From Malacoraja senta (taxonomy: Eukaryota): a stretch of DNA of 64,000 nucleotides. The stretch is taken from the NCBI GenBank assembly GCA_038087875.1, contig CM076001.1, positions 1,984,001 through 2,048,000 of the forward strand, given 5' to 3'. The number at the start of each line of letters is the position of its first letter. Within the stretch, counting starts at the first letter, position 1. This document shows positions 1-64,000 of this stretch, piece after piece. Under the pieces are notes generated by a model. That model had not been told where the DNA came from and did not search any database. It saw nothing but the letters and a program-made list of their open reading frames with translations. Both the position numbers and the translations under genes were made by a program.

Positions 1-3000
1 AAAGTAATGATCAACATAACAGTGAAATTGATACATAGAGATCAGGGTTACATTAATAGCAGGTATAACCTAAATATGAGTCCAGTGTCAAAATAAACAT
101 TGAATATAGACCTCCCGGTCTCTATGTAAATATAGTTAAGTGTTTAAAAGAGAACTTATATACATAAAAACAAAAAGATAAAACGAAAATCAAAAAAAAG
201 AGAAAAAAGAGAAAAAACTAAAAAAAAAAAAAACTAAACAAAGAAGAAAAAGAAAAAAAAGAATCTGGGCTGCAAAGAGTTTCAACAATTTAATTCCTTG
301 TTTGTCGTCAAGTCCGTTCCACCGTATACCAGTAAAAAAAATTATAACAGTTGGAGAGGGGACAGTTTATGGCGTATGAAAATGTTGAATACATCTTCCC
401 CAAGTCCTATCAAATTTAACCAAGGGTTCAACAATGTCCTATTTTTTTCTAAATTTAAACATGATATCGTTTCAGTGTACCAATGGAATGTGGTCGGAGG
501 ATTGGAATCTTTCCATGTAAATGAAATAGAAATTCCGTCAATTAATGTGGTAAAAGCAATCAACCGATGGGCTGAGCGGGACAGATGGATAGAATCTAAC
601 ATTGGTAGCCCACAAATTGCAGTACTAGGGTGAGGTTGTAAATCAATACCTAAAACTTCAGAGTTAGTATCAAAAATGTATTTCCAATATTTTTCTAAAA
701 GTGGGCAGGACCAAAACATATGAGTCAATGAGACCACTTCAGAATTACATCTGTCACAGGTAGGATTTATTTGACGATAAAAACGAGCTAACTTATCTTT
801 TGACACATGAGCTCTGTGAACCTCCTTGAATTGTATCAAAGCGTATCTTGCACACATTCAGGAAGTATTAATTAATTGAAGAATTCCTTCCAATTTCTCA
901 ATAGATAAAGACATTTTAAGTTCTCGTTCGGAGTCTTTCTTAATTTTATCAAATGTATATTTTTTTAATTTCAAAATCAACTCATAAATAGTCGTTTTAA
1001 GCCCTTCTGATAAGGGTTCAAATACAAATTTCCCCCAAAATATAGGTTTGATGTGGTAACGGAAAAAAATGGTAGAGTAGCCCTAAAAAATGTCTAATTT
1101 GTAAATATCTAAAACATGTGCGTTAGGTCAATTATATTTATTGGAGAGACGTTTAAAAGACATAAAACAACCATCCGAAAACTAATCACGTAAAGCTACT
1201 AATCCCTTCCTCTTCCATCACAGAGAGGCTTGATCAGTGCTTGAAGGTTGGAAGAAACAATTAGATATGATAGGACTCGATAAAATAAAATCATTGAATC
1301 CAAAATACTTACGAATTTGAAACCATATTCGAAGTGTATGTCTTAATATTGTGATAGTCGTATATTTATTCAATCTCGTAATTGTAAAAGGTAACGAGGC
1401 CCCTAGAATAGAAGCCAATAATAGCCTTTGCATAGAATCACGTTCAAGATTTATCCATCCTGGACATTGGGTATCTTCTAAATCTTTTGTCCAAAACGTT
1501 AAATAGCGAGCATTAACTGCTAATAAAAATTGGTATTGTCTGAAATAAATATAGAAACTTAGGTAAGATAAACATTTTAATAGCATTGATTCGGCCTATT
1601 AGAGACAATTAAAGGCGAAAAATTGGCTTTAAATAAATCCTTGTGTTTCTTGGTAATCTTAATGCCCAAATAACTAAAACATTCGGTAGTCAATCAAAAC
1701 GGAAACTGTCCATAATTCGAACCTAAATTGATTAATGGAAAGAGCTCAGTCTTACTAAGATTTAGTTTATAACCAGAAAAACTACTAAATTGATTAAGTA
1801 AAGCTACTATTGCCGGAATAGATTTCTCAGGGTTAGAAATGAATAATAACAGATCATCTGCATAAAGAGATAGCTTATGTGTCTTATTCCCACGGACAAT
1901 ACCAGAAATATTAGGGGATTCCCTAATAGCGGTGGCCAAAGGTTCCAAAGCAATATCAAACAGTAAAGGACTTAAAGGACAGCCCTGACTAGTACCTCGA
2001 AAGAGCCTGAAAAAAGGGGATATCTGATTATTGATGAGTACAGAAGCCTTGGGGTATACGATATATCAGCTTGATCAAAGAAATCAATTTTCGACCAATC
2101 TTAAATTTTTCAAGTTTATTGAATAAGTATTCCCCTTCTATTCTATCAAACGCCTTCTCAGCATCAAGTGAAATGACACATTCTGAAGTTTTCTTTGACG
2201 CTGTATATACGATATTCATTAATCTCCAAACGTTAAAATATGAGTAACGATTTATAATAAAACCTGTCTGATCTTCAGAAATAATTTGCGGTAAAATATT
2301 TTCCAATCTCATAGCTAATATTTTGGAAATAATTTTGTAATCTACATTTAACAGTGATATAGGTCGATATGATCTCTTCTATCGGATCTTTGTCTTTTTT
2401 AAGAAATAAAGAAATATATGCTTCATAAAAGGATTGTGGTAATCTATTCATTAAAAATGCTTCTATAAAAACCTTGCTTAACCAGGGAGACAGTAAACTT
2501 GAGAAATACTTTAAAAATTCCAATATGAACCCATCTAAACCATAGGCTTTACCGGAATTCATCAAAAGGATTGCTTTCTGTATTTCATCCTCCGTGATGG
2601 GGTCGTCTAACAACAGAGACTCATTATGTGGTAACTTTGGCAAGTTCAGTTTCTTTAAAAAAAAATCATGGATTACATTGGAATCAGTAGGAAATTCTGA
2701 TTGATATGGGGAGGTATAGAATTCCTGAAAGGATTTATTAATTTCATCATGGTCTACAGTCAGTGTACAATCCCGTTTACTCACTTTAGTAATTTGACGT
2801 TTGGACGACACCGCTTTCAACTGATTAGCGAGTAATTTACCAGATTTTTCGCCATGTATATAAAATTGGCTTTTGGTTTTAAGTAGCTGATTCTCAATCG
2901 GTGATTCTAATGACAAATCATGTCGCAATTGAAGTTCAATTATATTCATGTAGAGCTCTAAACTAGGAGCTTTTGAATATTTTTTTATCAATTTCTTTAA

Positions 3001-5692
3001 TCACATCAGCCAATATACGTATTTCATTTTGAGTTTGCTTTTTTTTTTAATCCCGCGGGGTATGAAATAATTTATCCACGAATATATGCCTTAAAAGCAT
3101 CCCAGACTACACCATTGTATATTTCTTCAGTAGAATTTGTTAAGAAGAAAAAATCAATCTGAACTTTAATAAAATTAACAACATTTAGATCTTTAAGCAA
3201 AGTAGCATTAAATCGCCATTGTTTAGCACTAAACATGGAATCAGGTCGTTTGATTGATAGTTTCAATGGTGCATGATCAGAAATAGCAATTGCATCATAC
3301 TCACATGCAGTGACCGATGAAACTATCCGAGAATCTATTATAAAGTAGTCAATCCTAGAGTAACAATGATATACATGTGAGAAAAAAAGAACATTATTTG
3401 TCATTTGAGTGTAAGAATCTCCAGACTTCTAACATTCCAGGGTCAATTAAAACATAATTGATACAACTAGCTTAATTATTTGGAAGCACATGATCAGATG
3501 CAGATCTGTCCATCGAGGGGTACAAACAGCAGTTAAAATCTCCACCCATTATTTAAAAATGTTGAATTAAATTAGGAAATAATGCAATTAACTGTTTAAA
3601 AAACTCAGGGTGATCAATATTAGGTGCATAAACATTCACCATAGCAACTTTTTGGTTATGAAGAACACCAGTAATCACCACAACTCTACCATATGGATCA
3701 AAAATTGTTTCATAATGAACAAACGGAATTGAGGAGTCAATACAAATAGAGACCCCTTTCACCTTAGCCTGTGAATTTGAATGAAACTGCTGTCCTCTCC
3801 AAAACTTGACAAAATCGTTGATTGTCGCCTTGCCTTACATGGGTTTCCTGAACAAAGATAATCAGATCATTTAGTCTACAAATATCTTTTTTTTTTAATT
3901 CCTCTTAATGGGATGGTTCAAACCATTAAGAGGAATGGTTTGAACCATCCATGAAAGGAAGTTAATAACTTTATCCATATTGTTTGTAAAAATCACGTGG
4001 AGTGTAAATGGTTAATTTCTTAAAGCATAACAATTCATGTTACTGGAAGGAGAAAAATCTAGGGCGGAGCCAGAAGTGACGACATTGCAGACATTTTTGT
4101 AGTTCTGATTCTGCACAGATAAAAAAAAATAAGCTAGAAGCGAAAGACCCCCCCTCCCACCCCTGCAAAGACTGAAACTGACCAGCAGACAGTAAGTACG
4201 CTACCTAATCCCTTCCCTATCCCCATATCTCCTAATGACAGCACCCAACGTAAACAGAAGGCATATTTACCACTCAATAGCCCAAAACAAAATTAATTTT
4301 ATGGTTAAAAAGTATGTGTTCACTGTGGAACACAAGAGCTACTTCATATTATTTATCCAAGGGCAAAATATGAAAAACAAGAACTGCATTCACTTTGTTC
4401 GTCTAAAGACAGGGAAAAGCAATCCTTCAATTTAAAAATTGGAAAGGCTAACAAAGAAAATCTTTAAAATTAATATATAATACTGTTACATTAAATTAAC
4501 AGTATCTTAGAGAAGGTAAAGATTGTTGCTTGATACCATCATACTAAAATTCTAAAAAGTTTAAAAAAAACAAAAAACACTCATCCAATTAAATTCTTAT
4601 TCATTACAAAACGATATATTGTCAAAATAGGAACAGTAAATCTCCAGTTATAACTTAATCAGCTATCAGTAGCTCCCGGTCGCGGCTTCACCCTCATAAG
4701 CCTCCATAAAGCTGGAAGCATTTTGAGGATTGTTTAAAAAGCGAATGTTACCATTAAAGAGTCGTATACGCAGTCTAGCTGGATAAAGTTAAGGCAGGGC
4801 GCAACTTTTTCTTAAACAACTCAGACATTACATTATGGAAAGACTTTCTTAACTCTAAAAGCTCATGGCTGTAATCAGGAACAAACCGAAACTTGCATCC
4901 TTCATATTCAACCATGCCAACTTTTTTGCTGCCTGCAGAATATTCTCCTTCATCAGCAAGAAGTCAAACCGAACAATCAAATGTCTCGGTTTATCTTGTG
5001 GACCAGATTTCTTCCCGATCCTGTGTGCGTTATCCAAAATTGGAAGATTTTCATAGTGCTCGATGTTGAAAGTCTCCTTTATCATTTTAGAAGCATATTT
5101 TATAACATTATCTCCTTCTCGACCTTCCGGAAAACCAACAACTCGCAAATTCAGTCGACGGCTTCTGTTTTCCAGATCCATATTTTTAATATTGTATTGC
5201 TGGAGTGCCCGAGTATTTTCATTCATTCTCCGTTCTATTTTTTCAATCTTCAAATCTCTCTCCTGGCCCAGGGTTCGCAAGTTATCAATTTGTTCCTTCT
5301 GTTCACGAGATTCATCTTGTAACATAATCAGCTTGTCTTGAACTTCCTTCAATTTGCTCGAAATTCCTTTCACCATTTCTTCTAAACTGCAAAATCTTGT
5401 TTTCATTTCATTTTTGAGTTCATCTTACATTTTCCATATTGCTTCTAAGATACCAATGTCAGAAGCTGTGCCTTCCCACGCTCCTTAGTTGGAGAAGCAC
5501 CTTTCCCTCTTGTATCCATCCTTTACACGATTAAAGCGTATAAAAGTGTTATTAACACTTTAAGAAAAGTTAGACCGTGCCTAGAGATCAAGCAATAACA
5601 AGCAACATTGAAAGAATGGTAAGCAAAAGTTTAAATATAAGTGAGCAAACGAATTTGCAACCTTTACAGCATGCCGCCATTAGGAGAATCCC
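1..5692 (-). mobile_element. Degenerate, near full-length L1-clade LINE (5' end near 5692; 3' end runs off the left edge)
   Basis: Colinear minus-strand ORF fragments. ORF1-like coiled-coil/RRM at 4855-5406 (DLENRSRRLNLRVVGFPEG). APE endonuclease pieces at 3553-3762 and 3072-3404 (YSRIDYF, SDHAP). RT pieces at 2275-2991, 2028-2312 (SLDAEKAFD) and 1694-1948 (LSLYADDLLL). Cys-rich C-terminus at 342-857 (CDRC, HMFWSC). Frameshifts and stops throughout. The 5' end reads GGGATTCTCCTAATGGCGGC. Confidence 0.93.
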
Positions 5693-6120
5693 TATTTTCT
5701 ATGTTTCTATGTTTCTATGACTTCAGAAAACACCATTCGCATTACAGTCTGCGAGGGCGGACGAGAACAAACTGATTAGGTTTATTTGGTGGAGCAAACC
5801 ATATTATTTACACCAAACAGAGTAAATTAGACTGGAGGAAATACAGTTGTGTCGCCATTTTACCTGTAAAGTGTTTTTATCATGGATTGTCCAAATGGAG
5901 GGCGGACGAGAACAGAGGATGTCCAGTGAAACTGAGATAAGGGCAGATCGATTATCTCACGGCATTCGGGGAAATATCGACTATCAGCGATGTCATTGAA
6001 TCCACATTAGCAAAACTGCTTTCTGGGCATTGCTGGCCACCAAACAGCAGTGGCATCTTCAGTCAAAGGGACAATTCATCCCACCCACTGAACTTCAGAG
6101 GAAAATGTGAGGGGGCTTTC

Positions 6121-6583
6121 ACACCATGATATTAGTGTAATTTTATAAACCCGTGCCTTTCGTCAGTCAGATTGCGGCCGAACTGACTGATACATCAAAT
6201 CCAAAATTCCTCTGTAATCAAACTTTCATGACGCTCAGAAAGCATAAAGGTTTTTTGCACTGGAGATTCGTGGTCTGTGAATGGGCGAATATCGTTGGCG
6301 AGGTAGTCAACGTGGAGGTAGTCAGCAGCATTACAGCTGGGTTGGATTTTGCTTCGATTTTGGTGGAATATACAAGCAATAAAAAATTTAATATAAGCGT
6401 CGCGCACGTAAGGTAAAATAAACAAAACGTTAACCTGCGTCAATCTCGCAGGGCGTTTCAAGGAAAACTTTATTGGCCGGCGTTGTGAAAGTTAAAATTT
6501 GGGATTTGATATAACAGTCAGTTCGGCCGTAATCTGACTGACGAAAGGTACGGGTTTATTAAATTACACTAATATCATGGTGT
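6121..6583. mobile_element. MITE-like non-autonomous element with about 88-bp terminal inverted repeats
   Basis: 6121-6208 (ACACCATGATATTAGTGTAATT...) is the near-perfect reverse complement of about 6496-6583. No meaningful internal coding and no clean TSD. Confidence 0.8.
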
Positions 6584-6991
6584 TACTAATTCTCCTGGAT
6601 ACGACCTTGCGCGTTATGAATTAACAATGAATTATGCTCTGTTTAGTTACGTTGTCGGCCAGCGTAATTGAACATCCACTCTTACAATGACAACCGAGGC
6701 GCACCAGTAGTCGAGGCTTGTCAATTCTAGGTGCCTGAAACGTGATGTGGAAGGTTAGATCAATCAGAGCGAAAGCTCTGCACAGACCTACGAATATTCG
6801 GGCATGCTTTCAGGAAAGAAAGGAAATCTGCACGTTATTTTACCATGTTGCCTTTTCTCCCGGTGCTTTGCACTGCAGTTGTTTTCAGAAGTCACTGGCG
6901 TTGAGGTGATCAACTGAGCTAATAGAACGGGCCCTGAACCTGGAGCATTTGAGAAACAATATCATGTGAGTACGGGGGTACATTCGACCTA

Positions 6992-7052
6992 CCCCTGGCG
7001 GGTCAGTGATTAAGATTCGACGCTTTCACGGGTTCGATTCCCGTTCAGCGAA
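6992..7052 (+). pseudogene. tRNA-Glu(TTC) pseudogene with an 11-nt internal deletion
   Basis: Aligns without gaps to vertebrate tRNA-Glu for 38 nt (CCCCTGGCGGGTCAGTGATTAAGATTCGACGCTTTCAC). It then lacks CGCCGCGGCCC and resumes GGGTTCGATTCCCGTTCAGCGAA (B box intact). A TTTT follows shortly after. Confidence 0.8.
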
Positions 7053-7179
7053 ACGGTCTTTTGCCATTCACATAACTGGAAAGGACACACATTGAGCAAC
7101 ACCGAACTGTTACTGTACTTTCGACTCTGAGTATCAGACATAACGCTGTTTTTGCACTGTGGTCTCCGATTGCTCACAA

Positions 7180-9078
7180 CAACATTTGATAAGGTCCCAC
7201 ATAGGAGATTAGTAGGCAAAATTAGGGCACATGGTATTTGGGGTAGAGTGCTGACGGATAGAAAATTGGTTGGCAGACAGGAAACCAAGAGTAGCGATAA
7301 AGATTAGATTTAGATTTTATTTCTTGTCATTAGAACCTCAGTGAGGCTCAAACGAAACTCCGTTTCCACAGCCATACAAACGAAACAATTCCTATACGAC
7401 ACGCAAACAATTCAATTTACAGAAAAACATCCATCACAGTAAATCTCCTCCTCACTGTGATGGAAGGCAAAGTCTTTTCTCTCCCCTGCACCATTTTTCT
7501 CCCGATGTTGAAGCCCCGAGCGGGCAATGTCAAGTCCCACGGCCGTTGATGCCGTGCCGGGCGGTGTACGGCCTCGCTCCGGGCCCAAAAGTCACAAAGT
7601 TGGAGCACCCGGCGGGCGCTGGAATGCCCCGCGGCCATTAAAGCTGTGCCGGGCGATTAACGGCCCCGCTACGGGTCGTTCCAACCCCGCGACACGGGCG
7701 GGAGAAGTTGCGTTGCGGGAGCTCCGGAAAGCGGTCTCTCAAACGGACCCGCGAGCTCCCGATATCACAGTCCACAGGTCTGCAGCTGGAGCTTCGGAGT
7801 CGGGCCGCAGCAGCGTACCACCAGCGCTCCTCACGCTCCGAGGCCGGCCAGCCCCACGATGGTAAGTCCGCAGGCTCCTCGACTGGAGCCTCCAGGTCGT
7901 CCCGGCCGGAGGCCGCTCCACGGAGCTAGGCCCCAACGACAACGGAGACCCGACAGGGAAAAGGTCGGGTCTCCCGTGCAGGGAAGAGATTTTTAAAGTT
8001 TCCCCCTCCCCCCCAACCACATATACACAGTTAAAAACAGTATAAAAAACACAAACAACTACATTTAACTAGACACAATTTAAAAAAAGACAGACAGGCT
8101 GTAGGGGCCGCTGCAGTAATCCGCGGCGCAGCACTAAGAGTCCATTACAGAGTGGCAGGCAGTGCCTAGTGGGGTACATCATAGTGTGAACTGTGAGGAG
8201 GATGCTTTGAAAATGCAGGGTAAATTGGACAGGTTGGGGGGGGAGATGATTGGCAGATGAAGTGTAATGTGGATAAATGTGATGTTATCCACTTTGGTAT
8301 CTAAAACAGGAAGGCAGATTCCTATCTAATGGCGTCAAGTTGGGAAAAGGGGAAGTACAACGGGATCTAGGGGGTCCTTGTTCATCAGTCTATGAAAGTA
8401 AGCATGCAGGTACAGCAGGCAGTGAAAAAGCGAATGGCATGTTGGCCGTAATAACAAGACGAGTCGAGTATAGGAGCAAAGAGGTCCTTTGGCAGTTGTA
8501 CAGGGCCCTAGTGAGACCACACCTGGAGTATTGTTTGCAGTTTTGGTCTCCCAATTTGAGGAAGGAGATTCTTGCTTTTGAGGGAGTACAACGTAGGTTT
8601 ACACGGTTAATTCCGGGGATGGCGGGACTGCCATATGCTGAGCGAATGGAGCGGCTGGCATTGTACACTCTGGAGATTAGAAGGATGACAGAGCATCTTA
8701 TTGAAACACCTAAGATTCTGAAGGGTTTGGACACGCTATAGGCAGGAAATATGTTCCCGATGTTGGGGGAGTCCAGAACCAGAGGCCACAGTTTAAGAAT
8801 AAGCGGTAAGCCATTTAGAACGGAGACGTGGAAACACTTTTTCTCACAAAGGATTGTGAGTTTGTGGAATTCTCTGCCTCAGAGGGCGGTGGAGGCCGGT
8901 TCACTGCTTGCTTTCAAGAGAGAGCTGGATAGGACTCTTAAAAATTGCGGATTCATGGGATATGGGGAGAAGGCAGTAACGGGGTACTGATTGGGGATGG
9001 TCAGCCATGATCACATTGAATGGCGGTGCTGGCTGGAAGGGCCGAATGGCCTACTCCTGAACCTATTGTCTATTGTCT
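7180..9078 (+). mobile_element. CR1 LINE 3' portion, interrupted by a SINE-like insert at about 7293-8135
   Basis: RT C-terminal peptides YRALVRPHLEYCLQFWSP (8340-8741) and GHSLRI...FFSQRIVSLWNSLP (8751-8990). CR1 3' UTR ends in (CTATTGT)n. RT sequence upstream of the insert is at 7180-7292. Confidence 0.9.
7293..8135 (-). mobile_element. GC-rich non-coding retroelement (SINE-like) with a Rex1/RTE-type 3' tail
   Basis: Shares the CCATCACAGTGAGG...ACTGTG hairpin and the TTTCGTT-stem-loop-ATGACAA(G/T)AAA tail with the copies at 12846-13907 and 48374-48694. Ends in a short (AATCT)-type repeat. Confidence 0.7.
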
Positions 9079-9670
9079 CTTGTCCACTCTCTTATATAGT
9101 CTACGATATTCCTTAAAGGGTAAGGCGTTTATTGCCGCCTGATAAATTGAGTGGCTCTAGCACATTTTGTGTTGTGAACTACGATATTCCTTTCCAATAT
9201 TGCTTTCTGATCAATATTAACGTTACAAGTCATTGTTTTTTGCTACTACCGTCTTTTAAGAAGTGTCACGAGGTGAAAGTTGCTGCCGCTGCTGTCGCTG
9301 TTGTTTAATATGACCGGATTGGGTTCTACCCCGGCTGGATCCCTCACCTTCGATAAGGCAAATTAGAAATCTCACAAGTAATATTTTTTTTATTTTTCGC
9401 AGCGGCTTCTGGAGTAATTCGCGATAAAAATCATTAACATGTGGAGGAAATTAAACCCCCATGCCTGGGCACAGCAGTACGATGGTTACAAATAAAATAT
9501 TTCATCGTAGTTGATTGCTATTTTACAGTTTCGTTGTTCTGTAGGTGCTCGGATGGTGTGAATGTGGAAAGAACCATCGCACCAGCGAGTAACATTTTCA
9601 CAAGGGATTAAATTAGGTATTGCAATGTCCCCCGAGGTGATCTAATTTTCAGGTACGATTTTTCCGTTCA

Positions 9671-9676
9671 TATAAG
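9671..9676 (+). promoter_or_regulatory. Candidate TATA box of GPCR gene 1
   Basis: TATAAG 77 nt upstream of the ATG, at about the same position as TATAAATA in genes 2 and 3. Confidence 0.5.
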
Positions 9677-9747
9677 TACACCGGGTATGAACTTTCCGAA
9701 TTCTTGTGATCGTTGTCCAGCCTTGCTGAGGTCGCATTGCAGGAGAA

Positions 9748-12210
9748 ATGAGCTGGATGTGGCACATGCTGGTTGAATATTATTATTATCCGATTTTGGC
9801 AGCAATCGGAGTGCCTGGTAGGTCACTCGAAAGTTGTATTGGGATTGGTGTGAGGTGATGTGCAGTAAATGGGCAATATAAAATATGTAGTGAAAAGTGT
9901 GTTGACATTTAGATTGTTGGTCTGCGTCCACGCGTGGGGCGGTGGGACGTGGTTAACCTAAAGCCTTTAATAATTTGCTCGTTGACCATTTATTTAATAT
10001 CTATTCTTTATTAATATTTTAATCAAGGTGAAAGCCGGAGCCAGCTGAGTTTAAAAAGGATACATTGGGTTGCAACTTAAACACTGTTGAATCATATTCC
10101 CGGGCGCCATGTTTCGGAAGGCATTGCAAAGTTCCCTGGAAACCTGATCTAATTATTTAGCTGCGGACTGTGGAAAATATCTCGAGACCTGATATAATGT
10201 TTAAGTTTACTTCTTCGCATTAAATTACAGGGATGTATCCAATGATTCTGGAGGATAGAATATTTGGAACTAATGTTTAGGTTTAGGATTTTGGCTCAGG
10301 TTACGGTTTATTATCGTTAGGTGTACGGAGGTACAGTGTAAAGCTTTGTTACCCCTGCACTCAAATCCGGTCATATCATACTGTAGATTCACAAAAGCAT
10401 CTCAACCTCAAATGGAATAGGGAAAGGGGGCATAGGGTGTACAGAATATATTTATCAGACAATCTCGTCTAGCACACCCGCGGCTGATCCTTGACTATGG
10501 CGAGATTCCGGCACGGTGGCGGCAGGGTGGCGCAGCGGTAGAGTTGCTGCCTTACAGCGCGAGAGACCTGGGTTCGATCATGACTACGGGTACTTGCATA
10601 TACCGAGATTTGTACGTTTCCGAGTGGGTTTTCTTCAGGTTCCCCCGTAATCTCCCACACTCCAAAGACGTACAGGTTTGTAGGTTAATTGGCTTGGTAA
10701 AATTGTAAATTGTCCCGAGTGTGTGTAATATAGTGTTAAGTGTTATAGTGTAGTATAGTGTTAATGTGTGAGCGTCGCTGGGCGGCGCGGATTGTGGGCC
10801 GAAGTGCTTGTTTCCGTGTTGTATCTTTAAACTAAACTAAAATACATATTTATCTATTATTATTCCACATTTCCTGCAATCAAATGTGTTTTATTGTTCC
10901 TTCTGGTATCAAATGGGTTTAAAAGTCTATTTTTATTTAAAATTTTACCTAATTTAACTAACTGTGATTAACTGAAAAACGCTCCAGAATGAGCGCGGCC
11001 CTCTCGATTAGTTGTAGAACTGGGAATCTAATCCTGCTTGGATGGGTAATCCCGATCACCGTTGGCTGCGATTTTATCCGCATATCGATTCCTTTCAAGG
11101 TCATTTCAAGGGTGATTAATTTACTATCCAGGGGAAAAATTGCACATGAGCACAGCATTTACAAGGAAATCTCTGCCAACGGAATCCTCTTCGCTGTTGA
11201 CGTAAAGCGACCAACAAAATAAATGCACCCACTACTCGCGCATCACCAAACTTCACCGTCCATTTAATCACATGTTCTTCTTGCCTTCTTTCCCAGTGAA
11301 CCTGGCGGCGATTGCTATTCTGTACCGGGGAAGGTGCGGTCTTTCCGAATGCATTGCTCGTTACCTGATAGCCATGGCGACGGCGGACCTCGCGGTGATT
11401 GTCTGGGATGTCATATTACATCGGATAGCCGATCTGTATTGGTGGGACACATTCTTGCTCCACAGTACTGTGTGCAGGTTCATTTCCTATCTCGCTTCTG
11501 CGGCCGTAGACTGTTCCGTTTGGTTCACGGTCGCTTTCACCTTTGATCGCTTTGTGGCCATTTCCACGCAAAATCTAAAAAACAATTACTGCACCAAGAA
11601 AACCGCGATGGTAGTTATCGTGACCCTAAGTGCGTTCTTCAGTTTACAAAATGCTCCGTGGCCTTTCACGTATGGTTATTTTCACATGGATAATGAGGGT
11701 ATAGAGTGGGGATGCCGAATAGGGACACACTTTTATACTTTGCCCACATGGGTTGCATTTTCTTGGACTGAACAGTTGTTAACACCTGTGATTCCGTTCG
11801 GTTTGATTGTGTTGTTTAATGCGCTCACGATCAGACGCATTTTAGTGGCTAGTCGGATCCGCAGGAAGCTCCGCGATCTGGATGGTGGGGACGCCGAGAT
11901 CGGAAACCGCAGACGCTCCGTTATTTTACTCCTTGCGATATCCAGCAGCTTTATGCTGCTCTGGGGCACAACAGTAGCACATTTCGTTTTCTATCGAAGT
12001 ACGAGCGGATATTGGTACAGGGGATTGATGAATCCATTTGCAATATTTGATCGGACTGGGGTTGTCCTGCAGCTGTTGAACACCTGCACAAACACGCTAA
12101 TTTACACCACAACCCAGAGGAGGTTCAGAGAGCAGCTGCTCCAGGCATTCAAATACCCCTTCACCCTAACTGTAAGTTTAATAAAATGGAGAAAACACGG
12201 TGTAAAATAA
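9748..12210 (+). CDS. GPR139/GPR142-like class A orphan GPCR, copy 1 (exon 1 9748-9817, exon 2 11297-12210; 327 aa)
   Basis: Exon 1 encodes MSWMWHMLVEYYYYPILAAIGVP and ends at the G|GTAGGT donor. A polypyrimidine-CAG acceptor at 11296 gives an in-frame phase-1 junction. Seven hydrophobic segments with AMATAD (TM2), AFTFDRFVAI (TM3), an ECL2 Cys, IPF (TM5), LLWG (TM6) and LLNTCTNTLIY (TM7). No stops. Exon structure is identical in all three copies. Confidence 0.92.
10510..10842 (+). mobile_element. tRNA-derived HE1/V-SINE-like element in the gene 1 intron
   Basis: A box GGTGGCGCAGCGGTAG, B-box-like GGTTCGATC, core CTCCCACACTCCAAAGACGTACAGGTTTGTAGGTTAATTGG, and a (TAAAC)n tail. Confidence 0.85.
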
Positions 12211-12674
12211 CATACCATCACAAATCCCTTCGTGGGTGTGTGCAAAACCTAGGTAATGATAAGTTTTCTCTGTAATCTATCCGCATCAATTGTTTAACAA
12301 ATACTTTCGAAATGCAAGCAATATCTGAACGTGTCTCCTGCACTGGAATGCATATTTGGCCATCTATTTAACATAGGAGACTGGCACATTGTTCAATTGC
12401 TCAATGGGGAGAGCGGGCATGGAGAACCGTGCGCAATGTTACACTGGAACAGGCATTCAATGTCTCCGGAATTGAGCCTCACCGTTAACTGTTTCCACCT
12501 ATCTTTGAGTCCAGCGGCAACGCCTCGAGCACGCGATGACATCAGACAGAGCGGCATGGTGCTGAACATTTTATCCTCCATTCCTTTAACTTTCTTTGAG
12601 ACGTTCCGTGTTTACGTATGTAAATGCCCATGACACAAATGTTTACGTATGTAAATGCCCATGACACAAAGGCA

Positions 12675-12680
12675 AATAAA
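12675..12680 (+). promoter_or_regulatory. Candidate polyadenylation signal of gene 1 (homologs at 31751-31756 and 60873-60878)
   Basis: AATAAA is conserved about 430-470 nt after the stop in all three paralogs and is followed by a T-rich TTTTATTTTTGCTTCTCGCA element. Confidence 0.65.
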
Positions 12681-12845
12681 ATTATTGCTGCAACATTTAC
12701 TTCCATTTTATTTTTGCTTCTCGCATTGAATGTAATGCCTCATTGCTACTAACAGAGGCTTTCTGTTTTCATTAAAATTACTAACTCTGCAGCGGATGCA
12801 GCCAAAGGTAGTGGGTGATATACATACAGGGCGGTAAAGTAAATT

Positions 12846-13907
12846 CCGGAAGTGGCGGCACTGCCTGGCAGCTTCGGCTCGCCTGCAGTCCGTCTGTTTT
12901 TTCTTTTTTTTTGGTTTTCTTTTGTCTGTTTTAGTTAAAGTTTGTTACATTTAGTTTATTATGCTGAGTATGTGTGTGGGGGGGGGTGAGAAACCTGCTT
13001 TTAGTCTCTTCCTTCGGGGGGACGCCACTTTTTCTTGTCGTGTCTCCCGTCTCCGTCTCCATCTGCGCTGAGGCCTAATGGCGGAGCTGGCGGCCTCGGG
13101 CTGTGGCGGCGTTCTGGCGGCGGACCCGGCTTGGAGCTGTGGCTGTGGCGGCGTTCCGGCGTTCCGGCAGCGGCCCGACTTGGAGCTGTGGCTGTGGCTG
13201 CGTTCCGGCGGCGGACCCGATTTCGGAGGCTCGGCCGCGGGCCCAGTGGACGACATCGTCGGGAGCTCGCAGGTCACAAGTTGGTGACCTGTTTTTTCCG
13301 GAGCTCCCGCAACAGAGGGTAGTTGAGGCCAGTTCATTGGCTATATTTAAGAGGGAGTTATATGTGGCCCTTGTGGCTAAAGGGATCAGGGGGTATGGAG
13401 AGAAGGCAGGTACGGGATACTAAGTTGGATGATCAGCCATGATCATTTTGAATGGCGGTGCAGGCTCGAAGGGCCGAATGGCCTACTCCTGCATCTATTT
13501 TCTATGTACCTATGTAACAACAGCTTCGTCAGCTGGACTGGAGAGCGGCAGCTTCGGCAGCTTCGACCACCCCGGGCCGCGGAGTTTGAACCTGCCCGTT
13601 CGCGGAGCACGGTTGAGCCGCGGGACTTACTTACCATCACCCGGTGGGGTCACAACATCGAAGGTCCGGATCGCCTCAGCGCAGATGGAGACCAAGGAGG
13701 GAAGAGACAAAAATTATAAGACTTTTGCCTTCCATCACAGTGAGGAGGTGTCTGGTGAACTCACTGTGGTGGATGTAAAATTTGTGTTTATCGTGTGTTT
13801 TGTTCTTTTTATTATATGTATGACTGCAGGCACGAAATTTCGTTCAGACCGAAAGGTCTGAATGACAAGAAAGGATACTTTGACTTTGACTTTGACTTTG
13901 ACTTTGA
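12846..13907 (+). mobile_element. GC-rich SINE-like retroelement with a Rex1/RTE-type tail and (ACTTTG)n end, containing a nested CR1 fragment
   Basis: Absent from the homologous 3' flanks of genes 2 and 3. Internal tandem repeats at 13100-13220. Same hairpin and tail as 7293-8135. Confidence 0.75.
13316..13517 (+). mobile_element. 5'-truncated CR1 3' end with a 6-bp TSD (CAACAG)
   Basis: CR1 3' UTR sequence. CAACAG at 13310-13315 and 13518-13523. Confidence 0.8.
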
Positions 13908-14599
13908 AGTTCGCCTGTGTGGTTTGCCAGAGATCCATAATCGCTTTGCATTAATGTCCCACCTCCATTGTAGCAGCGCAGACGCTGCAGATGTGCCGAG
14001 GCGTAGGGCGGAGTAACTAAAGTGGGCGTACCAGAATCATTGTTTAAAACCCATATCAGTTCTGAGCGATTGCGTCGCAAGCATCTTTCTCCGTTTTCAT
14101 CGTAAGCATCACAAAGAGGAAGAAGCTCAAAAGCTTTCTTCTCAGGATCGAGGCCATCGCCTGTCGGCTTCCCCAGTAGACGACTTATTGGTTGTTCAGT
14201 TACCCACTGAGATAAAATGGAGAACGATGAAGTAAGCTTTCTATAAAAATGTAAACTAATAACGAAAGTAATTTCGGGACTAAATGTGTGTTCCTTCTGC
14301 TGCTTGTGCCAATTTTGATATTCATGGCAATCAGTGTCCATTTGTGATGAGGCGCCACCTTCCTCAGAAATATTTTCATAACTTGGTTTACCAACAAACC
14401 CTCCATCCGTTGAATTCAGCCGCCACGCCTTCACCTCTCAATGCCAATAGTTCCACTATTCCGGTCCTCGACGGTTTCACTTCAACAGACTTTTCTTCTT
14501 TAAAACCATCTCTGAATGTTCATGTAAGTACGCAGGACACAAATCTGCTTGATACAATGGTTATGAAATGATATGTCCTTATTTTCTCATGGGTGCTTT

Positions 14600-14880
14600 C
14601 CGTTTTCAGCATTGGTTGTGGGCCGAGCAACGAAAACGTGTCTAGAATTTAGCTTTCGTGACCCATGTCTCGGAACTACATGAAATTTTGCACATATTTA
14701 GATAAAATATAATTGAGAAGGAAGTCATAACTCGTCAATGCCAAAAGTTGCACATTAATTAATTAATTAAACTAATTAGAAAATGAGATTGAAAAGGTAA
14801 GCGCCATCTAGTGTGCAATGTCCATATTGCACGATGGGGGGAGGGGGGGGGGGGCTAATTCCGTACTGCGGTCTATTTAA
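14600..14880. mobile_element. Possible Helentron/HINE-like non-autonomous element fragment
   Basis: Motifs GGGCCGAGCA, CATGAAATTTTGCACA and GCGCCATCTAGTG resemble recalled HINE/DINE-type elements. Not verified by search. Confidence 0.3.
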
Positions 14881-15479
14881 ACCAGATATTATTATACCAC
14901 ATATATATACACATATATGACGTGTGGATATGACTGTTATCATATATAATTATGTATAATATCCACTCATGAATATAATTGTGAGTGGGTATTTTGAATG
15001 AGACTGCCGCAGAGATCCTATCCTGAACGAGCCTAATTAATGGGTGAGGGCAGTTTCTGTGGGTTCCCCCGTTCACTGAACCCCGCTGACTGCCAGTGTG
15101 CAGAGTGGGGATCACGACAATAGTGGGACTGGGTCAGTGCCAGGCTGGGGGAAGGTTAAGGCATCTTCCACTGACAGGAAAATGCCTAATGCCCCTGTCC
15201 CATTTAGGAAACCTGAACGGAAACCTCTGGTGACCTTGCGCCTCACCCAAGGTTTCCATGAGTCGCCAGAGGCTTTGGTCACTCGCCTGGAAAGCCTCGA
15301 TCGAAGCGGAGCTGCATCTACTGATCAAAGGTCCCACAGGATCATTGCAACCGACCGCACACACACACATACACACAAACACATCGCGAAGGTGGGGGCC
15401 AGGGACAGCGGAGGAGCGCTGTCTGCGCGCTGAAGAGGAAGGTAAACGGCTGCCACAGAGCACGGTAGGTCATTTATAG

Positions 15480-15635
15480 AGCGCGGGGGCGAGGGAGAGA
15501 AGGGGAGAGAAGGACAGAAAAGGGGAGAGAGAAGAGGGAGAGAAGGGGGAGAAGGGGAGAGAAGCGGAGAGAAGGGGGGGAGAGAAGGGTGAGAGAAGGG
15601 GTAGACGGGGAGAGAATGGGGAGAGAAGTAGTAGA
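15480..15635. repeat. GA-rich low-complexity tract
   Basis: Imperfect (GAGAAGGGG)n repeats. Confidence 0.85.
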
Positions 15636-15698
15636 GACAGTTTTAAGAAGTTTAATAAAGTTAGCGGGCATTTTACCTTCCGGCGGATCTTCTAGGTC

Positions 15699-15736
15699 CT
15701 GAAAACCAAAGATCCTATAGGATCTTTGCTGAAAAC
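15699..15736. mobile_element. 22-bp perfect palindrome flanked by an 8-bp direct repeat (minimal hAT-like TIR pair)
   Basis: CTGAAAAC (15699-15706) + CAAAGATCCTATAGGATCTTTG (15707-15728) + CTGAAAAC (15729-15736). Confidence 0.7.
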
Positions 15737-16411
15737 TTCAATGAGCCAATCAAAATGGCAGGTCAGCGAAGGAGATTGCCTTCGACTGCCTGTAAGTAAA
15801 CAGCAACCCGACTCCACTGGCTTCGACCAAACGGCAACCTATTTGTAGTCGAGTCCCGTTTTGATTTTGTTGAAATATTCTCAGGAACATAGAAGAGGTC
15901 TCGACTACGCGGAAACCACATTCGACCATTAGGGAGAGTGACCAAAACCTCCGGGAATCTCACGGAAACCTTGGGTGGGCGCAAGCTCACCAGAGGATTT
16001 CGTTCAGGTTTCCGAAGTGGGACAGGGGCTTAACCCTAACACTAACTCGCACCCCTTTCAGAGCTGCCCACGACTGGAGCTGGAGCCGCTTTGGGACCGG
16101 CTGTGGGCTCCGTACTTGTGGCCCCGCAGCGCGTCCACCTCGGCCAGCATGTCCTTTTGGATCATCATGGTGATGATGGTGGGGAGCAGCACTGCCCTGC
16201 ACCCCGCCCGGATAGCGCCGGCTCCGTCAGTCCGCCCGCTAGCTCGCTGCAATACCGACCTACCGCCAGCCGGACCGACCACTGGAACCACCCACCGGCC
16301 GCCCGTCCACTCGGAGCAACCACTGGCGGTCCGGCGGCCCGACGGTCCGAACGCCCGATCGATCCTCCACAGCATTCATCGGCCTACCGACAGATGATCG
16401 ACAGAATGATC

Positions 16412-16586
16412 GACTGACTGACTGACTGACTGACTGACCGACCGACTGACCGACGGACTGACTGACCGACCGACGGACTGACTGACCGACTGACCGACCG
16501 ACCGACCGACTGACCGACTGACTAACTGACTGAATAAGCGACTGACTGAACGACTGACTGATCGACTGACTGGCCGACTGACTGAC
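16412..16586. repeat. Compound (GACT)n/(GACC)n microsatellite
   Basis: Directly visible tetranucleotide repeats. Confidence 0.95.
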
Positions 16587-17889
16587 CCTAATCGTTATCC
16601 TAACCCTAGCTCTACATTTGTTATTTATCAATTTTATTTAACAGTACACATCATAACTTTATAAACATCAATCAATTAAAAAACAAAATGATCAGCAAGG
16701 TTAGCATTATCTTTATTCCTTGGAAACCTTGCTATTGTTAGGAGGCAGCCATGATCCCAGGATCCTCGCTGAGAAGCGACCATAAAACAAAGCGCGGGTT
16801 TTGTCAATTTGCGTCCGACCTCAATGTCAAACGTGCATTGATTGGTAAATTACTACTCGGAAAACTGGAGGTTTTTCCCATATTTGACGAGTTTCAGGTA
16901 TGATTTACATAATATTTTTACACAATATGTTAAAACATTAAGGTAGTTCCGTGAGGGGTCACGAAAATGAACGAAAAAGCTCCTTGGCCCACAGCCTAGC
17001 AAACGAATTAACTTTGCAGCAGAGGCATTTTAAACGAAATTTGCGGTGTTCATGCAAAGAAGCGTAACTACTGTAGCTATATATATTTAAATGTATGGAG
17101 AGTCTACCAGACAAGGATATCGCAGGAAGTGGTGTGCGCATTAAATATGTCTGCGTGGAATGTCATAATTCTGGGATCTTTCTGGCATTAATCACCCACT
17201 CACTCTGCGACAGTGAAGCCGATGCGAAGGGTGAATAACGTGGGCGTCATCAGCATCATTGCTAAAAATGAGTATCAGTTCTGCGCGGTTTCATCATGAA
17301 CATCATTCAAACCAGCGGGGGTGGGGGGGGGGGGTGGGGGTGGGTGGAGAGGCAGTGCATGGGGTGTTCTATGGGTTCGAGTGCTTCTCGGAATTAATAT
17401 ACATTTTGTCAATGCACTTTTTTTCATTTCGTTTTTAGTTTCGTTTTTAGTCACCTGCTAGCAGGTACAATGAAACGATTTTGTTGCGTGCTGACCAGTC
17501 AGCAGAAAGGCAATACGTGATTACGATCGAGCTATTTACAGTGTACAGATACATGATAAGAGAATTCGGTTTAGTGCAATGTAACGCCAGCAAAGACTGA
17601 TCATGGATAGTCCGATTTCAGATATACATTAGGATACGAGCGGATTAATAACGCACGACAGCTCTTTCAAATATTCGTTGAATAGTCTGCTTAAAAATAA
17701 GCTTTCGACAATATATGGGTTTGATGTCAGTTGTCCTTGCGATATATACGAAGTGCTAGAGTTACGCGATTGTGCACTTGGGAGGCCCACCTCTCAGCAT
17801 TAAGCAAGAGGCTGTGATGTCTGTTTTCAGCTAAATCGACACGTTCTTCATATTCATTAAATATTTAAACGTCTTTAAGAGGTCAAATC

Positions 17890-18690
17890 CGAATATTTAT
17901 ATTTTTCGACTGTGGAGCTGAACATCTGCAGTTGGAACGTTACTAGAGAGTATTCTGAGGTTTGGGATATACATTAATTTCGATGGGCAAGGTCTGATTA
18001 GGGATAGCCAGCAGGGTTTTGTACGTGGGAGGTCGTGTCTCACAAATCTGATTGAGTTTTTTGAAGGCACGACCAAGAATGATGAAAACGTCATAAATGT
18101 TGTAGAAAATGGACTTCAGAAAATAACTCGACAAGGTTCCGTTTGGGAGGCTGCTCTGGAATATTATACCGCATGGGATCCAAGGAGCGAAATCTGAATG
18201 GATAGAACGTTGGTTTGAAGGAATGAAGCAGCGGGTGATGGTGGAAGGTTGCTTCTCGGACTCTAGGCATGTGACTAGTGGTGTACCGCAGGGTTCGGTG
18301 CTTTGCCCGTTATTGTTCGTTATCGATATAAATGATATGTATGAGAACATACATGGCAACATTGGCAAGTTTTCTGATGACACAGTAGTGGGTGGTTGTG
18401 CAGACAGTGAAATATTTGTGGAAAAATTGCAGTATGATATTGATCGTTTGGCCAGTTGTGCTGAGGAAATTTTGAAGGAATGTAGTACAGATGAATGTGA
18501 GGTGTTGCATTTCACTGAATGAACTTAAAAGAGAAATAGATAGAGCTCTGGGGGGCAGCGGAATCAAGGTTTTTGGTGAGGAGGAGGCACGGGTTACTGA
18601 TTGTGGGTGATCAGCCACGATCACAAGGAATGGCGGTGCAGGCTCGAAGGGTCAAATGGCCTCCTCTTGCTCCTAGTTTTTATGTTTCAG
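17890..18690 (+). mobile_element. Old CR1 RT fragment plus CR1 tail
   Basis: VTSGVPQGSVLCPLLFVIDINDM...KFSDDT at 18223-18522. CR1 3' UTR at 18540-18690. Confidence 0.85.
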
Positions 18691-19004
18691 TTTTAATAAA
18701 TTGATTAGTTATTTCAATTTCACATGTCGCTCAACGAATAAATATTTATGTGAAACGGAAATGAACCAACCCCGTTACCTTCTGTCGCTGCGCTGAAACT
18801 CTAATAACAACTTTATTTATTTATTTAAATCTTTATTTCCAACAGAATAAAAGAATAAAAAGCAAGTGTGAAACTAAACAAAAATATTTATAAAGTGGCA
18901 TAAACAATATTTATAAATCAATGAAATCGTATGTGTCTGAAAAGGAGGAGGAAGAAGCCAAAGCTTATTAATTCCCATCCCTTATTCAACTGCTTATAAT
19001 TATA

Positions 19005-20765
19005 TCAAGTCAAGTGAGTTTATTGTCATGTGTCCCTGGTAGGACAATAATAATAATAATAATAATCATTTTATTTACTGGCGCCTTTCTAAAACCCAAG
19101 GACACCTTACAATGCATAGAATCACAACAAAACAAAAAAAACACATAATCGGAATAAATTAAATAAAAAAACACCACAGTACACAAATCAAGGACAGAAT
19201 TCAATTTCAAAAGCACCAAAAGAAAATAAGAAACACAATTTGAGGAGAGAGCAGCGTCCACTCTCCCCTCTGACCGCCATCTTGTACACGGACTGACAGG
19301 CACAGGCACAGGCACAGCACACAAAATCATCCCCCCACAATGACCACCACTGTGGGGGAAGGCACAATGTCCAGTCCCCAACCCAGTTCTCCCCAGAGTC
19401 AGGCCCAATGAGGCCTCCACAGTTGCCTCTACGGAGGCCCGATGTTCCTGGCCGTCTGGAGAGTCCTCGGAGCGGGTGGAACGGCCGGTTTCCCAGCGGA
19501 GTCCGTGGCACCTGAAGCCGACAGGGCCGCGCTGATTTGGAGCCACGAGGCTCCCGATGTTGGAGTCGGCGCCGCCGCCCGCAGCTGGTCGCTCCGCAGT
19601 CCCGCAGCCCGGAGGTGTTGAAGTCGGCGGTCCAGCTCACCGGAGCTCCAGCGCGTCGATCCAGCGCGGCGACCCAGGCAAGGCATCGCCCGCTACGCTC
19701 CGCGATAGCGCTCCAGCGCTGTGCCGCCACCGAAGCTGAAGGTGCTGGGCGGTCCCCGTCAGGAAACGGCGCTCCATGCCCGCTGGTAGGCCAGGAGGAC
19801 GGGTCGACGAGGCAGCCTGGAGAAAAAGCTGCCTCACCGACCAGGTAGGGACCTAGAAATAGTTTCCCCCTTATCCCCCCACATTAAAAGTTAAAAAAAC
19901 AAAAAACAAACAAAGAAATAAAAAACACTAAAACTAAAGAAACAGTGAATTTGACGGACGGCTGCTGTTTAGCAGCCGTTCCTCCAAGATGGCGGCTCCC
20001 ACAATGAAATTCTTGCTTTGCTTGAGCACAACAGAACATAGTAGGCATTTACTACAAGGCATTCTATAAATATATACACAATGGTCAATATACTGATAAA
20101 GTGCAAATAACAGTATTGGCTAGTAAAGTTCAGTGTAATGTCCGAGCCAGGTTTAATAGCCTGATGGCTGTGGGGAAGTAGCTGTTCCTGAACCTGGTCG
20201 TTGCAGTCTTCAGGCTCCTGTACCTTCTTCCTGAAGGTAGTAGGGAGATGAGTGTGTGGCCAGGATGGTGTGGGTCCTTGATGATGCTGCCAGCCTTTTT
20301 GAGGCAGCGACTGTGGTAGATCCCCTCGATGGAAGGGAGGTCAGAGCCCATGATGGATTGGGCAGTGTTTACTACTTTTTGTAGTATTTTCCTCTCCAGG
20401 GCACTCAAGTTGCCGAACCAAGCCACGATGCAACCGGTCAGCATGCTCTCTACTGTGCACCTGTAGAAGTTAGAGAGAGTCCTCCTTGATAAACCGACTC
20501 TCCGTAATCTTCTCAGGAAGTAGAGGCGCTGATGTGCTTTCTTAATAATGGCATCATTGTTCTCGGACCAGGAAAGATCTTCAGAGATGTGCACGCCCAG
20601 GAATTTGAAGCTCTTGACCCTTTTAACCATCGACCCGTTGATATAAACGGGACTGTGGGTCCCCATCCTACTCCTTCCAAAGTCCACAATCAGTTCCTTG
20701 GTTTTGCTGGTGTTGAGGGCCAGGTTGTTGTGCTGGCACCATATGGACAGTTGCTCGATCTCTCT
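19005..20765 (-). mobile_element. Rex1/Babar-type LINE 3' portion, split by an insert at 19049-20000
   Basis: ORF 20130-20687 (FKFLGVHISEDLSW...KKAHQRLYFLRRLRR...LPSGRRYRS). The tail AATTTCATTGT...CACATGACAATAAA is split by the insert. Confidence 0.85.
19049..20000 (-). mobile_element. Complete non-coding retroelement (about 950 bp) with an L2-type tail, (ATT)n end and a 5-bp TSD (ACAAT)
   Basis: ACAAT at 19044-19048 and 20001-20005. The 5' end GGGAGCCGCCATCTTGG contains a YY1-type motif. The 3' end is TGTAAGGTGTCCTTGGG...AAAGGCGCC...AATAAAATG(ATT)n. Confidence 0.75.
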
Positions 20766-21399
20766 TCTATACTATTATATTCTCTTCTAAATATTATACA
20801 TATTTAGCAGCTATATGTACACCATATGTACACCAGCAGCTATATGTACACCAAATTATTTACATTTATTTACAAAGCCATACAAAAAAAGAGAGAAAAA
20901 AAGTAAAAAGAAAAAAACCCTCATATACTATACAGTATCGCTTAGTCATATATGCAACCCATCACCCTATAATCACCCTTCCAAATACAATCAATATAAC
21001 AAATGTCCCACTCTGAGAGAGCGTCTGGATTTTCAACGTGCCATCGTGATGTCCCTTTTAGATAACCTGCAAGATCTATTACGTCCCGTTCCTTCGCTCC
21101 GTTCCATCTCCATGTACCGTGGACGAAAGATAATCAGGATTGCCATATTAACACATTGAGTTGAAAATCCCGACGACCAGCTCCAAGCTTGAGGGAATGC
21201 CATTTGAACAACCCCCCACCCAACACGCATCACCCCCTATCTCGTTGGGGTGAGATCAATGGACGTCATGTGACACGGGAAAAGGCAGAGCAATTCCCTC
21301 GTAGTCCGGGGAGCACGATCCATTGAAAGTAATGCTGACATATCCCATAATAACGAAACCACTTACCGGACGATTGCTGAGCGGCAAATAGCAGCTGCA

Positions 21400-23100
21400 G
21401 TTCGTGTATGCATGGGATGATGTTTGCGGATGATACGAAGGTGAGTGGATTGTCGGGCAATGTCCATGAAGCAGGGAGCCTGTAGAGTGACATTCACGGT
21501 TTGGGAGAGGGGGCAAATAAGTGACGACTGGAAGACCTGGAACCAAAGTGCTGCGGTAGAAGTAATGCATCGTGGTAGAAGTAATAAAGTCGAGGTCTAC
21601 TTTGCAAACGGGGAGAGTATTGAGAAACCGATTGTGAAAACGTACCGAGGAGTGCTGGTACGGGATTTCCAAACAGATATTTTGCAGTCTGTGTCGATAT
21701 TAAGGAAGGCAAATGCAATATTGCATTGATTTTGAGAGGACTAATATAAATCACGCTGAGGCTTTATAAGGCGCTGGTCAGGGTTCTCCTCGAATATGGT
21801 GAGCGGTTTTGTGCCCCACATCGGAGGAATGATGTGCTGGCGTTGGAGAGGGTCCAGAGGATGTTCACCAGAATGATTCCGTGGATGAAAGGATGAACGT
21901 TTGAGGAGCTCTGGGCCTGTAATCGCTGGAGTTTGGAAGGATGAAAGGGATTTTTTCCATCCAAACTTAGCGAATACCCAAAGGCCTAAAGGTTCCAAAA
22001 GCAGGAGAGTAGAGCAGCAGGGGGCATAGCCTCAGAATTAAAAGACGTACCTTTAAAACAGAGATGAGGAGGAATATATTTAACGATATGATGGCGAATC
22101 TGTGGAATTCATCGCCTCAGACGCCCGTGGGGGACAAATCGTTGGTTGTTTTTAAAGTGGAGATTGTAAGTTGCTTGACTAGTAAGGGCGCCATGGTTTT
22201 CGGATCAGCCGAGTGGCAGTGTGTGCTGCGAGGAGGATGCTATGAGGCTGCAGGCTGATTTGGATAGGTTGGGTGAGTGGGCAGGTGCATGACAAGTGCA
22301 GCATAACATGGATACATGTGAGGTTATCCACTTTGGTGGCAAGAATTAGAAGGCAGATAATTATTTGAATGGTGTCAGATTAGGAACAGGGGCGGCGCAG
22401 CGAGACCTTGGGGACACGAGTCACTAAAAGTAAGCATTAATCTTAAAGCAAGCAGTGACGAAAGCAAATGGCATGTTGGCCATAGCGAAATGATTTGTGT
22501 ATTGGAGCAAGGAGGACCTACTGCAGTTGTGCAGGGCCCTGCTGAGACGGCACCTGGAGTATTGCTTGCAGTTTTGGTCTCCTAATTTGAGGAAGGATAT
22601 TCTTGCTATTGAGTGAGTGCATCGCAGTTTCACCGGGATGTAATTCCCGGGATAGCGGGACTGACAGATGATGAAGAATAGATCGACTGGGCTAATAGTC
22701 ACTGGAATTTAGATGGATGAGAGGAAATCTTAAAGAAACATATAAATGGGCAGGCTAGTTCTAGAAAATATGTTCTCGATGTTAGGAGAGTCCAGAACCA
22801 GGGGGTCACAGTTTAAGAGTAAGGGGTAGGCCATTGAGGACTGATATGAGGAAAAGCCGTTTCACCCAGTGAGTTGTGAATCTGCGGCATTCTCTGCCAC
22901 AGAATGCAGTGTATACCAATTCACTGCATGTTTTCAAGAAATAATTAGATATAGCTCTCAGCGTTAGGGGAACCAAAGAATTTGGGGAGAAAGCAGGAAC
23001 AGGTTACTTATTTAGAATGATCAGCCATGATCATATTAAATGGCGGTGCTGGCTCGAAGGACCGAAAGGCCTACTGCTCCACCTATTTTATATGTTTCTA
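21400..23100 (+). mobile_element. Two adjacent CR1 remnants (older at about 21400-22190, younger at about 22200-23100)
   Basis: MFADDTK near 21420. Degenerate YKALVR/FCAPHR-like coding. The second copy ends in the CR1 3' UTR CCTATTTTATATGTTTCTATG. Confidence 0.8.
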
Positions 23101-23399
23101 TGCACGTATGTTACAGTGAGAAGGCATGAATGTTGGGTTGAAAGAGAAAATAGACCAGCCGTAATCTCGATGGGTTGAATGGCCAACTTCCGCCATTCAA
23201 TTTGACTCTGGCCGGCGCTGCCCCGATTTACAGATATACTGACCACCGTACCATACTGCCGTTATCCCTGCGCTCCGCACTGCTGTGGCTTCAAAGCGAA
23301 ATTGCCGTAGAATCGATGAGATTAGCTAGTGGAAGCGGACCCCCAAAATGAATCACTGTGTGGCAGCATTGTTATGCCTTTGTTGGAGCAGCTTCCACA

Positions 23400-23471
23400 A
23401 GACAGTTGGTGTAGTCGTTATGATTCAACTCTCTCACCGCCGCGGCCCGTGTTCGATTTCCGGTCAGCGAA
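23400..23471 (+). pseudogene. tRNA-Glu(CTC) pseudogene
   Basis: 72-nt ungapped match to vertebrate tRNA-Glu-CTC, including CTCTCACCGCCGCGGCCCG and GTTCGATT. The 5' acceptor strand is mutated and cannot pair. A TTTT follows 3'. Confidence 0.8.
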
Positions 23472-23924
23472 ACGCTCTTTTGCAATTCATAAAACTTGAT
23501 GGTACACTACATTGACCAACGCCCGCGACGGAAGACTTGAGTATCAGGGATGATGTCGTTCCGACAATGTCGCTGACAACTTCCACGAGTCTGAATGCTA
23601 GTGGAATTCACTTGAGATGATGTTATTGGGGAAAAATTCGAGAGTAAGTTATCAGCGCTAGTCTCCCCAACAGGCAACACATTCGCTTGCAGGAAATGCC
23701 CTTATAGACCACCATCTTCAGTTTGCATTATCTATAAGAGATGCAATGCGTGGCTTGCTGCACTCCCACAATTCAGGACATCAATGAACGTTACAAGCAA
23801 AATGGCGATTCAACATCATTTCCTCCAATCTAATCTATTATATTCGTTGTTAACAACGTGGAATCCCCTCTAATGAAGAAGCCAAATTAGATTAGTTTAC
23901 AGATGTCCCACAATTTCTCTCTTG

Positions 23925-26700
23925 CCGGCCCCTTAGGCCTATCAAGTCTACTCCGCCATTCAATCATGGCTGATCTGTCTCTCCCTCTTAACCCCATTCT
24001 CCTGCTTTCTCCACATAACCCCTGACACTCGTACTAATCAAAAATCCATCCATCTCTGCTTTAAATATATAAATTGACGTCATCCACAGCCTTCTGTGTC
24101 AAAGAACTCCACAGATTCACCACCCTTTAACTAAATAAATTCGTCCTCCTTCTTTCCAAAAGAACGCCATTTCATTCTGAGGCCGTGGCCTATGGCCGTA
24201 GACTCTCCAACAAGTGGAATCTCCGCGTCCAATCTATGCGAGCCTTTCACTATGCGGTAAGTTTCAATGAGGTCCCCATGATGCTTCCAATCTCCAGCGA
24301 GTATAGGCTCAGTGCCGTCAAGTCAAACGCTCATCATATGTTAACCGACTTATTCCTGGGGTCGTTGTTGTAAACGTCCTCGGGACCCTCTCCGAGCTAC
24401 CACATCCTTCTTTAGATATGGTACCCACAATTGCTCACAATTCTCCAAAAGCGGCCTGACCAGCGCCTTATAGCGCCTTAGTATTATATATCTGTATTTT
24501 TGTATTCTAGCCATGTTGCCTTCCTTACTACTAATTCGATTTGCAAATTAACTATTCTGGTAATCGTGCACCAGCACTCTCAAGTCCCTTTGCACCTACG
24601 ATTTCAAGATTCCTTCCCCATTTTGGAAATTGTCTACGCCTATCTTCCTACTACCAAAATGCGTAGTTCCACACTTTGCTACTGCATATTCCATCTGCCA
24701 CTGTTCTGCGCACTCTCTCCAACCTATCCAGATCCTCATACAAAGTCCCATCATTCATACACTACCTGTGTATGGATCATGTTGCCGGAGGAGGCAGTTA
24801 ATCGCAAAGTTTAAGAAATATTGCGACACGTACATGGATAAGATATGTTTAGAGGAATATGAGCCAATCGTAGGAAAGTGCGTGTGTGCAGACGGGGTAG
24901 GTTCCTCAGCGTGGGCAGGTTGGGCCGGAGGACTTGTTTCACGCTGTATGACACCAGATCTCTATGCCAAAATGGAAAACAACACATCACCTTCCGCCGG
25001 GGCAAGGTGCAAATTTCTGGACTTAGCATCCGAGTCTCCAACTCTACTAAATCTCAGGTACACAAAAATGCTGGAGAAACTCAGCGGGTGCAGCAGCATC
25101 TATGGAGCGAAGGAAATAGGTAACGTTTCGGGCCGAAACTCTTCTTCAGACTGATAGGGGGTGGGGAGAAGAAAGGAAAAAAGGAAAAAGGCGGAGGAGG
25201 AGCCCGAGGGCTGGGGGGGGGGAGGAGACAGCCAGATGGCTGATGAAGGGGAGGGGACAGCAAGGGCTAGCAGAATTGGGAGAATTCAATGTTCAGGCCA
25301 CCAGGTGGTAGAGTGCCCAAGCGGAATATGAGGTGCATTTCCTCCAATTTACGGTGTTGCTCGCTGTGGCCATGGAGGAGACCCAGGACAGAGAGGTCAG
25401 ATACGGAATGGGAGGGGGAGTTGAAGTGCTGAGCCACCGGGAGTTCAGGTTGGTTATTGCGGACCGACCGGAGGTGTTCCGCGAAACGATCGCCAAGCCT
25501 CCGCTTGGTCTCACCGATGTAGATCAGCTGGCATCTAGAGCAGCGAATGCAATAGATGAGGTTGGAGGAGATGCAGGTGAACCTCTGTCGCACCTGGAAC
25601 GACTGCTTGGGTCCTTGAATGGAGTGGAGGGGGGAGGTGAAGGGACAAGTGTTGCATCTCTTGCGGTTGCAAGGGAAAGTACCAGGGGAGGGGGTGGTAT
25701 GGGCGGGAAAGGAAGAATTCACAAGGGAGTTACGGAGGGAGCGGTCTTTGCGGAAGGCAGACATAGGGGGAGATGGGAAGATGTGGCGAGTGGTGGGGTC
25801 ACGTTGGAGGTGGCGAAACTGACGGAGGATCACTTGTTGTATGTGACGGCTGGTGGGGTGAAAGGTGAGGACTAGGGGGACTCTGCCTTTGTTGTGAGTG
25901 GGGGGATGGGGAGAGAGAGCAGTGTTGCGGGGTATGGCAGAGACCCTGGTGCGAGCCTCATCTATGGTGGAGGAGGGGAACCCCCGTTCCCTGAAGAATG
26001 AGGACATTTCAGATGCCCTGGTGTGGAACGCCTCATCCTGGGAGCAGATGCGGCGTAGACGGAGGAATTGGGAGTAGGGGATGGAGTCCTTACAGGAAGC
26101 AGGGTGGGAAGAAGTGTAGTCCAGATAGCCATGAGAGTCGGTAGGTTTGTAGTGGATGTCGGTAAGGATAAATCTCTCTTCCTCGTCATTTGGAAGAAAA
26201 TTCGGCATTTCGACGACTGTCTTGGTTATATTGTCTCTCGTGAAAACGTTCAAAAATTGAAATGTCAAATCACAACATCGTTCGGTCCAGAGAAATAAAA
26301 TATCCTGATCTACACAGTCTCTCTCGGAATTGGATATCTCCAGTCCTGGCAAAAATGTTGTCATTAATACTCTGCAACTCCCCAGATTAATGGTATCATT
26401 GGTAACATATTGCGACCTGAACAACATTGCACGTGCGGTCTCGCCAACGTCTCAGACCAGATGGTTGAACTCCACTTATACCCAACTGCGTGCGACTCCT
26501 GATGTGAGATAAGCCCACACCTTAAGATGGCTGAGGGAAACAATATCCTACCAGCCCCATACAAATTGACTCGCATTGCTTGCAATCCGATTGCTCATGA
26601 ACAAGATGTAGAAAATGCACTGTTTTTGTGCTGTATAACATGCAACTACCACTTACAGTGAGATTTGGTAGAATATTCCTGCCCCTCCCGTGAGGGAGAG
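23925..26700 (-). mobile_element. Ancient CR1 remnants, shared with the gene 3 upstream region (about 54965-56600) and interrupted by Penelope
   Basis: Antisense CR1 3' UTR near 23930-24130. Degenerate TLARPHVQCC and RVLMTTFLPGLE resemble CR1 RT C-terminal motifs. Confidence 0.7.
25056..26168 (-). mobile_element. 5'-truncated Penelope-like retroelement (RT end + GIY-YIG endonuclease + terminal repeat) with an 8-bp TSD (TAAATCTC)
   Basis: ORF part DIHYKPTDSHGYLDY...SQFLRLRRIC...NLIYCIRC...YIGETKRRLGDRFAEH. TSD at 25048-25055 and 26169-26176. The paralogous site near 56130 is empty. Confidence 0.92.
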
Positions 26701-27356
26701 TTGGCGCTGCGTCCCCTTTAAATATTTACCGTCTCATTTTAGACTCCTACCCTCTTTTAGAGACCTATATCCGAGGAACAAAATAAAATACCTCCACTGA
26801 TCATCACCTTGACTTATTTTAATCCTCCATAACTCCTCGGGGTCTTGCTCGCTGCAGAGAGAAACCTCTGCATTATCCAGTCCATCTCACAATTCACACC
26901 GTCCAATATTAGTACCATTCTTGTGAATAGAGTTGCTTACTCCATAGTTTAAATGGATCTTTAATGAATTATTAAGAAAAATAATATCCCTGTTCCTGTG
27001 CTGTACTGCTCTGTGAAGTTTTTTTTCTGTGAATTGCTTGGTTTGAGTGCAGCAAACATATCACTTCTTTCTTAGGTCAAGACTTTCTTCAGAATGATCT
27101 ATACCCCAAACATATACCGCCGGTCAGAGTCTCCTTAACCCATTCAATTAGTTCTATCATCTTGCACATCAACATTCTTGATATTTCCAACGGATCAATG
27201 CATTGAGATGAATTCGCCCTAATATCCGGAATAACATCAAACGCTGTTCACCTCTCTGTTATTTGAATTAACACATTTATTTAAAGATATCCTGTTGGTC
27301 AAGAATATTTTTTGCCGATATTTATTACTGGTCAGTTGTCACGTTACACATAATAT

Positions 27357-28394
27357 AGGTATGTTACAAAACTTACCTTCAGTCGCGCTGTAATTCTGTC
27401 ACTGGCCATGTGCGCGATTTTGGCGCCTTTAAGGGGGGCGGGGTTAAAACGCGGTTTCTCCTCCCTTGTCCTGAATTATATTTCGTTGGAGTACAAGCGT
27501 GTGCTGAAAAATCATTCCTAGGGGCGTTTTCTGAATTTTTTATTTTTATTAAATCGTCAATGTCAGCGCTGGAGTAAATTTAAAAGCAGCTCCTGAAGCG
27601 TCAACGCCGATTACGGGGACGGATTTCACTCACGGGACAGGCAAACGAAAGTGGTTTCTTTAAATGTATAAAAGTGCTTCTTAAGAAGCCTTTAATTCAC
27701 ATTTTGTTCATGCAAAACGGTGATTTTATTCCCCGAACTAACGGCAGTATTTTTCATGCCAATACGGGGTTAAATTCACCGCAAATGAACGTTCCAAAAG
27801 ATCGCGTTCCAGAAATCCTCACTCACAAGATGATTTAAATGCCCTTTAATTTACAGGGATTAAACATTCAATTCCTTCCATTTGGCCTGTAAATTCATGA
27901 AAATGAGATTTAAAAATTATGTTATATTGTGAATTATTGTGTGAATGTTATTTGGACACTTAGGCTATTTAAAAATGTTAATCTATTCTTAACAAATTGA
28001 TAGATGTTTAGATCTAATAATTGAATTTTGTAATTAGCTACAATTAGGTAACTAACTAATTATATGCTTTACTTTCATGTCTTCTAAGTAAGATTGTTTC
28101 ATATTTGTTCCAGAATGCTTCAATCTATAATAACTGAAAATTTCTTTCAGTTATCTTAATTTTTAAGAAACTTATGGGCTTTTAACTGTCCTCGATCACA
28201 GCTTTTGTGTTAAGTCAATGGAAAAGCAATAGCGAACAAGATGCTAATTTCCGAGTATAGAAATGGCCATAACTTCTTTAATACAGAAGAGATGAAAGTG
28301 AATTAGGTGTCAAATTAAACTTCTTTTTATGCTTTATCTGATGCGATAAATTGCAGACTTTATTTTTTAAATCTCAAAATTTTGTAACATTGTT
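27357..28394. mobile_element. Non-autonomous DNA transposon (1038 bp) with a 9-bp TSD (ACATAATAT) and subterminal inverted repeats
   Basis: TSD at 27348-27356 and 28395-28403. ATGTTACAAAA / TTTTGTAACAT lie 4 nt inside each end. The paralogous site near 57280 is empty. Confidence 0.8.
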
Positions 28395-28912
28395 ACATAA
28401 TATTTGCTTATCCTTTACATCATGAAGTGCCAACAGTCGAAATATAGTAATGCTGCTGTTGTAGTTGAATTGTATAAGATGTCGTCTAGAAGGTTCCTGT
28501 GATTTACATCATTTGGAACGCTGCACTAGAATGATTCCGTTTTCTTTTGAAAAGGAGCTGCACGAGGAATCTAGGATCAAACTATTAATGGGTGCATGTT
28601 AATGAATGGAACCGTGTCTGAAAATTGCATAACAAATGCTACAAATAAAATACTGTATTATATCGCAGCATATGTGGATAAATGCTATATGACATGTATT
28701 TTGCTACATCTTCGTGTCACGCGTTTAAATTTAAAAATAGAATCTTACAATTCTCTTGAGCGGTTGGTACTCAGCAGGTGCCTGAGTAGCGAAAGATCGC
28801 ATAATCAGTTTGATCGCTTTACATCACCTGGGAGCAACCTATTTGTTCAACGTTACACAACGGATGTCCGCGGGGACGTGAATGCACGCTGTCCTTCACT
28901 TTTTTCCAGGAA

Positions 28913-28920
28913 TATAAATA
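28913..28920 (+). promoter_or_regulatory. TATA box of GPCR gene 2
   Basis: TATAAATA about 80 nt upstream of the ATG, conserved in gene 3. Confidence 0.7.
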
Positions 28921-28993
28921 TAGCGCGGTTTGACTTCTCAATATGACTTCTGTAAGTTTTGAACTGCGTAACTGGGGACGGCTTGAAGGAGAA

Positions 28994-31318
28994 ATGAGTT
29001 GGAAGTGGCACTTGGAAGTTGAATATTATTATTATCCAATTCTAGCAGCAATAGGAGTACCCGGTAGGTCAAGGGAACGCTGTATGTGGGACTGAGATGT
29101 GGGATGCTGTGTTGATAAAGTCAATGTTAAAGGTAAAGTGAAAATAGTGTGCGAAAAACGGGAATGCTAGACTTCATCCTTCGGGTTACGGCGGTATTAA
29201 CCAGAACATGCTAATCTCCTTGATCGTTGGTCGTTCATTGGATGTGGTACATGTTGATTCTCTTCAGATTCAGGTTTAAGTGCATTGTTGTCATGTCTCC
29301 CTGAGAGCTGCAACAAAAAGCTTTGGTTTGCAAGCAATCCAATCAGATCAAATAATATTATATATCAATACAAACAATTCAATCTCAGCAACAGGTAGTG
29401 TAAAAGCAGATATCGGAGTGTAGAGCATAGTTTAAGTTTGGTAGCGCATAAACTCCAATGTCCGTAAGGGGATAGAGGTGAATCGGCAACACCCTGGTAT
29501 ATGGAAAAGCGGCTCAGAAGCCTGACAACAGAGGGGAGGAGGCCGTTCTGGAGTCTGGTGGTGCGAGCTTTCAACCTTCTGTATCTTCTGCCCGACGGGA
29601 GTTGGAAATAGGAGGAATGAGCGGGGTGAGACATGTCTTTGCACATGTCGCCTCCGTATCCCAGGCATTGTGAAGTGCAAATGCAGTCAACACTTGAAGT
29701 CCTCAACCACTTCCACTTCAGCACCATTGATGATGACTGGTGATCCACCGCTTTTCGTGAAATCGATAACTAGCTCCTTCGTCCTGTTGACACTAACGTT
29801 GAGATTGTTATTATCTGGAAACTTGTGGGAGCAGTTACAGCCGAATTTGGTCGCGGGGTCGTGAGTGTTGAGGGTGCAGTCGGGGACGGAGCAGTCATCT
29901 TTATGTGGCACCGTTGTAGAGAATTATTGTGGAAGGGGTGTTATCACTAATTCTTACTGATTAAGGTATGTTCATTAGAAAGTCGAGTATCCACTCGCAA
30001 GCTGGTGTACTGATCGCTAGGCTCGAGAGTTTATCAATGGGTTTGGATGGGAGTAGTGTTGAAGGCAAGTACTTCAGCGGAGAAATGGGAATCTAACGTT
30101 CGACTGCTTGCTGCCTGGCTGTTCCCGGGAAGTGTTTCGGTCCAGGACGATTGCGTCTGACGCGGGCATGTTGCTGCAATATGGAATCTGCGGTGCATCA
30201 AGGGTGGCTCGGAGAGAGCTCACACTGCCTGCGTTTATTGCTGCTAGCTAATCCGCACAGCTCCTTAGCACGCACCCAGGTTTGCATGTGGGGCCGTTGT
30301 TTTCGAACAAATAAACAAAGCGTACCTAAAATTGACCCCGCCTCCAAATTAGCATCGCGTTTCCCTTCCATGTAACGACAGTTTCCTCTTTTCTACTCCC
30401 CCAGTGAACTTGCTGGCGATTGTGATCCTGTCCCGCAGAAATTGTGGTCTCTCAAAATGCACCACTTGTTACCTGGTGGCCATGGCGACGGCGGACCTCT
30501 CAGTGATCGTCTGCGAAGTGATATTACATCGGATTGCCGACCTTTACTGGGTCGACACATTCCTCTTCCACAATACTGTGTGCAGGTCCATTATGTTCCT
30601 CGCTCCCGCGGCCGTAGCCTGTTCGGTTTGGCTCACGGTCGCTTTCACATTTGATCGCTTTGTGGCCATTTCCACTCAGAATCTGAGAAGCAGATACTGC
30701 ACCGAGAGAACCGCGCTGGTGGTTATAGTGACCCTATCTGCGTTCTTCTGTTTACAGAACGCGCCCTGGCCTTTTGCGTACACTCATTATCTCAGGGATA
30801 AGCAGGGTATACCGTGGGGTTGCCGAATACGATATCACTTTTATAGCCTATCCTCGTGGATAGCATATTCCTGGACTCAACAGCTGCTAATCCCAGTCAT
30901 TCCGTTTTGTTTGATTATGCTGATGAACGTACTCACAGTCAGACGCATTTTAGTGGCCAGTCGTGTCCGCAGAAATCTCCGTGATCTCAGTAGTGAGGAC
31001 CCCGAGATCGCAAACCGCAGACTGTCCGTAATTTTACTCCTTGCAATTTCCAGCAGCTTTATGCTGCTCTGGGGCACAACTGTAGCATATTTCGTTTTCT
31101 ATCGAATTACGAACGCATTTATGTACAGGGGGTTGATGAACCCATTTGTAACCTTTGAACAAACTGGAATTATGCTACAACTGTTGAACACCTGCACAAA
31201 CACGCTCATTTACACCGTGACCCAGAGGAGGTTCAGAGAGCAGCTGCCACAGGTACTCAAATACCCCTTCACCCTAACTGTAAGTTTAATAAAATCGAGA
31301 AAACCTGGTGTAAAATAA
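28994..31318 (+). CDS. GPR139/GPR142-like class A orphan GPCR, copy 2 (exon 1 28994-29063, exon 2 30405-31318; 327 aa)
   Basis: Exon 1 encodes MSWKWHLEVEYYYYPILAAIGVP and ends at the G|GTAGGT donor. CAG acceptor at 30404. Intact 7TM frame with a DRF motif and LLNTCTNTLIY. Confidence 0.93.
29270..29950 (-). mobile_element. Old Rex1/Babar-type fragments in the gene 2 intron (shared with the gene 3 intron, about 58170-59080)
   Basis: HPAHSSYFQLPSGRRYRRLKARTTRL and TKELVIDF...VIINGAEVEVVEDFK peptides. Confidence 0.75.
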
Positions 31319-32522
31319 CATTACAATACTAATCCTTTCGTGAGTGAGTGCAAAAACTAGATAATGAAGGAGTTTTCTATGAAAGCTTTCCGCATCAATT
31401 TTAAAAAAAAAAGCTGAGAAATACAATCTGAACGCGTCCCCTGCACTGGAATGCACATTTGGCCATATATTTAACATGCGACACGGGCGCGTTGTTCAAA
31501 GTGCCCAGTGGGGAGGGCGGCCATGTGGAACCGAGTGCTATGTTGTACTGGAGCAGACCTCCAATGATTCCGGAATTGAGCCTCGCTGTTAACTGTTTCC
31601 ACCTTCATTTAAATGCAGCGGCAACGTCTCCAGCACCTAATGAAAATAGACATAGAGTTATGGTCCTAAACATTGCAACCTCCATAACTCTACTCTTCTT
31701 TGAGACGTTCCATGGTTACGTATGTAAGTGCCCAGTGCACAAATGTGTTTAATAAAATTATTTCTGCAACATTTACGTTAATGAGAGTTCGATTTTATTT
31801 TTGCTTCTCGCACTGAATGGAATGCCTCATTGCACCTTACAGAGGCTTTCGGTTTTCATCACAATTATTAACTCTGGACTAGATGCAGCCAAAGGTTGTG
31901 GGCGCTATTCATACAAGTTGGCATTACTAATTATATTTTAATGGAAGCAGAGTGTGACAAGCGAGTGTCCAGTAGAGGGCGGTAAAGTGAGTAAGTTCAC
32001 CCGTGTGGTCAAGGGATTCTGAATCGATTTGCATTAATGTCCCACATCCATTGATGCAGCGCCGACGCTGGAGCTCTGCCGAGGCGAAGTAACTAAATTC
32101 GGCGTACAAGTACATATCTGTTTTGTGCAGTTGCATCGTATGCATCATTTACCGCTCTCATTGTAAGCATCACGGAGAGCAAGGAGCTCAAAGGATTGCT
32201 TCTCCGGCTCGAGAGCATTTCTTGTCGGGTAGGCGACGTATCGGCTGTTTAGTTACCTGCAGCGAAAAATGGAGAATTATGAACTAACCTTTTATCGAAA
32301 TATAAACTGATAACAAAATTATTGAGGGGTCAAAATTAGCTTTCCTCCAGTTGTTTGTGCCAGTATTGATATCCATTGGGACCAGTGTCCATTTGTGACT
32401 TGGCGCCATCTTCCACAGCAATCTTTTCTGAACTTGATTTGCCAACAAACCCTCCATCCGTTGAATCCAGCCGCCACGCCTCCAACTGAATGGCAATAGC
32501 TCTACTATTCCGTTCCTCGACT

Positions 32523-35500
32523 TTTCCCCCTCATCACACTATTCTTCTCAAAACCCATCTCTGATTGGTCATGTAAGTACTCAGGTTACAAATCTGCTTG
32601 ATATAATGAGATTACAATGTACATTAAAGATTTACTCTTCACCAGTTGCATCCAACGGTAGCGGATGGTGTTTTACAAGCAAGGGAATCTAATTATATTT
32701 TAAGGAAGCAGAGTCTGGTAGTCGGGGCGGTAAAATGAGAATGTTCGCTTTTCTGATTGGTCATAGTTACGAATTGGTCTGGCATGTATCTCCCAAGCCA
32801 CTACCACAGCACAGAAGCTGCAGCTCTGCACAGGCAAAGAGAGTAGAATAAAAACAAAAGGAAAACGCTCGAAAGGAAGCTTCTCAGATTCGAGTGTATC
32901 TCGGGTAGGACTCCGCAGTTGGGCAGACATTGAGAAAAATGGAGAAGGCTTCCAATTAAAATGTAACTGATTACGAAAAATAAGGGATCTTTCAGCTGTT
33001 TGTGCCTGCTACGATATTGCTGAGAATCAGGGTTGATTGGTGACTTTTGTCTTGGCGGCAACTTCTCCACAAATCTTTCCATAACATAATTTACAATCCT
33101 CCATACTTTGAATGCAACAGCGAAGCCTTCAGCTCTCAATGCCAATGTGTCCACAATTTCGTTCCTCAACCGTTCCATGCCCATCACTCTTTCCTTGTGA
33201 GGCCATCTATGATTTTCCATGTACGTACCCAGACCACAATTCTTGATACTCTTCTTGTAGACTGCTTCTCCCACATTCGTGCAATAATATGTATATAGAC
33301 ACATATATTTCATTTGGAGATACAGCGCGGAAACAGGCCCCTCGGCCCCCGGAGTCCGCGTTGATCAGCGATTACCGCACATTAACACCATCCGACACAC
33401 TGGGGATAATTTACCATTTTACCGAAACCAATTAACCTACAAACCGATACGTCTTTGGAGTATTCGAGGAAACCGGAGCACCCGGATAAAAGCCTACGGG
33501 GATAATGGACAACGGGTCACGCGGATAACGGACAAACTCCGTACAGGCAACTACAGTGGTCAGGATCAAATCCGGATCTCTTTCGGTTTAGTACAGCATC
33601 ACTACCGCTGCGGCACCCCTGCCGGTTTGATATTAAACAGTGTTATGGAAAGATTTGTGCGGAAAGTGATGCCAAGTGACAAGTCATTAATCAACCCTCA
33701 TCGTAAATACTAATATATCTATCTATCTATATACTTTTAAAACTCTCTGGCTGTCGTCTGTCTGTACGTCTGTACGTCCCAACGCCGCCTTTGATACCGC
33801 CCCTGGCCCACACGGCGCGCGGAAAGGCCCATATTTTTCACCATTTCCAAAGAGATGACATTTATCTTTACGAATAGCCACTCCTGATTAAATTCGGTCC
33901 TGTTTATGTACACGTTTTTTTAATAAAATCCATCCCCCCCCACCCCCATGTGATTTTCTCCGATTGTCTCCGATTTTCTCCGAAAACGACGCCATCTTTT
34001 TTTCGTCGATTTTCTCCGAAAACGACGCCATCTTTTTTTCGCCGATTTTCACCCCGGGGTCTGAAGCACGTTCGGGGACAACACCCCGGGGTGTCAAGCA
34101 CTTTCGGGGACCAGACCCAACGGGTCTGCACTTGGTCTAGTATACTTTTAAAACTCTCTGGCTGTCGTACGTCTGTACGTCTGTACGTCTGTACGTCTGT
34201 ACGTCCGTACGCCGCCTTTGATACCGCCCCTGGCCCACACAGCGCGCGGAAAGGCCCATATTTTTTAACATTTCCAAAGAGATGACATTTATCTTTACGA
34301 ATAGCCACTCCTGATTAAATTCGGTCCTGTTTATGTACACGTTTTTTTAAATAAAATCCACCCCCCCCACCCCCATGTGATTTTCTCCGATTGTCTCCGA
34401 TTTTCCCCCTCATCACACTATTCTTCTCAAAACCCATCTCTGATTGCTCATGTAAGTACTCAGGTTACAAATCTGCTTGATATAATGAGATTGCAATGTA
34501 CATTAAAGATTCACTCTTCACCAGTTGCATCCAACGGTAACGGATGGTGTTTTACAAGCAAGGGAATCTAATTATATTTTAAGGAAGCAGAGTCTGGTAG
34601 TCGGGGCGGTAAAATGAGAATGTTCGCTTTTCTGATTGGTCATAGTTACGAATTGGTCTGGCATGTATCTCCCAAGCCACTACCACAGCACAGAAGCTGC
34701 AGCTCTGCACAGGCAAAGAGAGTAGAATAAAAACAAAAGGAAAACGCTCGAAAGGAAGCTTCCCAGATTCGAGTGTATCTCGGGTAGGACTCCGCAGTTG
34801 GGCAGACATTGAGAAAAATGGAGAAGGCTTCCAATTAAAATGTAACTGATTACGAAAAATAAGGGATCTTTCAGCTGTTTGTGCCTGCTACGATATTGCT
34901 GAGAATCAGGGTTGATTGGTCACTTTTGTCTTGGCGGCAACTTCTCCACAAATCTTTCCATAACATAATTTACAATCCTCCATACTTTGAATGCAACAGC
35001 GAAGCCTTCAGCTCTCAATGCCAATGTGTCCACAATTTCGTTCCTCAACCGTTCCATGCCCATCACTCTTTCCTTGTGAGGCCATCTATGATTTTCCATG
35101 TACGTACCCAGACCACAATTCATGATACTCTTCTTGTAGACTGCTTCTCCCACATTCGTGCAATAATATGTATATAGACACATATATTTCATTTGGAGAT
35201 ACAGCGCGGAAACAGGCCCCTCGGCCCCACGGAGTCCGCGTTGATCAGCGATTCCCGCACATTAACACCATCCGAAACACTGGGGATAATTTACCATTTT
35301 ACCGAAACCAATTAACCTACAAACCGATACGTCTTTGGAGTATTCGAGGAAACCGGAGCACCCGGATAAAAGCCTACGGGGATAATGGACAACGGGTCAC
35401 GCGGATAACGGACAAACTCCGTACAGGCAACTACAGTGGTCAGGATCAAATCCGGATCTCTTTCGGTTTAGTACAGCATCACTACCGCTGCGGCACCCCT

Positions 35501-35595
35501 GCCGGTTTGATAGTAAACAGTGTTATGGAAAGATTTGTGCGCAAAGTGATGCCAAGTGACAAGTCATTAATCAACCCTCATCGTAAATACTAATA

Positions 35596-35625
<30 letters not shown>
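32523..35625. repeat. Recent tandem duplication, offset 1879 bp (about 32523-33729 vs about 34402-35625)
   Basis: Near-identical blocks, for example ORFs 32700-32930 and 34579-34809. About a dozen substitutions counted by eye over about 1.2 kb. Each copy contains the same minus-strand HE1-like SINE (about 33310-33625 and 35190-35505). Confidence 0.9.
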
Positions 35626-35626
<1 letters not shown>

Positions 35627-38600
35627 ATACTTTTAAAACTCTCTGGCTGCCGTCCGTCTGTACGTCTGTACGTCTGTACGTCTGTACGTCTGTACGTCTG
35701 TACGTCTGTACGTACAACGTTCTGCTTGACCTGTCCCGCCTTTGATACCGCCCCGCGCCCGCGCGGCGCGCGGAAACGCCGATATTTTTTACCGTTTCTA
35801 AAGAGGTTACGTTTATCTTTACGAATAGACGATCCTGATTAAATTTGGTCGTGTTTAGGTACGCTTTTTAAAATAAAATACCTCTCCACCCCCCAAACCA
35901 AACATTTCAAAATGTTTAAAAAAAACAGCTCAGCCGTAGAATGTTAGTAAAGATTCCGTTGTGTGATGTCACAATGCACAATGGTCACAGATGTCCAATC
36001 GGAATGGACCAATTTACATATGCCTTGGCAGCAGCCCCAGCCCATCCCCCCCACCCCCGCAGCCTGTGTCGAAGGGCGTCGCCACGTGTGTGGGAATAGA
36101 GAAAGATGATTGGGGGTGATAGGGTATGGGGAACAGATGGACTGTCCCTACCCCTCTTACTTCCACTCTCCCTCCCCCTCCTCTCTCCTCTCCCCCTCCC
36201 TCCCCTCCCTCTCTTCCCCCTACTCCTCTCCCCTTCCCCTCATCCCCTCTGTCCACCTCTAACATCCTCTCCCCCCTTCCTGCCCTCCCCGCTCTCCTAC
36301 CACTCCCCACTCTCCTCCCCCTCCCTCTCCCCCACCCTGCTCTCTTCTCACTCACCAATCTCTCCCCTTTCCTCCTCCCCCTCTCCTCTTCTCTCCCCAC
36401 CCCGACTGTCCCTACCCCTCCTACTTCCACTCTCCCTCCCCACTCTTCCCCCTCTCTCCTCTCCCCCTCCCTCCCCTCCCACACCCTCTCTTACCCCTCC
36501 ACCCCCTCTTCACCCCCATCTCCCCCCACCCCCTTCCACTCTCTCTTGCACCACTCCCCGCAACCACTCACTCCCAACTCTTCCCCTCTCCCTCCCCCAC
36601 CTCTCTCCCTCCCCCTCCCTCTCTCCCTCTCTTCCACCTACTCCTCTCCCCTTCCCCTCATCCCCCCTCTCCACCTCTAACACCCCCCCCCTCTCCCCCC
36701 TTCCTGCCCTCCACGCTCTCCTCCTAACTCACCACTCTCCTCCCCATCCCTCTCCCCCACCCTACTCTCTTCAACCTCACCAATATCTCCCCTTTCCTCC
36801 TCGCCCTCTATCCTCCCTCCCCCTCTCCTCTTCTCTCCACACCCCGTCTTCCTCTCCCCCTTCCACCCGAGTGTGTTTGCGGGGTGGTTAGTGTGTGTGA
36901 TGCCGCAGCACCCCCCCCCCTCCCGCAAACGCGCGTTGGGAAAACAGCCCACCAACAGTCTCTCTGTCTTTAACACGGAACTGCAGATGCTGGAAAATCA
37001 AAGATACACAAAAAAGCGGTATAACATCAGCGGGTGCAGCAGCATCTATGGATCGAAGGAAATAGGAAACGTTTCAGGTTAAAAAAAAACTGAGGATGGG
37101 CTTCGGCCCAAAGCTTTGCCTATTTCATTCGCTCCATAGATGCTGCTGCACCCGCTGTGTTTCTCCAGCTTTTTTTTGTGTACCAGTCTCTCTGTCTCTC
37201 CCATCTCTCTCTCTCTCTCTCTCTGCCCTTCTCTCTTCACAGCCCGCGGCTCGACTCATGCACGCCCGTTCCAAACACCCCCTTCACCTTTCTCCCCCAT
37301 CGTCTCCTTCCTCTCTCCACCACTCTCCTCTCTCCCCCTCCTCTCTCCCCACCTTTATCTCCCCCCTCCTCCATCTCTCTTCAAATTTTTAACATTAAAT
37401 TTTGTCTCTCTGCTACCCCCCTCTAGAAGCACCTGAGAGGTGAGGGCTATTCATCAGTGGATAGGGTGGAGATGGGATAAAAGAATCAAATTTTAAAATT
37501 AATGTAATATCAAGGGGTGTGATGAGTGTGTGTGTTTGTGGATGGAGGATTCCGTGCATTGGAGGAAAGGGGGTGGTTAGTGTGACGCAACAGCCCCTCC
37601 CCCCCCCCCCCGCAAACGCACGTTCGGTGTCCAGACCCAACGGGTCTGCACTTGGTCTAGTATACTTTTAAAACTCTCTGGCTGTCGTCCGTCTGTACGT
37701 CTGTACGTCCAACGTTCTGCTTGTCTGTACGTCCAACGTTCTGCTTGACCTGTACGCCGCCTTTGATACCGCCCCTGGCCCACACAGCGCGCGGAAAGGC
37801 CCATATTTTTTACCATTTTCAAAGAGATGACATTTATCTTTACGAATAGCCACTCCTGATTAAATTCGGTCCTGTTTATGTACACGTTTTTTAATAAAAT
37901 CCATCCCCCCCCCACCCCCATGTGATTTTCTCCGATTGTCTCCGAAAACGACGCCATCTTTTTTTCGCCGATTGTCTCCGAAAACGACGCCATCTTTTTT
38001 TCGCCGATTTTCTCAGATTTTTTTCCAAAAACGACGCCATCTTTTTTTCGCCGATTTTCACCCCGGGGTCTGAATCACGTTCGGGGACAACACCCCGGGG
38101 TGTCAAGCACTTTCGGGGACCACACCCAACTGGTCTGCACCCCCACCCCCATGTGATTTTCTCCGATTATCTCCGGTTTTCTCCGAAAACGACTCCATCT
38201 TTTTTTCGCCGATTTTTTCAGAAAACGACGCCATCTTTTTTTCGCCGATTTTCTCCGATTTCTTCCGAAAACGACGCCATCTTTGTTTTCCACGATTTTC
38301 AAACAAGGGTCTCAAGCACGTTCTGGAACAACACCCCGGGGTGTCAAGCACTTTCGGGAACAACACCCCGGGGTGTCAAGCACTTTCGGGGACCAGACCC
38401 AACGGGTCTGCACTTGGTCTAGTATACTTTTAAAACTCTCTGGCTGTCGTCCGTCTGTACGTCTGTACGTCAAACGTTCTGCTTGTCTGTACGTCCAACG
38501 TTCTGCTTGACCTGTACGCCGCCTTTGATACCGCCCCTGGCCCACACAGTGCGCGGAAAGGCCCATCTTTTTTACCATTTCCAAAGAGATGACATTTATC

Positions 38601-38924
38601 TTTACCAATAGCCACTCCTGATTAAATTCGGTCCTGTTTATGTACACGTTTTTTTAAATAAAATCCACCCCCCCCCCCCACCCCCATGTGATTTTCTCCA
38701 ATTGTCTCCGATTTTCTCCGAAAACGACGCCATCTTTTTCCCCCCGATTTTCTCCGAAAACAACGCCATCTTTTTTTCGCCGATTTTCTCCGATTTTTTC
38801 CGAAAACGACGCCATCTTATTTTCCACGATTTTCACCCAGGGGTCTGAAGCACGTTCGGGAACAACACCCCGGGGTGTCAAGCACTTTCGGGGACCAGAC
38901 CCAACGGGTCTGCACTTGGTCTAG
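33730..38924 (+). mobile_element. Head-to-tail array of non-autonomous Helitron-like units (33730-34140; 34141-~34403 truncated; 35626-37660; 37661-38422; 38423-38924)
   Basis: Each complete unit ends in the hairpin CAGACCC-AAC-GGGTCTG, 8 nt, then CTAG. Each begins TATACTTTTAAAACTCTC followed by a (GTCTGTAC)n microsatellite. No TSD; A|T insertion context. Confidence 0.8.
36140..36870. repeat. Polypyrimidine/polypurine low-complexity tract with internal duplications, inside Helitron unit 3
   Basis: Almost only C/T on the + strand. GACTGTCCCTACCCCTC occurs near both 36140 and 36404. Confidence 0.9.
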
Positions 38925-39666
38925 TATAAACTTAAATATTAAAAAAATATGAATACATATAAAATAACTGTTAATATAATAGATACAAATATAATAATAT
39001 ATACAACTAATATTATAATTGTATATATTATTATTAGATTTATTTTAAAATATATATATATATATTTAAATGGATGGAGAGATTAACAGCTGGCATTGCA
39101 TCAGGCGTTAAACAGATTTAAATGCGTTTGGCGGAATGTCACAATTCTAGAATCGTTTTGGCATTACGAGAACGCACAGAAGGAAGAGCAGTTCTCACCA
39201 AAGTATGTGCAGTATCTCTGAACCGCTGACAAGAGATCACTTCAAATACTTCCAACTTACTAAGTAGATGTTTTTCTCGCATAGAAGACGGAATGTTGCT
39301 CGAAAGCAAATATCTAAATAGCTCTGTGGGTGTTACTTCCCAGATTTAAACCAATCCCTGCTAGGTTTTGTTTGAATTGCAAAACAACACATTTCCCACA
39401 TTATCTTCCGTTGCCCATGGACTGATCCTTTACCCAACCGTCCATTTACTGTTCTCTCTTGTGTCCTCCCTTCATCTTTACTATCTGAGATCCGGGCATA
39501 ACGCTGTTCCTACAATGTACGCTCTATTCGCTAACTATTTCAACCAAAGACTTAATTTTAAACTAAAAAAATCACGCGATTTGACCGTTAGTGTGAATAG
39601 GCGTAATTGTAAGTTTCCCAGCAATGGTCTCTCCAACGTGCATCACTTTCCAATGAGGACGATAAA

Positions 39667-40330
39667 AACATAGAAACATAGACAATAAGTGCTGGAGGAG
39701 GCCATTCGGCCCTTTAAGCCAGCACCGCCATTCATTATGATCATGGCTGATCGTCCTCAATTAATAACCCGTGCCTGCCTTCTCCCCATATCCCTTGATT
39801 CCACTGGCCTCTAGAGCGCTATCTAACTCTCTCTTAAATCTATCCAATGACTTGTCCTCCACTGCCCTCTGTGGTAGGGAATTCCACAAATTCACAACTC
39901 TCTGGGTGAAAAAGTTTTTTTCTCACCTCAGTCTTAAATGGCTTTCCCTTTATTCTAAGTATGTGGCCCCTGGTTCTGGACTCGCTCAACATTGGGGACA
40001 TTTTTCCTGCATCTAGCTTGTCCAGTCCTTTTATAATTTCATATGTTTCTATAAGATCCCCCTCATCCTTCTAAACTCCAGTGAATACAAGCCTAGTCTT
40101 GTCAATGTTTCCTCGTATGACAGTCCCGCCATCCCAGGGATAAATCTCGTACACCTACGCTGCACTGCCTCAATCTCAAGGATGTCCTTCCTCAAATTAG
40201 GAGACCAGAACTGGACACAATACTCCAGAGGTGGTCTCACCAGAGCCCTATACAACTGCAGAAGAACCTCTTTACTCCGATAGTGAAATCCTCTTGTTAT
40301 GAACGCCAAGATTCCATTATCTTTCTTGTA
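39667..40330 (-). mobile_element. CR1 3' portion
   Basis: ORF 40049-40366 (YRALVRPPLEYCVQFWSP). (CTATGTTT) tail at about 39667-39690. Confidence 0.88.
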
Positions 40331-41353
40331 ATTGTAAACCAGCATTTTCGGAGAACGTCCATACATTTAATATTTCAGATAAAGGATTTGGTGTACTTGA
40401 TGTTGGGAGAATGGTTCCACAGTGGACAGGAACCAGGGAGGGATTGGGATGAGGTGTGGCGGATGGGAGTTGCATGGAAACAGACCCATCGGGTCAACAC
40501 CGTCACCGATTACCCGTTCAAACCATTTCCATGTTATCTCAGTTTCGCACGACTCTCTACAAACGAGGTGGAATTTTCAGAGGGCTGATCGACCTACAAT
40601 CAGTCGATCCTGCATGCCTTTAGGACGTGGCCGCAAACCGGGATACCCGAAGTTAACACACGCGTTCTCATGGAGATTGCCCAGCAGCACCCGAGTTCAG
40701 GATCACACACGTCTATCTGGAGTTGTGAGGTAGCAGCTCTACCAGCCTCGCCACTGTGTCTCATCTTGTGTATTCCACTAATAGTGGGCGATTTCCTTCG
40801 GCTGCTCCCACGTAGGCGATAATCTATCTGACATTGCCGGATGAAAAGTAGGATCATCAGTGGGAGTTGATTATCAGTTGAAAGAGAGAGAGTTGTAATA
40901 GTAAGCGACAAGAATGAGATGTGAGTGAGTGCTCAGAGAGTCGACTTAAATACCCACTGAAAGGGAAGGAAATGTGAGAAATCCCATAACATATTTTCTC
41001 CACCGATGGCGGCTGAGATTCGTATAGCTCCAAATTTGAGTTGGGTACTCTCTCCCCAAATCCTCTTCGTTCCAGACTCGAGTATCCCGATTACACCATA
41101 CGGGAAACCCATCCTGTCATTTCGGTCTATGGTCCTGATATTTATCAGACACGATGTACCTATTGTTCTATTTGAGGATGCCGTTGACGCTGCTGGTTTG
41201 CGCTGAAGGGTATGTGAACGGTTGTTCACAGCTCATTCTTATTTATTGGCTCCCACATCCTGCTGTCCCGTCAGCTCCTCTCTCTTTCTCTCGCTCCGTC
41301 CTCCTCACCCCACCCACGCCTCCTCAGTCCAAACTGCAATCCATCATTTTATG

Positions 41354-41630
41354 NNNNNNNNNNNNNNNNNNNNNNNNNNNNNNNNNNNNNNNNNNNNNNN
41401 NNNNNNNNNNNNNNNNNNNNNNNNNNNNNNNNNNNNNNNNNNNNNNNNNNNNNNNNNNNNNNNNNNNNNNNNNNNNNNNNNNNNNNNNNNNNNNNNNNNN
41501 NNNNNNNNNNNNNNNNNNNNNNNNNNNNNNNNNNNNNNNNNNNNNNNNNNNNNNNNNNNNNNNNNNNNNNNNNNNNNNNNNNNNNNNNNNNNNNNNNNNN
41601 NNNNNNNNNNNNNNNNNNNNNNNNNNNNNN
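41354..41630. other. Assembly gap (277 N)
   Basis: Run of N. Confidence 1.
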
Positions 41631-41639
41631 CACGACCAG

Positions 41640-42050
41640 GGTTGGTGGTATTTGGGTTCGGTACATGATGGTACACTGCTTTAGTCACATTAACACTAAT
41701 AACAACACAGATCATAGTAATAAAGTGCATCCATACCACATCACAAATCACAAACCTCACCAACAATACATAGTGCAAAAGAACAGACAAAACCATAGAG
41801 AAGACACTGTATACATCAAAAGTCCTTAGTATTGTCTGTTATGGGAGGGAATTGAGTTTTCTTATTGCTGAGGGGAAGAAACTTTTTTTAAAGCGGGTGG
41901 ATTTTGTAGCAAGTGACCTAAGGCGCCTCCCTGAAGGGAGAGACTGGAAAAGTGGTTTGCTGGATGGGAGGGGTCCGAGATTATCTATATTTCCCGTTTT
42001 GAGGTACGTTGGAGGTAAATGGTATGGATTGAGGGGAGGGGAGAGTTGAT
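41640..42050 (-). mobile_element. Rex1/Babar-type LINE 3' fragment
   Basis: Minus-strand frame HPSKPLFQSLPSGRRLRSLATKSTRFKKSFFPSAIRKLN. Confidence 0.7.
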
Positions 42051-42999
42051 GATCCTACTCTCTCAGATATCACACTCTTAGACAGGAAGCGGTAAAAATA
42101 CCTCGTGGCCTTCGTTCAAGCAGTCCGATCGATCGGTCTTCCTGATCATCTACATACCAAATGTCTCACTGGCGGAAGATGGACGATAGTGGCAAGCCAA
42201 AGCGCCAATATGACCATGTCAATCAAGGTGCTTTCCTAGAATTGTCCCATTTGGCTGTACATGGCGCATGTTCTTCTCAATCTTTTCTGACCATTAATTT
42301 GCCCAAATGCATCTTAAGTGTTGTAACGTTGCCAACCGCTTCCCTACACATATCGACACCGTGGCGTAGCGGCAAAGATACTGCCTGAGAGCGCTAGAGA
42401 CCTGGATTCTATGCAGGGTACAGCCATTACCTGAAAATACCAAACTTCATAAACCTAGTCCAGAATCTGTCTGTTTTAGAAATTAGAACACAGAACAGTA
42501 CAGCAAAAGAACTGACAGTTTAATTTATTGTCACGTGTACCGAGGTACATTAAAAAGCTTTTGTTACGTGCTTTCCAGTCAGCAGAAAAACAATACATGA
42601 TTGCAATAGAGGCATGTTATGCTTTATTTCTCCACTTATTACTGACTAAAAGTAAGAAGTTAAAAAACATCAAAAGACTTTGAATTTTAAACGACCAGCT
42701 TTCACTGATGACGTCACAGTGGCTCGGCTTGCAGTGATCAGCTTCACTGAAGATTTCATCCTATATCTCACGTTACTCGCGATTATAGCTTTAAAAATGC
42801 CAACTTTCACAAGATGTATACATATTCTGATTCACAATATCCCCTCTAGGCAGAGAACACCTTCCTTGAACATTTTACGCTTTATTTCTCAACTTATTAC
42901 TGATTCAAGTTTAAAAAATAAAAATACTTTGAATTTTAAACGACCAGCTTCAACTGATGACGTCACGACGGCTGGGCTAGCAGTGAGCAAATTCACTTC

Positions 43000-43100
43000 A
43001 CGGGGACGGCTTGAATTTGAGGACCACGCGCCCGTGGGGGCTACGGATAGGGAACGGGTGCGTTGGGGGAGCAGAGCCAACGGGTCTGCACTTGGTCTAG
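43000..43100 (+). mobile_element. Isolated Helitron-like 3' terminus
   Basis: Ends CCAACGGGTCTGCACTTGGTCTAG|T, the same terminus as the array units. Confidence 0.7.
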
Positions 43101-43834
43101 TTTCCTATAAAACTTTGCCCTTATTAGCATAAAGCTGTGCCCTCTTGTATTTAATGTTTTCCATTCTGGGAAAATCAAAGTTCTGACAGGCTACCCTATC
43201 TACGCCTCTCATAAGTTTACATACCTCAACCAGATCTCCCCGCAATCTCCGACATTCCAGAGGGAAAGAATCCAAATTATTCCAATATCTCCATGCACCC
43301 AATACCCGCTAATCCAGCCACCATTCCGATAAATGAGCAACTGCGGCTCTAAAACACGCTGTCCTTATTAAGTGTGTCCATCTTGGTGTATTGGCAAAGA
43401 CATTCACTAATGGTCACCAATTTGTACAGCGTGCTAGTTGAGTTAGTTTACATTAGTTTGGCGTAGTTAAACACACACAATCGCTGTGAAAGTACGCCAA
43501 TTACTGTACTATATTACTCGCTATCCATTTGTATTAGAATTAGTTACTATTCAGGCTATCACAATCCCTACCAAGTGCAACATTGTTTTTATTACATGTA
43601 AGGACGTTACATGAGGTGAAGCCGAAATAAATGAAGGACACTCCCTAGTACAATAATTACCACTTTATGTTAAAATTCTTCGTATGGTGACAGGTCGCGT
43701 TCTTTAAACCCACTCGCGGCCTCCAGAATACCAGCTTTCACGACGGTCAGTACCTCAGGCGCTTTGCAGACGACACACACGTCTCAACAAAGCTACCTCA
43801 GAAACCTCAGGTAGTTAATGCACACCGTTCTCAG

Positions 43835-44020
43835 CGCTGTAATAATCCACACAATAATACACTGCGGTGTCAGACAGCCGGATTCCCTGGAAGGTCATTC
43901 AATACTCCCTCTTTTACCCCAATACTGCATGAGCAAACCGACCTATGGCAACATCTACCTGAAGATCAGAGCCCTCGCCAGTGACGGCAAAGTTGGCTTC
44001 CATCCGCCACCTCATCATGC
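43835..44020 (-). pseudogene. Antigen-receptor (probably TCR) V-segment relic, 3' half only
   Basis: Minus frame RMEANF...GRFAHAVLG*KREY*MTFQGIRLSDTAVYYCV. The RF-to-SD spacing is the same as in the intact V at 50428-50734. Two stops. Degenerate heptamer TACAGCG at 43835-43841 and no nonamer. The 5' half is lost at a CR1 boundary near 44070. Confidence 0.68.
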
Positions 44021-44069
44021 TTCAAGCTTTCTATCTCAATACTTTCTGCCGTTTCGAGAGATCATAAGA

Positions 44070-44900
44070 CAATATACAATAGATAATCGGTGCAGGAGTA
44101 GGTCATTCGACACTTCGATCCAGCTCCGCCATTCACTGTGATCATGCTGATAATCCACATTCAGTACCCCGTTCCTGTCTTGTGCCCATATCCATTGACT
44201 CCGCTACCTCTCAGAGCTCTATCTAACTCTCTCTTGAAAGCATCCAGATAATTGGCCGCCACTGCCTTCTGAGGCAGTGAATCCCGCAGATTCACAACTC
44301 TCTGAGTGATAAAGTCTTTTCTCATCGCCGTTCTAAATGGACTACCCCTTATTCTTAAACTGTGTCCCATGCTTCTGGACTCCCTCAACATCGTTAACAT
44401 GTTTCCAGCCTCTAGCGTGTCCAACCCCTTAACAATACTCCGCCATTTACTCATTGCCAATATATTTCTCCCTCCTAACCCCATTCTCCTGCCTTCTCAT
44501 CATAACCTCTGTCACCTGTACGAATCAAGAATTTATCTATCTGTGCCTTAAAAATATCCAGGACTTTGACTCATAATTCCACAAATTCACCACACGCTGA
44601 CTACATAAATTCCTCCAAATTCCTCCAAATCTCTTTCTAAAAGAACGTCCTTTAATTTTGATGCTATGACCTCTCGTCCTTGTGTCTCCCACGAGTGAAA
44701 ACATCCCTCTCCACGTCCACTCGAACCAAGCCTTTCGCTGGTCTGTCCGTTTCAATGAGGTCCCCTATCATTCTTTAAAACCCCAGCGAGTACAGGCCTT
44801 GCCGTCAAAACGCTCATCATAAGTTCACTCACTCATAACTGGGATAATTCTTGTTTCACTACCTGTATGGGATACCGTGTCCCACCTTCTCGTCACCCTC
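44070..44900 (-). mobile_element. CR1 3' fragments
   Basis: ORF 44161-44484 (GHSLRIRGSPFRT...QRVVNL) and an antisense CR1 3' UTR. Confidence 0.8.
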
Positions 44901-45019
44901 CCAATCAACGTTTCCCAATCTTCGAATTTTTAGCGGCTAATCATCTGATGCTCCTACTTCCTATCCGCTTTATGTTTAAATGGAAACTCATTATCACATG
45001 AAAGGGCTTCGGTGTCGTC

Positions 45020-46157
45020 TCTCCTCATTGGACAGAATTAAGGCACGTGGTATTGGGAGTAGAATGCTGACATGGATAGAAAATTGGTTAGCAGACAGGA
45101 AACAAAGATTAGGGAATAACGGGTTCCTTTCAGAATGACAGGCAGTGACTAGTGGGGTACCGCAAGGCTCGGTGCTGGGACCGCAGCTATTTAAAATATA
45201 CGTCAATGATTTAGATTAAGGGATTCAAAGTAACATTAGCAAATTTGCAGATGACACAAATCTGGGTGTCAGTGTGAACTGTGAGGAGGATGCTATGAGA
45301 ATGCAGGGTGACTTGGACAGGTTGGGTGAGTGGTCAGATGCATGGCAGATGCAGTATAATGTGGATAAATGTGAGGTTATCCACTTTGGTACCAAATCAG
45401 CAAGGCAGATTTTTATTTAAATGGTGTCAAATTGGGAAAAGGGAAAGTACAACGGGATCTGGGGGGTCCTTGTTCATCTGTCAATGAAGGTAAGCATGCA
45501 GGTACTGAAGGCAGTGAAGAAATCAAATGGCATGTTGGCCTTCATAACAAGAGGAGATTGGTATAGGAGAAAGAGGTCCTTCTGAAGTTGTACAGGGTCA
45601 TAGTGAGGCCACACCTGGACTATTGTGTGCAGTTTTAGTCCCCTAATTTGAGGAAGGACGTTCTTGCTATTGAGGGAGTGCAGCGTAGGTTTACAAGGTT
45701 AATTCCCGGGATGGCGGGACTGTCTTATGCTGAGAGAAAGGAGCTGTTGTGCTTGTCTGCTCTGGAATTTAGGATGAGACGGGATCTTATTGAAACATAT
45801 AAGATTATTAAGGGGTTGGACACGCTAGAGGCAGGAAATATGTTCCCGATGTTGGGGGAGTCCAGAACCAGAGCCCACAGTTTAAGAATAAGGCGTGAGC
45901 CATTTAGAACGGAGATGGGGAAACACTTTTTCACACAGAAGGTTGTGAGTCTGTGGAATTATCTGCCTTAGGTGGAGGCAGGTTCTCTGGATATTTTCAA
46001 GAGAGAGCTAGATAGGGCTCTTAAATATAGCAGATTCAGGGGATATGGGAAGAAGGCAGGAACGGGATACTGATTGGGGATGATCAGCCATGATCACACT
46101 GAATGGCGGTGTTGGCTCGAATGGCCGAATGGCCTACTCCTGCACCTATTGTCTATT
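45020..46157 (+). mobile_element. CR1 3' portion
   Basis: RT motifs GVPQGSVLGP and KFADDT, ORF 45648-45971, and a CTATTGTCTATT tail. Confidence 0.9.
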
Positions 46158-46314
46158 AAAAATAAGCTAATCAGCTAGTCTCCAACTCTGTCTATCTGCA
46201 GGACTTTCTCTCTGTACTTCCAGACCCATAAACTAATTTACGGCACAAATACATTGGTTCCTTTTTAAGCTAGAGGGCTCGACTGTTGCACGTAAATTAA
46301 CAGGCACAATCCTC

Positions 46315-46462
46315 GGCAATGTGCAGGCTCGGCGATCGTTTCGGTGAACACCTCCGCTCAGTTCGCCTAAACCTGCTTGATCTCCCGCATGGTAAACACT
46401 TTAACTCCCCCTTCCATTCCACACTGACCTCTCTGTGCTGGGTCTCCTGCATTGTTAGAGGG
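46315..46462 (+). mobile_element. Penelope GIY-YIG fragment
   Basis: CRLGDRFGEHLRSVRLNLLDLPHGKHFNSPFHS, homologous to the element at 25056-26168. Confidence 0.75.
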
Positions 46463-47036
46463 GTCAAATTTGTCTCCTCTTACGTTTTGCTCGAATCTGT
46501 GTACGTGCTTGATAACGTACCCCTGCTTCGTCAACGTAAAGGACGTATTTTACACTTCTACCGCATGGAGAGTTTACGAATGGCAACGGCGTTTTTAAAA
46601 CCCTTGCCTCCCGTTCCTCGTCATTCTGTTGCTCAAACTGCAGACGGTCAGACAAACCCTGGCGGTCAGTTAAGCCCGCGGGAGACTGCGGGCTGAGAAC
46701 AATGGAGCAAACAGTGAACTAGCAATGAAGAACAGAGGAATGTCCATCATCTTACTGAAGGCAATCTAGTGAAGCTGTATACTGTTGCGTTCGCCTTACC
46801 TGGTAAATGTTATATTTGTAAAAGTAACAAGCATTAGCTGTGCTAGCCGGTCTAATGCCACTGATCCAATGTTTATCCTCCAAGAAAGTGGATGCATTTT
46901 GGTGCTTCTGAACTCCTGCACCAACTCGTGCATTTATGAAGGGACGCAGACCAAATTCCGAGAGTAGTTGAAGAATACGGCGAAATACCCCCTGGGTCTA
47001 TTTAGACGAATGTTTACATATTGTGAACGTCTCTAA
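46463..47036 (+). pseudogene. GPR139-like GPCR pseudogene fragment (ECL2 to C-terminus), from a different subfamily than copies 1-3
   Basis: VYVLDNVP / CFVNVKDVFYTSTAWRVYEWQRRF*NPCLPFLVILLLKLQTVRQTLAVS*ARGRLR...MKNRGMSIILLKAI**SCILL...DPMFILQESGCILVLLNSCTNSCIYEGTQTKFRE*LKNTAKYP. Frameshift near 46522. In-frame stops at 46596, 46671, 46767, 46770 and 46965. Confidence 0.85.
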
Positions 47037-48204
47037 AGAAAGCGGGTAATTTACATGTTCTTTTCACTATCACAGTTAATGTGAGTGAACTCATAAGGGA
47101 GGGTGTTATATGGTGATATGGTTATGCCATTGGGGCAGTCAAGAAGACCTGTAGAATATTTCGAGCTAAATTTGCATGAAAGTTTACCTATATATCCTGT
47201 TCACTCTTTTCAGCGAATGCCGACGGTATTGGGCAGAAAATAATTTGTTTGGGGGCACAAATAGGTAGTGAATCTAATAGGATGCGGTGTTGCTTCAGTG
47301 GGAAAGGAGGGAACTAGTTCCAGTTCTATACGTGACCGCGCAAGGGCGCGTTCCTTTTAGAACTGGTACTTCACAGTTGCATCCGATGAAATCAGTGCTT
47401 CGTTGTATTGTCTTCGAGTAACACATCTAGTACCTGTTCTTTTACACAAAGACCCCTTATAGAAATTTAAATCTCTGGTAAAATAACATTTTAATGGCAT
47501 AAATCAAGGCCACTAATCAAGTCATTCTGATGTATATTAAATTGGACTTAGAGATTCCTGTCATTACAAATCGACGTCTGACATGTTCTTCATTTTAGTC
47601 CATGTTACATTGTGCAGCTGACACTGAGTGATGCAATGAAGTCCGGGTAACTGATCGTATAGATGTAGACCCTATTTTCTTAGAAGCATGCTGTTCACGT
47701 GCTGGTCGTACATTGTTGGAACAAACTCATCTTGTTTGTGATTGCAAATAAAATTTGACGGCCCAGATATTTAACTTTCTATTATTTTAATTGGGACAAT
47801 GGAGTGAGGCAGGAATATACAGTGGACTGCGCCTTGTTTCACACCGCGCCGTGAACTATTCTGGTATTTCTGTTCCAGGCACTCCCAATTCTATGTCCCA
47901 TAATACACTGTCAGGACTGGTCACATGTGGAGCCCGGGTCCCTCTGTGCAGCCTCATCAAAAACATTTCCACTTAATTCCCCCATGCATCACATTCAGCG
48001 ACTTTGTTCCAAGACATAAAATGATATAGCACGTAAACAGACCCATCGGTCGAACGTCCATGCCGATCAAAATGTCCCATTCCAGGTAATCCCATTTGCC
48101 CGCGGTCCCCGTTAAATCAATCCTATCCATTTGCCCGCTCAAATGTATTTCAAATAGTATTATACTTCCTGTCTCAACTAACTCCGCTGGCAGTTAGTTC
48201 CTTG

Positions 48205-49230
48205 TAGACAATAGACTAAAGACAATATACAATAGGTGCAGGAGTAGGCCATTCGGTTATTTGAGCCAGCACCGCCATTCACTGTGATCATGGCTGATCA
48301 TGCACATTCGGTGCCCCGTTCCTGCCTTCTCACCATATCCGCTGACCCCGCTATCTTTAAGAGCTCCATCTAATTGGAGGTTCGGCCGCGGGCCAGCGGA
48401 TGCTTCTGCAGGACTGGTGGGCGGCAGCTTCGACCACCCCGGGCCGCGGTGTTTGAGCCGCGGGACTGATTTAACATCGCCCGGTGGATATCGCCTCAGC
48501 GCAGAGGGAGAAGAGAAGGGAAGAGACTGCAGACCTAAGACTTTTGCCTCCATCACAGTGAGGAGATGCTGGGTGGACTCACTGTGGTGGATGTTATTAT
48601 GTGTTTATTGTTGTTTTGTTGTATTATATGTATGACTGCTGCAATTTCGTCCAGACGTCGATCTGAACGACAATAAAGGCATATCTATCTATCTATCTAA
48701 ATCTCTCTTGAAAACATCAAGAGAATTGACCTCCACTGCTTTCTCAGTCAGCGAATTCCACAGATTCACAACCCACTTAGTGAAAAGGTTTTCCCTCATC
48801 TCCGTTCGAAATACCCTACACCTTATTCTTAAACTGTGGCCCATAGTTCTGGACTCTCTCAACATCGGGAACATGGTTCCTGCCTCCAGCGTGTCCAATC
48901 CCTTAATACTAATTTATGTTTCAATAAGATCCCAACTCATCTTACTAAATTCCAGTGTATACAGGCCCATCCGCTCGATTCTATCCACATATGACAGTCC
49001 CGCCATCCCGGGAATGAACCTCGTGAACGTATCAGTAGCAAGAATGCCGTTCCTCAAAGCTGGAGACCAAAACTGCACACATTACTCCAGGTGTGGTCTC
49101 ATTAGGGCTCCGAACAACTGCAGAAGGACCTCTTGCTCCTATACTCAATTCCTCTTGTTATGATGGCCAACGTGCAATTATCATTCTCCACTGCTCCTGT
49201 ACCTGCAAGCTTACTTTCAGTGAACATCAC
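48205..49230 (-). mobile_element. CR1 3' portion with a nested SINE-like 3' fragment (48374-48694, + strand, TSD ATCTAA)
   Basis: CR1 peptides at 48689-48898. ATCTAA at 48368-48373 and 48695-48700. Confidence 0.8.
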
Positions 49231-50389
49231 CTTCTCAAGTGCAAACGTTTCCCTCATACACTCAGCCTCCAGCGCTCAAGATATCAGAGATCCGCCGTGG
49301 AAACAGGCGGATCTCTGATTACCAACCGATCTCTGATTACCAACGCTTACCAACGATCACCAACTTGCTAAATCGCTACTGACAGCACCGTACTCAGGTT
49401 CTAATCCAGGTGTCTGACACTGTAAGGGAGCAACTCTACCGCTGCGACAATATGCCGCCTAATTTAGTCCTACTCAGCTCAACCGATCCTTTTTGCGTGG
49501 TCGCTCGGGGGAGTATAGTAGAACTGTGATCTGGAACAACCTTCCAGTGAAGGCGTTGTCATGTTGCTGTTGTGGGAGAATTCCCAGACTATAGCGATGC
49601 AGAGAAGTAATTCAGTACCGGCTCATTGACCTCATTGAGCACAAACAGTAATCACTGCTTTAAGGTATTCGGACATTTGCGCAGTCGCCCATTGGGAAAG
49701 GCGCCAGGCGTATTTAAAGTGTTCAGTTTTACAGCCCTCACGTGAATATCCATCAGGGGATTTACTTTAGCAGTTGCTGTAGCTATGCATCTGGTGTCTA
49801 GTGATATATCCAGCGACCCAGATCTGGATTACTCAGCAGGGCCCAATGGTGAACCACCCATCTGCATTACTGCTAATCCGCCATTTGCGCTAGTAAATTT
49901 TGGTTTATAGACTCTTCCTATTCTTCCCGCGTCCCGGACGATTTTGCTGCTATTAGTGAAGGCCAATCAACACCTGAAATTAGAAAGTCTGCCAGGGTGT
50001 CGGTTAAGTGGAATTGTTTAACATAATTCTGACAATTCAGGGCCAGCCCATCCTCCATCCAGTGACACCCTCGTTTCTATAATTAAAACATAAAATTCTG
50101 CAGTTATTAAGCAGGCTATCCAGAACTGAGAGGGAGTGAAACAGAACAAACGTTTCAGATCTCTGGTCACATTCCCTATCCCGCTGCCAAGTGTCGTAAG
50201 AGCTCTTGTAATTCTCTGCAGCTAGCGGCTAATGATATGGAAACGGATTCCGGAGAAGCAGCTCGCAGTTGGAAACAATAAATCCACCAGGACACCTGCA
50301 CAGAATGAAAGCAAACCGACAATTGAGAGAGAACAGGAAAGCAGGCACATCCAACCGCATCAGCGGAGCAGAGAACAAGACAAAGGCGA

Positions 50390-50427
50390 TGTTTTTGTAA
50401 GGGGCTTAACTTGTTCCCATCACTGTG
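50390..50427 (-). other. Recombination signal sequence (23-type, 22-nt spacer) of the TCR V segment
   Basis: Minus strand: CACAGTG (50427-50421), 22 nt, ACAAAAACA (50398-50390). Directly abuts the V coding end. Confidence 0.9.
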
Positions 50428-50893
50428 CTCCTAAGTGCGCAGTAATAGACTGCAGAGTCGCTGAGATCCAGCCCTGAGATACTCAAGCTGATAAACTTAG
50501 TCGCGGTATTGAGCACAATAGAGAAACGAGTATCAACGTATTGGGCCTTATATTCATATTTGTTGGTGTCTCTCAACATAGTAAACTCGGGCTGCATGCC
50601 TCGATATTGTCGGTACCATAATAAAGTGTATCCAGTCCATGTGGTATCATAGTTACAGGTTAAAGTCACCGCTTCTCCTTTTGTCTTCTTCGCCGAGGGC
50701 AGTGGCTGTGTGACAGATTCCCCGTGAATCGTGACTGTAAAATAAATATATTGAGATACTAACAGACACCGGAGTGCCATGAGTTTGCACTTCTCAAAAG
50801 CGGACTGAGAAGGGCGAGGGGAACTGAAATATTTTATCCAGAATTACCTGTCAGAAATGCTCCCCACCCAACACAGATGCCGAGGAAACGCAT
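50428..50893 (-). CDS. T-cell receptor alpha/delta-type variable gene segment (TRAV/TRDV-like; leader exon 50848-50893, V exon 50428-50734)
   Basis: The 46-nt leader exon encodes MRFLGICVGWGAFLT and ends at G|GTAATT. A 113-nt intron ends TTTTACAG. The in-frame V exon reads (V)TIHG-ESVTQ...GEAVTLTCNY...LLWYRQY..QPEF...RFS...LSISGLDLSDSAVYYCALR. Canonical Cys/Trp/Cys, no stops, and an RSS follows. Confidence 0.92.
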
Positions 50894-52224
50894 TTTACCC
50901 GTTCACTCTGTACTAGGTGAGTTCCAAACTTGAAGAGACACAAACTGGAGCGTTTTCTCGGTCAAAGACCGTCTTCTGGTCTCTGGATGTTCGCTGTCAC
51001 TGCCCTGTGCCCCCCAGTGATGGAGTCAGAGATGTGGGTGGGCAGCGGGGCCTCAGCCAATTGAAATACACGTAGCCGGAATCCAGCTTTCACCCCGAGA
51101 GTAGTCGCATCCGCTTGAACAAACCGTGGTTGAGGAAGACATATTTGTTCTTGTAACCGGTAGTGAAGGTGCGAAACCTGAGATTGTTAAACGGAACAAT
51201 AATAATGTGCATATTCACAAATGGAATAGATCAGGTAAACTCACAGAGTCTCTTGGTCAGATTAGGGGGATCGAGAAACAGAGAACATAGATTTCAGGTG
51301 AGTGGGGAGGAAGATTTAATAGAGAGCAGAAGGGTAACTTTTTCATATAAAGGGGGCTTGGCGAATGGAACGAGCTGCCGGAGGTAGTAGTTAAGGCAGG
51401 CACAATCGCGAAGTTTAAGAAGACCTTTGACATGTACATGGATAGAACAGATGTTGAGGCATATGGGCGAAACGCATGCAGGTAGGACTCGTGTAGATGG
51501 AACATGTTGGCCGCTGTGGGCAAGTTGGGCCGAAGGGTGTGTTTCGAAGGGCAAGTTGGGCCGAAGGGTAAGACTCTATGATGCCATGATTCTAAAAAAA
51601 CATCACAGTATTAACGGCACCCGTCCAAAGGCGACAGGCAGTGGACATTTGTGCAGTCGCTTCGGCAGTGTCGAGAAAATGGCAGTTATTACGATGTTTT
51701 GATGTTTTCATTGAGAAGTGCACGTGATTTCTATAAGAAGTAAATTACAAGCAAATCCAGAAGGATGTGCAAGGAGCCATTTTCAATCAATGTTTTCAGT
51801 TCCACTCACGTTCATCTGCCATGTTTTGGCATATGACATTCATTCCTGAGGACTTCGTCCCACCGAGTCCACGCTGATCATCGATGACCCGATCACTTTC
51901 GGTCAGTGTTATTCCACTTTTCCATCTATTCTTTACACACTTGGTGCATGTTTACAGAGGCGAATTAACCTAAAATATCACACGTATTTGGGATACGGGA
52001 GGAAATCAGAGCACCTGGACGATACCGACACGGTCACAGCGAGACGGGAAAATTACACTCAGACATCACCCGACGACAGGATTGATCCCGGGTCTCTGAA
52101 GCTTTGAGGCAGCAGCTGCGCCACTGTGCCGCTCTGAACTTTAACCACAGCCAGCCGCAAACTAGGATTGGAATTTCCATGAATTGCAGCAGTATATCGA
52201 GTGGTCTGGTGATCTGCATTCTGC

Positions 52225-53945
52225 GCACAAACCGCTGCTGCCTGGATTCTGCTAACTTAAAGCACACGGTATTGGGGGATCAGTATTGATGTGGATAGAG
52301 AACTGGCTGGCAGACAGGAAGCAAAGAGAAGGAGTAAACGGGTCCTTTTCAGAATGGCAGGTAGCGACATGTGGGGTACCGCAAGGCTCAGTGCTGGGAC
52401 TCCAGCTATTTACAATATATTAATGATTTGGACGAGGGATTTGAATGCAACATCTCCACGTTTGCGGATGGCACGAAGCTGGGGGGCAGTGTTAGCTGCG
52501 AGGAGGATGCTAGGAGGCTGCAGGGTGACTTGGATAGGTGGGGTAAGTGGGCAAATGCATTGCAGATGCAGTATAATGTGGATACATGTGAGGTTATCCA
52601 CTTTGGTGGCAAGAACAGGAAAGTAGACTATTTTTTTTAATTTTTTTTTATTTGTATTTTATTAGAAGTACATTACATTACAACCACATACATTAGTATT
52701 TGTCATTTATATCTTCTTACAATTAATGTACTCCATTTATTTTTTACACTAGAAAAGGAAAAGATTGAAAGAAAGAAGAAAGTGAAGGAAAAAGTGAAAG
52801 TGTAGGAAATGTGACAACAAAAAAGGACGAAGACCCTATAAGAGCAAAATTAAAAACAAAAGAAAAAGAGTTAAGAATTAGACCCTAGGAAAGAAAGAGA
52901 AAGAGAAAGAGGAAAAAGAGAGAGACAAATATTTTTATGAGCATTACGTAAATGGGACATACCAACTCTTCAACTATCATCCCGCCTTACCTGACCTCAA
53001 TTTTTTTTTTAAGTACTTTTGCACCCTATGTTTGTAATAATTCTATAAATGCAGACCACGTCAGGTGGAAGTGATCTGGTTTGGTTTACCTGCTAGGAGG
53101 AGTCTTATCTCTTCTAGGTGTAATGTTTCAAACATATTTGAAATCCACATATTTATAGTTGGTATTGGAGTAGACTATTATCTGAATGGTGGCCGATTAG
53201 GAAAAGGGGAGATGCAACGAGAACTGGCTGTCATGCTAAACCAGTCATTGAAAGTAGACATGCAGGTGCAGCAGGCAGCGAAGAAAGCGAATGGTATGTT
53301 AGCATTCACAGCAAAAGGATTTGAGTATCGGAGCAGGGAGGTTCTACTGCAGTTGTACAGGGCCTTGGAGAGACCACACCTGGAGTATTGCGTACAGTTT
53401 TCGTCTCCTAATCTGAGGAAATACATTCTTGCCATAGAGCGAGTACAGAGAAGGTTCATCAGACTGATTCCTGGGACGGCAGGACTTTCATATTAAGAAA
53501 GAATGGATAGACTCGGCTTGTACTCGCTGGAATTTAGAAGATTGAGGGGAACTTATAGAAACTTACAAAATTCTTAAGGGATGGACAGGGTAGATGCAAT
53601 AAGATTGTTCCCGATGTTGGGGAAGTCCAGAGCAAGGGGTCACAGTCTAAGGATAAGGGGGGAGTCTTTTAACACCGAGATGAGAATATTTTTTTTCACA
53701 CAGAGAGTGGTGAATTTGTGGAATTCTCTGCCACAGAAAGTAGTTGAGGCCAGTTCATTGGCGATATCTAAGAGGGAGTTTGATGTGGCCCTTGTGGCTA
53801 AAGGGATCAGGGGGTGTGGAGAGAAGGAAGGTACAGGATACTGAGTTGGATGATCAGCCATGATCATATTGAATGGCGGTGTAGGCTCGAAGGGCTGAAT
53901 GGCCTACTGGTGCACCTATTTTCTATGTTTCTATGTTTCTATGAT
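52225..53945 (+). mobile_element. CR1 3' portion, interrupted by an L1 fragment
   Basis: STFADGTK (52371-52640), YRALERPHLEYCVQF (53065-53496), and a (CTATGTTT)n tail. Confidence 0.9.
52633..53168 (-). mobile_element. 5'-truncated L1-like 3' end with a poly(A) tail and an 11-bp TSD (AGTAGACTATT)
   Basis: TSD at 52622-52632 and 53169-53179. T-runs at the left end are the minus-strand poly(A). The CR1 is contiguous once the insert is removed. Confidence 0.75.
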
Positions 53946-56900
53946 TCCGTTCGTGGTCAGGGAGTATGGCGGGGATTTTTCTGTCTCCAGTGGAAACACT
54001 ATTAGACCGCGCACAGTTCACTCTGTGTAGTATCAGCGTCGCCGCCACCACGTGAACAGTCAGCAGCTCACTAACACTTAAAATGATATACTTATGCAAA
54101 ATACATCAACACTATTGCTACCAACGGGTAACATTACCATAATCCCGATAGGTTCAGGCGGCCAGGTGTTACAGAATCAAATTAATATTGAGATTCACAT
54201 TCAAAATATATCTCCAAAATCAAAGAAAAATTAAGCTAACAATGGCCCACAAATCATCTTTTCAAATATGCTAACTATACATCGTGTTTTCCGCAATGTA
54301 AACAAACCACTGGATATTGGAAGATAATTCAAATGCACTCTCGCTCACTTACTTGCTTGCTGGCAGTGTGAACAGTGAGGAGGATTCAGTGAGAATGACT
54401 TCGACAGGTTGGGTGAGATGCATGTCAGAAGCAATTAAATGTGACGTTAGCCACTTAATGAATGTAAGGTTAGCCAAGTAATTCCACATCACTGCATTAT
54501 CAATGCATTCCGATGATTTCGCCTTAATATCTGGAATAACGCCACATGCGGCCCCCCTGTCTGTTTTATTGATAAAAACATCGCTCCAAATATCACTATT
54601 TGATCAAGGACATTCCTTGCTGATATTTATTTCTGGTCATTTGGCACGTTATACGTTAAATTTTCTTATGATTTTCTTCATGAAGTGCCAACAGGTGAAA
54701 GATATTAATGCCGCTGCTGTATCCAATTGTATTCACTCCCACCTAGACAGGTCCATGTGATTTACATCATTTAGACCGCTGCACAGGAACCATTCTCGTT
54801 TGTTTTGAAGAGGAGCTCCAAGCGAAATCCAGGAAAATATTATTACTGGGTACATGTCAAATGAATTCAACAGTGTCTGGGAAGAGCAGTAGAAAGGTTG
54901 CAAATACCATATTACATCGCAGCATGTGTTGATAAGTGATCACAAGGTCATAAGTGATCGGTGCAGAATTAGGCCACTAGGCCCATCAAGTCTACCGCCA
55001 TTTAATCATGGATGATCCATCTCTCCCTCCCCCCCCCCCGCCAAACCCCATTCTCCTGCCTTCTCCCCATAAGCCCTGACACTCGTACTAATCAAGAATC
55101 CACATATCTCTGCCTGAAATATATAAATTGACGGCTTCCACAGCCTGGTGTGGCAAAGAACTCCACAGATTCCCCACCCTTTAATTAAATAAATTCGTCC
55201 TCCTTCTTCCCAAACGAACGCCATTCCATTTTGAGGCTATGACCTATGGTCGTAAATTCTCCCTCTAGTGGAATCATCCTCTCCACGCCCACTCTATGCA
55301 AACCTTTCACCATTCGGTAAGTTTCAATTTGGTCCCCCATGAAGCTTTCAAACTCCCGCGAATGTCGTCAAACGTTCATCATATTTTAACCGACTCATTT
55401 GCTGGGATCGTTGTTGTAAACGTCCTCTGGACCCTATCCGGAGCTGGCAGATCCTTCCTCAGATATGGTACCCACAATTGCTCACAATGCTCCAAAAGCG
55501 ACCTGACCAGTGCCTGATAGTGCCTCAGTATTGCGTACCTGTTTTTGTATTCTTGCCCTATTGAAATAGATGCTAGCATTGCGTTTGCCTTCCTTACTAC
55601 CAATTCGATTTTCAAATTACCTGGTTTGGGAATCCAGCACTATTACTCGCAAGTCCCTTTGCACCTTCGATTTCTGGATTCTCACCCCATTTTGATAATG
55701 GTCTACGCCTTTATTCCTACTATCAAAATGCTTGACTCAACACTTTGCTACTCAATATTCCATCTGCCACTTCTCTGCACACTCTCCCAACCTATCCAAG
55801 TCCTTATGTAAAATCCCAGCTTTCTCTACACTACCTGTGTATGGAGCATGCTGCCGGAGGATATAGTTGACGCAGGTACTGTCGCAACGTTTTACCAATA
55901 TTGCGACAGGTACATGGATAAGATATTTTAAGAGGAATATGGGCAAATCGTAGGCAGGTGGGGTGTGCAGATGGGGTACGTTGGCCATCGTGGGCAGATT
56001 GGGCCGTAGGACTATCTTTCACGCTGTATGACACCAGAGCTCTATTCCAAGTTCGAAGAACAACAACTCACCTTCCGCTCGTGCAAGCCACAAGTTTCTG
56101 GAGTTAACATCCGAGTCTTCAACGTTACTAAAGATCTCTTCCTCTTCATTTGGAAGACAATTCGGCATATCGACGCCTGTCTTGATTATATTGACTCTAG
56201 TGATAACGTTCACAACTTGAAATGTCAACTCACAACTTCGTTCACTCCAGAGGAATAAAATATCCTGACCTAAGTCTCTCTCGGAATTGGACATCTCCAG
56301 TCCTGGCAACATTTTTGTCATTAATACTCTGCCGCTCCCCAGATTAATGGTTGCTAACACATTGCGATCTGAACAACATTGCACGTGCTGTCTCGCCAAC
56401 GTCCCAGACCAGATGGTTAAACTCTACTTATACCCATCTGAGTGCGACACCTGCAGCGAAATAAGCCCACACCTCAAGCTATCTGAGGTAAACAATATCC
56501 TACCATCCCCATTCAAATTGATTCGCATTGGTAGTGAACAAGATGGAGATAAGGCCCTGTTTCCGTGCTGTATAACATGCAACTACCACTTACAGTGAGA
56601 CTTGTGTGAATATACCAGCCCCTCCCGTGAGGAAGAGTTGGCGCTGCGTCCCCTTTAAATATTTACCGACTCATGTTAGACTCCTGCCCTCTTTTAGAGA
56701 CCTATATCCGAGGAACAAAATAAAATACCTCAATTGATCACCTTGTCTTATTTTAACTCTCCATAACTCGTCGGGGTCTTGTTCGCTGCAGAGTGAAACC
56801 TCTGCATTATCCAGTCCATCTCACAATTCACACCGTCCAATATTATTACCATTCTTGTGAGGAGAGCTGTATACTCCCTAGTTTATATGGATCCGTAATG

Positions 56901-57812
56901 AATTATTTCGAAAAATAATATCTCTGTTCCTGTGCTGTACTGCTCTGTGAAGATTTTTTTCTGTGAATTGCTTCGTTTGAGTGCAGCAGACATGACACAT
57001 CTTTCTTTGGTCAAGACTTTCTTCAGAATGATCTATCCCCAAACATTTACAGCCAGTCAGGGTCTCCTTAACCCATTCAATTAGTTCTATCATCTTGCAA
57101 ATCAACATTCGTGATATCTTCAACGGATTAATGCATTGAGAAGATTTCGACCTAATATCTGGAATAACATCAAAAACTGTTAATCTCTGTGTTTTATGAA
57201 TTAACACATTTCCTGAAAGATAACCTGTTGATCAAGCATATTTCTAGCCGATGTTTATTTCCAGTCAGTTGTCACGTTACACATTATATTTGCCTATTCT
57301 TTACTTCATGATGTGCCAACAGTTAAAAGATATTAATGCTGCTGTTGTAGCTGAATTGTATACGATGTCGTCTAGAAGGTTCCCTGTGATTTACATAATT
57401 TACACCCTGCCCAAAAATGATTATCTTTCCTTTTGAAAGGGAGCTCCACGGAAATTCCAAGATCAAATTATTAATGGGTACATGTTAAATGAATGGAGCG
57501 GTGTCTGGAAAATGCAATACCAATGCTACAAATAAAATACTGTATTACATCGCAGCATGTGTGGATAAATGCTATATGACATGTATTTAACTGCATCTGT
57601 GTGCCACGCATTAAAATTTAAAAATAGAATGTGCAGTCGTATCTTACATTTCCCTTGTGCGGTTGGTACTCAGCTGGTGGCTGAGTAGCGAGCGATCGCA
57701 TAATGAGTTTGATCGCTTTGCATCACCTGGGAGCAACCTATTTGTTCAACGGTCCACAACGGATGTCCGCGGGGAGGTGAATGCACGCTGTCCTTCACTT
57801 TTTTTCCAGGAA

Positions 57813-57820
57813 TATAAATA
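57813..57820 (+). promoter_or_regulatory. TATA box of GPCR gene 3
   Basis: TATAAATA about 80 nt upstream of the ATG. Confidence 0.7.
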
Positions 57821-57891
57821 TAGCGGTTTGACTTCTCACTTTGACTTCTGTACGTTTTGCACTGCATAACTGGAGACGGCTTGACGGAGAA

Positions 57892-60446
57892 ATGAGTTGG
57901 AAGTGGCACTTGGACGTTGAATATTATTATTATCCAATTCTAGCAGCAATCGGAGTACCCGGTAGGTCAAGGGAACGCTGTATGTGGGACTGAGATGTGG
58001 GATGCTGTGTTGATAAAGTCAATGTTAAAGGTAAAGTGAAAATAGTGTGCGAAAAACGGGAATGCTAGACTGCATCCTTCAGGTTACGGCGGTATTAACC
58101 ACATAATATTAATCTACTTGATCGTTGGTCGTTCATTGGATCTGGTACAGGTTGATTCTCTTCAGATTCAGGTTTAAGTGCATTGTTGTCATGTCTCCTT
58201 GAGAGCTGCAAAAAAAGCTTTGGTTTGCAATCAATCCAATAAGATCAAATAATATTATATATCAATACAAACAATTCAATCTCAGCAACAGGTAGTGTAA
58301 AAGGAGAAATCGGAGTGCAGAGCATAGTTCAGGTTTGGGAGCGCATAAAGCCGAATGTCCACAATGGGATAGAGATGAAAATACCCTGGCTTATGGAAAA
58401 GCGGCTCACAAGCCTGATAACAGAGAGGAGGAAGCATTTCTGGAGTCTGGTGGTTCGAAATTTCAGTCTTCTGTATCTTTTGACAGCCGGGAGCAGGAAG
58501 TAGAAGAAATGAGCGGGGTGAGACATGTCTTTGCACACGTCGCCTCCGTTTCCCAGGCATTGTGAAGTGCAAATGCAGTCAACGGTGCGGTGTCTACTTC
58601 GTGATATGGATCCGACTTATTCCAGAACTCTCTGCAATTTATTGTTTATAGGGCAGAGATGTACCCACAACAAGCTGAATTGCACCTAACAGTATGCTTT
58701 GAATGCTAATCTGTAGCAGAATGTTTGAGTCATTAGAGGCAGGTCAGAGCTCCTCAGTCTTCTCAGTAAAGGTGTTGGTCTGTATATCGGAGAGAGATAT
58801 TAATGAAATATTAACTGCGAGGAAATTAAAGTCCTCAACCACTTCCACTTCAGCACCATTGATGATGACCGGTGCTTCACCGCTTTTCCTGAAATCGATA
58901 ACTAGCTCCGTCTTGTTCACACTGACGTTGAGATTGTTATTATCTGGAAACTTGTCGGAGCAGTTACAGCCGAATCTGGCCGCGGGGTCGTGAGTGTAGA
59001 GGATGTAGTCGGGGACGGAGCAGACATATTTATGTGGCACCGTTGTAGAGAATTATTGTGGAAGGGGTGTTATCACTAATTCTCACTGATTAAGGTATGT
59101 TCATTAGAACGTCAAGTATGCACTCGCAAGCTGGTGTACTGATCGCTTGGCTCGGGAGTTTATCAATGGGTTTGGATGGGAGTAGTGTTGAAGGCAATAC
59201 TTCAGCGGAGAAATGGGAATCCAACGTTCGACTGCTTGCTGCCTGGCTGTTCCCGGGAAGGGTTTAGGTCCAGGACGATGGCGTCTGATGCGGACATGTT
59301 GCTGCAATATGCAGTCTGAGGTGTATCAATGGTGGCTTGGAGACAGCTCAAGCTGCCTGCGTATACCGCTGCTAACTAATCCGCACAGCTCCTCAGCACG
59401 CACCCAGGTTTGCAAGTACGCCAGTTGTTTTGGAACAAATAAGCAAAGCGTACCTAAAATTGACCCCGCCTCCAAATTAGAATCGCGTTTCCCTTACATG
59501 TAACGACAGTTTTCTCTTTTCTACACCCGCAGTGAACTTGCTGGCGATTGTGATTCTGTCCCGCAGAAATTGTGGTCTCTCCAAATGCACCACTCGTTAC
59601 CTGGTGGCCATGGCGACGGCGGACTTCTCAGTGATTGTCTGCGAAGTGATATTACATCGGATTAGCGACCTTTACTGGGGCCACACATTCCTCCTGCACA
59701 ATACTGTGTGCAGGTCCATTATGTTCCTCGCTCCCGCGGCCGTTGCCTGTTCGGTTTGGCTCACGGTTGCTTTCACATTTGATCGCTTTGTGACCATTTC
59801 CACTCAGAATCTGAGAACCAGATACTGCACCGAAAGAACCGCGCTGGTGGTTATAGTCACCCTAACTGCGTTCTTCTGTTTACAGAACGTGCCCTGGCCT
59901 TTTGCGTACACTTATTATCACATGGATCGGCAGGGTATACTGTGGGGTTGCCAATTACCATTTAACTTTTATAGCCTATCCTCGTGGATAGCATTTTCCT
60001 GGACTCAACAGCTGCTAATCCCAGTCATTCCATTTTGTTTGATTATGGCGATGAACGTGCTCACAGTCAGACGCATTTTAGTGGCCAGTCGTGTCCGCAG
60101 AAGACTCCGCGATCTCAGTACTGAGGACCCCGAGATCGCAAACCGCAGACGGTCCGTAATTTTACTCCTTGCAATTTCCAGCAGTTTTATGCTGCTCTGG
60201 GGCACAAATGTGGGATATTTCGTTTTCTATCGATGTACGAACGCATTTTGGTTCAGAGGGTTGAAGAACCCATTTGCAACATTTGAACAAACTGGAATTA
60301 TGCTACAACTGTTGAACACCTGCACAAACACACTTATTTACACCGTGACCCAGATGAGGTTCAGAGAGCAGCTGCTCCAGGTACTCAAGTACCCCTTTAC
60401 CCTAACTGTAAGTTTAATAACATCGAGAAAACCTCGTGTAAAATAA
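57892..60446 (+). CDS. GPR139/GPR142-like class A orphan GPCR, copy 3 (exon 1 57892-57961, exon 2 59533-60446; 327 aa)
   Basis: Exon 1 encodes MSWKWHLDVEYYYYPILAAIGVP and ends at the G|GTAGGT donor. CAG acceptor at 59532. Intact 7TM frame, about 88% identical to copy 2 in exon 2 (36 of 304 differences counted). Confidence 0.93.
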
Positions 60447-62229
60447 CATTACAATACTAATCCCTTCGTGAGTGATTGTGAAAACTAGGTAATGGAGGAG
60501 TTTTCTCTGAAAACTTTCCGCATCAATTAAAAAAAAAATAGCTGAGAAATACAATTTGAGCGCGTCCCCTGGACTGGAATGCATATTTCGCCATCTATTT
60601 AACATGCGACACGTTGTTCAAAGTGCCCAGTGGGGAGGGCGGCCACGTGGAACCGTGTGCTGTGTTGTTCTGGAGCAGACCTCCAATGTTTCCGTAATTT
60701 AGCCTCGCTGTTAACCGTTTCCACCTTCCTTTGAATCCAGCGGCAACGTATCCAGCACCCAATGAAAATAGACAAAGAGTTATGGTCCTGAACATTGCAT
60801 GCTCTATTACTCTACTCTTCTATGAGACGTTCCATGGTTACGTATATAAGTGCCCAGTGCACAAATGTGTTTAATAAAATGATTGCTGTAACATTTATGT
60901 TAATGAGAGTTCGATTTTATTTTTGCTTCTCGCACTGAATGTAACGCCTCATTGCTTCTTACAGAGGCTTTCGGTTTTCATCACAATTATTAACTCTGCA
61001 CCAGATGCAGCCAAAGGTAGTGGGTGCTATTCATACGTTGGCATTACTAATTATATTTTTAATGAAAGCAGAATGTAACAAACGAGCGTCCAGTAGAGGG
61101 CGGTAAAGTGAGTAAGCTCGCCTGTGTGGTAAAGCGATTCTGAACCGATTTGCTTTAATGTCCCACCTCCATTGATGCAGCTGGAGCTCTGCCTATTTGA
61201 GAATAGAGGGAGTGCTCAGAGTCGGATTTAACTCCTCCTGCAGGGCAAGGAAATGTGAGAAATCCATTAATTTATTTTCGCCACCAATGGCGGCTGAGAT
61301 TTGATTAGCTCCAAATTTGAGTTGAGTAATCTCTCCACAAATCCTCCACTCCCGACGCGGTAACGTTTACATTTTTACCTATTCTGATTGACATTTTTCC
61401 CCTCGAGGCCGAGAACACCTTCACTGAACTTTTATGCTTTATTTCTTGACTTATTACTGTTTAAAACTAAGTAAGAAGTTTAAAACATCAAAATACTTTG
61501 AATTTAAAACGACCAGCTGCAACTGATGACCTCACAATGGCTCGGGTAGCAGTGATCATCTCCCCTGAAGATTTCATCCAATATTTCACGTTATTCGCGA
61601 TTAAAGCATTGAAAATGCAAATGTTCACAATATTTTTACATGTTCTGATCCACATTTATCCCCTCCAGGCAGCGAGCACATGCGCTGAACATTTTATGCT
61701 TTATTTCTCGACATTACTGATTAATGTTAAAAAAAATCTAAAGACTCAAATTAAAACGACTAGCTTCAACTAATGACGTCAAAATGGCTCGGCTAGCAGT
61801 GATCAGCATCACTTACGTTCGGGAACGGCTTGAGTTGGAGGACCACGCCTCCTGTGGGGGCTACGGCCAGGGAACGGGTGCGTTAGGGGAGCAGACCCTA
61901 TCGAAGACATTCAAAACTTTACATACCTCAACCAGATCTTCCTGCAATCTCCGACATTCCAGAGGGAAAGAATCCAAATATGACCAATCTCTCCCTGCAC
62001 CGCTAATCCAGCCACCATTCCGGTAAATGAGCAACTGCGGCTCTAAAACACGCTGTTCTTATTAAATGTGTCCATCTTGCTGAATTGGCAAAGACATTCT
62101 CTAATGGCGTTGCTACTGGTCACCAATTTGTACAGCCTGGTAGTTTAGTTAGTTTACATTCGTTTATGATAGGCGTCGATAGGGTAGACTTTCAAAACTT
62201 TCATTTTCCCAAAGGTCGGTTCTAACCGG

Positions 62230-62620
62230 AATGGCTGAACTGGCAAATGTTGAAAGAATGGAGTGGCTGGGCTTGTATACACTGGAATTCAGAAGGATGA
62301 GAGGATATCTTATTGAAACATATAATGTTTTTAGGGGTTTGGACACGCTGGACGCAGGAAACATGTTCCCGATGTTGGGGGAGCCCAGAACCAGGGGGCC
62401 ACAGTTTAAGAATAAGTGTTAAGCCATTTAGATGGAGATGAGGAAACATTTTTTTCGCCCAGAGAATAGTGAGTCTGTGGCATTCTCTGCCTCAGAGGGC
62501 GGTGGAGGCCGCTTCTCTGGATACTGTCAAGAGAGAGCTAGATAGGGCTCATGAAGATAGCGGAGTCAGGGGATATGGGAGAGGGCAGGAGCGGGGTACT
62601 GATTGGGGATGATGATCACT
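62230..62620 (+). mobile_element. CR1 3' fragment
   Basis: LGLYTLEFRRMRGYLIETY (62231-62422) followed by the CR1 3' UTR. Confidence 0.85.
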
Positions 62621-63390
62621 GTTGTGGGGCGTATCACTGATGGGGATGAGTCAGAGTATAGAAGAGAGATCGAGCGACTGTCCATATGGTGCCAGCACAA
62701 TAACCTGGCCCTCAACGCCAGTAAAACCAATGAACTGATTGTGGACTTTGGAAGGATTAGGATGGGGACCCACAATCCCGTTTATATCATCGAGTCGATG
62801 GTTGAAAGGGTCAAGAGCTTCAAATTCCTGGGTGTGCACATATCTGAAGATCTTTCCTGTTCCGAGAACACTGATGCAATTATTAAGAAGGCACATCTGC
62901 GCCTCTACTTCCTGAGAAGTTTACGGACAGTCGGTTTGTCAAGGAGGACTCTCTCTTAATACTACAGGTGAACAGTAGAGAGCATGCTGACCGGTTGCAT
63001 CGTGGCTTGGTTCGGCAAATTGAGCGTCCTGGAGCGGAAAAGAATACAAAACGTAGTAAACACTGCCCAGTCCATCATCGGCTCTGACCTCCCTTCCAGC
63101 GAGGGGATCCATCGCAGTCGCTGTTTCAAAAAGGCTGGCAGCATCATCAAGGACCCACAACATCCGGGCCACACACTCATCTCCCCGCTACCTTCAGGTA
63201 GAAGGTACAGGAACCTGAAGACTGCAACCACCAGGTTCAGCAATAGCTACTTCCCCACAGCCATCAGGCTATTAAACTCGGCTCGGACAAAACTCTGAAC
63301 ATGAATAGCCCATTATATGTTTATTTGCACTTTATCAGTTTATTTATTCATGTGTGTATACATTAATATAATGATATATGGACACACTGA
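62620..63390 (+). mobile_element. Rex1/Babar-type LINE 3' portion
   Basis: ORFs 62603-62959 and 62984-63298, nearly the same peptides as 20130-20687. Confidence 0.88.
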
Positions 63391-63394
63391 TAGA

Positions 63395-64000
63395 CATAGA
63401 AATATAGAAACATAGAGAATAGGTGCAGGAGGAGGCAATTCGGCCCTTCGAGCAAGCACCGCCATTCATTGTGATCATGGCTGATCGTCGCATATCAATA
63501 ACCCGTGCCTGCCTTCTCCCCATAATCCCACGACTCCATTAGCTCATAGAGCTCTATCCAACTCTCTCTTAAATCCATCCAGCGATTTGGCCTCCACTGA
63601 CCTCTGTGGCAGGGAATTCAATAAATTTACAACTCTCTGGGTGAAAACGGTTTTTCTCACCTCAGTCTTAAATGACCCCCCCTTTATTCTAAGACTGTGG
63701 CCCCTGGATCTGGACTCGCCCAACATTGGGAATATGCTTCCTGCATCTAGCTTGTCCAGTCCTTTTATAATTTTATATGTTTCTATAAGATCGCCCCTCA
63801 TCCTTCGAAACTCCAGTGAATACAAGCCTAGTCTTTTCAATCTTTCCTCATATGATAGTCCCGCCATCCCAGGGATCAATCTCGTGAACCTCCGCTGCAC
63901 TGCCGCAATCACAACGATGTCCTTCCTCAAATTAGGAGACCAAAACTGTACACAATACTCCAGGTGTGGTCTCACTAGAGCCCTATACAACTGCAGAAGA
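63395..64000 (-). mobile_element. CR1 3' portion (continues beyond the window)
   Basis: ORF 63544-63990 (YRALVRPHLEYCVQFWSP...) and a CR1 tail at about 63395-63420. Confidence 0.92.

Follow-up and report, generated by a model that had tools for sequence, protein, structure and literature searches.

The window, by which we mean the whole 64-kb stretch of DNA that was analysed, contains three intact two-exon class A GPCR paralogs, all on the + strand, which we refer to as copies 1, 2 and 3. Their exons, and the duplication unit that carries copy 2, are located as follows.

9748..9817, + strand: copy 1 exon 1, encoding Met plus 22 residues plus the first base of the junction codon, with the donor G/gtaggt; found by tblastn with residues 1-23 of Amblyraja P0004, the donor being read directly.
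11297..12210, + strand: copy 1 exon 2, from the C-terminal half of TM1 to the stop codon, intact; identified by ORF, Pfam 7tm_1 (E=4e-16) and the acceptor ag/TG.
28994..29063, + strand: copy 2 exon 1; identified by tblastn with P0004 residues 1-23 and by splice sequence.
30405..31318, + strand: copy 2 exon 2, intact, 304 codons if read from 30404; identified by ORF, Pfam and splice sequence.
57892..57961, + strand: copy 3 exon 1; identified by tblastn with P0004 residues 1-23 and by splice sequence.
59533..60446, + strand: copy 3 exon 2, intact; identified by ORF, Pfam and splice sequence.
23990..32060, + strand: duplication unit with copy 2, which aligns to 55044-61181 (the copy 3 unit) at 80-92% identity in a self-blastn comparison.

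Exon 1 of each copy is 70 bases long, opens with Met-Ser-Trp and closes with G/gtaggt. It is followed by an intron of 1.3-1.6 kb and by an exon 2 that extends from an ag acceptor to the stop codon, and the predicted product of each copy is 327 residues. In all copies a single base separates the ag acceptor from the start of exon 2; the open reading frame of copy 1 begins earlier, at 11272, only through read-through of the polypyrimidine tract. In each of the three copies the reading frame is open, and the start codon and both splice sites are preserved. A fourth family sequence, at 46476-47012, is a frame-broken fragment of a more distant member.

The assignment of these genes to the class A GPCRs was borne out, with Pfam 7tm_1 scores of 59.7-61.9 bits across all three copies against a cut-off of 30.5. 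The class A anchors N2, D31, D84-R85-F86, W223, N266...Y270, C60 and C140 are found in all copies, and D2.50, DRF, W6.48, N7.49-xx-Y and both disulfide cysteines are kept in all three; P6.50 and P7.50 are both Thr. A protein search returned 922 relatives, and among the 120 listed all of the named matches come from sharks, rays or chimaera, nearly all of them under the label 'probable GPR139'. Likewise, when a profile of the family was compared with solved structures, GPR139 ranked first (E=5.6e-20, with the runner-up at 4e-12). A search of the solved structures with a single sequence did not find GPR139 at E<1e-5 and produced only weak matches to the CCK-B receptor. Human GPR139, like GPR142, is a class A orphan that responds to aromatic amino acids. 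A short N-terminus and the rhodopsin-family fold are common to GPR139 and the skate genes; unlike GPR139, which is one gene, the cartilaginous-fish family comprises hundreds of lineage-specific copies.

The agonist pocket of GPR139 is formed by F3.33, H5.43, W6.48, R6.51 and N7.38, and GPR139 is without Cys at positions 3.25 and 45.50 (PMC5430874). The cartilaginous-fish family retains only W6.48 of these five pocket residues; it has P/S/A at 3.33, Q/E at 5.42/5.43, T/N at 6.51 and G/I/V at 7.38/7.39, and Cys3.25 and Cys45.50 are near-invariant across 102 family members. With four of the five pocket residues different and the Cys3.25-Cys45.50 pair present, we rejected the identification of these genes as GPR139 orthologues or as GPR139-type aromatic amino-acid receptors. 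Judged by the profile match, the differing pocket residues and the extra cysteine pair, the genes are distant kin of GPR139 and not orthologues. In Foldseek comparisons the best matches were peptide-type class A receptors, with TM values of 0.68-0.73. As in the galanin, CCK, orexin, ghrelin and neurotensin receptors, ECL2 is a beta-hairpin tied by a disulfide to TM3; the skate proteins share only 15-23% identity with these receptors, however, which makes the resemblance one of generic fold that is uninformative on ligand. Our literature searches found no paper on a GPR139-like family expansion in cartilaginous fish.

We compared the translations of exon 2 from copy 2 (30404-31315, + strand) and copy 3 (59532-60443, + strand), which are 304 residues each. 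The initial annotation had counted 36 differing residues among the 304, and this count is exact and arises from 62 nucleotide differences. Ten of the 36 lie inside a single stretch of 18 residues, as had been claimed. This stretch, residues 128-145, reads HYLRDKQGIPWGCRIRYH in copy 2 (30785-30838) and YYHMDRQGILWGCQLPFN in copy 3 (59913-59966). A scan statistic gives P=4.7e-4 for at least ten differences in any 18-residue segment (200,000 permutations), and the hypergeometric probability for residues 128-145 themselves, a segment picked post hoc from the data, is P=3.5e-6. The loop features to which these differences were mapped are given below.

30548..30571, + strand: copy 2 ECL1, residues 49-56, from AlphaFold2 secondary structure; by site posteriors, residue 50 is the hot spot that recurs most strongly.
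30779..30850, + strand: copy 2 entire ECL2 (residues 126-149), forming a beta-hairpin with conserved W138-G139-C140.
30785..30838, + strand: copy 2 18-residue stretch, residues 128-145, inside ECL2.
31109..31147, + strand: copy 2 ECL3, residues 236-248, the second hypervariable segment.
59913..59966, + strand: copy 3 18-residue ECL2 stretch, in which 7 of the 10 changes are derived, including those of five consecutive codons, 141-145, right after Cys45.50.

An AlphaFold2 model built from 102 family sequences (pLDDT 85.7, pTM 0.81) places residues 128-145 in ECL2 (126-149), in agreement with the original assignment of the variable stretch to this loop, and the stretch surrounds the modelled disulfide between Cys140 (45.50) and its partner Cys60 (3.25). 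The seven differences that had been reported around ECL3 are found at the top of TM6, in ECL3 and at the top of TM7 (residues 226, 228, 235, 240, 241, 245 and 249), and the four reported around ECL1 are found at the top of TM2 and in ECL1 (residues 45, 50, 51 and 55). The TM cores are near-invariant, with 4 of 94 inner-TM residues differing. Variation is thus found on the extracellular, ligand-facing side and the core is constrained, pocket-facing status being assigned here by generic residue numbering and not by measured distances. Because most GPCRs vary chiefly in their loops, the clustering is by itself no proof.

As a neutral yardstick for this pair we used the Jukes-Cantor divergence of copy 2 and copy 3 segments, which is 0.084 in the intron, 0.091 in the 3' flank, 0.124 upstream of exon 1 and 0.071 in exon 2. 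For exon 2 the Nei-Gojobori method gives a dS of 0.101, a dN of 0.062 and an omega of 0.61. Since the exon dS equals the non-coding divergence of the intron and flanks, there is no hint of recent homogenisation of copies 2 and 3. Within ECL2 we observed 10.5 nonsynonymous and 0.5 synonymous differences between the two copies, a dN that is 2.5 times the intron divergence. For all loops taken together, dN is 0.181, compared with a dS of 0.102 (gene-wide dS, 0.10) and the intron value of 0.084, and omega is 0.42 outside the loops and 0.18 in the inner TM halves. The nonsynonymous rate of the loops exceeds the rate of the intron, with a Fisher P of 0.004 when the loops are pooled and of 0.017 in ECL2; the same test on the 18-residue stretch gives P=0.002, the stretch again having been picked post hoc from the data. 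When ECL2 is compared with gene-wide dS for this pair, the result is marginal (Fisher P=0.066).

We then assembled a skate codon set of seven sequences, comprising the three copies of the window, L001 from a Logan assembly, L002 from Leucoraja erinacea, and L003 and L004 from Amblyraja radiata. The flanks of related loci showed a single family gene at each, and few codon sequences were gathered for this reason. A V-set gene adjoins the Amblyraja locus L004. Likelihoods were calculated with a custom codon-likelihood program, which returned an M0 lnL of -3396.2725, compared with -3396.2728 from IQ-TREE under GY+F3X4 on the same tree. The branching of copies 2 and 3 with respect to L001 and L002 is ambiguous, and the regional results were equal under the two topologies tried. 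With a synonymous rate shared among regions, omega for the seven skate sequences is 1.39 in ECL2, 1.47 in ECL1 and ECL3 combined, 0.51 in the outer TM halves, 0.26 in the inner TM halves and 0.59 in the intracellular parts. Partition omegas of 1.4-5 obtained for the loops under a shared synonymous rate were not accepted as they stand, since synonymous change is itself faster there. When each loop region is given its own synonymous multiplier, omega is 1.14 in ECL2 (multiplier 1.2) and 0.61 in ECL1 and ECL3 (multiplier 2.4, with a multiplier of 1 rejected at P=0.006), and neither omega is distinct from 1. The omega of ECL2 stays high only among the four closest copies, at 3.5 (P=0.056). The raised synonymous divergence of ECL1 and ECL3 points to exchange or older ancestry, beyond selection alone.

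Site models were fitted to the same seven skate sequences in their plain form, which takes one synonymous rate for all sites. M2a was preferred over M1a (lnL -3356.86 vs -3363.59, P=0.0012), with 12% of sites at an omega of 2.5. The comparison of M7 with M8 that had been proposed as a check favored M8 (lnL -3366.93 vs -3356.98, P=5e-5), although in a model with no gamma variation in site rates, and M8a against M8 gave a 2dlnL of 13.2. All three comparisons thus prefer a class of sites with an omega of about 2-2.5, and the top skate sites under M2a are residues 50, 127, 137, 235, 240, 241 and 298. When gamma-distributed rates were added, M1a+G reached a lnL of -3356.02 and M2a+G one of -3354.58, a 2dlnL of 2.9 (P=0.24). 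With seven skate sequences, and six from the sevengill shark described below, the signal of omega above 1 is not robust either to gamma rate variation or to a loop-specific synonymous rate. The diversifying selection inferred in the initial annotation is therefore upheld in part. The excess of loop dN over the intron and the significant M2a and M8 fits speak for it, and the P of 0.24 with gamma rates and a loop omega of about 1 with its own synonymous rate speak against it. Overall, evolution of the loops is neutral or faster, and ECL2 of the copy 2 and copy 3 pair looks selected, but a loop dN/dS above 1 is not robust. A methodological lesson is that standard site models overstated positive selection here, because synonymous divergence is uneven along the gene.

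The changes in ECL2 were polarized with the other sequences as outgroups. Seven of the ten changes are derived in copy 3, two are derived in copy 2 and one is ambiguous, and copy 3 codons 141-145 are five in a row with one nonsynonymous base each. Copy 1 does carry HMD together with CRI, as had been observed, but the patchwork conversion proposed from this combination is not supported for ECL2 in the window. CRI is common to copies 1 and 2, L001, L003 and L004 and is the ancestral state; H130 is probably ancestral as well, and M131 is a single parallel G-to-T change, so that HMD needs only that one change. In addition, permutation tests on the five close skate copies were null, with no tract detected (GENECONV-like best pair P=0.17, PHI-like P=0.46). 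A tract shared by copies 1 and 2 at nucleotides 855-892 was 'significant' in the GENECONV-like test when the two Amblyraja outgroups were included; it vanishes without them, and we dismissed it because the C-terminal tail of these outgroups is divergent. Neither the window nor 120 family proteins yielded a donor for the ECL2 tract of copy 3, and one candidate, P0015, was rejected because its match falls in the N-terminus and not in ECL2. As a weak hint of a different kind, five incongruent sites at nucleotides 681-801 (TM6, ECL3 and TM7) link copy 2 to L002, and copy 3 to L001. The ECL2 divergence in the window looks like a burst of substitution on copy 3 and not like a mosaic.

The pattern seen in the window recurs across the family, in 30 close pairs and in a clade of the sevengill shark Heptranchias perlo, as a receptor repertoire would be expected to show. 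Across 30 independent pairs of proteins that are 80-97% identical, the number of differences per site is 0.21 in the loops, 0.12 in the outer TM halves and 0.05 in the inner TM halves, and the five residues that follow Cys45.50 occur in dozens of forms across the family. Six Heptranchias paralogs, L005-L010, served as an independent replicate. They are near-identical save for residue 50, ECL2 residues 127-133, 141 and 148, and ECL3 residues 236-245. Comparison of M1a with M2a for these paralogs gave a 2dlnL of 40 without rate variation and of 5.8 with it (P=0.055), and sites 50 and 127 have posteriors above 0.95 in both cases. The twelve top Heptranchias sites include four of the seven from the skates (50, 127, 240 and 241), and residue 50 takes six amino acids in the seven skate sequences and three in the six from the shark, all by first-position changes. 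Synonymous divergence in the Heptranchias loops is also 5-9 times that found elsewhere in the gene (P<0.001), about 5-fold for ECL1 and ECL3. Moreover, the ECL2 block joins L008 with L009 and the ECL3 block joins L009 with L010, and these blocks display four-gamete violations, linked synonymous changes and a 6-base indel. The Heptranchias pattern is one of mosaic exchange, or else of framework homogenisation that spares the loops.

Taken together, these observations make it somewhat probable that the ligand-contact loops have been retuned in a birth-and-death receptor repertoire, a GPR139-like expansion of cartilaginous fish. Copies 2 and 3 split at a dS of about 0.10, the level of the intron and flanks. 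Since the split, purifying selection has preserved the core of the inner TM halves (omega about 0.2), the Trp-Gly-Cys scaffold of ECL2 and the G-protein face, and change in ECL1, ECL2, ECL3 and the tips of the helices has been neutral or faster. These loops presumably cover the ligand pocket and frame its opening, and it is from this placement that retuned ligand recognition would be the most likely outcome. The driver may be positive selection at a few sites combined with weak constraint at the others. Gene conversion would not be required for the ECL2 difference in the window; in other parts of the family, segments of the loops are also swapped or kept as mosaic blocks.

A rather unlikely explanation is that weak constraint is all that is needed, with loop positions being effectively neutral, an apparent omega above 1 arising from site-rate heterogeneity and small numbers, and any change in specificity not having been selected. 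It is consistent with M1a+G fitting as well as M2a and with the lack of significance once M2a+G is compared with it (P=0.24), with loop omegas of 0.6-1.3 that are never significantly above 1 when the loops have their own synonymous rate, and with the marginal test of ECL2 against gene-wide dS (P=0.066). Neutrality does not, however, readily account for 10.5 nonsynonymous against 0.5 synonymous differences in ECL2 of copies 2 and 3, where dN is 2.5 times the intron value (P=0.017), nor for five consecutive codons that each gained one nonsynonymous change in a single lineage. The sharing of four of seven top skate sites with Heptranchias, and the six amino acids in seven skate sequences and three in six shark sequences at residue 50, also argue against it.

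Segmental exchange, by which copy 3 codons 141-145, and perhaps 130-131, would have been copied from a paralogue outside the window, with conversion shuffling and maintaining loop diversity, seems quite improbable for this pair. The different groupings of the Heptranchias ECL2 and ECL3 blocks and the 5-9-fold synonymous divergence of the loops there are what such exchange would produce, as are the clustering of incongruent skate sites at 681-801, the 2.4-fold synonymous rate of ECL1 and ECL3, and the identity of copy 3 codons 130-131 to copy 1. Nevertheless, the GENECONV-like and PHI-like tests on the skate copies were null, the copy 3 tract is without a donor in the window or among the 120 family proteins, and the putative copy 1 tract spans at most about 12 bases. 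Synonymous divergence in ECL2 of copies 2 and 3 is likewise not raised (Sd 0.5, multiplier 0.65-1.2). It is very improbable that one or more of the copies is a decaying pseudogene whose loss of function shows first in the loops. The gene-wide omega of 0.6 is high, and the window also contains the dead fragment of the family at 46476-47012; yet frames, start codons, splice sites, class A motifs and disulfide cysteines are intact in all three copies, inner-TM omega is 0.18 for the copy 2 and copy 3 pair, and the exon is less divergent than its flanks.

The favored reading of retuned ligand-contact loops places this family beside several known systems. Positive selection in extracellular parts is known from the MRGPR, T2R, V1R/ORA, TAAR, OR and FPR repertoires. 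Like these, the skate genes belong to tandem birth-and-death clusters with pseudogenes and combine a gene-wide omega of 0.4-0.7 with a conserved TM core and variation in the extracellular loops and helix tips; unlike these, they are not members of any of the six by sequence and have an intron within TM1. In the clustered protocadherins, MHC and KIR, conversion homogenises the framework and the segments that determine specificity stay diverse. As an analogy of process only, the near-identical framework of the Heptranchias paralogs resembles this, as do the linked differences of ECL2 and ECL3, which assort independently, whereas copies 2 and 3 of the window show no framework homogenisation. A bolder proposal, which we consider unlikely, is that the family is an undescribed hypervariable repertoire in which ECL1, ECL2 and ECL3 act as exchangeable cassettes, shuffled by conversion and diversified by selection on a constant framework, and which might serve immune or chemical sensing in animals with very small classical olfactory receptor families.

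The analysis provides a map of likely specificity residues, namely 50 in ECL1, 127-133 and 141-145 in ECL2, 236-245 in ECL3, and position 6.51, and copies 2 and 3 constitute a natural pair for loop-swap and ligand-screening work. OR, TAAR and ORA genes are scarce in sharks and rays (PMC11979771), yet these fishes carry hundreds of copies of GPR139-like orphan receptors.

We observed that the sites grouping copy 2 with the Leucoraja erinacea locus (L002), and copy 3 with the Logan assembly locus (L001), are confined to a single stretch of exon 2:

Exon 2 nucleotides 681-801 (copy 2, 31084-31204; copy 3, 60212-60332), + strand: cluster of incongruent sites

All five sites supporting this grouping lie inside the stretch, and two of them are synonymous. 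The main split is supported by 14 sites, versus 5 for the copy 2-L002/copy 3-L001 grouping. The affected segment covers TM6, ECL3 and TM7, and the cluster could reflect either a tract shared since long ago or a conversion of small size.

Loop sequences were also compared among six near-identical paralogues (L005-L010) that are distributed across approximately 7 Mb of Heptranchias perlo chromosome CM068671.1. The ECL2 and ECL3 haplotypes of these paralogues are block-like and assort independently, the differences among them include a 6-base indel, and the loops have diverged 5-9 times as much at synonymous positions as has the remainder of the gene. One paralogue differs at its end:

L006, 12340-12379: altered C-terminal tail

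Its final residues are divergent and its open reading frame is longer by four codons; a frame or sequence shift is seen shortly before the family's usual stop.

Two further relatives bear on their gene models:

L002, 9923-10837: intact exon 2 of Leucoraja erinacea
L001, 132-251: intron read-through giving the start of the Logan protein P0001

The L002 exon 2 comprises 304 uninterrupted codons with the usual family stop. The public protein for this locus, P0002, starts at an internal Met, has an unrelated tail spliced on, and is probably a mis-annotated gene model. Residues 1-39 of P0001 are read-through of the intron 5' of exon 2 rather than genuine coding sequence; they match the copy 2 and copy 3 introns.

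Other elements were found near family members:

Window 25267-26427, - strand: 386-residue ORF, Penelope-type retroelement-like as judged by eye
Window 46476-47012, + strand: frame-broken GPCR-family fragment, TM5 to TM7
L004, 1-1502: V-set immunoglobulin-domain gene (Amblyraja radiata)

The Penelope-like ORF, to which a GIY-YIG endonuclease tail was assigned by eye, falls within the copy 2 duplication unit. The GPCR fragment is 36-39% identical to the intact window copies, derives from a more distant member of their family, and is immediately preceded by retroelement-ORF-like sequence. The V-set gene sits approximately 8.5 kb upstream of a GPCR family member.

Finally, two proline anchors are replaced in all copies: P6.50 of the CWxP motif by Thr225 (copy 2, 31076-31078), and P7.50 of the NPxxY motif by Thr267 (copy 2, 31202-31204). 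Both threonines are at least 90% conserved among 102 aligned family sequences. Threonine at both 6.50 and 7.50 is an unusual departure from the class A receptor norm.
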